DNA of 64,000 nt from Candidatus Xenobia bacterium (GCA_045863235.1 BTUM01000002.1:32001-96000), one strand, 5' to 3'. Positions 1 to 64,000 are shown, counted from the first letter of the stretch. Program-made: numbers and translations. The notes: generated by a model not told the origin, from the sequence alone.

Positions 1-86
1 TCCGCCAGGAAGAGTTCGTGCGCAATTTCGAGCAACTCTGGAAAAGTGGCCAGTTTGCAGGAAAAATGGCCGCTGTTAACGACTAG
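1..86 (+). CDS. 3' end of an upstream CDS (partial; ...RQEEFVRNFEQLWKSGQFAGKMAAVND*)
   Basis: Open frame from position 3 to TAG at 84-86; product not identifiable from this fragment. Confidence 0.5.
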   Translation, partial: RQEEFVRNFEQLWKSGQFAGKMAAVND

Positions 87-122
87 ATCCCCCACCAATC
101 AAAGACAGGTGGGGCTGCTAAA

Positions 123-584
123 GTGATACAGTTCGAATCTCCCGCACAAAAGGCGACCTTCGAGAAGATCGTCCCCTGGATGAAAGACCTCTTCGGCTCC
201 TTTGCCGGCCAGCGCGAGGACGCGCCTGCCTTCAGCGTCTCGGTCGGCTCAGCCATGGCCCTCACTATGGTCTACCCCTGGCGCGATGAGGAGGCGGTCA
301 TCTCCACCCGGGCCTGGGTGGTCACCGGCGCCGAGCTGACCCCTGAGTTGATGCACTATCTGCTCCGCGAGAACGACCGCATGAGCTTTGGAGCCTTCGG
401 CATCGATCCCGACGGGGACATCTTCTTCGAGCACACCATCCTGGGCTCGACCTGCGACCAGCCCGAGCTGAAGAGCTCGGTGCTCTCGGTCGTGCTGGTG
501 GCCGACGAGTATGACGACGAGATCGTCTCGCGCTGGGGCGGCCAGCGGGCCATCGACCGGGTGGCCAAGACGGCTCCGGCCTAG
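123..584 (+). CDS. YbjN / T3SS (CesT-like) peptide-binding chaperone family protein
   Basis: 153 aa, acidic; 'LLRENDRMSFGAFGID.DGDIFFEHTILG...ADEYDDEIV..WGG' pattern typical of YbjN/TY-Chap domains. Confidence 0.7.
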   Translation: MIQFESPAQKATFEKIVPWMKDLFGSFAGQREDAPAFSVSVGSAMALTMVYPWRDEEAVISTRAWVVTGAELTPELMHYLLRENDRMSFGAFGIDPDGDIFFEHTILGSTCDQPELKSSVLSVVLVADEYDDEIVSRWGGQRAIDRVAKTAPA

Positions 585-592
585 GAGTCGCC

Positions 593-3103
593 ATCCCCCC
601 CGAGGTTCTGGCCCCCGCGGGCGACCAGGAATCGCTGGCAGCCGCTCTGGCGGCCGGGGCCGACGCGGTGTATTTCGGCCTGGACGAGGGCTTCAACGCC
701 CGTGCCCGGGCCGAAAACTTTTCCCTGGCCAACCTGGCCGAGACCGTGGAGGTCATCCACCGGGCTGGGGCGCGAGCTTACCTCACGCTGAACACGCTGG
801 TCTTCCAGAGCGAGCTGGCGGCCATTGACCGCATTCTGCGCCAGGTGGCGCAAAGTGGCGTGGACGCCCTGATCGTGCAGGACCCGGCCGTAGCGCTGCT
901 GGCTCGGGCCATCTGCCCCGAGCTCGAGCTGCATGCCAGCACCCAGATGACCATCTCCAGCGCCGAGGGAGCGCTCTTTGCCGAGACGCTGGGCATCACC
1001 CGGGTGGTGGTGCCCCGCGAGCTGTCCGTCAACGAGATCCGGCGCCTGCGCCAGCAGACGAAGCTCGAGCTGGAGGTCTTCATCCTGGGAGCCCTGTGCG
1101 TCTCCTGGAGTGGCCAGTGCCTGTCCAGCGAGGCCTGGGGCGGGCGCTCGGCCAACCGCGGCCAGTGTGCCCAGGCCTGCCGGATGCCTTACGAGCTGGT
1201 GGTGGACGGGGTGACCCGCCCCCTGGGCGACGTGGCTTACCTCCTCAGCCCCAAAGACCTGGCCGGGTTCCGGGCCGTGCCCGAGCTGGCCGAGCTGGGC
1301 ATCCACACCCTCAAGATCGAAGGACGCCAGAAGGGGCCTACGTACGTGCGCACGGCCGTGGAGAGCATGCGCCGCTGGGTGGACGCGGTGACCCGCGGCC
1401 TGACCCGACCCGACGAGGAGCAGCTGGCCCGGGACGTGCGCGACCTGACTCTGGCCTACTCGCGCGGCTTCTCGGACGGCTTTCTGGCGGGCAGCGACCA
1501 CCAGAACCTGGTGGAGGGGCGCTTCCCACGCCACCGGGGCCTCTACCTGGGGCGCGTGACCGCGCTGGGGCCAGACCGGGTGCTGGTGGATCCGACCCCC
1601 GAGCCGGAGCGAGCGGCGCTGGGGGAGGTGTCCTCTCCCCTGCCCGCCTTCGGGGGCACCACCTCCTCGCTGGCAATCGCCCCGCTCGACCTCAAACCGG
1701 GGATGGGAGTGCTGTTCGATGAGGGCAAGCCCCAGGCCGAGGAGCAGGGGGGACCGATCTTTCGGGTGGATCGCACCCACGAGGGCCTCTGGCTGGGCTT
1801 TGGCCGGCCCGGCCCCGATCTCGCCCGAGTGAGCCCCGGAGCGCGGGTGTGGGTCACCAGCGACCCCTCACTGCAGCGCAAGGGCAGCCGTCCTGCGGCC
1901 GGACGCAGCCGGCTCTTCGTGCGCGCCGAAGGCAAGCTGGGCGAGCCCCTGCGTCTTCACTGCCGGGGGGTCAGGGTTCAAAGCGACTCGGGGCTGCAGA
2001 AAGCCACCACCCGCGGACTCGAGCAGGGCGTGCTGGAGGAGAAGTTGGGCGAGCTGGGCGGCACCCCCTATCACCTGGGCCAGCTCGATCTGAGCGGGCT
2101 CGAACCGGGATTGTTTCTGCCTGTCAGCCAGCTCAAGAGTCTGCGCCGCGAGCTCTGTGATCAGCTCGACCAGCGAACCAGGCGCCAGGTGGCCTCCGAG
2201 GAGGTCTGGCCGCAGTTGCAGGAATCTCTGCGACTGCCCGTCGGACAGCGTGTCACGCCCCGGCTGGTGGCTCTGTGCCGCACCCACGAGCAGCTGGAAG
2301 CGGTGATCGAGTCGGGAGCAAGCGAGGTCATCCTGGACTGGATGGAGCTGGTGGGCCTGGGCCAGGCAGTCCGCAGGGCGCGAGAGCAAGGCCTGAAGGT
2401 CGGCATCGCCACCGTGCGGGTGCAAAAGCCCGGCGAGGAGGTCTACGACAAGCGCATCCGGGCGCTTTCGCCCGATCTGTTGCTGGTGCGCCACTGGGCG
2501 GGAGTGATGCACCCTTATGGCGACAACCGCCCTGGCGAGCTGGTGGGCGACTTCTCGCTCAACGTGACCAACGCCCTGACTGCCTTCCACCTCCTTCGCC
2601 TGGGGCTCGACCGCCTGACCGTGGCCCACGACCTGGACGAGCACCAGCTCGAGGCGCTGCTCTCTGAGGTACCGCCCGAGCGCACCGCGGTGGTGGTCCA
2701 CCAGCACATTCCCACCTTTCACACCGAGCACTGCGTCTACTCCAACCTGCTCAGCCAGGGGCGCGACTACCGTAGCTGCGGCCGTCCCTGCGAGCAGCAC
2801 CAGGTGGCCCTGACCGACCACCTGGGCAAATCGCACCCGGTGGTGGTGGACGTGGGCTGCCGCAACACGGTCTTCAACGCCGCCGCCCAGAGCGCGGCCT
2901 GGCTCGTGCCCCGTCTCCTCGAGCAGGGAGTGGGCGAGCTGCGCCTCGAGTTCGTGCGCGAGTCGCGCTCGGAGACGCTGGACGTCTTGCAAGCCTACAG
3001 CGATCTGATCGCCGGCCGGGCCCAGCCAGCCGAGGTGGTGCGCCGGGTTGGCTCGCACGAGCAGTTCGGGGTGACGCGAGGCACCATGAAGGTGCTGCGG
3101 TGA
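593..3103 (+). CDS. U32 family peptidase-like Fe-S protein (RlhA/YdcP-like, with DUF3656-type region and second U32-like domain)
   Basis: PEVLAPAG...GADAVYFG N-terminus in frame upstream of 668; HASTQMT, C-x6-C...NRGQCAQAC, LSPKDL, KIEGR motifs; start inferred at ATC 593 after AGGAG. Confidence 0.85.
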   Translation: MPPEVLAPAGDQESLAAALAAGADAVYFGLDEGFNARARAENFSLANLAETVEVIHRAGARAYLTLNTLVFQSELAAIDRILRQVAQSGVDALIVQDPAVALLARAICPELELHASTQMTISSAEGALFAETLGITRVVVPRELSVNEIRRLRQQTKLELEVFILGALCVSWSGQCLSSEAWGGRSANRGQCAQACRMPYELVVDGVTRPLGDVAYLLSPKDLAGFRAVPELAELGIHTLKIEGRQKGPTYVRTAVESMRRWVDAVTRGLTRPDEEQLARDVRDLTLAYSRGFSDGFLAGSDHQNLVEGRFPRHRGLYLGRVTALGPDRVLVDPTPEPERAALGEVSSPLPAFGGTTSSLAIAPLDLKPGMGVLFDEGKPQAEEQGGPIFRVDRTHEGLWLGFGRPGPDLARVSPGARVWVTSDPSLQRKGSRPAAGRSRLFVRAEGKLGEPLRLHCRGVRVQSDSGLQKATTRGLEQGVLEEKLGELGGTPYHLGQLDLSGLEPGLFLPVSQLKSLRRELCDQLDQRTRRQVASEEVWPQLQESLRLPVGQRVTPRLVALCRTHEQLEAVIESGASEVILDWMELVGLGQAVRRAREQGLKVGIATVRVQKPGEEVYDKRIRALSPDLLLVRHWAGVMHPYGDNRPGELVGDFSLNVTNALTAFHLLRLGLDRLTVAHDLDEHQLEALLSEVPPERTAVVVHQHIPTFHTEHCVYSNLLSQGRDYRSCGRPCEQHQVALTDHLGKSHPVVVDVGCRNTVFNAAAQSAAWLVPRLLEQGVGELRLEFVRESRSETLDVLQAYSDLIAGRAQPAEVVRRVGSHEQFGVTRGTMKVLR

Positions 3104-3471
3104 GCCCCCGACTGGCACTGGGAGTGGCCGCTGGCCTGACCACCCTGGGCCTGGCGGGGTGGCTCTTCCTTCGCCACCAGTTCAACGCCCAGACCTCCAG
3201 CCGCGAGCGCGAGTGCGAGACTTCGATCCGCACCATCGTCAGCGCCATCGAGCTCTATCGCACCCACAATCCGCGCGTGCCCGAGCGACTCGAGCAACTG
3301 ATCCCTCGCTATCTGCCCGAGATCCCTCGCTGCCCGAAGGCAAAAAAGGACACCTACTCGGAGAGCTACCTGGTCTATCGGGCCAAATACACCCTGTTCT
3401 GTCGCGGGCACCACCATCGGCACGAGAACCGGCCCGCCTTCAGCAAGACACAAGGCTGGATTCGCGAGTGA
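3100..3471 (+). CDS. Membrane-anchored GspG/pseudopilin-like protein
   Basis: N-terminal hydrophobic helix, then C..SIRTI.SAIELY...L..LIPRYL..IPRCP...DTY..SY; paralogous to the C-terminal domain of 51826-52566. Confidence 0.55.
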   Translation: MSPRLALGVAAGLTTLGLAGWLFLRHQFNAQTSSRERECETSIRTIVSAIELYRTHNPRVPERLEQLIPRYLPEIPRCPKAKKDTYSESYLVYRAKYTLFCRGHHHRHENRPAFSKTQGWIRE

Positions 3472-3860
3472 AGATTCTGGCAGTGCTGACGCTCATCTGC
3501 CTGTGCACGCTGGGCTTTTTCTTCCTGGCGACCCGCCCGGTCAACCGGGTGGTCAAGACCTGGTCGTCCCCCGATGGGCAGTATCACCTGACCGTCCTCC
3601 AAACCGACCGGGACTTTCGGGGCTTCCCCCTGGACGTGCGAGCCCGCTATGCGGTCTACGTGGGGCGCGAGGCGGGCCAGCCCACCTACGGCCACCTGGT
3701 GGACTACAGCTTCACTCCCAAGAGCGCTGACGCCCTGGGCGCCATCGAGCGCGACATCGAGCGCTGCCAGGTGGAGTGGGGCCAGAGCGGGGTCAGCCTG
3801 ACCGCTCCCTCGGGGCACACCTTGCTCATTCCCCGCTCGGCCTACGAGGGTGGACGCTAA
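3468..3860 (+). CDS. Hypothetical exported/membrane-anchored protein
   Basis: GTGA overlap with upstream stop; N-terminal hydrophobic stretch KILAVLTLICLCTLGFFFLA. Confidence 0.65.
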   Translation: MKILAVLTLICLCTLGFFFLATRPVNRVVKTWSSPDGQYHLTVLQTDRDFRGFPLDVRARYAVYVGREAGQPTYGHLVDYSFTPKSADALGAIERDIERCQVEWGQSGVSLTAPSGHTLLIPRSAYEGGR

Positions 3861-3877
3861 TGTGCTCGCACTTTAGC

Positions 3878-4477
3878 TCAGACCGGAGACGGCGCTCGTG
3901 AAGCGGAGCGGGCCACCTGCTCGAGGTTGTCCAGCGCCGCACGGCCGGCCGCCAGCTGAAGATGACGGGCTAGAGGCAAGACCGGCTGCAAAATCGGCCA
4001 GCGCGGGCGCGACCAGGCGAAGATCAGGACCCGCACCTCACCGGTGGCGTGGCGCTTGAGCACCGAGAAGGTCTCCTCGCCTTGCTCGGGATGGCCTTCC
4101 AGGGTCTGGTAGGTGAAGCCGCTGCTCCACCAGCCGTCGGCCAGCTGGCGGGTGAAGACCCGCACCACCCGGCTGGCGAAGAAGAGGTCGAGTCCAGGCA
4201 GGAAATGGTAGCGCAGGCCCACCGCGTCGCCGGGCTGGACCGCCCGGCGCAGCACCGGCTTGCCCACCCGGGCGGGAAAGATCTCATAGCTGAGAATCGC
4301 TCGGGCCACACGGGTGAACGGACCCTCAGCTTCCGGCTCACCCGGTGACTCGACGGCCACGATGCGCTCATGACGGTCGTGAAAGGCGTTGGCCGGGGGG
4401 GGGCCGGCAGAGCCAGAGGCCAGGGACCGATCCTCCCAGCTCTCCAGGCGGGCCTTCATAAAAGGCAAGAGGAACAT
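3878..4477 (-). CDS. DUF1990 family protein
   Basis: GFTYQTLEGHPEQGEETF.V and 'I.AWSRP' motifs; TGATG coupling with upstream GGDEF gene. Confidence 0.75.
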   Translation of the reverse strand: MFLLPFMKARLESWEDRSLASGSAGPPPANAFHDRHERIVAVESPGEPEAEGPFTRVARAILSYEIFPARVGKPVLRRAVQPGDAVGLRYHFLPGLDLFFASRVVRVFTRQLADGWWSSGFTYQTLEGHPEQGEETFSVLKRHATGEVRVLIFAWSRPRWPILQPVLPLARHLQLAAGRAALDNLEQVARSASRAPSPV

Positions 4478-5490
4478 CAGCCGGTGTATTTGGAGAACGC
4501 CACCCGGTTGCGCCCCTCGCGCTTGGCCCGATAGAGGGCTTCGTCGGCGGCCTGCACCAGCGCTTGCTGGACCACGTTCACCGGATTGTCGGCAGCGGCC
4601 ACTCCCAGGCTGATGGTGACGGGAATCGAGCCCACGTCGCTCTTGACCGGCTCCTCGGCCACCAGCTGGCGGATGCGCTCGGCCACCAGCACCGCCTGAC
4701 CACCGGGTGTGTCGGGCAGCACGATGAGAATCTCTTCTCCACCGTAGCGCCCCACCGCATCTTGAGCCCTGAGAACGGCCCCGATGCGCCGGCTCACCTC
4801 CCGCAACACGGCGTCGCCAGCCAGGTGGCCATAGTTGTCATTGATGGACTTGAAGTGATCCAGGTCGCCCAGGATGATGGCCAGCGGGGCTCGTGTCTTG
4901 CTGGATTTCTCGGCCTCGATACCCAGGAACTCGAAGATGGAGCCCCGATTGCGCAAGCCTGTGAGAGGGTCGTGGTTGGCCTGAAAATGGAGCTGCTTGT
5001 TGACCTCTTCCAGCTGCTGCTGCTGGGCCTTGGAGATCAGCACGCCGCCGGCGAAGGCCAACGCCTCGGCGGCCATGGTCAGGAGCAGACCGGCAGGCCC
5101 CAGGGCAAAGGCTCCTGCCGCGGCGCCTGCCAGCAGCCCTCCCACGGCCAGGGCTCGGGCCACCGTGGGGCGCGACCAGACCGCTTTGGGGTCGGTCTGT
5201 TTGGCGGCTTCCTTGGCGGGAGCCGCTTCCTTGGAAGAGCCCAATCCCTCCATGAACGCCAGCAGATTCAGGGCCGAGGGCGCCTGGGACTCATTCTCAA
5301 CCGGTTGGTGACTGACCGGCATGTCGTGAGCGGTAGGCAGCATCTCCGGGCCGGAATTGGGAACGCCACCGATCCGGGAGGCCGCTAACCCCTGATTCAG
5401 GGCGGAAACGGAGGCAGAGCTGGCGGCGTCGCTGGCTTCGCCGGCTCGCTTGGTGCCATCCAATTGGCCGAGTTTGCGCAACTCATCCAC
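4477..5490 (-). CDS. Membrane-bound diguanylate cyclase (GGDEF) with disordered N-terminus
   Basis: DPLTGL.NR, DLDHFKSIND.YGH.AGD, RAQD I-site, RYGGEEI active site; two hydrophobic helices; start placed at GTG 5490 because the longer ORF overlaps the divergent gene. Confidence 0.85.
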   Translation of the reverse strand: MDELRKLGQLDGTKRAGEASDAASSASVSALNQGLAASRIGGVPNSGPEMLPTAHDMPVSHQPVENESQAPSALNLLAFMEGLGSSKEAAPAKEAAKQTDPKAVWSRPTVARALAVGGLLAGAAAGAFALGPAGLLLTMAAEALAFAGGVLISKAQQQQLEEVNKQLHFQANHDPLTGLRNRGSIFEFLGIEAEKSSKTRAPLAIILGDLDHFKSINDNYGHLAGDAVLREVSRRIGAVLRAQDAVGRYGGEEILIVLPDTPGGQAVLVAERIRQLVAEEPVKSDVGSIPVTISLGVAAADNPVNVVQQALVQAADEALYRAKREGRNRVAFSKYTG

Positions 5491-5572
5491 GATACGCTCA
5501 GATTCGCGTTCGTTGCCAGAGTGACCTTTCCCGAGCGGGATTTGCGCGTTGATGCGAGAATGCCAGGGCGCC

Positions 5573-6346
5573 ATGAAACGAACTCTGCTTTTCCTGCTCC
5601 TCGCCCTGACGACCACCCTCCAGGCAGCCGCGCCGGTCAGACGTCTGGTGGTGGGCTTTGCGCCCAGGGACACCTTTGATTTCAACCTGGTGGCCGGCTT
5701 CGACCGGGGCCGGGGCTGGCGCGACGCCGACACCATCATGGGGATGGTCGGCACACGCCAGTACACCATCTGCACCCTGACCGGGAACCTCGGCACGGTG
5801 GAGGGATCTCAACCCCGCGTGCGGGGTGAGAACGGGGTGCAGGGGCGGCTGACTCGCAAACTCTATCGCGATGCGGTGCTCCTCAACGGGGACATGCCCG
5901 ATCTGGCCCCGGTCAAGGAGACCGACAGTCAGGACCCGGTCGCCCACCAGGCGGTGGCCGCCTTTCTGAGCGGCCAGGGGGTCCAGGTGCAAAAGCCGAC
6001 CCTGTCTCAGAATCTGCGCGTCGATCTGGACGCAGATGGCCAGGCCGAGTACCTGGTGGCAGCCACCCACCGTGACCCCTACGGCCCGGACAAGAAGCCG
6101 GATGAGTATTCCCTGCTGGCCATCGTCAAGAACGGCCAGGTGACGCCCCTGTTCTTCCAGAGCCAGAAAGTGCAGCCCGACCTCCCCTGGGAGGACCAGC
6201 AGGTCCTGCTGGTGGCCAACCTGGACGGTCAGGGCGGACCCGAGATCGTCAGCCGCTACGAGTATTACGAGGGCGGCGGGGTGGTGATCATGGGCCAGGT
6301 GCAGGGCGCCTGGAAGGACGTGGCCAGGACCGACTGGGGTCTTTGA
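5573..6346 (+). CDS. Hypothetical secreted protein with FG-GAP-like Ca-binding motifs
   Basis: Signal peptide MKRTLLFLLLALTTTLQA; DLDADGQAE and NLDGQGGPEI motifs. Confidence 0.7.
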   Translation: MKRTLLFLLLALTTTLQAAAPVRRLVVGFAPRDTFDFNLVAGFDRGRGWRDADTIMGMVGTRQYTICTLTGNLGTVEGSQPRVRGENGVQGRLTRKLYRDAVLLNGDMPDLAPVKETDSQDPVAHQAVAAFLSGQGVQVQKPTLSQNLRVDLDADGQAEYLVAATHRDPYGPDKKPDEYSLLAIVKNGQVTPLFFQSQKVQPDLPWEDQQVLLVANLDGQGGPEIVSRYEYYEGGGVVIMGQVQGAWKDVARTDWGL

Positions 6347-6370
6347 TGCGATACGAAAACTGCAAGCACA

Positions 6371-7477
6371 TTAGCGGCTGAGATCCAGGGCGATGCCCGT
6401 GGGCCCGAGCAAGCCGGTGTTGGTTCCTCTCAGCCGCCGGTTGGGGAACTGGTTCCCCTCCAGGCCGGCGATACTGTTGAAGACCAGGATCTCGTTGCTG
6501 CCCGTGTTGGCCAGGTAGAGGTTGCCTGACTCGAGCAACATCTGACCCGGTTGGCGAATTCCCGTGTTCTCGCCGGTGAGGATGGCCGTGGGGGCCACGT
6601 CCACGTCGATGGTGCTGGCCCCCGCAAAACGCAACAGGCTGCTCGAATCGGCCACCAGAAGGTTGTCGCTCGAGTCCACCAGCACGGCAGTGGGGCTGGT
6701 CAAGCGCGTGTTGGCGCCCCGCAGGACTCGATTGGGGAAGATATTGCCGTTCAGCGTGCTGATGCTGTCAAAGACGCTGATGGCACCGGCCCCGGTGTTG
6801 GCCACGAACATGCGGTCGGCCGTGCTGTCCAGGAAGAGGTCGGTGTTGTTTTGCAACCCCGGATTGGCGCCTTCGACGGTGCGCAGGGGCGCCACATCTG
6901 CGGTCAGCGTGGCCGCCGAGTTGAAGGTCATCAGGCCGCCCCGCCCGGTGTTCGAGACGTAGAGCAGGTCGCGTCCGATATCAACCAGGGCGGCAGCCGG
7001 ACCACTCAGGGTGGTGTTGGCCCCTTCCAGGAAACGGACGGGAGGCACGTCGCCCTGCAAGGTGCTGACGTTGTCGAACACCAGGATCGAGCTCTGGCCG
7101 GCATTGGCCACATAGAGGCGGTCGTTGGCCACGTCCAGGAACAGATACTGAGGCGCGGACAGGCGCGTCAACCCGCCCTGGATGATCGCCACCGGGGCGA
7201 TGTCCGCATCCAGGGTGGTGGCACCATCGAAACGCAGGATGGAGTTGTTCTGGGCGTTGGCCACGTAGAGCAGCCCCTGCCCTCCGGTGCCCCCATCGCT
7301 GCCCCCGTCGGTGGAACCTCCTCCATCGCTCGAGCCGCTTCCTCCCGAACTGCAGTCGCCCAGCGCGCCGAACCCCTCACGGTTGGTGCAGGTGCTGTCG
7401 CTGCAACCGCCGCTCACTCCGATCAGTGTCAACAGACCGAAGAGCAAAAGGAAGGACAACAGAAGCCGTAATTTCAT
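6371..7477 (-). CDS. Probable lipoprotein with NHL-like beta-propeller repeats
   Basis: Signal/lipobox-like VSGGC, Gly/Ser linker, about five ~60-aa repeats (P.R.L.G.NT.L..P..L.LD...D.LYVAN.G...I.VF). Confidence 0.75.
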   Translation of the reverse strand: MKLRLLLSFLLLFGLLTLIGVSGGCSDSTCTNREGFGALGDCSSGGSGSSDGGGSTDGGSDGGTGGQGLLYVANAQNNSILRFDGATTLDADIAPVAIIQGGLTRLSAPQYLFLDVANDRLYVANAGQSSILVFDNVSTLQGDVPPVRFLEGANTTLSGPAAALVDIGRDLLYVSNTGRGGLMTFNSAATLTADVAPLRTVEGANPGLQNNTDLFLDSTADRMFVANTGAGAISVFDSISTLNGNIFPNRVLRGANTRLTSPTAVLVDSSDNLLVADSSSLLRFAGASTIDVDVAPTAILTGENTGIRQPGQMLLESGNLYLANTGSNEILVFNSIAGLEGNQFPNRRLRGTNTGLLGPTGIALDLSR

Positions 7478-7517
7478 GCCCGGCTTTTCGCAGCCCGCGA
7501 ACGATTCCCTGGAGCAC

Positions 7518-7553
7518 AAGAAAGCCCGACCGGAACCGGCCGGGCTTCTTTCT
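7518..7553. terminator. Intrinsic terminator (possibly bidirectional) downstream of the RNB gene
   Basis: AAGCCCGACCGG-AA-CCGGCCGGGCTT hairpin flanked by A-rich and T-rich tracts. Confidence 0.65.
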
Positions 7554-7568
7554 GCATTGCCAGAGAGC

Positions 7569-9317
7569 TCAGGCTTTCTCGAAGTCGATAAAGCCCTTCT
7601 CGACGTTGGTGCCGGTCAGGCGCACCGTCATCTGTTGGCCATAGCGTCCACTGCCGTCGAGCTTTCCTTCGATCGGCATTTCCAGCAGGCGCACCCAGGT
7701 GCCCTTGTCGTTGGCGCCCGAGACGATGGCGTCGAAGGTCTCGCCGATGCGGTTCTGCAGCAACATCGCCGCAGCCGACTTCTGAATCTGGCGCTCGACC
7801 TTCTGGGCGTTCCCTTCTTGCTCGGTGCATCGGGTCGTCAACTCGCTCAGCTCAGCTTTGGTATAGCCCCAGTCCTTCTCGGTGGGGTTGGTGATACCCG
7901 CCGCCACACAGGCCTGAGCGGCCTTCAAGAGACGCTGGGTAATGACGTCGGGATAACGGCGATTAGGAGCCGTCGAGTGCGAGTAATCCTTGACGGCCAG
8001 TCCGAAGTGACCCACGGGCTCCTCGCCCGGGAACTGCACCACATACTCGCCCCGGCCGAGCAGCTTGACCACGTTCAAAGACAGATCGGGGAAGCGCAGA
8101 GGATCGTTTGCCCTCTCGCCCTCGAGGAACTGCTCGAGAGCGGCCGAATCGGGCTTGTCGGGCAACTCGTATCCCTTTTCGGCAGCGATATCGACGATCT
8201 TGTCCCAGTTCTTGGGCTCGCGCACGATGCGCTGGATGGTGGGGAAGCCGGCCTGGGTGAGGAACTTGGAGGCGCAGCCGTTGGAGGCTACCATCAGGTT
8301 CTCGATCAGCTCGGTGGCCAGGTTCTTCTCCGTCTTGTTGAGGTCCTTAACGGCCCCATCCTCCATCTTGGCCTTGGCCTCCTGCGACTCGAGCTGCAGT
8401 GAGCCGTTGCGGCGGCGCACTTCCTTGAGGGCCTGGGCCACCCGGCTCTGCGACTGGAGAGCAGCTGACACCTCGTCGCGCCCGTCCAGGGCTTTGGGGC
8501 GCTCGCCGCTGCCCTCGAGCCACTTGCCGATGCTGTCGTAGTTCAGAGCCACCTTGGAATTCACCATCGCCGGGTAGATGTCGAATTTTGTGACCTCACC
8601 CTCGGGGCTGATAATCATCTCGGTCACCATGGCCTGGCGGTCCACGCCCGGATTCATCGAGGTCAGGTTCTCGGAGAAGTGAGGGTCGATCATCGGGTAG
8701 ATTTTGTCGGCCGTGTAGACGGTGGTCGTATTCTTCTGGGCCTGCTTGTCGGGAGGGGAATTCTTGGGCATGAGCGCGTCCACGTCGGCGATGGCCACGT
8801 AGACCCTGGTGAACCCGTTGGGCAGGTCCTCGGAGGCCGAGAGCTGGTCGAGGTCCTTGGAGGTGACCACCTCACCGTAGCCGTTGTCCACCGAGCACCA
8901 GTTGAGGTGGCGCAGGTCCTTGATCTCGGGATTGAACGCGGGCTGTTGGATGGCCTTGATGAAAGCTGCCGCCTCACTGGAGTAGGTAGGGGTCAGGCCC
9001 TTCTCCGTCATGGCTTTGTCGGCCAGGACCTTCAGGTCGTACGTCTTGCCGCTGGCCGCCATGACCCCGATAGCGGCCTGGGTGCCCCCCACCCCCGCCG
9101 CTCCGATCTCGCCGTAACGACTGGACTCGCTCTGGGCCCGCTCGCGACCGCGATTGCTGCGCTGTTGCTGTTGAGGCCCGCGGGGCCCCCGCTGCTCTTG
9201 CGTGTTGTTCCCCGGACGATACCCGTCTTGAGGCCCCTGGTTCTGTCGATTCTTGCGATTCTTGCGCCCCGCCTCGACGGGGGCGGTGAAGGGGATCGAG
9301 GCCATGTTCACTTGCAT
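7569..9317 (-). CDS. RNB-domain exoribonuclease (RNase II/R family) with disordered N-terminal extension
   Basis: DLRHL..CSVDN...SKDLDQ, VAIADV, IENLMVASN, HFGL...YSHSTAPNRRYPD; C-terminal S1-like region. Confidence 0.85.
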   Translation of the reverse strand: MQVNMASIPFTAPVEAGRKNRKNRQNQGPQDGYRPGNNTQEQRGPRGPQQQQRSNRGRERAQSESSRYGEIGAAGVGGTQAAIGVMAASGKTYDLKVLADKAMTEKGLTPTYSSEAAAFIKAIQQPAFNPEIKDLRHLNWCSVDNGYGEVVTSKDLDQLSASEDLPNGFTRVYVAIADVDALMPKNSPPDKQAQKNTTTVYTADKIYPMIDPHFSENLTSMNPGVDRQAMVTEMIISPEGEVTKFDIYPAMVNSKVALNYDSIGKWLEGSGERPKALDGRDEVSAALQSQSRVAQALKEVRRRNGSLQLESQEAKAKMEDGAVKDLNKTEKNLATELIENLMVASNGCASKFLTQAGFPTIQRIVREPKNWDKIVDIAAEKGYELPDKPDSAALEQFLEGERANDPLRFPDLSLNVVKLLGRGEYVVQFPGEEPVGHFGLAVKDYSHSTAPNRRYPDVITQRLLKAAQACVAAGITNPTEKDWGYTKAELSELTTRCTEQEGNAQKVERQIQKSAAAMLLQNRIGETFDAIVSGANDKGTWVRLLEMPIEGKLDGSGRYGQQMTVRLTGTNVEKGFIDFEKA

Positions 9318-9351
9318 GGGGGACGGGTTCTCACTTTCCAAGGCTGCACCC

Positions 9352-9384
9352 AGTGTAAGGACGGACCCTCAAAGCCTCCTGAAA
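9352..9384 (-). promoter_or_regulatory. TTTCAGG-N4-TTTGAGG-N9-TACACT direct-repeat promoter motif
   Basis: 11-bp-period repeat followed by a -10-like hexamer; same layout as 29220-29252. Confidence 0.55.
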
Positions 9385-9388
9385 ACTT

Positions 9389-11218
<1,830 letters not shown>

Positions 11219-11269
11219 GCCTGGAGAGCTTCAAGAGGCCGGGAAGGAACCCTGGCGAAGGCAGGAGCG

Positions 11270-12598
11270 ATGCGCCGCCTCATCCTGCTTCTGTTTCTCC
11301 TCCCGTGGCTGCTGGCCGATGCCCAGCGGAGCCCGTTTGTCATCGCCCCTTACCTGCAGTTGGGCGACTCGCAGTCGGGCCAGAGCCTGGAAATCTGGTG
11401 GGGGGCCAAACCTGGCAGTCCCTTTGAAGTACGCTACCAGGTGGCCGGTCAGAGCCGGATCGCCACTCCCGAGGCGCAGGCTCTGAAGGGCTACCACCTC
11501 TACCATGCCCGTCTCGAGGGCCTCTCCGGCGAGGTCGACTACCAGGTCGTCCAGGACGGCAAGTCGCTCTTTTCGGCCCGCGCTCGAGCGCCCAGGCCCC
11601 CGGGCAGCACGGCTCGCTTCGTGGTGGTGGGAGACACCGCCTGCGGCACTTCCTGGGAGAAGGAGGTGGCCTACCAGATGCATCGCCAGAACCCCGACTG
11701 CGGGGTGATCCTGGGTGACATCGTCTACGAGTCGGGACGTCAGAGCGAGTATCTGGAGCACTTTTTTCCCATCTACAACGCCCCTTCGGCCGACCCCGCC
11801 CGGGGCGCCCCGCTGCTACGCTCCACGCTCTTCCTGGCCGTGCCGGGCAATCACGACCTGCGGACCCCCCGCCAGGATCGGCCCTACACCGATGGTTACG
11901 CATATTTTCTGTTCTGGTCGCTGCCCCTGAACGGGCCCTCGACCGGTTGGCCGGTCTTTCAGCCAGCCAGCGGTCGCTCGGCCTTCCAGGAGCTGGCCGG
12001 CAGACGCTATCCCCGCATGGCCAGCTACTCGGTGAATTATGGAGATGTGCACTGGACCATGCTCGACTCCAACCCTCAAGTCGACTGGACTCGACCGGAG
12101 CTGCGCAAATGGCTGGCTCAAGACCTGCAAGCCGCTTCCGGGGCTGCCTGGCGCATCGTGGCCCTGCACCATTCCCCCTTCTCCTCGGGGCACCATCATT
12201 TCCACGAGCAACACGCGCGAGTGCTGGCCGACGTGTTCGAGAAAGGCAGGGTGGACGTGGTCATGAGCGGCCACATGCACAACTACCAGCGCACCCGACC
12301 CCTGCGTTTCAGCGGGGCACGCCGCCAGGGGGATGGCACCGTGAGCGGCAACTTCAACCTCGACCGGGCCTTTGACGGCCACAAGGTCACACGAGCGCAG
12401 GGGGTCGTCTACGTGATCAGCGGGGGCGGCGGAGCCTACCTGCACGACACCGGCCGCGTCCATCTCGAGCCCTACACGGCGCGCATGGAGTCGAACCAGC
12501 ACTCGTTCACCGTGCTCGAAGCCAACCCCAGGCGCCTGAGCTTCAGACAGATCGCCAACTCGGGCCAGGAGATCGACCGCTTCGTGGTGGATCGCTGA
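11270..12598 (+). CDS. Secreted metallophosphoesterase (purple acid phosphatase-like)
   Basis: Signal peptide; GD, GDIVY, GNHD, HH and GHMH motifs; AGGAG RBS. Confidence 0.85.
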   Translation: MRRLILLLFLLPWLLADAQRSPFVIAPYLQLGDSQSGQSLEIWWGAKPGSPFEVRYQVAGQSRIATPEAQALKGYHLYHARLEGLSGEVDYQVVQDGKSLFSARARAPRPPGSTARFVVVGDTACGTSWEKEVAYQMHRQNPDCGVILGDIVYESGRQSEYLEHFFPIYNAPSADPARGAPLLRSTLFLAVPGNHDLRTPRQDRPYTDGYAYFLFWSLPLNGPSTGWPVFQPASGRSAFQELAGRRYPRMASYSVNYGDVHWTMLDSNPQVDWTRPELRKWLAQDLQAASGAAWRIVALHHSPFSSGHHHFHEQHARVLADVFEKGRVDVVMSGHMHNYQRTRPLRFSGARRQGDGTVSGNFNLDRAFDGHKVTRAQGVVYVISGGGGAYLHDTGRVHLEPYTARMESNQHSFTVLEANPRRLSFRQIANSGQEIDRFVVDR

Positions 12599-12634
12599 AG
12601 GCATTTTCGCCCACTTCGTCCAACCTTTCTCAGT

Positions 12635-13222
12635 ATGGCGCCGGACGAGCCCGACCTGCTCGACTACCTGCTGGAAGCCGAGCAATCTGCAGTCGATCCG
12701 CCCACCTCGGAGGCTCCCGGGTGGGGCACTGCGGAAGCTTACCTCGAGCAACTGGGCGCGCCACCGGCCAGTGACGACGTGCCGGTCGGGACGGCCCACT
12801 ATTCCGTCATGCAAGAATTCTGCGAGCAGATGCACTTTGAGGCGCCCGCTGCAGCCATTTCCCAGGGCCCTCCGCCGGCCGGGTACACCAATACCGACGA
12901 ATTGCTCGACCGCCTGGCCGCCCCCCCCAGCGAGCGCCGGAGGGAGCAGCGCGTTGACCGCCTGATCCCTGCCGATCTGGTCGAGCCAGAGCGCACGCGC
13001 GTGGTCGTCATCGACATGTCCCCGGGAGGGATGCGTCTGGGCTGCGTCGAGGCGTTGGCTCGAGGCACGCGGGTGGCCATCTTCGTCGGCGGAATGCGCC
13101 TGGAAGGCCAGGTTCGGCGCTGCGTTCGGCATCTTTCCGGCAATTATGAAGTCGGCATTCAGCTGGAGGCGCTCGGAAGCGACGAGGCAGAGCGTTACCG
13201 TCGCATGCGCGGGGCTTCCTGA
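12635..13222 (+). CDS. PilZ domain protein (c-di-GMP receptor)
   Basis: ERRREQR (RxxxR) and DMSPGG (DxSxxG) motifs; acidic Pro-rich N-terminus. Confidence 0.8.
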   Translation: MAPDEPDLLDYLLEAEQSAVDPPTSEAPGWGTAEAYLEQLGAPPASDDVPVGTAHYSVMQEFCEQMHFEAPAAAISQGPPPAGYTNTDELLDRLAAPPSERRREQRVDRLIPADLVEPERTRVVVIDMSPGGMRLGCVEALARGTRVAIFVGGMRLEGQVRRCVRHLSGNYEVGIQLEALGSDEAERYRRMRGAS

Positions 13223-14322
13223 GGGTCCTCCATTGCCTCGGTCAGCGACTCGGGCGTACGGGCTCGGGGGTTTACCTGGAGGCTCTGCACGCTGAAGGTC
13301 AGTCGGTCGGCCTGGCCCAGGCCGTGCTGGCCGTCGATTCGACCGCCGACTATCCGGTCGAACTGCCCTTCGGCCAGGTCGGAATGAGCGACGTGATGCC
13401 TTATCCCTCTCGCACCTGGAGCAGTCTCAGCCAGGATGAGCTGGAGCTCTATGCTTCGATCTTCAACGATCGCCTGGCCCAGGCGGTAAACCTTTTTCAG
13501 CCCGATGTGCTGCACTGCCACCACCTCTGGTTGATGACCGCCCTGGCCCGACAGCAGTTCCCTGATCTTCGAGTGGTAGCTTCCTGTCACGGGACCGATC
13601 TTCGCCAACTGGCACTGGCCCCCCAGGTCGCCCCGAGAGTTCTCCCCTGGTTGAAAAAACTCGATGCCGCCTTCGCCCTTCACGCTCCCCAGGCCGAAGA
13701 GCTGATCCAGCGGCTGAGCCTTTCTCCCCAACGGGTTCACGTGGTGGGCTCGGGATTTGCCCAGGAGCGTTTTCAGCCTCCCACCGAGCGCTTGCCTGGA
13801 CCGCCCCGCGTACTGTACGTAGGCAAACTCAGTCGCGCCAAGGGTGTGCCCTGGCTGCTGGAGGCCGTGGATGGCCTGAGCATCGACCTGACCCTGGTGG
13901 GAGGGGGCGATGGTCCTGAGGCAGACGAGATTCGAGCTCGAGCCGGCTCGAGGGCCGCCGGCGTGCTGAGCGTCGAGAATCTGGTGCAGGCCTTTCAACG
14001 GGCCGACGTCTTCGTGCTGCCGAGCTTCTCCGAGGGGTTGCCGCTTGTGCTTCTGGAGGCTCTGGCCTGCGGCTGCCGAGCGGTGATCAGCGACCTGCCC
14101 GGCCTGCCCGAGTTCGCACCGGAATGGGTGAGACTGGTCCCCCTTCCTCGCCTGATCGGGCCGGATAACCCGGTCGATGCCGACCTGCCCGAGTTTGTGG
14201 CCAACCTGCGAGCGGCCATCGAGGCCCAGTGCGCCCGGCCGCGCTCACTCGAGCGTGCCCCGGGAGTGGCGGCCTGGAGCTGGAGCGCCGTCTTCCACTC
14301 GATACTCCGCCATTACAGCTAA
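13219..14322 (+). CDS. Glycosyltransferase family 4 (GT-B)
   Basis: LRVLHCLGQR...TGSGVYL N-terminus in frame; HCHHLW, HGTD, YVGKLS..KG, EGLPLVLLEALACG; start inferred at CTG 13219. Confidence 0.85.
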   Translation: MRVLHCLGQRLGRTGSGVYLEALHAEGQSVGLAQAVLAVDSTADYPVELPFGQVGMSDVMPYPSRTWSSLSQDELELYASIFNDRLAQAVNLFQPDVLHCHHLWLMTALARQQFPDLRVVASCHGTDLRQLALAPQVAPRVLPWLKKLDAAFALHAPQAEELIQRLSLSPQRVHVVGSGFAQERFQPPTERLPGPPRVLYVGKLSRAKGVPWLLEAVDGLSIDLTLVGGGDGPEADEIRARAGSRAAGVLSVENLVQAFQRADVFVLPSFSEGLPLVLLEALACGCRAVISDLPGLPEFAPEWVRLVPLPRLIGPDNPVDADLPEFVANLRAAIEAQCARPRSLERAPGVAAWSWSAVFHSILRHYS

Positions 14323-14427
14323 GGCGTCGCGCGTTGAACACTTCAGGAATTCGCGCGGCGCCGTTCAACAGATTGTCTACACTCCCGCGCGTTCCAATTC
14401 TGAAAAGGTCAACGCGCGGGAGTGTAG
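14323..14427. repeat. Pair of inverted REP-like hairpins between convergent genes
   Basis: Hairpin 14323-14362 (11-bp stem, one mismatch) and hairpin 14377-14427 (17-bp perfect stem) with similar loops in opposite orientation. Confidence 0.65.
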
Positions 14428-14460
14428 GAAGCTAAACCCTCGACAACCACAGGTCTTGCT

Positions 14461-15786
14461 TCATTTCTCCACCACGACAGCTTCCTCGACGGTCTCGCCG
14501 GTAAAAAGCGTCTCATCCCCTCCGGTCCGCCGGTCGAGCATGTAGCTGGACTGATTCTGGCGCTTGATGTGATCGCGAATCTCGCTGAGGATGCTCTCGA
14601 CCTGCGCCAGGTGGACGATGGGCCTCTTGAGGTTGGTACTGACAGCTACCAGAGCCTGCATCATGGGAAAACTCTCCACCACTCCCATTCGATTGCGCAA
14701 CTTGATGGCCCCTTCGGCGCGCTCCTGGGGGCTGTAGAGGGTCAGGATCTCGAGCTCGAAACGGCGCAAGAACTCGCTACAGATGAGCTCGATATTCGCC
14801 GGGGCGGCCAGGAAAAGGAAGCGATCCGCCCCGACGTGAGTGAGCAGGTGCGAGTCGGGGCTATGCTCTCGTAGGACCTCCTGAAGAATGGTAGCCATCT
14901 TCAACAGGACCTCGTCCCCTTTGCGCAAGCCATAGCGGCGATTGAAAGAACGAAAGTAGCTCAGGTCAACCAGTGCAGCCGCAAAGGGGAGACGCTGATC
15001 AATCCTCTCTGAGAGGGCCGCCCGAAAGACTGCCGCGCCAGGGAGATTGGTAAGCGAGGACTCTGTGTCGGGCGTCCCCATAATCGTTGTCTGACGCTGG
15101 TTGCGTTCCAACTGCACCACCGCCGCTTCCAGTACAGCAAGCTCGCGGATCTCCGTGTGAGGCCCGGCCACGTTCCTTCCGTCCAGGGTGTCGCTGGCGA
15201 AACGGGCCAGAGCTCGCACCGGGCTCGAAGACCAGTTGGAAATCACAAGAACCCCGATCAGAGCGAATCCGGCCAATCCCAGCACGGCAGCCCATACGGT
15301 GGAGCGAGCTCTGGCCAGTGGCTCATTCCAGTTCGGGAGGCAGAGGACCAGCGTGATGGGCGAGTCTGCCTGGCCGGCGAAAAAGAGGAGTCGAGAAGGA
15401 CCGATGGACTCAACACGGGCCCCGGTCGCCTGATTGGTAACTCCCCAGCGAAGCAACTCCTGGCGATCCGCCTCGATCACCCCCGGATAGCTCTGGGCGA
15501 CCCATTTGGGGTGGAACGACTTGTTCTCGGCCAGATTGCCTATCCAGGCATACGCCCCGACGCGGGATTGAAAGGAGGTCACCTCCAGCTCGCATTCTTG
15601 AAACGTGCGGCCCTTGATTTGCACCAGGAGGTCGCTGGCCTCGATCCGGAGAGCTTCGCCGTACTGGAGCTGCATCGAGGTCTGCAATCTGTTCAGGACA
15701 TAGACGGTGGACCAGGCAGCCAGGCCGAGAATGGTCCATACAAGCAGCAGCGTGGGGACGAGCAGTCGGCTACGGAAGCTTCGCAT
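14461..15786 (-). CDS. Membrane sensor with HAMP-like linker and degenerate GGDEF domain
   Basis: Two TM helices flanking a periplasmic region; DLSYFRSFNRRYG..KGD; HVGADRF replaces GGDEF. Confidence 0.75.
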   Translation of the reverse strand: MRSFRSRLLVPTLLLVWTILGLAAWSTVYVLNRLQTSMQLQYGEALRIEASDLLVQIKGRTFQECELEVTSFQSRVGAYAWIGNLAENKSFHPKWVAQSYPGVIEADRQELLRWGVTNQATGARVESIGPSRLLFFAGQADSPITLVLCLPNWNEPLARARSTVWAAVLGLAGFALIGVLVISNWSSSPVRALARFASDTLDGRNVAGPHTEIRELAVLEAAVVQLERNQRQTTIMGTPDTESSLTNLPGAAVFRAALSERIDQRLPFAAALVDLSYFRSFNRRYGLRKGDEVLLKMATILQEVLREHSPDSHLLTHVGADRFLFLAAPANIELICSEFLRRFELEILTLYSPQERAEGAIKLRNRMGVVESFPMMQALVAVSTNLKRPIVHLAQVESILSEIRDHIKRQNQSSYMLDRRTGGDETLFTGETVEEAVVVEK

Positions 15787-15898
15787 TGCGGCACATTTCG
15801 ACGGATGCGGCCGGTTTCATTTTCCGACTCCTGCCGTGGAAACCTCATTGAACGGCTCTAAGCGAAATGATTGCATCGATTCGAATCCCACACCTGTA

Positions 15899-16843
15899 TC
15901 AGGGAACGGTAGCGTAGACCTCATCCTCGTCGTCTGGCTTGCTGTTGGTGAAGATGTCCACCAGTTGGATGGTCTGGGCCACTCCCCCGATGGCCAGGCC
16001 AAGCAGGCTGCCGTCCGAGAAGACATAGGACTTGCCGAATTCCGACAGCAGGCCTGCCGGCAGGGCGCCCAGGCAGCCGGCCAGAGCCGGCGACAGAGGT
16101 TTCTTCACGATTCCCGCCCGGCGGGCTCCGCTCTCCATGGCCCCACCCAGGTCGTGGCTGACGTTGCGGATCAACTGGCCAAAGCGCGGGCCCACCACCG
16201 GCCCCACCGCGCCGCCCAGGGCGCTGGAGGCGACCATGAGGGCGGGAGGGACCGGGCTGGCGCCCAGCGCACCGAAAACGACCGCCAGGCCCGCGCCCAG
16301 GCCGGCGCCCAGAGCGGCCCGGGCGGCCGGGTGGAGGTCGGCTCCGTAGCGGGATGCCAGGGCGCTGGCCACGCCCCCGGTTGCCTTGGAGGCCCCTGGC
16401 AGAAAGAGGCCCGAGGCCACTGCGCCCATGTCACTCGCATCGCGCACTGAGGCGGTAGCCGCGCCGCCCAGCGTGGCAAAGCAGCCCAGCAAGCCTCCGG
16501 CCACGGTGCGCGAGACCAGTTCGGGCTGGCTGGTCAGATAGGCTACTCCAGCCCCGAGAGCCGCTCCCACCGCGATTCCCGCGGCCATGCCGGCCACCGC
16601 GTTGCCGGTCCGGCGCTCGGTCCAGATGCCTACCGTGCTGGCCAGGCTGGCGCTCAGGGCCCCCGACAGGCCGCCCATGGCCAGACCCTCGACAGCGCCG
16701 CCGATGGCTGCCTGGACATAGGAGGCTTCGGGCAGGTCGCCATGGGTGTGGGCGGCAGGACGCGACTTCTGGTCGAGCCACTGCCAGGCTCCGGTCGGAG
16801 GCCCTAACGGACGGGAAGGCAACTGCACGCTATCCATCCTCAT
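15899..16843 (-). CDS. Hypothetical Gly/Ala-rich (glycine-zipper-like) membrane protein
   Basis: Repeated GxxxG hydrophobic segments; no Sec signal. Confidence 0.65.
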   Translation of the reverse strand: MRMDSVQLPSRPLGPPTGAWQWLDQKSRPAAHTHGDLPEASYVQAAIGGAVEGLAMGGLSGALSASLASTVGIWTERRTGNAVAGMAAGIAVGAALGAGVAYLTSQPELVSRTVAGGLLGCFATLGGAATASVRDASDMGAVASGLFLPGASKATGGVASALASRYGADLHPAARAALGAGLGAGLAVVFGALGASPVPPALMVASSALGGAVGPVVGPRFGQLIRNVSHDLGGAMESGARRAGIVKKPLSPALAGCLGALPAGLLSEFGKSYVFSDGSLLGLAIGGVAQTIQLVDIFTNSKPDDEDEVYATVP

Positions 16844-16850
16844 CGCATCG

Positions 16851-16875
16851 AGGATAGCCTGAAAGAAGCCTGAAA
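16851..16875 (-). promoter_or_regulatory. TTTCAGG-N4-TTTCAGG direct repeat plus TATCCT -10-like hexamer
   Basis: Two perfect TTTCAGG copies 11 bp apart; TATCCT 7 nt before ATG 16843. Confidence 0.5.
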
Positions 16876-16913
16876 GTGGTTAACAGCACTTTAACCGCTC
16901 TCCGAACAAACGG

Positions 16914-16942
16914 TTGACACTCTGCCCGCCTCGGCTTATGAT
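16914..16942 (+). promoter_or_regulatory. Sigma70-type promoter of the rplY-pth operon
   Basis: TTGACA-17 nt-TATGAT. Confidence 0.8.
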
Positions 16943-16976
16943 AACGGCTGATTTTCAGCACGGAGGATGTCCGATC

Positions 16977-17597
16977 ATGGCACAGGTGAAACTCGAGGCG
17001 CGCCACCGCACGGGAACTGGCAAAGGAGTGGCCCGGAAATTGCGCCGCGATGGACGCGTGCCGGCGGTGATCTATGGCCACGGCGAGGCTCCCATTGCGC
17101 TCGATGTGGACGCCAAGAGCGTCGACCACCTGCTGCGCGAGTTCGGCCACAATGCCATCATCGAGCTGACCGTGACCGGCGGCGCTGGCTCGGACACCTG
17201 CATGGTCAAGATGTTCGACCGCGACCTCTACCAGCGCCATCTGGTGCATGTCGACTTCAAGCGCATCTCTCTCAAAGAGAAGATCGAGACCAAGGTGCCG
17301 GTGCACGTGGTGGGCGACGAGAAGATCGAGAAGGAAGGCGGCGTTCTCGAGCTGATGATGCCCGAGGTCGAGATCCGCGCCCTGCCGCTGGAGATCCCCG
17401 AGAGCATCGAGGTGGACGTGAGTGCCCTGGCTCTGGGGGACAACCTGCACGTTTCCGCCCTGAAGCTGCCGGCCGGAGTCGAGTTGGTCAGCGACCCCGA
17501 AGCCGTGCTTCTGCTGGTCCACGTGCCGCGCGCCGTGGCCGAGGCCGAGGCCGCCGAGGGTGAAGCCGCCGCCGCGCCGGCCGCCGCCGCCGAGTAG
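16977..17597 (+). CDS. rplY: 50S ribosomal protein L25 / general stress protein Ctc
   Basis: R..TGKGVARKLRRDGRVPAVIYG, HVDF, IPESIEVDVS.L; GGAGG RBS; followed by pth. Confidence 0.95.
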   Translation: MAQVKLEARHRTGTGKGVARKLRRDGRVPAVIYGHGEAPIALDVDAKSVDHLLREFGHNAIIELTVTGGAGSDTCMVKMFDRDLYQRHLVHVDFKRISLKEKIETKVPVHVVGDEKIEKEGGVLELMMPEVEIRALPLEIPESIEVDVSALALGDNLHVSALKLPAGVELVSDPEAVLLLVHVPRAVAEAEAAEGEAAAAPAAAAE

Positions 17598-17599
17598 TC

Positions 17600-18232
17600 T
17601 TGGCGGAGGAGCTCCTCCACCTCATTGTTGGGCTGGGAAATCCTGGCCAGGAGTATGCCCAGACCCGCCACAACGCCGGCTTTGAAGTGGTCAAAGAGCT
17701 GCTGCGTCGCCATTCGTTCGGCGACAAGAAGGCCAGCAAGCTTGCCCACGCTTACCGTGGTACTATCCGGGGCAAACAGGTCCTCATGCTCAAGCCGCTC
17801 ACCTTCATGAATCTGTCCGGCAATGCCGTGCAGCACTTCGTGAGCTACTTCAAGGTGCCGCTGGAACAGCTGCTGGTCGTTTACGATGATTTTGCCCTGC
17901 CGCTGGGTCGGCTGAGAATGCGGGCCAACGGCTCGGCAGGGGGCCAGAACGGGCTCAAAAGCATCATCGCCTGCCTGGGTACCGAGGCTATCCCGCGCCT
18001 GCGCATCGGCATCGGGCCGGTACCGGACGGCTGGGATCCGGCCGATTTCGTCCTGAGCCGGTTTCGCAAGGACGAGGAGAAGCTCTGGAACGAGACACTC
18101 ACCCGCGCTGCCGACTGCGTGGAGTGCTGGCTCGAGCGGGGGGTGGAGGACACCGCCTCACGCTTCAATGTGTCGACCGTCGCTGAAAAGTCTGAACCGA
18201 AAGGCCCCACCGAATGTCACGAAGTACCCTGA
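17600..18232 (+). CDS. pth: Peptidyl-tRNA hydrolase
   Basis: LIVGLGNPG.EY..TRHNAGF, KP.TFMNLSG, GSAGGQNGLKSI, RLRIGIG. Confidence 0.95.
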   Translation: MAEELLHLIVGLGNPGQEYAQTRHNAGFEVVKELLRRHSFGDKKASKLAHAYRGTIRGKQVLMLKPLTFMNLSGNAVQHFVSYFKVPLEQLLVVYDDFALPLGRLRMRANGSAGGQNGLKSIIACLGTEAIPRLRIGIGPVPDGWDPADFVLSRFRKDEEKLWNETLTRAADCVECWLERGVEDTASRFNVSTVAEKSEPKGPTECHEVP

Positions 18233-20025
18233 CCCTCCTGCTGGTGCTGCTGTGCTCCGCAGCCCAGGCTGATTCGCCCTCGCTGGAGCGCTACTTGAAC
18301 ATCCGCTCGTGTCAGGGCGGCGCCCCCCTGGCAGGCCAGGGAACCGCCTTTCTGACCAACGTGACCGGCGTCAACCAGATCTGGACGGTGAACGCTCCCG
18401 CCTCCTGGGCCACCCAGCTGACCTTCGAGACCGACCGGGTAGCCCGGGTGGAGGCCAGCCCCGACGGCAAATGGCTCCTGTTCGAGCGCGACCAGGGCGG
18501 CGACGAGCATAATCAGCTCTACCTCCTGTCCGCCACCGGGGGCGTGCCGGTCGCCTTGACGGCCAACCGAAAGGCCATCCACACCTTTGGCGACTTCTCG
18601 CCCGATGGCAAGAGCATCGCCTACGTGACCACCGAGCGCAATGGCACTGACTTCGATGCCATCGTGATGGACCTGGCCAGCCGTAGCAAGAAGGTGGTCT
18701 ACAACCAGGGCGGCTCGGCTCAGGTGGCCTGCTTCTCCCCCGACGGGAAGAGCCTGATCGTTTCCAAGGCGCTGTCGAATGTCGATTTCGACCTCTACCG
18801 GGTGGATCTGGCCGATGGCAAGCTGACCCACCTGACTCCGCATCAGGGCCCGGTCTTCTTTGGAGACGTGCAGTGGGGCGCCGACAACACTCTGTACCTG
18901 GCCTGCGACCTCAAGCGCGAGTTCGCCGGCCTGGCTCGGATGGACGCCAGCAAGGGCATCTCCAGCCTGGAGTTTCTCGAGCCCGACCGCCAGGACGTGG
19001 ACGCTCTGGCCCTGGCTCCCGACGGGAAGACCCTGGCCGTGGCCCACAACCGCGAAGGCTATTCGTCTCTGACCGTGGGCGGCCAGAGCGTGGCTCTGGC
19101 AAACGGCGTGGTCGACGGGGGCGGCTTTCAGTTCTCTTCCGACGGCCAGCGCCTGATCTTCACTTTCACCTCCCCCATCGAGCCGGCCAACGTCTACTCC
19201 TATGAGCTCGCCAGCGGTAAGCTGACCAATGTGACCCGCTCCACCCTGGCGGGCGTGGACCCGTCCGGCTTTGTCTCCCCTACCCTGATCAAGTATCCCA
19301 GCTTTGACGGCAAAGAGATTCCAGCTTTCTACTACCAGCCCCCGGGCGTCAGCAAACCGCCGGCGGTCATCAGCGTGCACGGCGGCCCCGAGGCCCAGAC
19401 TCGGGCCCATTTCTCGGGTCTGACCCAATACTTCCTGAGCCGTGGCTACGCCATCCTGGCCCCCAACGTGCGGGGTAGCACCGGCTACGGGCGCACCTAC
19501 ACCCACCTCGACGACGTGCGCCTGCGCATGGACTCTGTCAAAGACCTGGAATACGCCAACCGCTGGCTCTCCGAGAGAGCCGGAAAAATCGCTGTGATGG
19601 GCGGCTCATATGGCGGCTACATGACGCTGGCGGCGGTGACCTACCAGCCCGAGCGCTGGGCCGCCGGAGTGGACATCGTGGGCATCTCCAACTTCATCAG
19701 CTTCCTCAACAACACAGGCAGCTACCGCCGGGCCCTGCGCATCGCCGAATACGGCGATCCGGTCAAGGATGCCGAGTTCCTGCGTGAGGTCTCGCCGTTC
19801 TTCCACGTGGAGAAGATCCGGGCGCCCATGCTGATCATCCAGGGGGCGAACGACCCGCGCGTTCCCCAGTCGGAGTCGGACCAGATGGTGGCCAGCCTCA
19901 AGGCACGCAGCCTCCCGGTGGAGTACCTGCTCTACAAGGACGAGGGCCATGGTCTGGCCAAACTGTCCAATCGCATCGACGCCTACGCGAAGGTGGTCGA
20001 GTTCCTGGACAAGCACCTCAAGTAG
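18214..20025 (+). CDS. S9 family (prolyl oligo/acylaminoacyl) peptidase, secreted
   Basis: Signal peptide, beta-propeller SPDG repeats, VHGGP, GGSYGG nucleophile, NDPRV, DEGHG. Confidence 0.92.
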   Translation: MSRSTLTLLLVLLCSAAQADSPSLERYLNIRSCQGGAPLAGQGTAFLTNVTGVNQIWTVNAPASWATQLTFETDRVARVEASPDGKWLLFERDQGGDEHNQLYLLSATGGVPVALTANRKAIHTFGDFSPDGKSIAYVTTERNGTDFDAIVMDLASRSKKVVYNQGGSAQVACFSPDGKSLIVSKALSNVDFDLYRVDLADGKLTHLTPHQGPVFFGDVQWGADNTLYLACDLKREFAGLARMDASKGISSLEFLEPDRQDVDALALAPDGKTLAVAHNREGYSSLTVGGQSVALANGVVDGGGFQFSSDGQRLIFTFTSPIEPANVYSYELASGKLTNVTRSTLAGVDPSGFVSPTLIKYPSFDGKEIPAFYYQPPGVSKPPAVISVHGGPEAQTRAHFSGLTQYFLSRGYAILAPNVRGSTGYGRTYTHLDDVRLRMDSVKDLEYANRWLSERAGKIAVMGGSYGGYMTLAAVTYQPERWAAGVDIVGISNFISFLNNTGSYRRALRIAEYGDPVKDAEFLREVSPFFHVEKIRAPMLIIQGANDPRVPQSESDQMVASLKARSLPVEYLLYKDEGHGLAKLSNRIDAYAKVVEFLDKHLK

Positions 20026-20074
20026 CCAGCACCACAGTTGACGAACCTGTGCCGGCGGGCCAGGAGAGGATGGG

Positions 20075-22996
20075 TTAGTTCGCCCCCGGGAAATTGGTCA
20101 CGCCCAGCGGCCGCTTGCCCTGGTCGACCATCTTGACGAACGCTTCCACGACCTGCGGGTCGAACTGCGTGCCGGCGCCCTTCTTGAGCTGCTCCAGAGC
20201 AGCCTCAGGAGGGAGAGCCTTGGCCGCGTCGGGGCGCTCGGCGATGTTCCAGCGCTTCTCGGTCATGGCGTCGTAGGCGTCGGCCACCGCCAGGATGCGA
20301 GCCCCGATAGGGATCTGCTCGCCAGCCAGGCCGGCCGGGTAGCCCTTGCCGTCAAAGCGCTCGTGATGGTGAGTGACCACCTGCTGGGCTCCCGGACTGG
20401 TCTGGAAAGCCTCGAAGTAAGGCTTGAGGCGATCGGGCGAAACGTGCTGCTTCATCGCAGCGAACTCCTCGTCGGTGTACTTGCCCACTTTGTCAAGGAT
20501 CTCTTTGGGGACGTCGATCTTGCCGATGTCATACACTTGACCTGCCTCGTGCAGGGTTGCAGCGTCCTGAGCGTTCAGCCCCATCACCTCGGCCAGTGTG
20601 TTGGCAATGGCATTGGCTCGCGCCTGGTGCTTCATCGTGTAGCCGCCCTCGAGCTGGCTGAACTCGGTGGAGATCTGGGCCAGGTTGCGCCCGTTCACCG
20701 AGATCTCCGGCTGGGCCTGAGCGGCTGCCGCGTTCGCATCCATGATGGCCACCGCGTCGACGAGCTGAAGCATGTGGCTCGCTGCCTGATCGCCACCCTT
20801 GGCCGCCTCCAGCTTCTGCTGGATCTCAGCCATATCGCCGGCCTGAGCCTTGCTGACCAGAGCCCGGGCCGAAGCCAGTTGCTCGGGGGTAGCCCCGGCC
20901 ACCAGCGCCTCGGCCGCCTGGCGTGCCTGGGCCTGAACCTCCAGGATGCGGGCGTCGGCCTTCGCCAGGAAGGCGACCGCGGCCTGATCGCCACCGTCGG
21001 CGGCGGCCTTGATCTGGCTGACGACACCGGCGGCATTCGGGTCACCGTTCACCAGCGCGTTGACCAGGGCATCGACGGTGACGCCCTGATAGCTGTCAGC
21101 GGGTGGGGCTTGCGGCCTGGGAGCAGCGGCCGGCTCGGCCGGAGGCGCCGCCTGGGGACGGGGAGCCGCGGCGGGGGCCGGCTGACTCAGGGCGGCCTGC
21201 AGCTTGCCGGCCGTCTCCTGGTCGCCGTAGATGACGAACTTGATGTCCTTCACGTTCTGAGACCTGGCCGAGAAGTCGCGCACGGCCCGCGCCATGTCGG
21301 CGATCTTCTCGGCTTCGGTGCCGCCCACGTTCTTCATGACGCCCAGGCGCATAGCCGGGATGGACAAAGACTGCATCCCCGCTTTGTCGGCCGCTTCCAG
21401 GCCGGCAGTCAACACGTCGTAGAGCGGCTTGTTCAGGTCATCGACCACGAAGACCACATTCTTGAAGGCGCCCTGGTGGGCTTGCTGGGTGGTGGCGATC
21501 TTGACCTGGCCGGTCTGCCCGCCGATTAGCGACTGGGCCTGCTGGTGGAACTGGCCACCGCCTGCGCGACCGATGGCGCCGTCCACGCCACCGGCCCACA
21601 TGCCTTCGGAGTTGACCCCGGTGATGAGGCCGTCAGCGGGAACGCGGGTGATGTCGCCCATCTGCACGCTGACCGTGGGAGCCGTGCGAGCGGCGGCCGG
21701 GCTGGTGGCCACCTCGGCGGCCGGGGCCATGTTCCGCGGGGGAGCGTTGGCCGGCTGCTGGGCCGGGCTGGCCCCCTGCATCTGGCTCATGATCTGCTGA
21801 GCGCCCGCCATGTCTCCCCGATTGAGAGCGTCTTGCAGCGAGGCCAGCAGTTGCTCCTGGGTGGCCGGCGCGGGACCGGGCACCGGGCCCGAAGGCGGGG
21901 CGGGGCCAGCCGGGGGTGGCGTAGGCGGCGGCGAGCCGGCCGCGGCCGCGTTCACCGGCGGGGTGGGAGGCGCGAAACCGGCGGCCTGAGCGGGCTGGGG
22001 CTGGATGAAGTGGGCCAGGCCCGGGAAGATGGCTCCGGCTCCGGCGGCCGAGAAGGGCATCAGGTGCATCTCTTGCTGCTGGCGGCTGCGCCACCACTTC
22101 TGCACGGGGGCGTTCTTCCAGTCGAAAAAGCCGTTGTAGCCGTTCTTGTTGCTGGCTGTGGCGTGCCCGAGCAGTGAACCGCCAGTGACGCTGTAGCCTT
22201 GCTGGGAGTTGCCCTTTACGGTGAGAGGGTCTTCCTGACGCGGAGCCGGGCCGCCGATGCCGAAGGCCCGACCCAGGCTGGACATGATCCCGCCCTCCTG
22301 GGCCTGGTTGGCCTGCGGGGTCTCGCTGACTTGCGAGCCCCATACCTGGCCTTTTGGATTCTCGAAAATCTGCGTGTACTGCTTGCCCTGGGCCGTGGTC
22401 ACCTCGTTGAATACGCTGATCTTGGTGCCATCGGCGGCGATCATCTGGGCGTGCTCGCGAACCAGGCCTTCCGGTCGCTGCTGGAAGGGTGAGCTGACCC
22501 CGTATTCAGCCTTCTCGGGATCGAGGATGAGCAGGGTGGGGTTATTGGCCTCCATCTGGACATACAGCTTGCCGTCGCTGCCCATCTGGGCGTTCAGGCC
22601 GATGGGCTGGTCGGGGTTGGATGGGTTGAACATCTTGGCCTGCACGCTGCCGTCGAGACTGCGCTGCACGGCAACCTGGACCGGCAGGAAGGGACCGGCC
22701 GGGAGCACCGCCTGGAAGGCCACTCCGCCCTGATCGCGCAACAGTTGCAGCCCGCTGGGATAGGCTTTGACGGTCTGCTGAGCCTGCTGGGCCTGTTGGG
22801 CGCCGCCCATCTGGGTGGGTGGCTGGGGAACCGAGCCAGCCAGCCCATCGGAACCGTAGTCGTGACCCGCCGGAGGCTGGCCCTGAACCTGGCCGCGATT
22901 GGCCCAGCCCGCGATGTACGAGGCTCCATTTGCTCCGGGCTGATTGACAGGGTTGCTTCCGTTCATTGACCAGACCCTCCTCGGTTGGATATCCAC
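20075..22996 (-). CDS. Multidomain protein: Pro/Gln-rich N-terminus + macrodomain + helical region + degenerate HD-GYP domain
   Basis: GDITRVPADGLITGVNS..WAGGVDGAIGRAGG (macro); YDIGK, HHHERFDGKGYP, RILAVADAYDAMT, GTQFDP (HD-GYP); start may be ATG 22966. Confidence 0.8.
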   Translation of the reverse strand: MDIQPRRVWSMNGSNPVNQPGANGASYIAGWANRGQVQGQPPAGHDYGSDGLAGSVPQPPTQMGGAQQAQQAQQTVKAYPSGLQLLRDQGGVAFQAVLPAGPFLPVQVAVQRSLDGSVQAKMFNPSNPDQPIGLNAQMGSDGKLYVQMEANNPTLLILDPEKAEYGVSSPFQQRPEGLVREHAQMIAADGTKISVFNEVTTAQGKQYTQIFENPKGQVWGSQVSETPQANQAQEGGIMSSLGRAFGIGGPAPRQEDPLTVKGNSQQGYSVTGGSLLGHATASNKNGYNGFFDWKNAPVQKWWRSRQQQEMHLMPFSAAGAGAIFPGLAHFIQPQPAQAAGFAPPTPPVNAAAAGSPPPTPPPAGPAPPSGPVPGPAPATQEQLLASLQDALNRGDMAGAQQIMSQMQGASPAQQPANAPPRNMAPAAEVATSPAAARTAPTVSVQMGDITRVPADGLITGVNSEGMWAGGVDGAIGRAGGGQFHQQAQSLIGGQTGQVKIATTQQAHQGAFKNVVFVVDDLNKPLYDVLTAGLEAADKAGMQSLSIPAMRLGVMKNVGGTEAEKIADMARAVRDFSARSQNVKDIKFVIYGDQETAGKLQAALSQPAPAAAPRPQAAPPAEPAAAPRPQAPPADSYQGVTVDALVNALVNGDPNAAGVVSQIKAAADGGDQAAVAFLAKADARILEVQAQARQAAEALVAGATPEQLASARALVSKAQAGDMAEIQQKLEAAKGGDQAASHMLQLVDAVAIMDANAAAAQAQPEISVNGRNLAQISTEFSQLEGGYTMKHQARANAIANTLAEVMGLNAQDAATLHEAGQVYDIGKIDVPKEILDKVGKYTDEEFAAMKQHVSPDRLKPYFEAFQTSPGAQQVVTHHHERFDGKGYPAGLAGEQIPIGARILAVADAYDAMTEKRWNIAERPDAAKALPPEAALEQLKKGAGTQFDPQVVEAFVKMVDQGKRPLGVTNFPGAN

Positions 22997-23035
22997 TTCT
23001 TGTTTCCCACGCGGAGCGGAAAATTCACTGAAAGG

Positions 23036-24958
23036 TTACACGTGGGTGCGCTGGCCGTTCCAGAAGGAGACGGCGTTCCCCCCGGAAGAGCGGGACATGC
23101 CGATGGCGGCCTCGACGCGCTGCTGGAGCTGCTCCTCGTTGGTGGCATCGTGGGGCACGCCCGCCACTCCGACGGAAGCGGTGAGGGAGACCTTGGCGGG
23201 GCCATTGCCGAAAGGCCGCGCGTGGATCGCGGCCCGTATCCGCTCGCCGATGTCGTAGGCGTTGTTGCGGTCTGAGTGCACGAGGAGGACAGCGAAGTCG
23301 GCCCCTTCCAGGCGCGCAGGAATGTCGGTCTCCCGGGTCGCCTGACGAATGATCTCGGCCACGTCTTTCAAGATTTGCTCGCAGATTTCCTGGCCCAGAG
23401 CGGCTTGAATCTCTTCAAATCGGTCCAGCGAAAGCAGGATTTGAGACACCGGGTAGGTGTAGCGTCGACCCCGCATCACCTCCTCGCGAGTGCGCTCGTG
23501 CAAGTAGAGACCGTTGTAGAGGTGGGTCAAAGGGTCATTGAGCCCGCCCGTAATGGTGCGCTGATACAAGAGCGAGTTGGCCAGGGCCGCGCTGGCCACC
23601 TGACAGTACTCTTGCAGCAACTCCATCTCCTCGGAACGATACTGACCTGGATTGGGGCGGCCCAGGTAGATGGCCCCCAGCACATCGCCCCCGGTGGCCA
23701 GGGGGGCCACCAGGGCGCTTTTCTCATAGACAAGCAGGGTGGGAAGCTCCACTCCACCTTCGACGGCCACCGCCCCGTTGTCGATCTTGAGCGAGCGACG
23801 CTGGCTGGCGCAGTAGCCGGGGGCACCCTCATTGAGCTGCAGGGTGAGGTTGCGGAACATATCGGTGTAAGGGCTGGCAGCCACCTCGGCAAACAGCTCT
23901 CTGGTCCCGTCCACCTCGTCGAGCAAGAAGATCACGCAAGTCTGGCTGGGCAAGAGCTCTTGCAGGTGCTGGGTCATGGCCAGCAGGGTATCGGACAGGT
24001 GCAGACTCTGGTGCAGCACCCGGTAGTAGCTGTCCAGCTCGCGCATGAACTCGAGCGTCTGGTTGAGCTGCTCGATGGCGGCCTGGTTCTGCTTGATGCT
24101 CTCGCGCATCCCGGCCAGCTCGCGCTCGGCCGATTGTCGCTCCTTGCGCGAGGTGCTGGCCAGACGGTGCTCGAGTTCAGTGATCACCGTCTCGAGCGAA
24201 TCTTTCTGAGCGCGGGCCTGGTGCAGCTCCTCAGCCATCTCTTCGAGCTTGCCCAGCAACTGCTGGCTGGTGACCTCGAGCTCGGCCAGGCGCTCCTCCC
24301 GGTCGCCCACCTCACCGAAAACCTCGCCCACTTCCTTGGTCTTGAGCTGGATCTCCTCAAAAAGCATCTGCTTCTCATGTCCGGCCGCGACCTCGAGCTT
24401 GAAGCGCTCGAAGCGCTCGCGCCCGACCAGGCTGAGAAGCCATAAGAGCAGGGCTGAGAGCAGGCCCTGAATGCCAGCCAGGTTGAGTTGGAAGATGACC
24501 GCAGCCTTGTTCTGGGTGGTCTTGAGCATCTCCAGCAGAGGTAGACCGCTGATCAAGCCATAGAACGACCCCCCGATCAGCAGCACCGCCAGGCCCAGGC
24601 TGCTGCCCAGATAAGTGGCCGTTTCCAGCACCGGCAGGGTGAATCCCAGCACCAGATAGGGCGGGCCGAACACGTAGGTGAGAATGGCTCCCATCAGGGC
24701 GTCCACGGCCATGATGGCGCCCCCCACCGTATTGTTGGGCACCTTGAGCACGATGAAAGCGGCGATCAGGTGATAGAATATCACCGCTGCTGTCACCAGG
24801 GAGGGTTGCTTCTCCAGTGCTTCCGGCAAATGAGCAAACTGCTGAGTGTGATTGAGAGAAAGGGAAATTGCAATGAGCAGGCCCATCGCTCGGACTCCCA
24901 CCAGGAACCAGCGAAGCGCCAGGGAGGGCTCGTTCGGCAGGGAGAGTTGCGCTGGCAT
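23036..24958 (-). CDS. Membrane protein with coiled coil, GAF and degenerate GGDEF domains
   Basis: 5-6 TM helices; heptad-rich region; GAF (SALVAPL...LGAIYL); DPLTHLYN, RETD I-site, RLEGADF in place of GGDEF. Confidence 0.8.
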   Translation of the reverse strand: MPAQLSLPNEPSLALRWFLVGVRAMGLLIAISLSLNHTQQFAHLPEALEKQPSLVTAAVIFYHLIAAFIVLKVPNNTVGGAIMAVDALMGAILTYVFGPPYLVLGFTLPVLETATYLGSSLGLAVLLIGGSFYGLISGLPLLEMLKTTQNKAAVIFQLNLAGIQGLLSALLLWLLSLVGRERFERFKLEVAAGHEKQMLFEEIQLKTKEVGEVFGEVGDREERLAELEVTSQQLLGKLEEMAEELHQARAQKDSLETVITELEHRLASTSRKERQSAERELAGMRESIKQNQAAIEQLNQTLEFMRELDSYYRVLHQSLHLSDTLLAMTQHLQELLPSQTCVIFLLDEVDGTRELFAEVAASPYTDMFRNLTLQLNEGAPGYCASQRRSLKIDNGAVAVEGGVELPTLLVYEKSALVAPLATGGDVLGAIYLGRPNPGQYRSEEMELLQEYCQVASAALANSLLYQRTITGGLNDPLTHLYNGLYLHERTREEVMRGRRYTYPVSQILLSLDRFEEIQAALGQEICEQILKDVAEIIRQATRETDIPARLEGADFAVLLVHSDRNNAYDIGERIRAAIHARPFGNGPAKVSLTASVGVAGVPHDATNEEQLQQRVEAAIGMSRSSGGNAVSFWNGQRTHV

Positions 24959-25068
24959 CGTCTTTTATCAGGCCTGACCGGTAGAGATTTATTCCATGCC
25001 GATCAATGCCGATCCTGCTCCAACAGCGATCCAGGAGGCAGGCAGAGAGCGTCGAAGCTGCCGCGCCC

Positions 25069-28365
<3,297 letters not shown>

Positions 28366-28369
28366 AGGG

Positions 28370-28747
28370 TCAAGCCAGGGCGGCCAGCGACCAGCCCAGG
28401 TTATCGAAGCGGAAGGTGGCCGTGCCGATGCGGTGACCGGCCCGCATGAGAGGGCAGAAGACCTGGTCTCCGACCGACTGCTCCTCCCCCAGCCGAAGCA
28501 GGCCGTGGGGGTTGGTGATGAGGTTCTCGAGCTTGCGCAGGAGGGGCTCTTCGCCGTCCTGACGGACCTGACTTTTGAAGCGGTTGCGCAGGGGGGTGTC
28601 GAGCACTGCCCAGAGGGCGTCGGGTTGTCCCTTCAGCACGGCCCGGGTGAACGTGTCGAAGGTGGAGCGAGGGGTGCGCCGGTCAATCTTGACCGTGATC
28701 TTTTGTTCGCTCGCGGGGCACTCGCTCAAGGTCTGCGTAAGGACCAT
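28370..28747 (-). CDS. Hypothetical protein
   Basis: 125-aa ORF with GGAGG RBS; fills the gap convergent to mfd. Confidence 0.6.
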   Translation of the reverse strand: MVLTQTLSECPASEQKITVKIDRRTPRSTFDTFTRAVLKGQPDALWAVLDTPLRNRFKSQVRQDGEEPLLRKLENLITNPHGLLRLGEEQSVGDQVFCPLMRAGHRIGTATFRFDNLGWSLAALA

Positions 28748-28865
28748 CCGAACCTCCGATCCGACTCCGGTGCTGCCGGGACCGAGGTCATCGTAATTTG
28801 CCGGATGGTTACAGATGTAAACAGAGTGTTAACAAATGGAAACGGGGATCGATTTTGTTACCGGC

Positions 28866-29213
28866 TTATGAACGGCCGGTCAGAGCGCGCAGATCCTCGC
28901 GATCCAGGGGAGCGCCCTTGAGCACGGACAGGAACTTGTGGATGCGCCGGCGGATGTGCTCGGCGACCCAGCCGATGGCCGCACCCCAGGCGATCCCGAT
29001 GACGAGCAGATAGGGAGGCTCGGAGGGGCAGAAGAGCATGGTCAAAATGGCGCTGGAAGCAAAGCCCAGAGCCAATCCCAACTGTACCAGGGCGGGAACG
29101 GTCAAACGTCGGACCTTTTTGCGGACCACGGGCCGGGCCAGGCCAGGCCGCTGGCGCTGGGCCTCCTCGAAGGCCAGCTTGTTGGCGTAATAAGTATAGA
29201 CATTGACCGTCAT
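28866..29213 (-). CDS. Hypothetical two-TM membrane protein
   Basis: Two hydrophobic segments; -10 hexamer TAAACT 6 nt before ATG. Confidence 0.65.
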   Translation of the reverse strand: MTVNVYTYYANKLAFEEAQRQRPGLARPVVRKKVRRLTVPALVQLGLALGFASSAILTMLFCPSEPPYLLVIGIAWGAAIGWVAEHIRRRIHKFLSVLKGAPLDREDLRALTGRS

Positions 29214-29219
29214 AACCCG

Positions 29220-29291
29220 AGTTTAGGAAAGCGACCTGAAAGCTCGCTGAAACAGAATGTTCAGTTTTCTTTGAGCAGGGGATGGCAGTTT
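29220..29291. promoter_or_regulatory. Divergent promoter pair, each with the 11-bp-period TTTCAG-type repeat
   Basis: Minus: TTTCAGC-N4-TTTCAGG-N9-TAAACT-N6-ATG; plus: GTTCAGT-N4-TTTGAGC-N9-CAGTTT-N7-ATG. Confidence 0.55.
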
Positions 29292-29298
29292 GGGAGAG

Positions 29299-30111
29299 AT
29301 GGAGATCAAGTCCCCTTCTCGCGAGCTGATCGGTCAGGCCCTGCGGGCCCAGAGCGCCGAGCTGCTTCGCACTGGCCAGGTCGCCGAGGCCACGCGAGTG
29401 CAGCAAGACCTGACCGTTTTGTCAGGAGCACCCGGCGACAGTCTTTACGACAAGCACTTTGAAGCCAGCGAGCGCGCTCGGGCTACCTGGCCCAAGCATG
29501 AGAGTGTAGCAGCCTCCTGGAAGGCCAGCCCGGCATTCTTTGGGGCCGAGCTGGTGGGGGCCGCCGGGCTGGCAGCAGCCTGGCTCTTTCGCCACGAGCC
29601 GATCGTGGCCGGCGCTGGTCTGGCTGTCACCGCCGGGGTGGCTGCTCTGCACGTGGTCTACCAGGTCAAAGCCCGCCGGCGCAGCCAGGCTCAAGCCGTT
29701 CTGCAGGCCATCGCCCGCCGACAGGACGCGATCTGCAACTTCGTTCCCAGCAATGCGCCCACACCATTGAACATCGAGCGCAACGCCTTCATGGCCACAT
29801 TGAAGGGTCAGGAGGCCCGTCTAGTCGAGAACCGCGACTACGCCGGCGCTGGGAACCTGCGCCGGCTGCGCGAGGGCCTCGAGCCTGTGCCCGGGCAGAC
29901 CGTGGATGAGCTGTTCGAGAATCTGCTTCAGGATGGATCGCGCAAGGAGACCCTGCAGCTCTTGCAAGGGGACTGCAGCCAGCAAGTCTTCGAAGGCCTC
30001 AGAGCCCTGGCCGAGGTGGTCAAGCTGACCTCTCCCGGTCAGGGCGGGCTCCAGGATGGCGCCGACTCGGTGGTCGTGGGCGGCGTGGTCATCCGCAAGC
30101 GCGCGGCGTAA
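29299..30111 (+). CDS. Hypothetical two-TM protein with C-terminal VVVGGVVIRKR motif
   Basis: 270-aa ORF, central hydrophobic hairpin. Confidence 0.65.
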   Translation: MEIKSPSRELIGQALRAQSAELLRTGQVAEATRVQQDLTVLSGAPGDSLYDKHFEASERARATWPKHESVAASWKASPAFFGAELVGAAGLAAAWLFRHEPIVAGAGLAVTAGVAALHVVYQVKARRRSQAQAVLQAIARRQDAICNFVPSNAPTPLNIERNAFMATLKGQEARLVENRDYAGAGNLRRLREGLEPVPGQTVDELFENLLQDGSRKETLQLLQGDCSQQVFEGLRALAEVVKLTSPGQGGLQDGADSVVVGGVVIRKRAA

Positions 30112-30195
30112 TCGGGACCCGGGCGGCCCGAACTGGTGCTCGGGGTTCGCCGGTCGGGGCGCGGGGCCACCCGCGTCAATCCGCCCCAAAACAAG

Positions 30196-30223
30196 GAGAA
30201 GGCCCCCCTGCGGGAGCCTTCTC
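30196..30223 (-). terminator. Intrinsic terminator of ftsZ
   Basis: GAGAAGGC...GCCTTCTC stem followed on the minus strand by CTTGTTTT. Confidence 0.65.
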
Positions 30224-30248
30224 GACCAGTCGCCGCGCAGGCGAGCGG

Positions 30249-31541
30249 TTAGTTGTTGCCCTTGGTGCGACGGAAGATGGCGGGCTCGAGGTCGACATCG
30301 CGCAGCGAGCTGCCGAAGGAGATCTCTTCCTTGATGCCACCGAGGGTGAAGGCAGCGTCGTCGGAGTCGACGGGCTGGCCGGGCAGCGACTGGAAGCCGG
30401 TGGCCACCACGGTGATGCGAACCTCGCCTTCCATGCGCTCGTCCTGCACCGACCCGAAGATGATCTGAGCGTCGGGGTCGACGGCCTCGTAGATGATCCG
30501 GGCGGCTTCGTTGAGCTCGAGGAGAGTGAGGTCGGGTCCGCCGGTGACATTGAACAGCACACCGGTGGCACCGTCGATGCTGGCCTCGAGCAAGGGGCTG
30601 GAGATGGCCGCGCGAGCAGCCTCGACAGCGCGATTCTCGCCCGAAGCAACGCCAATCCCGAGCAACGCCGAGCCAGCGTCGGCCATGATGGCCTGCACGT
30701 CAGCAAAGTCGACGTTGATACGACCCGGAACGGTGATGATCTCGGAGATACCCTGCACGCCGTTGCGCAGCACGTCGTCGGCGAGCCGGAAAGCGTCGGC
30801 AATCGACTCCTTGTCGCTGACGATCTTGAGCAGACGGTCGTTGGGGATGGTGATGATGGTGTCAACCTTGGATTTGAGCTGCTTGATGCCTTCCTCGGCC
30901 AGCTCCATCCGGCGGCGCCCCTCGAACACGAAAGGCTTGGTGACGACGGCCACGGTCAACGCGCCTGCCTGGCGTGCCAACTCGGCCACCACGGGACTGG
31001 CCCCGGTTCCCGTACCGCCCCCCATACCGGCGGTGATGAACACCATGTCGGCGCCCTCGATGGCCTTGAGCACCTCTTCGGAGTTCTCTTCCACGGCTTT
31101 CTTTCCGCAGTCAGGGTTCGAGCCAGCGCCCAGACCCTTGGTGACGGTCGAGCCGATGTGGATGCGCTGGTCGGCGTCACAGAGGAACAGCGCCTGGGCA
31201 TCGGTATTGATGGCGATGAACTCGACACCACCGAGCCCCTCCTGGATCATCCGGCTGACCGCGTTGCAGCCGGCTCCACCGACTCCGATCACTTTGATAC
31301 CGGCAAAGTGCTCGACCTGGCCGCGATGCTCACCCGAGGCGGCCTTCTTGGGAGTGCTGGCAGCCGCGATAGGCTGACGCAGCACTGGCTGGCCCACGTT
31401 CGGCTTGGCAGGCTGCCCGGCGCGAGGAGCGGCGGAAGGTCCGGCCATCGGCGGCGGCGGAGCGAGCAAGGGCTCCAGGCTCGGCTCCACAGCCGGCTCA
31501 GAGCTCTTGATTTCTGATTTCGTGTTGTCCTTGGGGTCCAT
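30249..31541 (-). CDS. ftsZ: Cell division protein FtsZ with Pro/Ala-rich N-terminal extension
   Basis: [32 protein letters not shown] tubulin signature, INVDFADV, C-terminal P.IFRR peptide. Confidence 0.96.
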
Positions 31542-31844
31542 GGTTTACCCCCATCATTCAAAATTAGTGTGGTTTCTCAAGCTGCCCGGGTTGACCATCC
31601 CCCGCCCGAGCACGACCGGGAGGAAATGGCCCTGCGGACCGCCTCCATCCGGAAGGTCCCGACTATATCATGGACATCAAGACCATGGCTAGAGTCTGTA
31701 CGATTGGAGGGCAAGAAACTTCGCTGTGCAGTGTGATTTCGCTTCCAAATTTGAATTTCCTTCGAACACACGGCCGTTTTTTGCCCTTGCCTGCCGATTC
31801 GTTCCAAGGGGGTCTCGAGCGACGCCTGAGCGAACCCCAAGCGC

Positions 31845-32582
31845 GTGTCGGTGCTGGTTGTGGACATGCTCACCAAATCCTACGGGCAGACCCTGGCCGT
31901 GGATCGTGTCTCTTTCCAGGTGCGCCCCAACGAGATTGTGGGTCTGCTCGGGCCGAACGGCGCCGGCAAGACCACCACCATCAGCATGGTGCTGGGCGTG
32001 CTCGAGCCCAGCTCGGGCAGCATCCAGATCGAAGGCCTGGACATCGCCTGCCAGCGCTCGCGGGCTCTCAGCCGCACCAATTTCGCGGCTGTCTACGCCC
32101 CCCTTCCGGGTAACCTCACGGTGGAGCAGAATCTCCAGGTTTTCGGCCTGCTGTACGAGGTCAAAGGGCTGCAGCAGCGACTGGAGGTCTTGCTCGAGCG
32201 TTTCGACCTGATGAAATTCCGCCGCACCCGCTGCGGACTGCTCTCCTCGGGCGAGCATACTCGGGTGTGCCTGGCCAAAGCGATGCTCAACGAGCCTCAC
32301 CTGCTGCTTCTCGACGAGCCTACCGCCTCACTCGACCCCTCGACAGCCCGCGAGGTTCGCCAGCAGATTCGAGATTTTGCAGCCCAGGGCTCGGGCGGCG
32401 TGCTGTGGACCTCGCACAACATGTACGAGGTCGAGGACGTGTGCCACCGGGTGCTCTTTCTCTCGCGGGGAAAGATCTTGCTCGAGGGCGATCCGCGCAC
32501 CTTGCCCTCCGAGCACGGCAAGGCCAATCTGGAAGAGCTGTTCATCACCGTGGCCCGCGAGCCACTCTCGCTGGAGGCCTGA
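31845..32582 (+). CDS. ABC transporter ATP-binding protein
   Basis: GPNGAGKTT, LSSGE, LLLDEPT, SH. Confidence 0.92.
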   Translation: MSVLVVDMLTKSYGQTLAVDRVSFQVRPNEIVGLLGPNGAGKTTTISMVLGVLEPSSGSIQIEGLDIACQRSRALSRTNFAAVYAPLPGNLTVEQNLQVFGLLYEVKGLQQRLEVLLERFDLMKFRRTRCGLLSSGEHTRVCLAKAMLNEPHLLLLDEPTASLDPSTAREVRQQIRDFAAQGSGGVLWTSHNMYEVEDVCHRVLFLSRGKILLEGDPRTLPSEHGKANLEELFITVAREPLSLEA

Positions 32583-33385
32583 TGTCCCTCTCGCGGGTCT
32601 GGGCCATCGTGCTGCGCCAGCTCTACCTGATGAAGGGCAGCCCGTCGCGACTCATGCCCCTCTTCTTATGGGTGGCGATCGACATCGTGCTGTGGGGCTT
32701 CATCTCCCGCTTTCTCAACTCGGTCTCCCATTCCGGCATGGATTTCGTGCCCACCTTGCTGGGGGCGGTGTTGCTGTGGGATTTCTTCGCCCGGGTCATG
32801 CAGGGGGTCACCATCGCCTTCTTCGAGGACATCTGGTCGCGCAATTTCCTGAACCTGTTCTGCTCACCCCTCTCCGTGCCGGAGTATGTGGCCGGTCTTG
32901 TGGTGACGAGCATTGCCACCAGTCTGGTCGGGCTGCTGGTCATGCTGCTGATGAGCAGCGCGATCTTCGGTCTGTCCTTCTTCAGCTACGGACTGGCCCT
33001 GATCCCCTTTCTCCTGGTCCTCTTCGTCTTCGGCCTGGCGCTGGGAATTTTCGCCTGTGGAATCGTGCTGCAATTGGGGCCCTCGGCCGAGTGGTTCATC
33101 TGGCCCATTCCCGGCATGCTCTCCCCCTTCGCCGGGGTTTTCTACCCCCTGGCCACGCTCCCCCAGTGGATGCAGTGGATCGCGCACCTGCTGCCCCCCT
33201 CCTACGTCTTCGAGGGGATGCGAGCGGTGGTGGCCGGGGGCGGGATCCAGACCAGCGAGTTGGGCATCGCCACCTCGCTGGTGCTCGTCTACCTGCTGGG
33301 GGCCTGCTGGTTCTTCACCACTATCTACCGCCGGTCCGTCCGCAGCGGGCGCCTGGCTCGCTATAACGCCGAGGGATCAAGCTGA
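32582..33385 (+). CDS. ABC-2 type transporter permease
   Basis: Six TM helices, GVFYPLATLPQW..; TGATG coupling to the ATPase gene. Confidence 0.88.
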   Translation: MSLSRVWAIVLRQLYLMKGSPSRLMPLFLWVAIDIVLWGFISRFLNSVSHSGMDFVPTLLGAVLLWDFFARVMQGVTIAFFEDIWSRNFLNLFCSPLSVPEYVAGLVVTSIATSLVGLLVMLLMSSAIFGLSFFSYGLALIPFLLVLFVFGLALGIFACGIVLQLGPSAEWFIWPIPGMLSPFAGVFYPLATLPQWMQWIAHLLPPSYVFEGMRAVVAGGGIQTSELGIATSLVLVYLLGACWFFTTIYRRSVRSGRLARYNAEGSS

Positions 33386-33499
33386 GCGCGAAAGTCTTTT
33401 ACACCAAGTTCACAGCTGTTACATCCGTGTAACCTGGAAAAAACAACCGGCGCGGCCAGAACCGTTAGTCTGACAGCAAGACCCCGGGCGGAGGAAAAC

Positions 33500-34423
33500 T
33501 TGAGCATCGACCAGACCCAGAAGATCTCCGAGCTGGCAGCGACCTGCTGCGAGGGCCTGGCAGCGGCCAATTACGCGGTTCCCCAGGCAGCCCTCAACCG
33601 CATCCAGGGGGGGGCAAGCTCGGACAACACCGCACTGGCCGCCCTGCAGCCAGCGGACGGATTCTCGGGGGCAAGCTCCAGGGAAGCCAGTGGGAGCTTC
33701 GAGTTTGCGAACAATTTCGCGGCCAACTTTGCCAACCTGTTCGACGCTCCCGGATCAGGAAACACTTCACACCCCGGCGAGAGCGCTCCAGGAACCGGCA
33801 CGCAGGACCGGACCTCCAAACCGGGCGAGCCGGCCCCCGAAACCGGAAACGACACCACCTCCAAGCCCGGCGCACCGCGCCGTCGTCGCCGCTCGAGCGG
33901 CAGCCGGCGCTCGCGACGCAGTTCCACCCGAGCCCGAGGCACGAGCCGCTCCAGTCGTTCCGGTCGCTCTCGCCGCGGACAGCGTTCTCAGCGCGCCCAG
34001 GGCACCCGGAGCAGCCGCGGAGCAGGTTTGCCCAGTCCGCCCCTGACCGGCAATCGCACCGCCGACGCCGCCATCGGGTGGAACGGTCGTAACTTCAAAG
34101 CTGGCCAGACGAAGCGCTGCGCCGATTTCGTTTCTTCGGTGCTGCGCCAGACGGGCACGGCTCCGCGCGGATTTCAGCACCAGAACTCGGTGGCAGGCCT
34201 GGCCAATTATGGCCGCGCCATCCAGCGTGGCGAACTGCGCCCGGGCGACGTGGTGATGTTCGGCAACACTTACCGCCGCGGACAGTACACCCACACCGGC
34301 ATCTACGTCGGCAACGGCCAGTTCGTGCATCGTCCCACCGCCAACGCTCCGGTGCGCATCGACAGCCTGAATCAGGGATACTACAGCGGTAAGTACACCG
34401 GGGCCCGCCGCATGCAAGAGTAG
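33500..34423 (+). CDS. NlpC/P60 (C40) peptidoglycan endopeptidase with long disordered Arg/Ser-rich N-terminus
   Basis: CADFVSSV, LRPGDVVMF, HTGIYVGNGQFVH, GARR; GGAGG RBS before TTG. Confidence 0.88.
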   Translation: MSIDQTQKISELAATCCEGLAAANYAVPQAALNRIQGGASSDNTALAALQPADGFSGASSREASGSFEFANNFAANFANLFDAPGSGNTSHPGESAPGTGTQDRTSKPGEPAPETGNDTTSKPGAPRRRRRSSGSRRSRRSSTRARGTSRSSRSGRSRRGQRSQRAQGTRSSRGAGLPSPPLTGNRTADAAIGWNGRNFKAGQTKRCADFVSSVLRQTGTAPRGFQHQNSVAGLANYGRAIQRGELRPGDVVMFGNTYRRGQYTHTGIYVGNGQFVHRPTANAPVRIDSLNQGYYSGKYTGARRMQE

Positions 34424-34498
34424 GCCGGGTTGAATCTGCTTCCACGTCACTAGCTGTCGTTCACCCTCCTTAGACTCAGGTCAAGGAGGTACGAACCC

Positions 34499-34882
34499 GT
34501 GAGCAATGATCCGGCCGCCCAATTCTGGACTCCCCGTCTGGCCGCGCAAGGCACCGTGCCGGTCGCGCGCGCCTTTCTCGAGGCCTATCCCCGGCTGCAG
34601 TTGACCGCCTCCGAGGCGCTGCTGGTCCTCTTCCTGGTAGCCTTCAAAGGGCACCGAGAGCACGCTGACACCAGTCTGGCTCACCTGAGTCGGTCCCTGG
34701 GCGTGGATGCCCGCACGGTGCGGAGCTGGGCCAGCCGGCTGGAAGGGCGGGGACTCTTGCAGCGGGTGATTCGGCGCCAGGGGCACGGGCGCGAGCAGAC
34801 CAACCTGTGGGATCTGAACCCCCTGTTCCAGGCCCTGGAGAATTTCGAGCCCCGGCACAGCCTTTCCGGCTGCGCTTCTTAG
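34499..34882 (+). CDS. Winged-helix protein resembling DnaD N-terminal / replication-initiator HTH domains
   Basis: FL..Y..L.LT..E, SL..LS..LG...RTV......LE..GLL.R, TN.WDL.PLF..L; AAGGAGG RBS. Confidence 0.65.
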   Translation: MSNDPAAQFWTPRLAAQGTVPVARAFLEAYPRLQLTASEALLVLFLVAFKGHREHADTSLAHLSRSLGVDARTVRSWASRLEGRGLLQRVIRRQGHGREQTNLWDLNPLFQALENFEPRHSLSGCAS

Positions 34883-37005
34883 GGTTCCTCCGGCTGCGGT
34901 GCCGGCTCTGGCTCCACCGGTGCAGGCTCCGGCTCCGGCTCAGCCGGTGCCGGCTCGCTTACCGGCTCCGCCACCGGCTCGCCGACGGGAAGCTCGTCCA
35001 GAGGGGTAGGCTCGAGCAACGGCTCGGGCTCGTTGACCACCGGCACGGGCTCGGGGTCGGGAAGAACGCTGGGAGTACTGCGCGGAACCGGTCGGGCCGG
35101 GGCTGGACGACTCCAGGTCGGCTGCACGACGCGGCCCGGGCGGGCCACCGGGCCAGGCTCGGGAATGCGAGGCGGCGCCTTCACATCCGGCACTTTCGCT
35201 CCCGGTGGACGTCCGACAATGCGATGCCAGGCCAGTTGCACGTCCCGGGCCACCGGCACGGCCACCTCGCCTCCGTAGCCGCCCGATTTCTCCAGAAAGA
35301 CCACCACCACCAGGTCGGGTGTCTGGTAAGGCGCAAAGCTCACGAACCAGGTGTGGTTGCGGCCCTCCGGGTTGTCGGCGCTGGGCAGGTTCTCCACCGT
35401 GCCGGTCTTGCCGGCGATCTCGAGCTCCCACACGTTGGCGCGCACCGAGGTGCCATACTGGACGGCGCCACGCATCCCGGCCCGAATGCGCTTCCAGGCT
35501 ACCAACGGGGCGTTCACGTAGCGCACGACCTGGGGCTCGAGGCTGCGCACGGTCTTGTCGCCGTCCTTGACCTGCTGTACCAGGTAGGGCCTGACCACCC
35601 CGCCATCGGTGGCTGCCGCCGCTGTGACCACCGCCATCTGCAGGGGCGTCACGGTCAAAAAGCCCTGTCCGATGGACATGTTGGCATCATCGCCGGCAAA
35701 CCACTTCTCCCTGACATGTTTGAGCTTCCACTCCTCGTCGGGCAGGTTGCCGCCCACTTCGCCGGGCAAGTCCACCCCGGTCGGCGCTCCCAGGCCGAAC
35801 TCGCGAGCGGACTGGCCGATGCGCTTGCCGGTCAGCTTCAGGCCGAGCCCGTAGTAGGCCACGTCGCACGAATGGGCCAGCGTGTCCTCGAAGCTGAGCC
35901 AGCCGTGTCCAGAGCGCACGAAGCAGTTGAAAGGAACCTCACCGATCTGCATCATTCCCTGGCAATAGAAGCGAGAATCGGGCTTGATCAGGTTCTCAGC
36001 GAAGGCGGCCGCCGAGGTGATCAGCTTGAAGGTTGAGGCGGGAGGATAAGTGCCCGACAAGGCCCGGTTCAGCAGAGGGGCGGCCGGATCGCGCAGGAGC
36101 AAGGTGAAGCGCCGGCTCGAGATGCCTCCTGCAAACCAGCCCGGATCGTAGCCGGGCAGGCTGGCCATGGCCCGGATCTTGCCGGTGCGCGCCTCCATAG
36201 CCACGACCACCCCGCCGGTGCGCTCGCCGTTGCGCCAGCGCAGCTCGTTCAGAGCCTGTTGCAGGCTATCCTCGGCCACCTTCTGAAGCTCGGCGTCCAG
36301 GGTCAGCACCAGGTCGCGACCCGGGCGGGGAGTGATCTCCTCGAGCTCTTGCACGGGGCGTCCAGAAACGTCCACCAGCACCACCCGCCGGCCGGACAGT
36401 CCCCGCAGGTCATCCTCCCAGGATGCCTCCAGGCCGTCCTTTCCCACCCAGTCGCCCGGCTCGTACTTGCGGTGGGACTGGCTCAAGGTCAGCTCGTCCA
36501 CCTCCCCCACCTGGCCCAGCACGTGACAGGCCAGGCTGCCCAGCGGGTACTCGCGTACCGGAAAGACCTCCAGCCGGCTGCCGGGAATGCGACCCTGGGC
36601 TTCGGCCAGACGAGCCAGCTGGCGGGGGTTGAGCCGGTCGGAGACGACCACGGGCTCGATGGGAGCAGCCTGTACTTTGCGTACCAGCTCGCGCACCTGG
36701 GCCGGCTTGAGCTCAGCCAGTCTAGCCAGCTCGCGCACGGTGCCGGTGGGGTCGTTGAGGCTGGCGGCCATAATGGTGAAGACCAGGTGAGCCCGATTGC
36801 GCACCAGGACGCGCCCGCGACAATCATAGACGTTGCCTCGGGGGGCCTGAACGGGCAGCGAGCGCACGATGTTCTCCTGAGCCATGGCTCCCAGCACCTG
36901 GCCCCGCCAGGCCTGCAGATACAGGAGGCGCAAAGCCAGCAAGGCAAACACCAGCAGCAAACAGCGGTAGAGCCAGCCCAGTCGGCGCGTGTAGGCCAGG
37001 GTCAC
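34879..37005 (-). CDS. mrdA: Penicillin-binding protein 2 with Pro/Glu-rich C-terminal tail
   Basis: APRG..YD, GKDGLE, PASTFK (SxxK), SCD, KTGT; GTGA overlap with mreD, GGAGG RBS. Confidence 0.92.
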   Translation of the reverse strand: MTLAYTRRLGWLYRCLLLVFALLALRLLYLQAWRGQVLGAMAQENIVRSLPVQAPRGNVYDCRGRVLVRNRAHLVFTIMAASLNDPTGTVRELARLAELKPAQVRELVRKVQAAPIEPVVVSDRLNPRQLARLAEAQGRIPGSRLEVFPVREYPLGSLACHVLGQVGEVDELTLSQSHRKYEPGDWVGKDGLEASWEDDLRGLSGRRVVLVDVSGRPVQELEEITPRPGRDLVLTLDAELQKVAEDSLQQALNELRWRNGERTGGVVVAMEARTGKIRAMASLPGYDPGWFAGGISSRRFTLLLRDPAAPLLNRALSGTYPPASTFKLITSAAAFAENLIKPDSRFYCQGMMQIGEVPFNCFVRSGHGWLSFEDTLAHSCDVAYYGLGLKLTGKRIGQSAREFGLGAPTGVDLPGEVGGNLPDEEWKLKHVREKWFAGDDANMSIGQGFLTVTPLQMAVVTAAAATDGGVVRPYLVQQVKDGDKTVRSLEPQVVRYVNAPLVAWKRIRAGMRGAVQYGTSVRANVWELEIAGKTGTVENLPSADNPEGRNHTWFVSFAPYQTPDLVVVVFLEKSGGYGGEVAVPVARDVQLAWHRIVGRPPGAKVPDVKAPPRIPEPGPVARPGRVVQPTWSRPAPARPVPRSTPSVLPDPEPVPVVNEPEPLLEPTPLDELPVGEPVAEPVSEPAPAEPEPEPAPVEPEPAPQPEEP

Positions 37006-37484
37006 GCCGTCCTCCGGCGCCAGAGACGGCGCTCGCGCACCGGGCTCGGTCGCAGCAACAAGAACCAGAAGACCAGGTTCATGAACAATGCTCCCGGGAA
37101 CCAGAGCTGCACCCGCAGCGGGCTGGGCTCGGCCCAGACACCCAGCCCGGCCACGCCCAGGGCCACCGCCAGTGTGCCCGTGCTGATCAGGAGCGCGGGA
37201 ACCACAGGCCCGGCCCGTGGCAGGCTCTGGCCAACCAGTCCCAGCATCAGGCCCGTCCAACCATATACGGCCACGAAAATGCCTGCCAGCCCGGGGCCCA
37301 ACAGGGCCATCCCAAGTCCCCCGGCTACTCCCAGGCCAGCGCACAGGATGGGGGACGCCCTGCGCCAGGTGGCCTGCACCAGGGCCAGCAGCAGCGGATC
37401 GGGGCGAGGAAAGCCAGTCGGCCACAGGGTCAGCACCCAGTAGCCTGCCAGAGCGCCCAGAAGATATCGCCAGAAACGGCTCAA
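37002..37484 (-). CDS. mreD: Rod shape-determining protein MreD (divergent)
   Basis: Hydrophobic 160 aa with 'PD..L' motif, located between mreC and mrdA. Confidence 0.7.
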   Translation of the reverse strand: MSRFWRYLLGALAGYWVLTLWPTGFPRPDPLLLALVQATWRRASPILCAGLGVAGGLGMALLGPGLAGIFVAVYGWTGLMLGLVGQSLPRAGPVVPALLISTGTLAVALGVAGLGVWAEPSPLRVQLWFPGALFMNLVFWFLLLRPSPVRERRLWRRRTA

Positions 37485-38272
37485 GGCCGGCGACCTACCA
37501 GCAAAACCTCGTGCAGACGCCCGAAGTCCGCTTCAGGACGAACCTGCACCGATTGAAACAGGGCTTCGGTGCGGCCGTAATTGCGCACCACCCGGCCCAC
37601 GACCAGCCCGCGCGGAAAGACGTCTCCCAGGCCCGAGGTGAGCACCCGCTCCCCCTCCTTGACGGCTACCGAGTGGTCCAGGAAGCGCACCGTACAGTTG
37701 TAGCCCGACTCGCCGTAAAGAATGCCCACCGCTTTGGAATGCTCGAGCATGACCGGAACGGCGCTGTTGGGGTCGAGCAGGAAACGCACCCGGGCCGAAG
37801 AGTCGGCCACGGCCACCACCCGGCCCACCAGGCCCTGGGGAACCAGAACCACCATATCCGGGGCCACTCCCTGGCGGCTGCCGCGATCCACGACCACCTC
37901 CGAGAACCAGCTCGAGGGATCGCGGGCCGCCACACGGGCCACCACGCCCTCCGACAGGCGGTCCTGACGCAACTCGAGCAAGCTGGACAGGCGGGCGTTC
38001 TCCTCCTCGACCGCCCGCGAGCGGGCCTGCTCGGCTTCCAACTCGAGCACTCGTTGGCGCAGGGCTTCATTCTCGCGAGCCAGCCGGCTCTGGGAACGAA
38101 AGAAGGCACCCAATCCGGCACTGAGCTGGTGACCGGCCTCCAACACGGGAGCCTGATAGGGAGCCAGGCGCAGCCCGAGACCGCCGCCAGCCCAGCCAAG
38201 ACGAAGCTGCATGAAAGCCAGCAGGGCGGCCACCACGCCTACCGCCAGAGCAGTCAGGAGGGCCGGACGCAC
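37481..38272 (-). CDS. mreC: Rod shape-determining protein MreC
   Basis: TM + coiled coil (ENEALR, ENARL..LL), DRGS..GV, GLVGRV, TSGLG.VFP.GL.VG. Confidence 0.92.
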   Translation of the reverse strand: MRPALLTALAVGVVAALLAFMQLRLGWAGGGLGLRLAPYQAPVLEAGHQLSAGLGAFFRSQSRLARENEALRQRVLELEAEQARSRAVEEENARLSSLLELRQDRLSEGVVARVAARDPSSWFSEVVVDRGSRQGVAPDMVVLVPQGLVGRVVAVADSSARVRFLLDPNSAVPVMLEHSKAVGILYGESGYNCTVRFLDHSVAVKEGERVLTSGLGDVFPRGLVVGRVVRNYGRTEALFQSVQVRPEADFGRLHEVLLVGRRP

Positions 38273-38275
38273 GCC

Positions 38276-39301
38276 CTAGCCGCGCTCGTAGCCGCCCAGC
38301 ACCGTGCGCAGAAGGCGCGGGTCGGAGAAGAGCCGGGCTGCTCCGAGGGCGACGCAGCTCATCGGTTCCGCGACCCGCTGACAGCGCACTCCGGTCACCT
38401 GGGTGATCAGCTCGTCCAGCCCCGAAAGCAAGCTGCCGCCTCCGCACAGGGCCAGGCCGCCTTCCATCACCTGGCCGACCTGGTCGGGCGGGGTGGACTC
38501 CAACACCGACTTGACCAGTTGGGCGATCTCACCCGTGATCGGCTGCAGCACGCCGGCGATTTCATTGCAGTCGAGCGTGACCGACCGGGGCAGGCCGCTG
38601 TGCATGTCCCGACCTCGAATCGAGCTGTGGTTCGGCTCCGGCCGGGGTAGAGCGGCTCCGGCAGCCATCTTCAGGTTCTCGGCCGAGCGCTCGCCCACGA
38701 TCAGGTTGTGACGATGACGCAGGTAGCTGACCAGGGCCAGGTCCATCCGGTCGCCGGCCGCGCGAATGCAGTTGGAGGCGACCAGGGAGCCAGCCGAGAT
38801 GACGGCAGCCTGAGAGGAGCCACCGCCCACGTCCACCACCATGCAGGCCCGAGCCTCCTGCACCGCCAGCCCGGCCCCGATGGCGGCCAGCAGGGGCTGG
38901 GGCAAGAGGTCGACGGCGCGAGCTCCGGCGTCGCGCACGGCGTCGGAGACGGCCTGGCACTCCACGTCGGTCGCGTCGGCCGGAACCCCCACCAGCACTC
39001 GCGGCCGAATGACGCCGTGGGAGCGAACCTGCTGCAAGGCGTGGTTGAGAAGCACCTGGGCCATTTCGTAGTCAGCGATGGCGCCGTCGCGCACGGGGCG
39101 GACGATCTGGATGTGGGCCGGGACCCGGCCCTGCATGCGGCGGGCCTTCTGGCCCACGGCCACCACCCTGCGCTCGCGTCGATCGACGGCCAGATAGCTG
39201 GGCTCGTTCCAGCAGATGCCTCGATTGCGCTGCGAGACGGGCGTGTTGGCCGTGCCCAGGTCGATGCCCACGTCCGGGGCCAGCTTGCTCAGCAAGCCCA
39301 T
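38276..39301 (-). CDS. mreB: MreB/Mbl family actin-like protein (divergent)
   Basis: GIDLGTANT, NEPS, RP..DG.IAD, DVGGG, AE.LK, GGGSLL; upstream of mreC. Confidence 0.88.
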   Translation of the reverse strand: MGLLSKLAPDVGIDLGTANTPVSQRNRGICWNEPSYLAVDRRERRVVAVGQKARRMQGRVPAHIQIVRPVRDGAIADYEMAQVLLNHALQQVRSHGVIRPRVLVGVPADATDVECQAVSDAVRDAGARAVDLLPQPLLAAIGAGLAVQEARACMVVDVGGGSSQAAVISAGSLVASNCIRAAGDRMDLALVSYLRHRHNLIVGERSAENLKMAAGAALPRPEPNHSSIRGRDMHSGLPRSVTLDCNEIAGVLQPITGEIAQLVKSVLESTPPDQVGQVMEGGLALCGGGSLLSGLDELITQVTGVRCQRVAEPMSCVALGAARLFSDPRLLRTVLGGYERG

Positions 39302-39910
39302 CTAGCGACCCTCCAGGCAGTCGAGACCGTGCTCTTTGAGCAGCCGGTAGACTCGGCTGACGGGCAGACCCACCACGTTGAAGTAGTCGCCCTCGATGCG
39401 CTCGATCAGGAGGCTGCCCAGTCCCTGGGCGCCGTACGCGCCGGCTTTGTCCATCGGCTCGCCGCTGGCGACGTAAGCGCGGATCTGGCCGGCCGTGAGC
39501 GGGTGGAAGGTCACGCGAGTGATCTCGTGCAGGGTGGCCAGGACCTCGTCAGAGCGGACCAGGGCCACGCCGGTGTAGACGCGGTGCTCGCGTCCGGCCA
39601 GACGGCTGAGGATGGCCACCGCCTCCTCCTCGTCGCGCGGCTTGGAGAGCACCTCGCCCTCCAGCCAGACCAGCGTGTCGGCGCCCAGCACCAGGGCCTG
39701 ACCGGAGCTTCTTCGAGCCACCTCTTGAGCTTTGCAGCGGGCCAGCTTCTCCACGAAGGGACCGGCCTCGCGCTCGGACAGCCGTTCGACCTCCTCCTCC
39801 TCGAAGCCCGATGCCTGCACGGCAAAGGGCAGCCCGACCCGAGCCAGCAGCTCGCTGCGGCGGGGAGAGGCGGAGGCCAGGATCAGCTCAGGGCGAACTC
39901 CGGCAGACAT
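39302..39910 (-). CDS. maf: Maf/YhdE nucleoside triphosphate pyrophosphatase
   Basis: LILASASPRR, GADT.V, KP, EPMDKAGAYG, NVVGLP. Confidence 0.93.
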   Translation of the reverse strand: MSAGVRPELILASASPRRSELLARVGLPFAVQASGFEEEEVERLSEREAGPFVEKLARCKAQEVARRSSGQALVLGADTLVWLEGEVLSKPRDEEEAVAILSRLAGREHRVYTGVALVRSDEVLATLHEITRVTFHPLTAGQIRAYVASGEPMDKAGAYGAQGLGSLLIERIEGDYFNVVGLPVSRVYRLLKEHGLDCLEGR

Positions 39911-39918
39911 TGCGGCGC

Positions 39919-39927
39919 ATTATAGCA
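39919..39927 (-). promoter_or_regulatory. Extended -10 promoter of the maf-mre operon
   Basis: TGCTATAAT 8 nt before the maf ATG. Confidence 0.65.
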
Positions 39928-40037
39928 TGGGCCCACCGGGGGCACAAGCGAACGTCCACAACCTGCGCGGACGGTCCTCGAGGGCCTCTGCGTTCGCTGG
40001 AAGAGGTTCCTCTGAGGGCCGGGCGAAGCGACGAGGC

Positions 40038-41189
40038 ATGCCGAGCACCATCTCCGACCTTTCTTTCCCAGCCGAAGGCGTCTTCGAGGTGCACGTCCAC
40101 CTCGGAGGCGCGGTGCCGATTCATCGCCTCTACGAGTCGGCCGTCGACCGCGGGATTCGTCTGCCCGTGCAGACCTATGACGAGTTCGCCGACCTTTTGC
40201 ACCGACGCAGCGACAATTCGGGCTCGCTGGAGAAGTATCTCGAGATCTACGAGGTCGCCGAGCGCATCCAGAGCGGCCCGCAGGCACTCCGCGAGAGCGT
40301 TCTGATCGCCTTGAACGGAGCGGCCCGCACCGGGGGCTCCACCCGGGTGGCGGCCGAGGGGGAGGCCCTGGTGCCCCTGCCTCAGCGGCTTCCCCTGACG
40401 GGCATCGAGCTGCGTCTCAATCCGCTCAAGCGCAACGGAGGCGGCATCTGGGACCTCGACCGGGTGATGCTGGCAGCCTGCTCGGGAGTCGAGGAGCTCC
40501 AGACCGCCTACAAAGGCCGCGTTCAGGCCGGGTTGATCGTGTGCCTGGGCCGCGATCTGCCGGACGAGCAGAACGAGATTTTGGCCCGCAAAACCGCCCT
40601 CTGGGCCTCCAAGGGACTGCCCGTGGTGGGAGTCGATCTGGCCGGTCCCGAGTCGGCGAACCCCCTCAGCGACCCGGCCAGCCTGCGCAGAATGGCCGAG
40701 TTCTTCGAGACCGCCTCGGTGGGTCGCACCGTGCATTGCGGAGAGACCCGCAGCATCAACCTGGAGACCTTCCTGGCCACCGTTCGCGAGTTGAGGCCCC
40801 ACCGCATCGGGCACCCTCTGGCGGCGGCCCGCGCCCTCTGGGAGGACGGCGACGACAGGGGCCTGCGCATGTTGGCCGAGCGAGGGATCGTGGCCGAGTT
40901 GTGCGTGGTGTCCAACCTGCTTACCCGGGCAGTCGAGAACGTGGAGCAGTACGGACGTCTGCTCAAGACCCTGGACGACTACGGAATCGAGTACTGCTTC
41001 AGCACCGATGCGCCGGCGCTGCAGAAGAGCACCCTGGCCAGCGAGTTGGAGCTCTTGCTCTCGCGCGGGGCGGCCACTCTGGAGCAGTTGGAGCGATCGC
41101 TGGTCAGCGCCGCCCGCTGCACCTTCCTCCCCCGTCAGGGAGCTCCCCGCCGTCGCAGCAGCGATCAGAGCGTGGTGTCGATGAGCTGA
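40038..41189 (+). CDS. Adenosine/AMP deaminase family amidohydrolase
   Basis: EVHVHLGG, ELR, GVDLAGPE, TVHCGE, RIGH, E.C..SN, STDAP. Confidence 0.8.
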   Translation: MPSTISDLSFPAEGVFEVHVHLGGAVPIHRLYESAVDRGIRLPVQTYDEFADLLHRRSDNSGSLEKYLEIYEVAERIQSGPQALRESVLIALNGAARTGGSTRVAAEGEALVPLPQRLPLTGIELRLNPLKRNGGGIWDLDRVMLAACSGVEELQTAYKGRVQAGLIVCLGRDLPDEQNEILARKTALWASKGLPVVGVDLAGPESANPLSDPASLRRMAEFFETASVGRTVHCGETRSINLETFLATVRELRPHRIGHPLAAARALWEDGDDRGLRMLAERGIVAELCVVSNLLTRAVENVEQYGRLLKTLDDYGIEYCFSTDAPALQKSTLASELELLLSRGAATLEQLERSLVSAARCTFLPRQGAPRRRSSDQSVVSMS

Positions 41190-41268
41190 AGCAGGAATCC
41201 ACCCTGCCGTCGCGGAACCCCAGTTCGGGTTTCTCTGGAATTTTTTTCTTCACTCGGAGGGTGGATAT

Positions 41269-41613
41269 ATGCGCCGAATCGCTGTCCTGGTGCTCACGCT
41301 GGCCGTCCTTGCGGCCGGCAGCCTGCAAGCGCGGGCCGATGTGCTGAAGGACATTACCAACATTCTCTTCGGCAATGAAGTCTACGCAGAGGGGATCGTG
41401 AATTACGTTCAGCCCAGCTGGTTCTCGATTCTGCACGACGGAAACAAGTTCACCCGGGTGCTGATCCCCAACGGGCTGCGAGTTCCGTTCGACATTCAGG
41501 TGGGCAACCAGGTCGGCGTGACCATGCGCCCGGACAACTACGGCAACCTCTATCTCACCGACATCGAGAAGCTGCAAGACTCGGTTCCCCTTCCGCCCCC
41601 CACTCGTCGCTAA
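41269..41613 (+). CDS. Small secreted hypothetical protein (possible OB-fold)
   Basis: Signal peptide ending ARA; GGAGG RBS. Confidence 0.7.
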   Translation: MRRIAVLVLTLAVLAAGSLQARADVLKDITNILFGNEVYAEGIVNYVQPSWFSILHDGNKFTRVLIPNGLRVPFDIQVGNQVGVTMRPDNYGNLYLTDIEKLQDSVPLPPPTRR

Positions 41614-41731
41614 TGGGCTCACCCTTGGGCCTTAGCAACCGCTGACCGACGCGCCGGAACGTAGTTCCTACGCGTTGCCAAGTGCAAGACTACAGGCCTT
41701 GCACGAAAATTTCCGGTTTGGAGTTGGTCCT

Positions 41732-42826
41732 GTGTCAAGTCTGCTGCGCGCCCTCGTGGCCTTTCTCGTAATCTGTCTTCCTGCGCTGGCTGCGGCCGCC
41801 ACGACCCAGCTCACCGTCGTCGCCAAGAGCGATCGAGTGGATCTGGTGTTCACTTCGTCGGCCCCCATCACGTACAAAGAAAAGATGATCTCTGGCTCCA
41901 TGCTGGGGATCGAGGTCAGCCCGGCCCAGCTCAAACCGGGAACCCCCAAGAAAGTCGCCATCGACAAGGGACTGATTCAGAGTGTTGCCCTCGAGCAGCG
42001 GGGCGATATGGTGCTGGTCAAGTTGGCCGTCATCTCCAGGCCCCGGTTACTGAAGGCCCGCCCCGAGCAGGGCGGCCGCAAGTTGACTCTGAGCTACTCG
42101 ACGGCTGACATCGCCAGTAGCCGCCCCTCCGGATTCTCCAACCTGGCCCCCGGCAAGCCGGCTCGCCCGGCCACGACTTCTGGGGCTGCCGTGCCGGCCA
42201 TTCGGCCCAGCGCTCCGGCCACCAGCGGAAGCGGCACTGTGCCAGTGAGACCCCTGGCCGCCAGCACGCCCACGCCCACGCCAGCGGCCTCAGCTGCATC
42301 TGCGACAACCGCTATCCCGATGATCAATCTCACCTTCCAGGACGCGCCGCTAGACGACGTCTTCGCGCGCATCGCCCTGCAGGCCGGGCTGATGCCCCAA
42401 CTCGATCCCAGCCTGACCGGATCCTTTACAGGCTCGCTGGTCAACGTCCCGCTGGATCAGGCCCTGCAAACCGTGCGCCAGGGTCAGAGCATCGACTGCA
42501 GCGTCCAGGGAGGCTACCTGATCGTCAAGCCGGCCCTGGGCCGATCCACAGCCGCGGGCGACCCTCCCTCGGTGACTGCCGCTCCGGCCGCCACGGTGGA
42601 GCCGGTGGCCGCCATCCCCCAACCTGCCCTGCCAGCCGGACCCATCGCGCGGGACTATTATCCCATCCGCAACAAGGCGGCCCTGGAGGTGCTCCAGTCG
42701 GCCCGCTCGGTGCTGCCCAACATCCGCTACACGGTGGACGAGCGCCTCAACATCATCATCGCCGAAGGCTCGCCCGCCGACATCGAGCGGCTCACCACGC
42801 TGCTTTCCAATGTAAGCGCGAAGTAG
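41732..42826 (+). CDS. Secreted protein with AMIN-like and secretin N0/N1-like domains, no secretin barrel
   Basis: Signal peptide; INLTFQDAPLDDVF..IA.QAG; VDERLNIIIAEG...DIE. Confidence 0.65.
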   Translation: MSSLLRALVAFLVICLPALAAAATTQLTVVAKSDRVDLVFTSSAPITYKEKMISGSMLGIEVSPAQLKPGTPKKVAIDKGLIQSVALEQRGDMVLVKLAVISRPRLLKARPEQGGRKLTLSYSTADIASSRPSGFSNLAPGKPARPATTSGAAVPAIRPSAPATSGSGTVPVRPLAASTPTPTPAASAASATTAIPMINLTFQDAPLDDVFARIALQAGLMPQLDPSLTGSFTGSLVNVPLDQALQTVRQGQSIDCSVQGGYLIVKPALGRSTAAGDPPSVTAAPAATVEPVAAIPQPALPAGPIARDYYPIRNKAALEVLQSARSVLPNIRYTVDERLNIIIAEGSPADIERLTTLLSNVSAK

Positions 42827-42886
42827 CAGGAACTCCCCCGGCCGGGTTGAATGTTCTTCAACTACTAAACTGGGGGTGGTCTGATC

Positions 42887-43819
42887 GTGGCCAGCAAGAA
42901 ATCTTCACCGCGCCCGGCCGTTTCCGGCTCCTGGCGGGCCGTCCGTGACGCGCGCCGTTCGAAGAGGAATCTCTGCATCTCGGGCCCGGGTCGTACCCGC
43001 ACCCCGGGCGAGCGAGAGCTCGTTCTCCAGGAGCGGCGCCTGCGCTCGCAGGAATCAGGTGAAGCCCCCGAGACCGATCTGGAGCGAGCCCAGAACCTGG
43101 TCTACGAAGCCTGGGAGCTCTCCCCTTCCGAGCGCACCCAGAAGGCTTTGCGGGCTCTGGTTCTCTCTCCCCGATGCGCGGATGCCTATTTGTTGCTGGC
43201 TGATTCCGCCCCCACTTCCCAGGAGCGTCTGCAACTCTGTCGTCAGGCCATCGTGGCCGCCCGCGCGGCCATGCGTGACTCCTATGAGGAGGGCGAGGAT
43301 CTCTGGAGCCGCCTGAGCAGCCGGCCCTATCTCCGAGCGCGGGCCGCCTGTGCCAGGGCCATGTGGGATCATGGTGAGCCCGAGGCTGCGGCCGAGGAAC
43401 TGCTCGAGCTGGTGAAGCTCAATCCGGGTGACAACCTGGGTCTTCGCTACCTGTTCCTGCCCCTGCTCATTCAGCTCGGTCGCCGCCGCGAAGCCGAAGC
43501 ATTGGCTCGGACCTGGGATGAGGAACCAAGCCCCGAGTGGGATTTCAACCGGGCTCTGCTCGGTTTCTGGCGCCGCGGCGCATCGGCGGCCGCTCTGCGC
43601 CACCTGCGTCGGGGAATGAGCCGCAATCCCCATCTAGCTGGTTACCTCCTCGGATGCAACCCCATTCCGCGGCGTCTGCCCGACGCCATTACTTTCGGTG
43701 AAGAAGACGAGGCCGTCGATTATGCTGCCAGGGCCCACGCCGCCTGGGCAGCCGTTCCGGGCGCGCTGGACTGGTTGGCCGCCTCGCTTTTCCCCGAACA
43801 AACTTCGGCGCTGGGCTGA
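42887..43819 (+). CDS. TPR-like helical hypothetical protein (ST7-like family)
   Basis: AQ.LVYEAWE, SP.CADAY.LLA, W....SRPYLRA, LNPGDNLGLRY motifs. Confidence 0.7.
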   Translation: MASKKSSPRPAVSGSWRAVRDARRSKRNLCISGPGRTRTPGERELVLQERRLRSQESGEAPETDLERAQNLVYEAWELSPSERTQKALRALVLSPRCADAYLLLADSAPTSQERLQLCRQAIVAARAAMRDSYEEGEDLWSRLSSRPYLRARAACARAMWDHGEPEAAAEELLELVKLNPGDNLGLRYLFLPLLIQLGRRREAEALARTWDEEPSPEWDFNRALLGFWRRGASAAALRHLRRGMSRNPHLAGYLLGCNPIPRRLPDAITFGEEDEAVDYAARAHAAWAAVPGALDWLAASLFPEQTSALG

Positions 43820-43923
43820 GTGTCCTCGGGGGACGCGGAGGACTCAAGAGAAAGAGCCACGAACCCCGGGAAAGCCGCCAGGCAAACGGGCGCGCCCGCG
43901 CGCCGCAAGTGAGGGAGTCGGGG

Positions 43924-45966
43924 ATGAAAACCGAAGCAGACAAGCCCGTTCAAGAGCTGAAGGCCCACTTGAAGAAGCACCCCAAGGACGCCGACGGCTA
44001 CTATGAGCTGGGAGTGGCCTACGCCCGCCAGGGCGATATGGGTCTGGCCTGCCGCCAATGGCGCAAGGTACTCGAGCTGCAACCGGCTCACTCGGCCGCC
44101 CGCTATTTTCTGGGGATGGCCTACCTCTCGCAAGGCAAGCTGCAGCAGGCCATCGCCCAGTACCGGACGGCCCTCGAGCACAACCCCAAGGACCATTACG
44201 CTTACAACAACCTGGGGTTGGTGCTGGCCCGCCAGGAGAACTGGGACGAGGCCATCCGATGCTGGCGCAAGGCTCTCGAGATCAAGCCCGACTACGGGCA
44301 AGCTCACTACAACCTGGGTCTGGTCTACTCTCGCCTCAACCGACTGGACGAGGCCATCACCGAGTATCGTCGCGCTCTCGGCATCAATCCTCAGGACGTG
44401 TACGCCCACAACAACCTGGGCCAGCTTTACGCCCGCCGCAACGAGCTTGACGCCGCCGAGCGCGAGTTCAAGAACGCCATCGAGATCGACGCCGACGATC
44501 TTTATGCCCACAACAACCTGGGCAAACTGTTCGACCGAACCGGGCGCATCGCCGACGCCCAGCGCGAGTTCGAGATTGCCCTCCAGATCGAGCCCGACGA
44601 CGCTTACGCGCGCAACAACCTGGGCCGCATCCTGGCCAAGCAGGATCGCTTCTCGGAGGCCATCCAGCAGTTCTACCGGGTGCTCGACACCAGTCCTGAG
44701 GATGCCGTGGCCTATCACAATCTGGGCCGCATTCACGCTCAGATGGGCGACTGGCAGAAGGCGGTCGAGAACTATCGGCGCGCGCTCGAGCTCAATCCCG
44801 ATGACACCTACGCTCGCAACAACCTGGGTCGAGCCCTGCTCTCCTTGAACCAGGTCGAGGAGGCCGAAAAGGAGTTCCTCTTCTCGCTCTCGCTCAATGA
44901 CCGGGACACTTACGCCCTCAACAATCTGGGCCTCTGCCTGCTGCGCCAGGGCCGGACCGAGGAGGCGGTGGAAGTGCTCACGCGGGCTCTGGAGTGCGAC
45001 CCGGACGATCTGCTGGCTCACAACAACCTGGGCTTCAGCCTCTCGTCGCAGGGCCGCTACGAGGAAGCCATCACCGAGTTCCACCGCGCCCTCAAGATCG
45101 ACGGCCGCGATACCTATGCCCTGACCAACCTGGGTCTGGCCTACGCCCGTCTGGGCAAGCTGGACGAAGCGATCAAGAGCTATCGCCGGGCTCTCGAGGT
45201 CGATCCGCGCGACATTTACGCCTACAACAACCTCGGTCTTGCCTTCCTGTCCAAGGAGAGCTGGGACGAGGCCCTCAAAGCCTTCTCGGACGCGCTGGCC
45301 ATCGATCCCGGCGACCCTTACACCTTCAACAACCGGGGCCTGGCCTACACCTCCATGAACCGGCTCGACGAAGCCGCCTCCGACTTTATCAAAGCGCTCC
45401 AACTCGATCCCAGCGACATTTACGCCCACAACAACCTGGGCATCGTCTACGCCCGTCAGAGCAAACTGGAGGAAGCCATCAGCAAGTGGCGTGAGGCCGT
45501 CCGCCTGAATCCGCGCTACGCCGAGGCCCACTTCAATCTCGGTCTGGCCTATTTTGAGCGCGAGCAGTTCCGCGAAGCGGTCATCGAGTTCGAGGAAGCG
45601 CTCGGGATGGATCCTGGCCTGGTTCCGGCCCGCGGCAACCTGGCTCTGGCCTATGCGCGTCTGGGCGACGAGAAGATGGCCCGGGTGCAGTTCCGCGTCA
45701 CCTCCGAAGCAGCCGCCGGACAGGGGCAGGAGGCCTACCTCAAGCAGCTCTCGAGCGACCTGGAGGAGGCCCTGTCTGGCAAGGCCACCCGTAAAGCGGC
45801 CGCCAAGACGAAGGCAGCTCCGGTCAAGCCCGCCAAAGCTCCTGCCGCCAAGAAGGAGAAGGCGCCTCCCAAGGTGGCCCCCAAAGCCAAAGCCGCTCCC
45901 AAGAGCAAGGCCGCTCCCAAGACCAGCCCGCCCAGCAAGCGCTCCTCCTCCCGGAAAAAGAGCTAA
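43924..45966 (+). CDS. Long TPR-repeat protein with Lys/Ala/Pro-rich (histone H1-like) tail
   Basis: About 17 tandem 34-aa repeats (YA.NNLG..Y...G...EA...Y..ALE..P); tail KAAAKTKAAP... Confidence 0.9.
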   Translation: MKTEADKPVQELKAHLKKHPKDADGYYELGVAYARQGDMGLACRQWRKVLELQPAHSAARYFLGMAYLSQGKLQQAIAQYRTALEHNPKDHYAYNNLGLVLARQENWDEAIRCWRKALEIKPDYGQAHYNLGLVYSRLNRLDEAITEYRRALGINPQDVYAHNNLGQLYARRNELDAAEREFKNAIEIDADDLYAHNNLGKLFDRTGRIADAQREFEIALQIEPDDAYARNNLGRILAKQDRFSEAIQQFYRVLDTSPEDAVAYHNLGRIHAQMGDWQKAVENYRRALELNPDDTYARNNLGRALLSLNQVEEAEKEFLFSLSLNDRDTYALNNLGLCLLRQGRTEEAVEVLTRALECDPDDLLAHNNLGFSLSSQGRYEEAITEFHRALKIDGRDTYALTNLGLAYARLGKLDEAIKSYRRALEVDPRDIYAYNNLGLAFLSKESWDEALKAFSDALAIDPGDPYTFNNRGLAYTSMNRLDEAASDFIKALQLDPSDIYAHNNLGIVYARQSKLEEAISKWREAVRLNPRYAEAHFNLGLAYFEREQFREAVIEFEEALGMDPGLVPARGNLALAYARLGDEKMARVQFRVTSEAAAGQGQEAYLKQLSSDLEEALSGKATRKAAAKTKAAPVKPAKAPAAKKEKAPPKVAPKAKAAPKSKAAPKTSPPSKRSSSRKKS

Positions 45967-46022
45967 ACCGCAAACCACGACAACGCTCGGTTGTCCTCAT
46001 CGGCAGACTGTTGATCCAAAGC

Positions 46023-47906
46023 TCAAACGTCCAGCTCGACGGCCTCGCGCGAGCTCTCCATCACCAGCCGGTAGCGGGGAGCGGGATCCTTGCCAAAGCA
46101 GTCGCGCAGCGTGCGGTCAGCCTCGGCCTCGTCCGGCACCACCACCCGGAACAGCGTACGGGTGGCCGGCGCCAGGGTCGTTTCACGCAGCTGCCCCGGG
46201 CTCATTTCGCCCAGGCCTTTGAAGCGGGTGACCTGGCTCGGCTTCTTGCGATGTGCGGCCAGGATGGCCTCTCGCTGGGGATCGTCCCAGGCCCAGTGGA
46301 TCTGAGAGCCGTAGGCCACCCGGTAGAGCGGCGGGCGACCCAGGTAGACGTGTCCGAGCCGGATCAGCTCGGGCAGGTGGCGATAGAAGAACGTCAGCAG
46401 CAGCCCGGCGATGTGATGCCCGTCCGAGTCGGCGTCGGTCAGGATGACCACCCGATGATAGCGCAGACGGTTGGCTTCAAATCGCTGGCCAATACCGCAG
46501 CCCAGAGCGCTGACCAGATCGGCGATCTCGCGGTTGCCCCCCAGCCGGGTCAGGGCTGCTTGCTCGGTGTTCAGGATCTTGCCTCGCAGAGGCAGGACAG
46601 CCTGAAACTTGCGATCACGAGCTTGCTTGGCCGAACCGCCGGCCGAGTCGCCCTCGACCACGAACAGCTCGCGCTCTCCAGGGCGAGTGGAGGAGCAGTC
46701 GGCCAGCTTACCTGGCAGTTGCAGGCGGGGGGCCGAGATGGCTCGGCGATCGGCCAGGTCGGCGGCGGCCCGGGCCTCTGAGCGAGCCCGAGCGGCCTGG
46801 ATAAGACGCTCGGCCAGCTGGGCCGAGGTGGTCGAGCGGTCATTGAGCTGCTGCTCCAGGGCGATGGCCAGGGACTGGGTCAGGGGGCCGGTGATCTCGG
46901 GATTGTTGAGTCGTTCCTTGGTCTGGCCCTTGAACTGGGGGTTACTCAAAAACACCGAGAAGACGGCCCGCATTCCATCGCGCAGGTCCTCGGCGCTGAG
47001 CTTGAGGTCGCGTGGCCACAGCTTGTGCGTTTCCAGGTAGCTCTTCACGGCCCTGGAAACCGCGTTGCGCAGGGCGTTCTCGTGAGTGCCGCCTTCGGGG
47101 GTGGCGATACCGTTGGCGTGGCTGAAAACCTTCTCGCCTGCCCCGGTCGTCCAGACCAGAGCCAGCTCGGCCCGAGGCTCACCCTCGCTGCGCCACTCGA
47201 AGACCGGTCCGAACGGGGTCTCCTGACCCAGGAGATCGGTCAGGTACTCCCCCAGCCCGTGCCCGGGGCGGAAGGTCTCGGTCTCGCCCCGATAGGTCAG
47301 GGTGGTGGTCAGGCGATGCAAGAAAGCGGTCGCCCGCAGACGGCTGCGGATGCGCCCCGGGTCGAAGGTCGTGTCGGGAAAGATGCTGGGGTCGGGTTTG
47401 AAGTAGAGGCTGGAGCCGCTCTGACGCGCACCGCTGACCCTCTGCATGGGGCCCAGAGGCTCGCCCCGACGAAAGCTCTGGCGCACCTTCTGGCCGTCGC
47501 GGCAGACGGTTGCCTCGAGCACTTCAGCCAGGGCGTTGACCACGCTGGAGCCCACCCCGTGCAATCCGCCCGAGTAGCCGTAGGGTGAGCCTCCGAACTT
47601 GGCTCCGGCGTGCAGGGTGGTGAGGATCAGCTCCAGGGCTGGTCGCCCGTGCTCAGGATGCAGGTCGATGGGAATGCCCCGCCCGTCGTCTGAGACCCGC
47701 ACTCCCTGGCGGTCCTCGTCGAGCACCACGTCAATGCGGGTGGCGTAGCCGTTCATGGCTTCGTCCACGGCGTTGTCCACCAGCTCCCAGACCAGGTGAT
47801 GCAGGCCCTGAGCGTCCACACCACCGATGTAGAGGGCCGGGCGCTGGCGCACCGGCTCCAGGCCAGTCAGCACGGTGATGTCACGGGCGGTATAGGTCTT
47901 ACTCAT
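46023..47906 (-). CDS. parE: Type IIA topoisomerase subunit B (topo IV ParE-like)
   Basis: GLEPVR.RP.LYIG, ELVDNAVDE, DDGRGIP, GGLHGVG, EGDSAGG, PLRGK, DADSDG, RFKGLGEM. Confidence 0.85.
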   Translation of the reverse strand: MSKTYTARDITVLTGLEPVRQRPALYIGGVDAQGLHHLVWELVDNAVDEAMNGYATRIDVVLDEDRQGVRVSDDGRGIPIDLHPEHGRPALELILTTLHAGAKFGGSPYGYSGGLHGVGSSVVNALAEVLEATVCRDGQKVRQSFRRGEPLGPMQRVSGARQSGSSLYFKPDPSIFPDTTFDPGRIRSRLRATAFLHRLTTTLTYRGETETFRPGHGLGEYLTDLLGQETPFGPVFEWRSEGEPRAELALVWTTGAGEKVFSHANGIATPEGGTHENALRNAVSRAVKSYLETHKLWPRDLKLSAEDLRDGMRAVFSVFLSNPQFKGQTKERLNNPEITGPLTQSLAIALEQQLNDRSTTSAQLAERLIQAARARSEARAAADLADRRAISAPRLQLPGKLADCSSTRPGERELFVVEGDSAGGSAKQARDRKFQAVLPLRGKILNTEQAALTRLGGNREIADLVSALGCGIGQRFEANRLRYHRVVILTDADSDGHHIAGLLLTFFYRHLPELIRLGHVYLGRPPLYRVAYGSQIHWAWDDPQREAILAAHRKKPSQVTRFKGLGEMSPGQLRETTLAPATRTLFRVVVPDEAEADRTLRDCFGKDPAPRYRLVMESSREAVELDV

Positions 47907-50067
47907 CCGGGCTCAGCTCCAATCGACCCCGGGCCAGCACCGGCACGCCTTCCTGGCCCAAGGCCAGCTCGGGCAGCTTGCGGGCCGACAGCCTCAAGGT
48001 GCGGGTGGCTCCCACCCGCCGAACGCTCAAGCTTCCCAGCCCAAATCCGATCAGGAGGTCACCCTGGCTCAAAGCCATCAGCATCACGCCTCGCCCGGTC
48101 TTGCGGGGTAACGCGCTGACCGGAGCGCTCCAGGCCCGGCCAAGATGGGAAGCCAGGATCAGCCGCTCCTTGCCCTGCAGCACCTGCACACCCAGGATGC
48201 TCGCCTGGGCACGGGCAAAGCGTCGTCCCGAGCGGGCGGCGCCGGGAGAACGAAAGAGGTCGAGCGAGAAGACCGCCCCGGTGCCGTCCGAAGCCACGTA
48301 GACGGCTTCCGAGCGCTTCTCGGCCGAGCTGAATGCGGCCACCAGCCGCTCATCGTCGGAGAGCACGGCCAGCTTCTGGATGGGCCGCGGCTCACCGGGC
48401 AAGTCGTCCACTTTGAGCGTGAAGGCGCTGCCCAGCGAGGTAAACAGCATGAGGGCCTGTCCCGAGGTCAGCTCGAGCTGGTGCGTCCAGCTGTCTTGAG
48501 GGCGCTCTGGCAGGCGATCCTCGCGCCCCCGTCGGCAGACCCAGCCGGCCGCACTGACGCCCACGAGGTAGCGCTGGGTCTCGTTGGAGCGCTTCTCTGG
48601 CAATCGGATGCGGGTGCGGCGCGGGTCGGAGAAACGGCGCTTGAGGTCGGTCAGCTCCTGGGCGATCAGACCTAGCATGGCGCCCGGGCTGGCCAGCAAG
48701 GCGCGCACCTCGCGCCTCCGGCGGGTCTTCTCGTCGTGGTCGCGGCGCGTCAGCTCGACGTCCTTTTTGCCCAGCCGGTAGAGCCGCAGCTCGAGCACGG
48801 CCTGGACCTGGACCTCATCGAGCTCGAAGCGCTCGCGCAGCTGTCGGGCCGCTTCCTCGCGCCCCTCGGCCCGGCGGATGATGGTGACCGCCTGATCCAG
48901 TGCCCGAAAAACCCGCATGAAACCCTCCAGCAGGTGGAGACGCTCGCCGAGCTGGCGGTCCTCATGCTCGAGGCGCCGGCGCACCACCTGACGACGAAAG
49001 TCCAGAAAGGCCTCCAGCAGGGCCTTCAAGCCCAGGCGCGCTGGCAACCCCTCGGGTGTGAGGCAGGTGAAGTTGGCGTGAAATGTCGTCTGGAGCGAGG
49101 TCTTGTCGTAGAGCTGCTGCAGCACGCGCCGGGCGGGAGCCTCGCTGTGCAGCTCGAGCACGACCCGGACGTCCTCGGCCGACTCGTCACGCACGTTGAC
49201 CAGCCCGGGAATCGCTCCCTCCTGAATGCGGGCGGCGATCTCCTCGACCAGCCTGGAACGGGCCAACATGTAGGGGATGCTGGTGATGATCAGCCGCTGC
49301 CAGCGCCCGGTCGCCTCCTCCGGCACCACCTCGCCCCGCAGGACCAGGCTCCCCTGCCCTTCCTCGTAGAGCTGCTCGAGGGCGGACGGGATGATGTGCA
49401 GCTCACCGCCGGTGGGAAAGTCGGGACCCTTGACCCAGGCCAGCAGGTCGCGAGTGCTGCGGCCAGGATCCTTGATCAGGGCCAGGCAAGCGTCCACGAC
49501 CTCGCGGAGGTTGTGGGGGGGGAGGTTCGTGGCGACCCCCACCGCAATGCCGGCGCATCCGTTGACCAGCAGCTGAGGAAAACGGGCCGGCAGCACGACC
49601 GGCTCGGTGGTGCTGTCGTCGAAGTTGGGACGAAAGTCGACCGTGTCTTGCTCGAGCTCGGTGATGAACTCGAGGGCCAGGGGGCGAAGACGGGCCTCGG
49701 TGTAGCGATAGGCAGCCGGGGCATCACCGTCCAGGGAGCCGAAGTTGCCCTGGCCGTCTACCAGCGGACAGCGCAACACCCAGTCTTGGGCCAGCCGAAC
49801 CAGCGCCTCGTAGACAGCCGTGTCGCCGTGGGGGTGATAGCTGCCCAGCACCCCGCCCACCACTTTGGCGCACTTGATGGGCGGACGGTCGGGCCACAGC
49901 TTGAGGTCGTGGGCCATGGTGTAGAGGATCCGCCGTTGAACCGGCTTCAATCCGTCGCGCACGTCGGGCAGGGCCCGGGAAGTGATGACCGAGACCGCAT
50001 AGTTGAGAAAACGCGCTCGGGCCGCTTCATGGAGGGGGATGTCGAGGATCGTGCCGGCGTCTGCCAC
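47899..50067 (-). CDS. parC: Type IIA topoisomerase subunit A (topo IV ParC-like, short CTD)
   Basis: RALPDVRDGLKPVQRR, YHPHGD, GNFGS.DG..AAYRYTE (catalytic Tyr), GPDFPTGG; no GyrA box seen; start uncertain (ORF extends to 50136). Confidence 0.85.
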   Translation of the reverse strand: MADAGTILDIPLHEAARARFLNYAVSVITSRALPDVRDGLKPVQRRILYTMAHDLKLWPDRPPIKCAKVVGGVLGSYHPHGDTAVYEALVRLAQDWVLRCPLVDGQGNFGSLDGDAPAAYRYTEARLRPLALEFITELEQDTVDFRPNFDDSTTEPVVLPARFPQLLVNGCAGIAVGVATNLPPHNLREVVDACLALIKDPGRSTRDLLAWVKGPDFPTGGELHIIPSALEQLYEEGQGSLVLRGEVVPEEATGRWQRLIITSIPYMLARSRLVEEIAARIQEGAIPGLVNVRDESAEDVRVVLELHSEAPARRVLQQLYDKTSLQTTFHANFTCLTPEGLPARLGLKALLEAFLDFRRQVVRRRLEHEDRQLGERLHLLEGFMRVFRALDQAVTIIRRAEGREEAARQLRERFELDEVQVQAVLELRLYRLGKKDVELTRRDHDEKTRRRREVRALLASPGAMLGLIAQELTDLKRRFSDPRRTRIRLPEKRSNETQRYLVGVSAAGWVCRRGREDRLPERPQDSWTHQLELTSGQALMLFTSLGSAFTLKVDDLPGEPRPIQKLAVLSDDERLVAAFSSAEKRSEAVYVASDGTGAVFSLDLFRSPGAARSGRRFARAQASILGVQVLQGKERLILASHLGRAWSAPVSALPRKTGRGVMLMALSQGDLLIGFGLGSLSVRRVGATRTLRLSARKLPELALGQEGVPVLARGRLELSPDE

Positions 50068-50299
50068 GAGAGCAGGTTCGATAGCCTGGACCCGCTTCCT
50101 GTCTAGGATCCTGAGCTTTCTGAAGAATTTTCTCAAATCAGAACGAGAGTTCGTCGAACTTATGCTCTAGAATTCCAGCTTTCACAGGCTGTCCAACCGA
50201 ATCGATAGTTCATTCTTCCGGGGCTCAACAGACTGTACTCTATCAAGCACGTTGAATGTGAGACTGTTTTGAAACTTGAATTACCCTTAGACTGTGACT

Positions 50300-51217
50300 A
50301 TGCGACGCGAGCCTGTGACCTGGGGAATCGTGCTGGCCCTGCTGAGCCTCTACTTCATCTGGGGCTCGACCTACATGGCGATCCGCTACACGCTGGAGAG
50401 CCTGCCTCCGCTGCTGACGGCGGGCTTCCGATTTCTGGGAGCCGGATTGACGCTCTACGTCGCCCTCCGGATTGCCGGCCATCCTCATCCCGAGGGGCGC
50501 CGCTGGCTCGGCGCCGCGGTCGTGGGCACCTTGTTGCTCTTTGGAGGCAATGGCCTGGTGATGCTGGCCGAGCGTCACGTTCACTCGGGGCTGGTGGCCG
50601 TTCTGCTCGCCTCGGTGGCTCTCTGGACGGCTCTCTTCTCGGGGCTTTTCGGACTGTGGCCCTCCAGGCGCGAGTCCATCGGAATCGCCATCGGCCTCGT
50701 GGGCGTGGTGCTCTTGAACCTGGAGGGCAATCTCCAGGCTCACCCGCTGGGAGCCTTGATGGTGCTGGGCTCAGCCCTCTCCTGGGCGCTGGGCTCGGTG
50801 CTCAGCACCCGCCTGCCCATGCCCGGGGGTCTGATGGCTGCGGCTGCCCAGATGTTGTGCGGCGGGGCGCTGTTGACTCTGGTGGGCAGCCTGCTCGGAG
50901 AGACCTGGCCAGCTCACCCCACGGCCCTCTCCCTGTGGGCCTTCGCCTACATGCTGGTGTTCGGATCGCTGGTGGGCTTCACGGCCTACAACTACCTGCT
51001 TCAGCGGGTCAGCACCAGCCTGGCGACCAGCTACGCTTACGTCAATCCGGTCGTGGCCGTGCTGCTCGGCGTCTGGCTCGGGGGCGAGAGCATCAGCAGC
51101 TACGGGATCGCCGCCCTGGTCATCATTTTGCTGGCAGTGGCCCTGGTGGCTTCGGCTCGAACCCCGCTCCCAGCGCGCTCGAGGGACGAGTTTCCTGAGC
51201 TGGCCGAGGTCGCCTGA
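50300..51217 (+). CDS. EamA/DMT drug-metabolite exporter (YedA-like)
   Basis: LYFIWGSTY.AIR, about ten TM helices, SYAYVNPVVA..LG. Confidence 0.9.
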   Translation: MRREPVTWGIVLALLSLYFIWGSTYMAIRYTLESLPPLLTAGFRFLGAGLTLYVALRIAGHPHPEGRRWLGAAVVGTLLLFGGNGLVMLAERHVHSGLVAVLLASVALWTALFSGLFGLWPSRRESIGIAIGLVGVVLLNLEGNLQAHPLGALMVLGSALSWALGSVLSTRLPMPGGLMAAAAQMLCGGALLTLVGSLLGETWPAHPTALSLWAFAYMLVFGSLVGFTAYNYLLQRVSTSLATSYAYVNPVVAVLLGVWLGGESISSYGIAALVIILLAVALVASARTPLPARSRDEFPELAEVA

Positions 51218-51221
51218 TCGG

Positions 51222-51725
51222 TCAATCGAGCCCGAAAATCCGAGCCACGAACGAACCCATCCAGGCTTTGAAGCCTCGTTCCGGCTTATGCCTGGCGGCA
51301 ATCTCGCGAAGCTTCTCCTTCAGCCTGGCGCTGGCCACCGGATCAAGCTCCATGTCCTGGCTCTTGGCGAAGTAGTCCACGATGGCCGAAAGCTCGCCGT
51401 CATCGAGCCAGATGCCATGCTCGGGACAACGATCGAGCCAGATCTCGCTGATCATCAAATAGCGATAACGGTCCATGATCTTGGAGCAGACCGGACAGGC
51501 GGCCGGAGCCTCCAGCGAGGAGGGAGGCAGCTTGTCCTGGACCAGAATGGGGGCCAGTTCGGAGCCCTCGAGGGCCTTGATCGGGTCCTCCAGTCGCATG
51601 ACCTGCCCCAACTCGTCGTCTTCGTCCTCCCACCACGAGCCTTCGCAGGTGGGGCACATATCCACCCGAAGATCCCCGAAGGACTGCTCTTTCAGCTCGA
51701 TCTGGCAGCGCGGACAGGTTTTCAT
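51222..51725 (-). CDS. Tandem zf-TFIIB-like zinc-ribbon protein
   Basis: CPRC...D.CPTCEG.W and CPVC...DRCPEHGIWLDDGEL. Confidence 0.8.
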   Translation of the reverse strand: MKTCPRCQIELKEQSFGDLRVDMCPTCEGSWWEDEDDELGQVMRLEDPIKALEGSELAPILVQDKLPPSSLEAPAACPVCSKIMDRYRYLMISEIWLDRCPEHGIWLDDGELSAIVDYFAKSQDMELDPVASARLKEKLREIAARHKPERGFKAWMGSFVARIFGLD

Positions 51726-51825
51726 CCCGGCGCCTTCCACCTCGACCTCGTCCTCGCCTTCGAAGGCCTGCCACCGATTTATCGAGAATCATGCCGGGCA
51801 CTCTTGAAGGGGGGCACGTCGTCGA

Positions 51826-52566
51826 ATGGATGCTACCACCACTCATTGCCCGGCCTGCGGCCAGGGAATCCAACCTGACAATCGGCTTTTTTGTCCAAGT
51901 TGCGGGCAGGCTCAGCACCGCACCTGTCTCGAGCAGCGCCATGCCTGTGCCGCTTGTAGCTTTACCTTCATGCCGCCGACGGGCGGCCCGAGTCTCCCCG
52001 CCGCGCCGGTCGGAGCACCCGGTCCGGTGATCTCGCCCGGACCTGCTCCGATGGGGGTGCATCGCCCCTGCAAGCAGTGCAACCATCCCTTCCCTCAGGG
52101 TGCGGTGCGCTGTCCGCACTGCGGCTTTGTGCCCAAGAGCAGCAGCTCGCCAGTGATCATTTTCGCGCTGGTGGGGTGCCTGTGCATGTTCACGATCATT
52201 CCGATCCTGGCTGCCATTCTCGTGCCGAACTTCATTCGGGCCAGGGCCCAGGGACAGCTGACCGCCTGCAAGTCCAACGAGAAGAACATCGGTACGGCTC
52301 TGGAGATGTGGTCCACCGATAACTCAGGTCACTACCCCGACTCGCTCAGCGCCCTCACCCCCAACTATCTGCGAATGATCCCCAACTGCCCGGCGGCCGA
52401 GACCGACACCTACTCGGCCAGCTACGAGCACGAGCCGCCCAAGGACGACAACGGGTACGGAAGCTACTCGTTTTGCTGCAAAGGCGAAAACCACAGGGCC
52501 GCTCGAGTTGCTGAGGACAATCCCAGCTACAATTCGATGGAAGGCCTGCAGGTCGACATGCGCTGA
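51826..52566 (+). CDS. Zinc-finger(s) + TM + GspG/pseudopilin-like domain protein
   Basis: Multiple CxxC (RING-like and zinc ribbon); ILAAILVPNFIRAR..GQLTACKSN.KNIGTALEM. Confidence 0.75.
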   Translation: MDATTTHCPACGQGIQPDNRLFCPSCGQAQHRTCLEQRHACAACSFTFMPPTGGPSLPAAPVGAPGPVISPGPAPMGVHRPCKQCNHPFPQGAVRCPHCGFVPKSSSSPVIIFALVGCLCMFTIIPILAAILVPNFIRARAQGQLTACKSNEKNIGTALEMWSTDNSGHYPDSLSALTPNYLRMIPNCPAAETDTYSASYEHEPPKDDNGYGSYSFCCKGENHRAARVAEDNPSYNSMEGLQVDMR

Positions 52567-52617
52567 CACCGCCCCGGCGACCTGTGAGTCCACAGGTGCC
52601 GAGGCGGTCTGTTCAGC

Positions 52618-55020
52618 TCATCGTTTCCACCAGCTCTTCTTGCGAGGTGGCTTCAAGCCGAGCAGCTGGCGCAGCTCTTCCAGCCAGGCCTGAAGCTTTG
52701 GCAGGCCCTCGGCAGGGTCGCGCCGGTAGCTCTCCAGGGCTTCTCGGCCGCTCGCCTCGAGCTTCCGGGCCGGCTCGCTCGCCCACCGGACCAGTGTCAC
52801 CAGGGCTTCCTCAATCTGGTCGATCGAGTCAAGCGGCTTCGGTTCTTGCTTCAGTGACTCGATTGCCTTCTCCAGGCTGCTGAACGTTTTCCTGAGCCAC
52901 TCTTCGGGAGAAGGAGCAGGCTTACCGGTACGCTTACGATCAGGCACGTTAGCCTCGATGGACTGCGGGGAGGCTCCGCCCTCGATCGATGAGAGGGCGT
53001 CGAAACAGGCGCCAGAACCTGCCCCCAGCCATCCTGAGTCCAACGGGCCTGGTGCACCGGGCCGGCAGGGAGCTGCAGGGGCTGGCGACCGGTAGCCATA
53101 GACAGCTTCGGCCATGGCCCGGGACATTCGCGTCCCTCCGCCCACAGCCGTCCCCCACTGGGAAGGCGCTTCCACCGCCTGGGTGACTTGATGCACCTGT
53201 CCGGATGGATTCACCACTCCGCTGGCATCCACAGCCACGTAAGCGGTAAAGCGGCACAATACACCCCATTTCAAGGAGAAGTCAGTGATCGTCTGACCCA
53301 GGCCAAGGGGCCCCGCGTCCGTGTCGAGTCGGTGCTCCAGGTCGAGGACTCGGGCCCGGGCCCACACGTGGCGGAGAACCGGATCGGATGTCGGCTGGTG
53401 GCCCAGTTTGGCCTGAAATGGCTTGCCATCGGCCCTGGTGGCGGTGACCCGGACGCTGGCCGGCGCCGGTCCGGCCAGCCGCCCGCTGATCACTGCCGGC
53501 ATGCCCGGAAAGACATCCACCTTCTCCGGCGTGACCTCGCTCAAACCGTCCAGGTGCAATTGCAGGTCGCGCAGGACCGGAGATCCGATGCGACGGTGAA
53601 TCGAGCGCATGACCTCGTCGAGGCGATCTTCCGACTCGACCAGATCAAACACCCCGCCGCTGCTTTCAGCCAGCCTCTTGAGGAAGCTCTCGTTGACGGC
53701 CCGATCGACTCCTACCGTGTAAATGCGGGTCTTCCCAGCATGCCGGGCCACGTGCTCGTATACCTGGGCCTCGTTGCCCACCTGGCCATCGGTCACGAAC
53801 ACGACGACCTGCTCTCGTCCTTGCTGAGGCCGCGCAAAGTACTCCAGGCTGCGGGCCAGCGCAGGCCCGATCTCGGTCCCTCCGCGCGCCTCGACCCGGG
53901 CCAGAAACTCCACCGCTTGAAAGCGATTTCGGTCCGTCGCTTCGAGCAGCTTGCCACTGCCCTCCAGGGGCTCCTCCAGCACGGAATCGAACAAGATCAG
54001 GGCCAGCCGGTCCTTGTCTGTCAGGCTGTCGAGGATCCGAGCTGCGGCCCGTCGGGCAGCCACCATCTTCCACCCCTGCATCGAGCCGGAGCGGTCGAGC
54101 ACGACCACCACATCGCGCGGCTTGACCCCACAACGCTTCAGGTTAGGTGGAACGACGGTCAGGGCGACGGTGCAGCCCGGGCCGTCGGAGTCGGGCAGGC
54201 TGCGAAAGCTGGTGGCCACCGACTCCTCCCCCACTTCGAAGCGCAGGATGAAGTCTCGGTCCAGTCGAGTGGCTCCCGGTGTCAGGCCGACCCGACGGAC
54301 CCCCTCGGACAGGTCCTCGATCTCCAGCTCATGGAGGCTGGCGCGCAGGTTGCGAACCGGTAGCCCGGCCGAATCGAGCTCCAGGGAGAGCGTGAAGTGG
54401 ACCGGATTGGGCATTCCCGGCAGAAGGATGGGCGGGCTGATGCGCGAGGCGTCAGGCACGGCGTCGGTATCAAGAGCCGTGCCGCTGCCCACGCTCTCTC
54501 CGTCGAGAGCCACCCCCGGGATGTAGCGGGGGGCGACAACCAGGGGAAAGCGGTAGGTGGCTTCCCCGTCGGAGAGCGCCAGCGGTCCGGAAAGCTCGAG
54601 CTCCACCGTGATCGCTTCGCCCGGCATGATGTTGCCCGCCCGCATGGTGAAAACGTCCGGCCGCTCTTCCTCGGCGATGGCTGCACGCTGTCCCTGGGAA
54701 ATGGCCAGGTCGTAGTCGGCGCGGGCCTGCTCACGCTCCTTGAGAATCCCGTCGATCACCCGGTCGGCGACCTTCATCTTGAAGCTGACGACGGCCGCTC
54801 GGTCAGGCAGCGGGAAGATATAAGTGGCCTCCAGGGGCACATGGAAGGCGTTGACGAACGTCTGGCTGAGCTGGTTGCGAAAGTGCAACCCGGTAATGCG
54901 TCCGGACAGGCTCATGGCTCGCAGGGGCAGCCGGCCCCGCTCGGTCTCGATGGCACCGAACCCGGCCCTGGCGTCGGCCAGAGGCCGCTCTTCGTTGAGG
55001 ATTTCGAGTGTGGCTTTCAT
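52618..55020 (-). CDS. VIT + von Willebrand A domain protein
   Basis: VIT (EATYIFPLP..AAV..F), vWA MIDAS DRSGSM, GGTE, TDG. Confidence 0.9.
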   Translation of the reverse strand: MKATLEILNEERPLADARAGFGAIETERGRLPLRAMSLSGRITGLHFRNQLSQTFVNAFHVPLEATYIFPLPDRAAVVSFKMKVADRVIDGILKEREQARADYDLAISQGQRAAIAEEERPDVFTMRAGNIMPGEAITVELELSGPLALSDGEATYRFPLVVAPRYIPGVALDGESVGSGTALDTDAVPDASRISPPILLPGMPNPVHFTLSLELDSAGLPVRNLRASLHELEIEDLSEGVRRVGLTPGATRLDRDFILRFEVGEESVATSFRSLPDSDGPGCTVALTVVPPNLKRCGVKPRDVVVVLDRSGSMQGWKMVAARRAAARILDSLTDKDRLALILFDSVLEEPLEGSGKLLEATDRNRFQAVEFLARVEARGGTEIGPALARSLEYFARPQQGREQVVVFVTDGQVGNEAQVYEHVARHAGKTRIYTVGVDRAVNESFLKRLAESSGGVFDLVESEDRLDEVMRSIHRRIGSPVLRDLQLHLDGLSEVTPEKVDVFPGMPAVISGRLAGPAPASVRVTATRADGKPFQAKLGHQPTSDPVLRHVWARARVLDLEHRLDTDAGPLGLGQTITDFSLKWGVLCRFTAYVAVDASGVVNPSGQVHQVTQAVEAPSQWGTAVGGGTRMSRAMAEAVYGYRSPAPAAPCRPGAPGPLDSGWLGAGSGACFDALSSIEGGASPQSIEANVPDRKRTGKPAPSPEEWLRKTFSSLEKAIESLKQEPKPLDSIDQIEEALVTLVRWASEPARKLEASGREALESYRRDPAEGLPKLQAWLEELRQLLGLKPPRKKSWWKR

Positions 55021-55631
55021 GCGTTCTCCTCCTTCGATGGGACGGCCTGGTTCCAGGACTGCAGCGCTTGCAGCATGGGGGCCGCCAACCGGCTCAGCTG
55101 CCGGGGGTCGAGCGTGGGGTAGTGCCTGCGGTCGAGCATCAGCGTAACTCCCGGCGCCAACTCGAGCCCCTGCAGGGGAAGCTCGGAGGTCGCTCCGGTC
55201 GGTGCCTCGGGAACGTCGAGCCGGGCGGCCCGACGTTCCCAGAAGCGCTGTGGAGGTGTTCTCGTCTCCAGGCTCTCCGACTCGCGAGCCGAGGGAACCT
55301 GGTCAAGCCAGTTCTCCGGGAGACCGGCCAGCTCTTCCAATTCGCCCTGAGTGCGACCGGCGAGGGTGACCTGAATCTCCTGGAGCGGTGTCCCCTGCGC
55401 CTGCAGAGCCTTGACGGCCAGCAACTGCAGCAGGTGGCGCACCCCGTAGTAAGCCGTTCGTCCCCGAAGCTCGGCCGGGCGGTCAAGCAGCCCGAGCGTC
55501 GTGTAGTAACGGATCAACCGCTCATTTGGCTCCCAGCGAACTCGCCGCGAGTGGCCCGCGGGCTCGGCCCAACGGGTGCTCAACTCGACCAGCTCGGCCA
55601 GGCGCCACCGGCCTTCCGTTCCTCGGCTCAC
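55017..55631 (-). CDS. MerR-family HTH regulator coupled to the VIT-vWA gene
   Basis: [15 protein letters not shown]....R.A.Y...HL.QL; ATGA overlap with downstream gene. Confidence 0.85.
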
Positions 55632-55637
55632 GGTCAA

Positions 55638-55666
55638 ACAATATCACTGTCATATGACAGTGTCAA
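55638..55666 (-). promoter_or_regulatory. Sigma70 promoter with an 18-bp perfect palindromic operator
   Basis: TTGACA-17 nt-TATTGT; CACTGTCATATGACAGTG (55645-55662) spans the spacer. Confidence 0.8.
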
Positions 55667-55743
55667 TACAAACATTTGTTCGCAAAGGCGCTCCGGCCGC
55701 AAGGCCGAAGTGGCTTTCTTACCAGAGAAAGGAACCTGCTATC

Positions 55744-56172
55744 ATGCGCATTCTGCACACCATGCTGCGAGTCGGCGACCTGGATCGCTCGATCGACTTT
55801 TACACCAGAGCTCTCAGCATGAAGCTCCTGCGCCGCAAGGATTATCCCGGCGGAAAATTCACCCTGGCCTTCCTCGGCTATGGTCCGGAATCCGAGCAAA
55901 CGGTGCTCGAGCTGACCCACAACTGGGGAGTTGAGAAGTACGAGCTGGGCACCGCTTACGGCCACATCGCCATCGGCGTGAACGACATCCAGGCTGCCTG
56001 CAAGCAGATCGAAAGCGCCGGAGGCCTCATCACGCGGCCACCCGGGCCGATGAGCCACGGTACGACTGTGCTGGCCTTCTGTCAGGACCCGGACGGCTAC
56101 AAGATCGAGCTGATCGACGAGACCTCCCGTCAGCTGACCATGCAGGAGGCAGAGCAGGCGGGCAGCTACTGA
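55744..56172 (+). CDS. gloA: Lactoylglutathione lyase (glyoxalase I)
   Basis: [46 protein letters not shown]. Confidence 0.95.
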
Positions 56173-56351
56173 TGGAAGGACAAACTCTTGGTCTGACGCT
56201 GATCACCGGTGCCGTTTCCGGTTTTGCCGGCGTGCTGTTGTGGGCGCTCACCCACAACCGGGCCGCAAGCAAGCTGATCACCTGCTCGGCCCTGATCAGC
56301 CTGACCGTGCTCTCGGTAGGCACCCTGTACCTGCTCGGAAAGCTGGGCTGA
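56172..56351 (+). CDS. Small two-TM membrane protein (59 aa, below ORF-track cutoff)
   Basis: [64 protein letters not shown] overlap with gloA, ends 4 nt before the next ATG. Confidence 0.65.
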   Translation: MEGQTLGLTLITGAVSGFAGVLLWALTHNRAASKLITCSALISLTVLSVGTLYLLGKLG

Positions 56352-56355
56352 CCGG

Positions 56356-57222
56356 ATGCAACTGCTGGTCGACTTTTCCAGCCTGCTCTATCGTGCCTAT
56401 CACTCCACTCCAGATTCCATCCCCATGAACGGGGTTCACGGTTTCCTGAACATGCTGGCCCGGGTCCTGGAGGACCGTCGCCCGGTCGAGCTGGGCCTGT
56501 GCACTGACGACGACTGGCGGCCGGAGTTCCGCACTCGAGCGCTGCCGAGCTACAAGGCCCATCGAGTGGGCGATCTACCCGACCCGGTCACCCCTCAGGA
56601 GGCGGTGGCCCGCGAATTGCTGAGCGCGATGGGGCTGGCCGTCGTGGGCTATCCAGGCTATGAGGCCGAGGACGTGATCGCCTCGCTGTTGTCAAGGGCG
56701 CGGCAGCCGGTTGAGATTCTCTCGGGCGATCGGGACCTGTTCGCACTGGTGGAAGATCCTCAGGTCAAGGTGCTCTACCCGACGAAAGGCACCAGCCAGC
56801 TGCTGGAGGTGGACGAGGCCGAGATCACTCGTCGCTACGGGATTCCCGGCCGAGCTTACGGAGACTTTGCGCTCCTGCGAGGCGACCCCTCCGACGGACT
56901 GCCCGGCGTGGCGGGGATCGGAGAAAAGACGGCCTCGCGGCTGATCGCCGAGCACGGCTCGTTGGAAGCGCTGCTCAAGAGCGAGAACCTCAAGGAGAGC
57001 GAGCGCAAGAAGCTACAAGCAGGTCGCTCCTACCTGGAGACGGCTCGCAAGGTGGTCTTACCGGTCCGGGACATCCCCCTGCCTGCGGTCGATCTCAAGC
57101 TGCCCGATCGCTTCACCAACGCTGGCCTCGTGCGCGAGATCGCCGAGCAGCATCGGCTCGAGAATGCGGTCGAGCGGGCCTGGAAAGCGGTGCGTAACTG
57201 CCTGGTCAACCCGGTAGCGTAG
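56356..57222 (+). CDS. Stand-alone 5'-3' exonuclease / flap endonuclease (Pol I N-terminal family)
   Basis: LVD..SL.YRAY, YKA.R, EAEDVIA, SGDRD, GDPSDGLPGV.GIGEKTA. Confidence 0.9.
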   Translation: MQLLVDFSSLLYRAYHSTPDSIPMNGVHGFLNMLARVLEDRRPVELGLCTDDDWRPEFRTRALPSYKAHRVGDLPDPVTPQEAVARELLSAMGLAVVGYPGYEAEDVIASLLSRARQPVEILSGDRDLFALVEDPQVKVLYPTKGTSQLLEVDEAEITRRYGIPGRAYGDFALLRGDPSDGLPGVAGIGEKTASRLIAEHGSLEALLKSENLKESERKKLQAGRSYLETARKVVLPVRDIPLPAVDLKLPDRFTNAGLVREIAEQHRLENAVERAWKAVRNCLVNPVA

Positions 57223-58464
57223 CAGCGTCCAGTACTGGTCATTGCCGGGGAATCGAGCGCTGACCTTGGCCTCACCCGTCTCCAGGGCCGCCTGCCCCCG
57301 GAACCACTGTCCCTGGCGCGACAGGGGATGCCACTTGCCGCCATTGATGATCTGCACGTCGCTGGCTGCTGGCACGTAGACCGAGAAGGCAGATTTCTTG
57401 CCCGGCGGAAGGGCCAGGGTGCGAGGATACTCGAGCATGGCCTTGCGCTCGAGGAAGGTCGAGGAGATCTCGGGAAACCTCTGAGTGGTGCCGCGCCGCG
57501 CCTCGACCCAGTATTCCATCACATAATTGAAGCGCTCGGCGAACGGGTCGTCCTTGCCAAAGATTGCCACCTTGTAGCGGCCGGGCGCAGGAAAGAGCAC
57601 GTCCACCGCCCAGCCGTCCTTGTCCACCTGGGCCAGGCAGTGGGAATCGGGCAACTCCTGTCCGTTGCGGTACAAACCCGCCATGAGACTGACGCCGCTG
57701 GCGGCTCGGAACTTGAGCTTGAGGCCCTGGTCGGTCTTCAGAGTGCCGCGCGACTCGCGCGGTCGGATGTCGAAACGAAAGCAGGCTGACCCCACGCGGG
57801 GCAGGGAGTCTACCTGGGCCCGGCTCCTGGGAGGAGAGAGCAACTGCCAGGTCTTCTCCTTGGGAAAGTGGCTGTAAATGAGCTGATCGGGCGGCACCAG
57901 GAAGTAATAGGGATTGAACTTGCGGGTAAAGCGTCGCGACTGGTAGTCGACATAGCCGCTGCCCCAGGTCGAATCCAGCAAGTACCAGCGCCCCTGGATC
58001 CTGACGGCGTTCCAGGCATGTCCGAGCGACAGGTTGGTGGTATCCTCCGGGTCGCGTCGCACCTCCCCACTGACGACCACGGTCTCCACTGCGCAGCGCG
58101 AAGCCAGCGCCTCATAGAGATTGGCATAACCGGCGCAGACTCCGGTGCGGCGCTTGAGCACCGCTTCGGCGCTCTGATCGGGGTATTGCCCGGAGAAATA
58201 GCTCACCGTGTCGTAGGCGATGTGCTCGGTGATCCAGCGATAGACGGCTCGAGAGCGCTCTTCCGAGGTCTGACCGGCCTTCTTCAGGTAGGCTCCCAGA
58301 GCATCCAGACTCCGCTCAGCGGAAGCCGGGGCGGCGAGCGCGTAGCGGTCGACCTCAAGATAGAGTGATGGCTTCCTCCCCAGGGCCTCGGGAGCTGCAA
58401 TCAGGAGAGCCAGGACGACCACCGCAAGAATACGCCGCACAGGAGAAACATTTTGGCCGCCCAC
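57058..58464 (-). CDS. Secreted transglutaminase-like (kyphoscoliosis peptidase-like) protein
   Basis: Signal peptide; GVCAGYA (Cys), HAWNAV (His), LLDSTWG (Asp), YFL.PP...I.SHFP. Confidence 0.82.
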   Translation of the reverse strand: MGGQNVSPVRRILAVVVLALLIAAPEALGRKPSLYLEVDRYALAAPASAERSLDALGAYLKKAGQTSEERSRAVYRWITEHIAYDTVSYFSGQYPDQSAEAVLKRRTGVCAGYANLYEALASRCAVETVVVSGEVRRDPEDTTNLSLGHAWNAVRIQGRWYLLDSTWGSGYVDYQSRRFTRKFNPYYFLVPPDQLIYSHFPKEKTWQLLSPPRSRAQVDSLPRVGSACFRFDIRPRESRGTLKTDQGLKLKFRAASGVSLMAGLYRNGQELPDSHCLAQVDKDGWAVDVLFPAPGRYKVAIFGKDDPFAERFNYVMEYWVEARRGTTQRFPEISSTFLERKAMLEYPRTLALPPGKKSAFSVYVPAASDVQIINGGKWHPLSRQGQWFRGQAALETGEAKVSARFPGNDQYWTLLRYRVDQAVTHRFPGPLDRILEPMLLGDLAHEASVGEAIGQLEIDRRQGDVPDR

Positions 58465-58476
58465 TCGGGCTCTCCT

Positions 58477-60975
58477 TCACTGCGTCAGCTCGGCTGCGGC
58501 GCTCTCCATGTCGCGCCACAGATCGCCCCGGGCAGCCACTCGCGCGGGGGCGCTGGCCAGGGTGAACTCGTCAGGGTACACTGAGTCGAGCTCCTCCCAG
58601 GCCAGAGGGACCGAGACCCCGGCCCAGGACACGGGACGGGGCGAATAGATCCAGGCCAGGCTCTTGCCGTAGCTGTTCTGGTTGGCGTCCACGAAGACTT
58701 TTCCGGTGCGCCGGGCGGTGGACCACTCCAGGGTGACCTCCTGAGGCCGCTTCTGGGCCAGGAATTGAGCCAGGGTCCGGCTGGCGGCCCGGACGACCTC
58801 GAACGGGTAACGCCGGACGAGAGGCACCATGAGATGAAGCCCGGTCTTGCCCGAGGTCTTGACGAAGGGGGTGAGCCCCACTCCCACCAGCATCTCCCGC
58901 AGATCGCGGGCCAACGAGCAGGCGGTGCGAAAACCCGCCAGGTTCAGCTCCGGCTCGGCCCCTTCGGCCTCGCGGCCGGAATAGATGTAGGGGTCGAGAT
59001 CAAACAAGAGTCGATCAGGAAACAGCAGGGGATCGTCACGACCGTCCAGGGGCGCGGCTCGCGAGAGCCAGGCGTGCAGCTCGAGATTGGCCAGTTGGGC
59101 CAGCCACACCAGGGTGGCCAGATTGTGACATAAGAGCCAGGGCTCGCTCGGCTCCTCGCGGTTCTCGGCCGTCTCCACGAACTCGGGCAACTCGCTCTGG
59201 GTCCAATGCTTCTGATAGAACGACTTGCCCTGGATGCCGTCCGGGTAGCGCGTGAGGGTGATGGGACGGTCGATCAGGTGGGGCAGGGCATAGGATCCGA
59301 CCCTGAGCACGTAGGCGATCAGGTCGCGCTTGGTGTAGTCGGGCCAGAGAGGCTTGTCCAGGTTGGTCAGGGCCAGTTGGTGGCCTTCCACCTCCAGCGT
59401 TCCCTGCGCCCCCATCACGCGCAGGCGCTCGAGCGCCTCATTCTCGGCCAGGCCCAGAAATACGGGGCCTCGCAGCTTGCCCTGGGAGGTCCGGTCCTGA
59501 TAGCGAACCTCGACCCGCAAGGAAGGCTCCACCCAGGTAATGGGGCCGTCCCGCGGAGGGTCGACGAGCGCGCTGTCGCCCACTTTGAGCGCCTGCAATC
59601 GCTGCTGCCACTGAGCCAGTCCGGCATCGTCAAAGCCACTGCCCACGTCACCCACATAGCGCAGATGGCCGTCCTGGTTGCGAGAGCCGAGCACCAACGA
59701 GCCGAAGGTGTCGGCCCGGCTGCCCTCCCCGGGCCGAAAGCCGACCACCACGAAGACCTCCTCCCGAGTGCTCTTGACCTTGAGCCAGCTGGCGCTGCGC
59801 CGCCCGGGCTCATAGCGAGAGCCTCGCCGCTTGGCCATCAGGCCCTCCATTCCCAGGCTGGTCATCGCTTGAAAGGCGGCCAGACCGTCCTGAAAGCGGG
59901 CCACCGGTTGGAAGGGGGGCACCAGCACGGTTTCCAGCAAGCGCTGGCGTTGCTCGAGCGGGCAGGCGATCAGCTCGAACCCATCCAGATGGAGCAGATC
60001 GAAAGGATAGAAGACCACCGGGATCTCCCGCTCGGCACGGGCGATGTCGGCCGGGCGCTCGAGGTTGATGCGCCCTTGCAGACGCTCAAAGTTCGGCCGC
60101 CCCTGGGCGTCCAGGGCCACGACCTCTCCGTCGAGCCAGGCCTCGGCCACGGGAAGAGTGCTCAGAGCCTGGCTCAGCTCCGGGTACTGGTCACTGTGGT
60201 CGCGGCCCTGACGGCTCCAGAGCTCCACCGAGCCCTGCTGCAGGCGAGCCAGCAAACGAACCCCGTCCAGCTTGGGCTCGAAGACGAAAGCCGGGTCGTG
60301 AAAAGGCTGGCGGGCGCTCTGAGCCAGCATGGGCTGAACCAGCGAGGGCAGCGGACGCGGGCGCGAACCGGCCGCCAGCTGGGGCACGGGCCAGAAGGCG
60401 GGCCCTGGTGGCGGGCTGGTCGCCTCCTCGACCCGTCGTCCGGTCAGAACCGAGAGCTCATCCACCGTTCGACCCTCAAGGCCATCGCGGGACTTGCTGA
60501 AGAGCCAACCCTGCTCGGTGCGAATCAGGCTGAACCGGCCTTTGAGCTTCTGGCCTCGCAGGTGGATCATCACCCGACCGCGCTCGAGGTCGGATCGCAT
60601 CCGGATGCTGGCCTCCCGAGCGTCGAGCCAGCTGTGAACACGCTCGTGGGCGGGCGAATAGGTGCCGGCATCCCACACGATCACCTCTCCCCCACCATAC
60701 TCCCCGGCCGGGATCACGCCTTCGAAGGTGCCATAATCGAAGGGATGATCCTCTACGGCCACGGCCAGCCGCTTGTCGCTCGGGTCCAGACTGGGCCCCT
60801 TCGGGATGGCCCAGGAGATGAGCACCCCGTCTACCTCGAGGCGCAGGTCATAATGGAGCCGCCGGGCCCGGTGCAACTGCACCACGAAGGCCAGAGGGCC
60901 GAGACGCTGCAAGGCCTGGCCAGGCGCTGGCTCGGGGGTGACCTCAAAGTCGCGTTTGCGCTGGTATTCCTGCAA
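58477..60975 (-). CDS. ligD: NHEJ DNA ligase D (phosphoesterase-ligase-polymerase)
   Basis: Y..KRDF..TPEP, H.ARRLHYDLRLE (PE); EPKLDG, EGLMAK, WLKVK (ligase); RYPDG, FDLDP, KTSGKTGLH (polymerase). Confidence 0.92.
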   Translation of the reverse strand: MQEYQRKRDFEVTPEPAPGQALQRLGPLAFVVQLHRARRLHYDLRLEVDGVLISWAIPKGPSLDPSDKRLAVAVEDHPFDYGTFEGVIPAGEYGGGEVIVWDAGTYSPAHERVHSWLDAREASIRMRSDLERGRVMIHLRGQKLKGRFSLIRTEQGWLFSKSRDGLEGRTVDELSVLTGRRVEEATSPPPGPAFWPVPQLAAGSRPRPLPSLVQPMLAQSARQPFHDPAFVFEPKLDGVRLLARLQQGSVELWSRQGRDHSDQYPELSQALSTLPVAEAWLDGEVVALDAQGRPNFERLQGRINLERPADIARAEREIPVVFYPFDLLHLDGFELIACPLEQRQRLLETVLVPPFQPVARFQDGLAAFQAMTSLGMEGLMAKRRGSRYEPGRRSASWLKVKSTREEVFVVVGFRPGEGSRADTFGSLVLGSRNQDGHLRYVGDVGSGFDDAGLAQWQQRLQALKVGDSALVDPPRDGPITWVEPSLRVEVRYQDRTSQGKLRGPVFLGLAENEALERLRVMGAQGTLEVEGHQLALTNLDKPLWPDYTKRDLIAYVLRVGSYALPHLIDRPITLTRYPDGIQGKSFYQKHWTQSELPEFVETAENREEPSEPWLLCHNLATLVWLAQLANLELHAWLSRAAPLDGRDDPLLFPDRLLFDLDPYIYSGREAEGAEPELNLAGFRTACSLARDLREMLVGVGLTPFVKTSGKTGLHLMVPLVRRYPFEVVRAASRTLAQFLAQKRPQEVTLEWSTARRTGKVFVDANQNSYGKSLAWIYSPRPVSWAGVSVPLAWEELDSVYPDEFTLASAPARVAARGDLWRDMESAAAELTQ

Positions 60976-60978
60976 CCC

Positions 60979-61317
60979 TCAGGGCTTTGCGCTGTAGACC
61001 GCCCCGGCCTGCATGCCGGGAGTGATGCCTTCCACCGCGCGACCGTAGACCGCGCCCGCCTGCATTCCCGGCGGGGGCGCGATGACGTTGCTGTTCCAGA
61101 GGGCCGGCTCCCAGACAGGGGCCTGGACCAGAGCGCCGTTCTGGGCATCGGGGCTGAGCTCCACGGCGTCTGCGGTGGGCCGATCCGGATGCCAGAGGCT
61201 CTGGCTGCCTTCGACCCGAGCGCCGGCCTGGCCGAGCAGCGCGCCGTTGCCGACCACGCTCTCGGAGCTGCGGGCGGAGTTGATGGCGGCCAGGCTTTCC
61301 ACGGTTCGGTGACTCAT
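60979..61317 (-). CDS. Small hypothetical protein with duplicated PGMQAGAVY motif
   Basis: 112 aa; imperfect direct repeat with 51-nt period at about 60994-61070. Confidence 0.55.
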   Translation of the reverse strand: MSHRTVESLAAINSARSSESVVGNGALLGQAGARVEGSQSLWHPDRPTADAVELSPDAQNGALVQAPVWEPALWNSNVIAPPPGMQAGAVYGRAVEGITPGMQAGAVYSAKP

Positions 61318-61365
61318 CCTGAGCACCTTATCCCTCGCTCGGACGTTTCGACTAGGCAAACGATG

Positions 61366-62697
61366 TTAGCAATTCGTTAACCGTCGACCGACCTCGAAGA
61401 CCAGCTCCTCGTTCCACGGACCCGTGGCCACCTGCACTCCCAGCGGCAAGCCTTCGGGAGAGCGCCCAACAGGCACGCTCATGGCCGGCCAGCCGGTCAG
61501 GTTGAAGAAGGCGGCAAAGCTGATCCAGCCCAGCATGGCCTCGGACCAGGCAGAGGTGCCGTGGAGGCGGGCCGGACCGGGGGCCACCGGGCACAAGACG
61601 ATGGGGAAGCGCTGGGAGAACTCCAGCATCCGCGAGCGCAGGCGGGCCCAGCGATAGCGCAGGTGGCAGTACTCGGGCGAGGTGAGCCGATGCGGGGCGA
61701 TCAGCTGGAAGAACTCGGCCAGCAGACGGTGAGGCTGGTCAGTGCCAAGCTTCTGCAGCAGGCGCCTGAGGGCCATCCCCTCGTCGGCCAGGAAGAGTCC
61801 CTGCAAGAGCTCGGCCGTCTCTTCCACCCCGGGAGGGCGAATCTCGGTGGCCGGCAGGCCCAGGCGCTGGACGGCCCTCTCCAGGGCGGCCCGCGTGGCC
61901 GCGTCGGCGGAGACGATGCCGTTGTCGGCGAACCAGGCCACCTGGGCGCGAGCCGGATCGGGTCGTTCGGGGTTGGCGGGGACGACCTCGGGATCATGCC
62001 CATCCGGCCCCTGGATCAACCCCAGCAACAGCTGCAAATCACCCGGATTGCGCGCCATCGGTCCGATCTGCCACAGCCCGTCGGTCGTCCCGCCGGGGCC
62101 GGGGGTGTGCCCGGTTCGGGCCACTCGACCGGTGGTGGGCTTCATCCCCCAGACCCCGCAGTAGTGGCAGGGCAACCGGATGCTTCCGCCCGTGTCGCTC
62201 CCCAGTCCCAACGGGGTGGCCCCGGCCGCCAGCAAGGCTGCCTCTCCTCCGCTCGAGCCGCCGCAAGTGCGCTCGGGGTCGTGCGGATTCAACGTTCTCC
62301 CGATGAGCGCATTGTCGGTCTCGAGCCCCATGCACAGTTCGGGCACACTGGTCTTGGCCAGCACCACCATGCCGCAGCGGCGCAGGCGGGCCACCACCGA
62401 GGCATCCCGCTGACTGCGACAGCCGCGTCGTCCGGCCGTGCCATAGGTGGTGACCGTCCCCTCCACGTCCAGCGAGTCCTTGACCGTGAAGGGCACTCCC
62501 CAGAGCGCTCCTCCGAATCCGTCAGGATCGAGCTTGCGAGCTTGCTCCATGGTCCATTCCGGATCGCACCACAAGACTGCATTGAAGGATTTGACTGCCT
62601 CGATGCGGGCCAGGAAGGCGCCGGCTACCTCCACCGGCGAGACCTCCTTCAGCCGGATCAGCCGGGCCAGCTCGGTGGCGGGCAGGTCTGTCAGCAC
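61366..62697 (-). CDS. Amidase signature family protein
   Basis: GVPFTVKD, GGSSGGEAA, GLGSDTGGSIRLP, G.KPT.GR, GLPLGVQ. Confidence 0.92.
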   Translation of the reverse strand: MLTDLPATELARLIRLKEVSPVEVAGAFLARIEAVKSFNAVLWCDPEWTMEQARKLDPDGFGGALWGVPFTVKDSLDVEGTVTTYGTAGRRGCRSQRDASVVARLRRCGMVVLAKTSVPELCMGLETDNALIGRTLNPHDPERTCGGSSGGEAALLAAGATPLGLGSDTGGSIRLPCHYCGVWGMKPTTGRVARTGHTPGPGGTTDGLWQIGPMARNPGDLQLLLGLIQGPDGHDPEVVPANPERPDPARAQVAWFADNGIVSADAATRAALERAVQRLGLPATEIRPPGVEETAELLQGLFLADEGMALRRLLQKLGTDQPHRLLAEFFQLIAPHRLTSPEYCHLRYRWARLRSRMLEFSQRFPIVLCPVAPGPARLHGTSAWSEAMLGWISFAAFFNLTGWPAMSVPVGRSPEGLPLGVQVATGPWNEELVFEVGRRLTNC

Positions 62698-62717
62698 CGC
62701 GACGAAAAGGAGCCAGC

Positions 62718-63293
62718 GTGAGATGGCGTGCGGTTCTGGCCAGCTCCTCGAGCGCGCTGACGCTGCTGGCGGTAGCGGTGTTGGGCACCCACGAGATGGC
62801 CTTCGAGCATTTTTGGGCCGATCCCCTGCGAGCCCATCGCTCGGTCGGCCTCACTGCAGCCATGAGCCTGTTGACCATGCTGGGAGACAATCGCCTGCTG
62901 GCCTTGCTGGTGATGCTGGTCTCGCTGCGCCTGGCGGATCGGTGGGACAAACGGGCCCTGGTGGCCGTCTACCTGCTCAATCTGGTCGGCAATACTTTGC
63001 TGAAAGCCCTCTTTCGGCGAGAACGGCCCGACGTCGCCTTCGATCCGCTGGTGCAGGAGCCGTTCTACAGCTTCCCCTCCGGCCATACCATGGCCGCCGC
63101 CGCCGTCTACGGATTTCTGGCCTCCCTGCTCCTGCGCCACGGCCATCCCCGGCTGGCGGCCCTGACACTGCTTCCCATCCCGCTGGTAGGGATCTCCCGC
63201 GTCTACCTGGGGGCTCACTACCCAACCGACGTGGTGGGAGGCATTCTGGCAGGCATCGTCGTAATCGCGCTGGTCTATTCGACCAGGAAGTGA
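62718..63293 (+). CDS. PAP2 family membrane phosphatase
   Basis: K..F.RERP, SFPSGH, SRVYLGAHYPTDV. Confidence 0.92.
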   Translation: MRWRAVLASSSSALTLLAVAVLGTHEMAFEHFWADPLRAHRSVGLTAAMSLLTMLGDNRLLALLVMLVSLRLADRWDKRALVAVYLLNLVGNTLLKALFRRERPDVAFDPLVQEPFYSFPSGHTMAAAAVYGFLASLLLRHGHPRLAALTLLPIPLVGISRVYLGAHYPTDVVGGILAGIVVIALVYSTRK

Positions 63294-63302
63294 GGGGCGG
63301 CC

Positions 63303-64000
63303 ATGGCCATCGTCACAGGTCTCTCGGGCAACGAGATCTACTGCATGCACCTGAAGGGCTACCAGCCGGGGGATCTCGTGATCGGCAACAGCGTCTTCAG
63401 CATGGGCCTCGTAGGCAGCGTGGGCTCGGCGATGCGCACCCTGGCGGGCGGCGAGGTGACCCAGGTCACCAGCGTGATTCGCGACGGGCGCACCATGGCC
63501 CTCGAGCGCATGATGAAGGAGGCCCGCCAGCGAGGAGGGGCCGGTATCACCAGCGTGACCAGCGAGCTGGTGCAGCACTCGGGCATGATCGAGTTCTTGT
63601 CGGTGGGCAGCACCGTTCGCAAGGAAGCCGGCGGCCAGCAGGCCGAGCTCGAGTTCTCCACCTCGGCCGACGGACAGGAGCTCTACTGTCAGCTCGACTG
63701 CGGCTTTCACCCCCTGCGTTTCGTGTTCGGCAACGTGGCTTACTCGGTCGGCATCGGCGGCGGGCTGGCAGGAATGTTCAAGAGCCTGGTGCGGGGCGAG
63801 GTCACCCAGTACTCCGACGTCTTCAACCGGACCCGCCGCCTGGCTCTCGAGCGCATCGCCCACGAGGCCCATGAAGCCGGAGGGAACGCTGTGGTGGGCA
63901 TCCGCACCTCCATCATCAACTTCGCCGGCACCCAGGAGATGATGATGATCGGCACCGCCTCGCGTCACGATCTGCTGCCTCCTCAGTACGACCAGAACCC
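63303..64000 (+). CDS. Tandem YbjQ/UPF0145 (heavy-metal-binding-like) domain protein, partial
   Basis: MAIVTGLSGNEIYC..., repeated GEVTQ......R..ALER...EA...G...; runs off the window end. Confidence 0.75.
   Translation, partial: MAIVTGLSGNEIYCMHLKGYQPGDLVIGNSVFSMGLVGSVGSAMRTLAGGEVTQVTSVIRDGRTMALERMMKEARQRGGAGITSVTSELVQHSGMIEFLSVGSTVRKEAGGQQAELEFSTSADGQELYCQLDCGFHPLRFVFGNVAYSVGIGGGLAGMFKSLVRGEVTQYSDVFNRTRRLALERIAHEAHEAGGNAVVGIRTSIINFAGTQEMMMIGTASRHDLLPPQYDQN

Follow-up and report, generated by a model that had tools for sequence, protein, structure and literature searches.

The window, that is, the whole stretch of 64,000 nucleotides that was analyzed, carries on its (-) strand a gene for a modular protein directly downstream of a gene for a membrane protein with GAF and degenerate GGDEF domains. 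The source organism, an uncultured bacterium from sludge, belongs to an order that we take to be Xenobiales. The features of the locus are as follows.

20075..22966, (-): modular-protein gene, 963 aa (973 aa from GTG 22996)
22772..22966, (-): low-complexity leader, ~65 aa; putative signal for type III export by family comparison
21992..22771, (-): N-domain, beta-sheet, ~260 aa, family-defining; AlphaFold model, no Pfam match
21677..21991, (-): Pro-rich linker that includes a short segment of helical appearance, read from the sequence; its length differs among alleles
21182..21676, (-): macrodomain of an uncharacterised clade (PF01661); D448, N462 and D472 kept
20717..21094, (-): helical middle domain, a predicted helical bundle
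20117..20698, (-): HD-GYP domain whose HD dyad reads Y822-D823 (PF13487; structure match)
23017..23032, (-): upstream box (direct repeat, TTCAG-N5-TTTCxG), predicted to be a promoter or an activator site
23036..24958, (-): gene for a core GAF/degenerate-GGDEF membrane protein; single ortholog in 38/41 genomes

Organization of the modular protein

The longest ORF runs from 22996 to 20075 on the (-) strand and encodes 973 aa; residues are numbered from its first codon, GTG 22996. Translation probably begins at ATG 22966, which gives a protein of 963 aa, has GGAGG upstream and is the Met from which the relatives are called. The protein consists of a leader, the N-domain (residues 76–335), the Pro-rich linker, the macrodomain (441–605), the helical middle domain (635–760) and the HD-GYP domain (767–960), and neither a signal peptide nor a membrane helix is predicted. 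The sequence-only reading had placed the macrodomain and the HD-GYP domain in one ORF. Consistently, both pass their Pfam cut-offs, and an RNA-library contig (run X1, 20140–21806, 2 differences) covers the HD-GYP domain, the middle domain and the macrodomain, although the RNA libraries used for contigs may contain DNA. Because this independent contig spans the fusion and full-length homologues with both modules exist (G002, 93%, and P0001), an assembly artefact is ruled out as its origin. The motifs lie where that reading had put them, with TGVN beginning at 21622 and YD at 20533–20528, and HHE, GYP and ADAYDA are present. Its "Pro/Gln-rich" N-terminus is indeed part of the ORF, but residues ~76–335 form a predicted folded domain rather than a low-complexity region. 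Every allele observed at the locus has the middle domain; it was searched structurally together with the HD-GYP domain, and the matches listed were to the latter. Synonymous changes outnumber amino-acid changes relative to G002 in every domain.

The HD-GYP domain

The HD-GYP domain matches HD_5 (PF13487) with 111.6 bits against a cut-off of 27.2, and its best structural match is DvhD (9rbz; Z 23.4, rmsd 4.1, 204 aligned), PmGH (4mcw) giving a Z of 19.1. The GYP motif (G885-Y886-P887) is intact and the metal ligands other than the HD His are present, the kept residues being H790, K826, H851, H877, H878, Y886, D906, D909 and R915. However, the HD dyad of active phosphodiesterases is replaced by Y822-D823. 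The HD His is lost in 17 of the 18 HD-GYP domains of the family (Y in 10, F in 6, M in 1) with the other histidines kept, and one repeat (P0108) still has HD. The genome contains at least 21 HD-GYP genes, and outside the family HD is found in 14 of 16 callable dyads (4 uncallable). The RxxK/R guanine-recognition motif is also altered, to RWNI, with I918 at the K317 position of PmGH; the fourth place is Arg in 13/18 family domains.

Comparison with PmGH and other binuclear HD-GYP phosphodiesterases, within the available text of the two reports (PMC4159591; bioRxiv 10.1101/2021.11.05.467447), shows that the equivalents of H189, D222, K225, H250 and H276, as well as of H277, Y285, D305, D308 and R314, are present, whereas H221 and E185 (binuclear class) are each replaced by Tyr and K317 by Ile, and the usual kinds of sensor domain are absent. 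The H221A substitution abolishes PmGH activity (PMC4159591). DvhD of Desulfovibrio vulgaris is described, in the accessible sections of PMC13090378, as a dead HD-GYP protein that binds c-di-GMP without cleaving it. The HD-GYP fold and a replaced HD motif are common to both proteins, but DvhD is a membrane receptor with dCache and PAS domains that has lost HD plus the double His, whereas the domain in the window has lost one His, has no membrane anchor and would be an optional or tandem cargo. Because the HD His is lost in 17 of 18 cases, the HD-GYP domains of the family are likely binders rather than active enzymes. Inactivity is likely but unproven because, according to a review, one RpfG is active despite missing a key His.

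The macrodomain

The central region matches the Macro profile PF01661 (31.9 bits, cut-off 22), as had been proposed, and stays below every NCBIfam cut-off. The best solved match is YmdB (E 2e-13), of which Asn25 and Asp35 are kept and H39 and Y126 are replaced by Gly and Met. The fold, the adenine-binding Asp, the last Asn of NAAN and the Asp of GGVD are common to the MacroD-type proteins (E. coli YmdB, AF1521), whose aromatic residue (Tyr126 in YmdB) positions the distal ribose, as far as the available part of PMC7729036 describes them. The hydrolase signature of this type is not retained: TGVN replaces NAAN, the catalytic His is Gly and Tyr126 is Met, with the last Asn and the Asp kept. TGVN could be read as a sign of decay, but T-[AG]-[IV]-N is the normal motif of the whole clade to which this macrodomain belongs, and loss of function on this ground is ruled out. 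The clade lacks His39 and the active-site aromatic and has its own invariant Trp, His, Asp and Arg. Its members stand alone mostly in Patescibacteria and DPANN archaea, where the neighboring genes look unrelated by eye, and in Obscuribacterales they follow long leaders (54 loci); the clade occurs in 6/201 genomes of the phylum. Comparison with G002 gives 36 synonymous and 2 amino-acid changes in the macrodomain, indicating strong constraint. The macrodomain is predicted to bind ADP-ribose and possibly to hydrolyze it.

The N-domain and exchange of modules

The N-domain (residues 76–335) is modeled with confidence (AlphaFold pLDDT 90.1, pTM 0.85). It has no match in Pfam and none in the Foldseek PDB and viral libraries at E 0.001, the ESM Atlas gave nothing usable, and the best VIA-align match is a weak one to a porin sheet (Z 6.8, rmsd 5.1, 109 aligned). 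As modeled, the N-domain appears to be without a family or fold match, and a new fold is not proven. It is a newly found domain with a proposed carrier role, and the macro clade of the modular protein is uncharacterised. It occurs in 7 copies in this genome, in 13/40 genomes of the order and in 66 representatives in a large library. Among 70 N-domain proteins (6 of them from macro searches, with 2 weak long matches excluded), 52 have neither module, 11 the macrodomain only, 5 the HD-GYP domain only, in one to three copies, and 2 have both.

Both modules are gained and lost independently at the locus and in the family. Alleles at this locus lack the HD-GYP domain (P0003, P0004) or both modules (G004), and in the G001 allele the macrodomain is deleted between 6-nt repeats and the HD-GYP domain is missing as well; the two junctions of this allele recur in the public runs X10 and X20, where the sides of the macro joint are short (19 and 24 nt). 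A fixed relay from ADP-ribose to cyclic dinucleotides is not supported by these data, each module being absent in some alleles here and alone in paralogs. A fusion in another family (G013) draws on different sub-lineages of the modules: the macrodomain in the window groups with a macro-only paralog (98/95), the HD-GYP domain of G013 with an HD-only protein (100/100), and the macrodomain of G013, less firmly, with further macro-only proteins (87/85); the N-domain tree comes from a quick, unfinished search. Because the trees tie the modules of the window and of G013 to single-module proteins, the combination, as judged from these sequences, arose at least two times or was lost many times.

The leader and a flagellum-derived export machine

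Nearly all members of the N-domain family start with a low-complexity leader. Such leaders presumably resemble those of FlgM. The modular protein has one too, with no predicted Sec signal. A leader motif, whose pattern was chosen after the leaders had been inspected, is found in 28/54 family leaders against 5.3 in shuffles; the leader of the modular protein itself has a variant that fails the strict pattern. Among low-complexity starts of the genome, the motif lies at residues 10–60 in 64/667 and at residues 110–160 in 9, the controls being 91 and 80/4400.

The genome encodes a cluster of flagellar export and basal-body genes comprising FlgB/C, FliE/F/G/H/I/J/K/M/N/O/P/Q/R and FlhA/B, of which FlhA and FliI pass the NCBIfam cut-offs, and no flagellin was found in this genome (97.6% complete). 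FlhB is present in 38/40 genomes of the order and flagellin in 7/40, 6 of which have a second FlhB. A literature search for flagellar type III export in Vulcanimicrobiota gave no report. Proteins of the leader class include RNase II, proteases, a lipase, phospholipase D, PPK2 and pyruvate kinase. In a sample chosen by hand, made up of 40 of the 92 leader-class proteins and of 20 box genes out of 60 that had been listed at random, Pfam matches were obtained for 20/40 and 8/20, respectively (32/60 without a match), mainly to proteases and nucleases, to enzymes acting on lipids or in metabolism and to beta-propellers, and none of the 60 proteins was clearly eukaryote- or bacteria-specific.

The upstream box and transcription

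The box in front of the modular gene belongs to a pattern in which TAnnCT comes 10 nt after the direct repeat. A matrix from whose training this gene was left out gives it a score of 15.6, in the top 4% of 6755 genes (our own rough gene calls), a score reached by 0/1500 shuffled upstream regions; it is the only site above 9 on either strand between 19900 and 25300, it lies between the modular and GAF/GGDEF genes, and it is kept in G001, G002 and G004. The -10 of the modular gene, GAAACA, lacks both consensus Ts, as is the case in 38/311 strong boxes. Scores of at least 12 occur before 378 genes and on the opposite strand 171 times. TTTCA lies upstream of 39/85 leader-class genes compared with 658/6670 others (p 3e-17), and a held-out test of the box gave 14–17/43 against 42–54/1000. 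The box precedes the modular gene, 5/6 N-domain paralogs and one copy of an 81-aa gene beside the exporter. It precedes 0/20 other HD-GYP genes of the genome and is absent before the GAF/GGDEF gene (score -3.4). In relatives, 4/10 N-domain genes tested reach 12, neither G013 gene being among them. Compared with all genes, box genes less often encode signal-peptide-like starts (10% vs 29%) and more often low-complexity starts (55% vs 22%).

A scan for sigma-70 sites and terminators found no promoter. A sigma-28-like site near 23352–23377, located by a pattern that we take to be that of this factor, was rejected: it lies inside conserved coding sequence, and because of this position its conservation is uninformative. 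The intergenic region is crossed by RNA contigs that, in four runs of two studies, end at 23327–23342 within the upstream gene, and a contig of another run continues past this point. Gaps in RNA coverage within the upstream gene were not counted as evidence.

The neighboring GAF/degenerate-GGDEF gene

The upstream gene encodes a protein of 640 aa with GAF and GGDEF domains, RETD and EGADF motifs and 5 predicted membrane helices. As the sequence-only reading stated, it is co-oriented, has EGADF together with an intact RxxD and ends 39 nt before GTG 22996 (69 nt before ATG 22966). Matches occur in 39/41 genomes, and since the one in G003 (28%) is a paralog, there are 38 orthologs. Because all 38 combine a degenerate GGDEF site with an intact RxxD, the protein is probably an order-wide c-di-GMP receptor.

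The gene is usually back to back with mfd, and pth directly follows it in 10 genomes. Its neighbor is an N-domain-family gene in 5/38 genomes and a macro+HD-GYP gene in 3/38, counts for which 1.5 kb per side was read in most genomes and in which several contigs end early. The fusion adjoins it in the same orientation in G000 and G002. In G013, which belongs to another family, a separate macro+HD-GYP fusion lies on the other side of the gene, an arrangement that is the best point in favor of a two-gene pair. In G001 and G004 the adjoining gene is kept and has no HD-GYP domain. A partnership between the two genes is not supported by these comparisons, and the GAF/GGDEF gene appears to be a neighbor. 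Linkage in related genomes, on which the proposed two-gene receptor pair depended, is not seen in most of them within the flanks read (mostly 1.5 kb per side), and a box of its own precedes the downstream gene. What survives of the nucleotide-binding pair is the HD-GYP domain as a probable binder, in agreement with the H221A substitution and with DvhD; its pairing with the upstream gene is not supported.

A proposed modular effector and its alternatives

We consider the modular protein to be an exported modular effector composed of a leader, an N-domain carrier, a swappable macrodomain and a swappable HD-GYP domain, a reading to which its features give about an even chance. Whether it would leave the cell through the flagellum-derived, flagellin-less type III machine is, on the genes present, similarly poised. 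The fusion is best read as two nucleotide modules side by side in one allele of the modular protein, not as half of a receptor pair. The box would turn the gene on together with ~380 others, separately from the GAF/GGDEF gene, and the leader would route the protein to the FlhA/FliI apparatus. The N-domain may then position it in or on a target, where the macrodomain would bind, and possibly hydrolyze, ADP-ribose and the HD-GYP domain would trap c-di-GMP or cGAMP without cleavage, tandem copies in relatives providing more capacity. Such a mechanism would not require communication between the macrodomain and the HD-GYP domain, and the protein would dampen the alarm signals of a target cell instead of relaying those of its own. 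A more specific form, in which a bacterial predator or parasite injects by way of the type III machine a polymorphic anti-alarm effector, the N-domain carrier being loaded with an ADP-ribose eraser of the CPR/DPANN macro clade and one to three dead HD-GYP sponges, with one box marking an effector regulon of ~380 genes, has less than an even chance. Several observations weaken the export reading: the leader of the protein itself is off the strict pattern, its -10 is non-consensus, the box is present at only 4/10 tested N-domain genes of relatives, and the RNA contigs extend across the intergenic region to end inside the upstream gene. Moreover, N-domain genes adjoin the GAF/GGDEF gene in two families, which is poorly explained by a purely positional reading.

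It is rather unlikely, though consistent with the absence of a predicted signal peptide or membrane helix and with the failure of the leader to fit the strict pattern, that the protein is a cytoplasmic scaffold of the box regulon, for instance of an attack-phase or stress program, in which the macrodomain and the dead HD-GYP domain respond to ADP-ribose and c-di-GMP of the producing cell and govern the N-domain. DvhD is a known case of a dead HD-GYP receptor, and the genome has many HD-GYP genes. However, a wired regulator would not usually gain and lose modules among near-identical alleles, the macro clade is also found behind long leaders in Obscuribacterales proteins, and leader-bearing hydrolases dominate the box genes.

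If the HD-GYP domain were still a phosphodiesterase, slow and changed in its metal site and its specificity (for example towards cGAMP), the protein would degrade the signal instead of trapping it, a reading compatible with export. The whole family retains H790, H851, H877/H878 and D906, the P0108 repeat has HD, the domain shows 53 synonymous and 19 amino-acid changes relative to G002, and Ile occupies the K317 position, where changes can shift HD-GYP specificity towards cGAMP. Against this, PmGH loses its activity upon H221A, and Phe or Met at the site of the HD His cannot bind metal. Slow catalysis is unlikely.

Several members of the leader class belong to ordinary metabolism (PPK2, pyruvate kinase and a glycerol-3-phosphate oxidase-like protein), as would be expected if leader and box directed proteins to a compartment inside the producer or to a structure on its surface, with no delivery to another cell. 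This is improbable in view of the flagellin-less export cluster, which is found almost throughout the order and requires substrates, and of the same box on one copy of the 81-aa gene neighboring the exporter.

Least probable is a receptor pair in which the fusion and the upstream GAF/degenerate-GGDEF protein couple ADP-ribosylation to c-di-GMP: adjacency in G000 and G002, the fusion flanking the same gene in G013, RxxD in 38/38 orthologs and the RNA contigs crossing the intergenic region speak for it, but no macro+HD-GYP neighbor is seen in 35/38 genomes (mostly 1.5 kb per side read), pth takes the place directly after the gene in 10, the neighbor in G001 and G004 has no HD-GYP domain, and the downstream gene is under its own box.

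Relation to known systems and significance

No description of a macro+HD-GYP fusion was found in the literature searched, although Table 3 or the supplements of an HD-GYP survey might list such an architecture. The proposed modular effector can be likened to Legionella MavL and Larg1, in which, according to the available sections of PMC11668277, a secreted-effector macrodomain reverses ADP-ribosylation in the target cell. Those effectors differ in their macro class (DUF4804), in type IV secretion and in a eukaryotic host that has been shown, whereas export of the window protein is predicted from genes; no HD-GYP domain or N-domain is described for them in these sections. The idea that a cyclic-nucleotide alarm is trapped or cleaved is shared with the Acb2 sponge (PMC10312549) and with jumbo-phage HD-GYP proteins (PMC7824862), as presented in the accessible parts of these papers. 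Such phage proteins are made inside the host, whereas here delivery by a cellular organism and a different scaffold are proposed.

Relatives of the source lineage have been proposed as predators (PMC9259500, available part). If the proposal is true, a cellular attacker would neutralize nucleotide alarms by a strategy known from phages, with a dead HD-GYP domain turned to use as a sponge. Assays could be aimed at two concrete, uncharacterised targets, the N-domain and the macro clade. The box plus the leader would, if this reading holds, provide a rule by which the proteins exported in this uncultured lineage can be listed from sequence, and such a rule would make the question of its lifestyle testable from genomes and metatranscriptomes.

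The GAF/degenerate-GGDEF gene and a possible transcript boundary

The gene upstream of the macrodomain/HD-GYP gene (20075-22966, minus strand) encodes a membrane GAF/degenerate-GGDEF protein:
23036-24958, minus strand, GAF/degenerate-GGDEF gene

In the order, 38 genomes each carry one copy of this gene; its RxxD is invariant, and in most genomes the gene lies back to back with mfd. The protein is a candidate core c-di-GMP receptor of the order. RNA contigs from four runs (two studies) end at 23327-23342, within the 3' end of this gene, and this end point is possibly an internal transcript boundary on one strand or the other. A second GGDEF-like gene (14461-15786, site GADRF) and a PilZ gene (12635-13222) are located 4-7 kb downstream of the macrodomain/HD-GYP gene.

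The upstream box and its genes

In a scan of the whole genome, the box TTCAG-N5-TTTCAG-N10-TAnnCT, a predicted promoter/activator site, precedes 378 genes, which are enriched for low-complexity-leader proteins without a signal peptide. Box-preceded genes in the window are as follows:
7569-9317, box gene
15899-16828, box gene
20075-22966, minus strand, gene for the macrodomain/HD-GYP modular protein
28866-29213, box gene
29299-30111, box gene

The last of these has, at its C-terminus, a V-x-V-G-G-V-x-L motif with basic residues after it. Such a motif is found in about 107 genes genome-wide, in 16% of box genes versus 1.6% of all genes, and is possibly a second targeting signal. An NlpC/P60 protein (33500-34423) has a long, low-complexity N-terminus with no obvious signal peptide; the upstream scan of its gene gave no box score of 9 or more.

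Related domains

The uncharacterised macrodomain clade represented by L098-L148 has a set of invariant residues (Trp, His, Asp and Arg), and its stand-alone form occurs in CPR bacteria and DPANN archaea. Judged by eye, L148 joins this macrodomain to receiver-like domains; G005, a related genome, has a double copy (L025). The paralog of the N-domain, the predicted beta-sheet domain of the modular family with no family or fold match, at L060:1241-2509 (G000:C1:117241-118509) ends, by eye, in a short helical CUE/UBA-like motif, for which a Pfam search of the relatives P0078, P0087 and P0088 gave no match.

The flagellum-derived export cluster

In G000, the genome containing the window, contigs C80, C3, C1, C106 and C107 (L151-L155) and C24 hold another six FlhA-family matches of partial length; all cover the C-terminal half of FlhA, and five are above the cut-off. 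The flagellar export and basal-body cluster itself lies on contig C27 at about 60700-79300 (L160, L161), and no flagellin was found in this genome. Across the 40 genomes of the order, FlhB is present in 38 and flagellin in seven, six of which have a second FlhB. The cluster without flagellin is a candidate core secretion system of the order.
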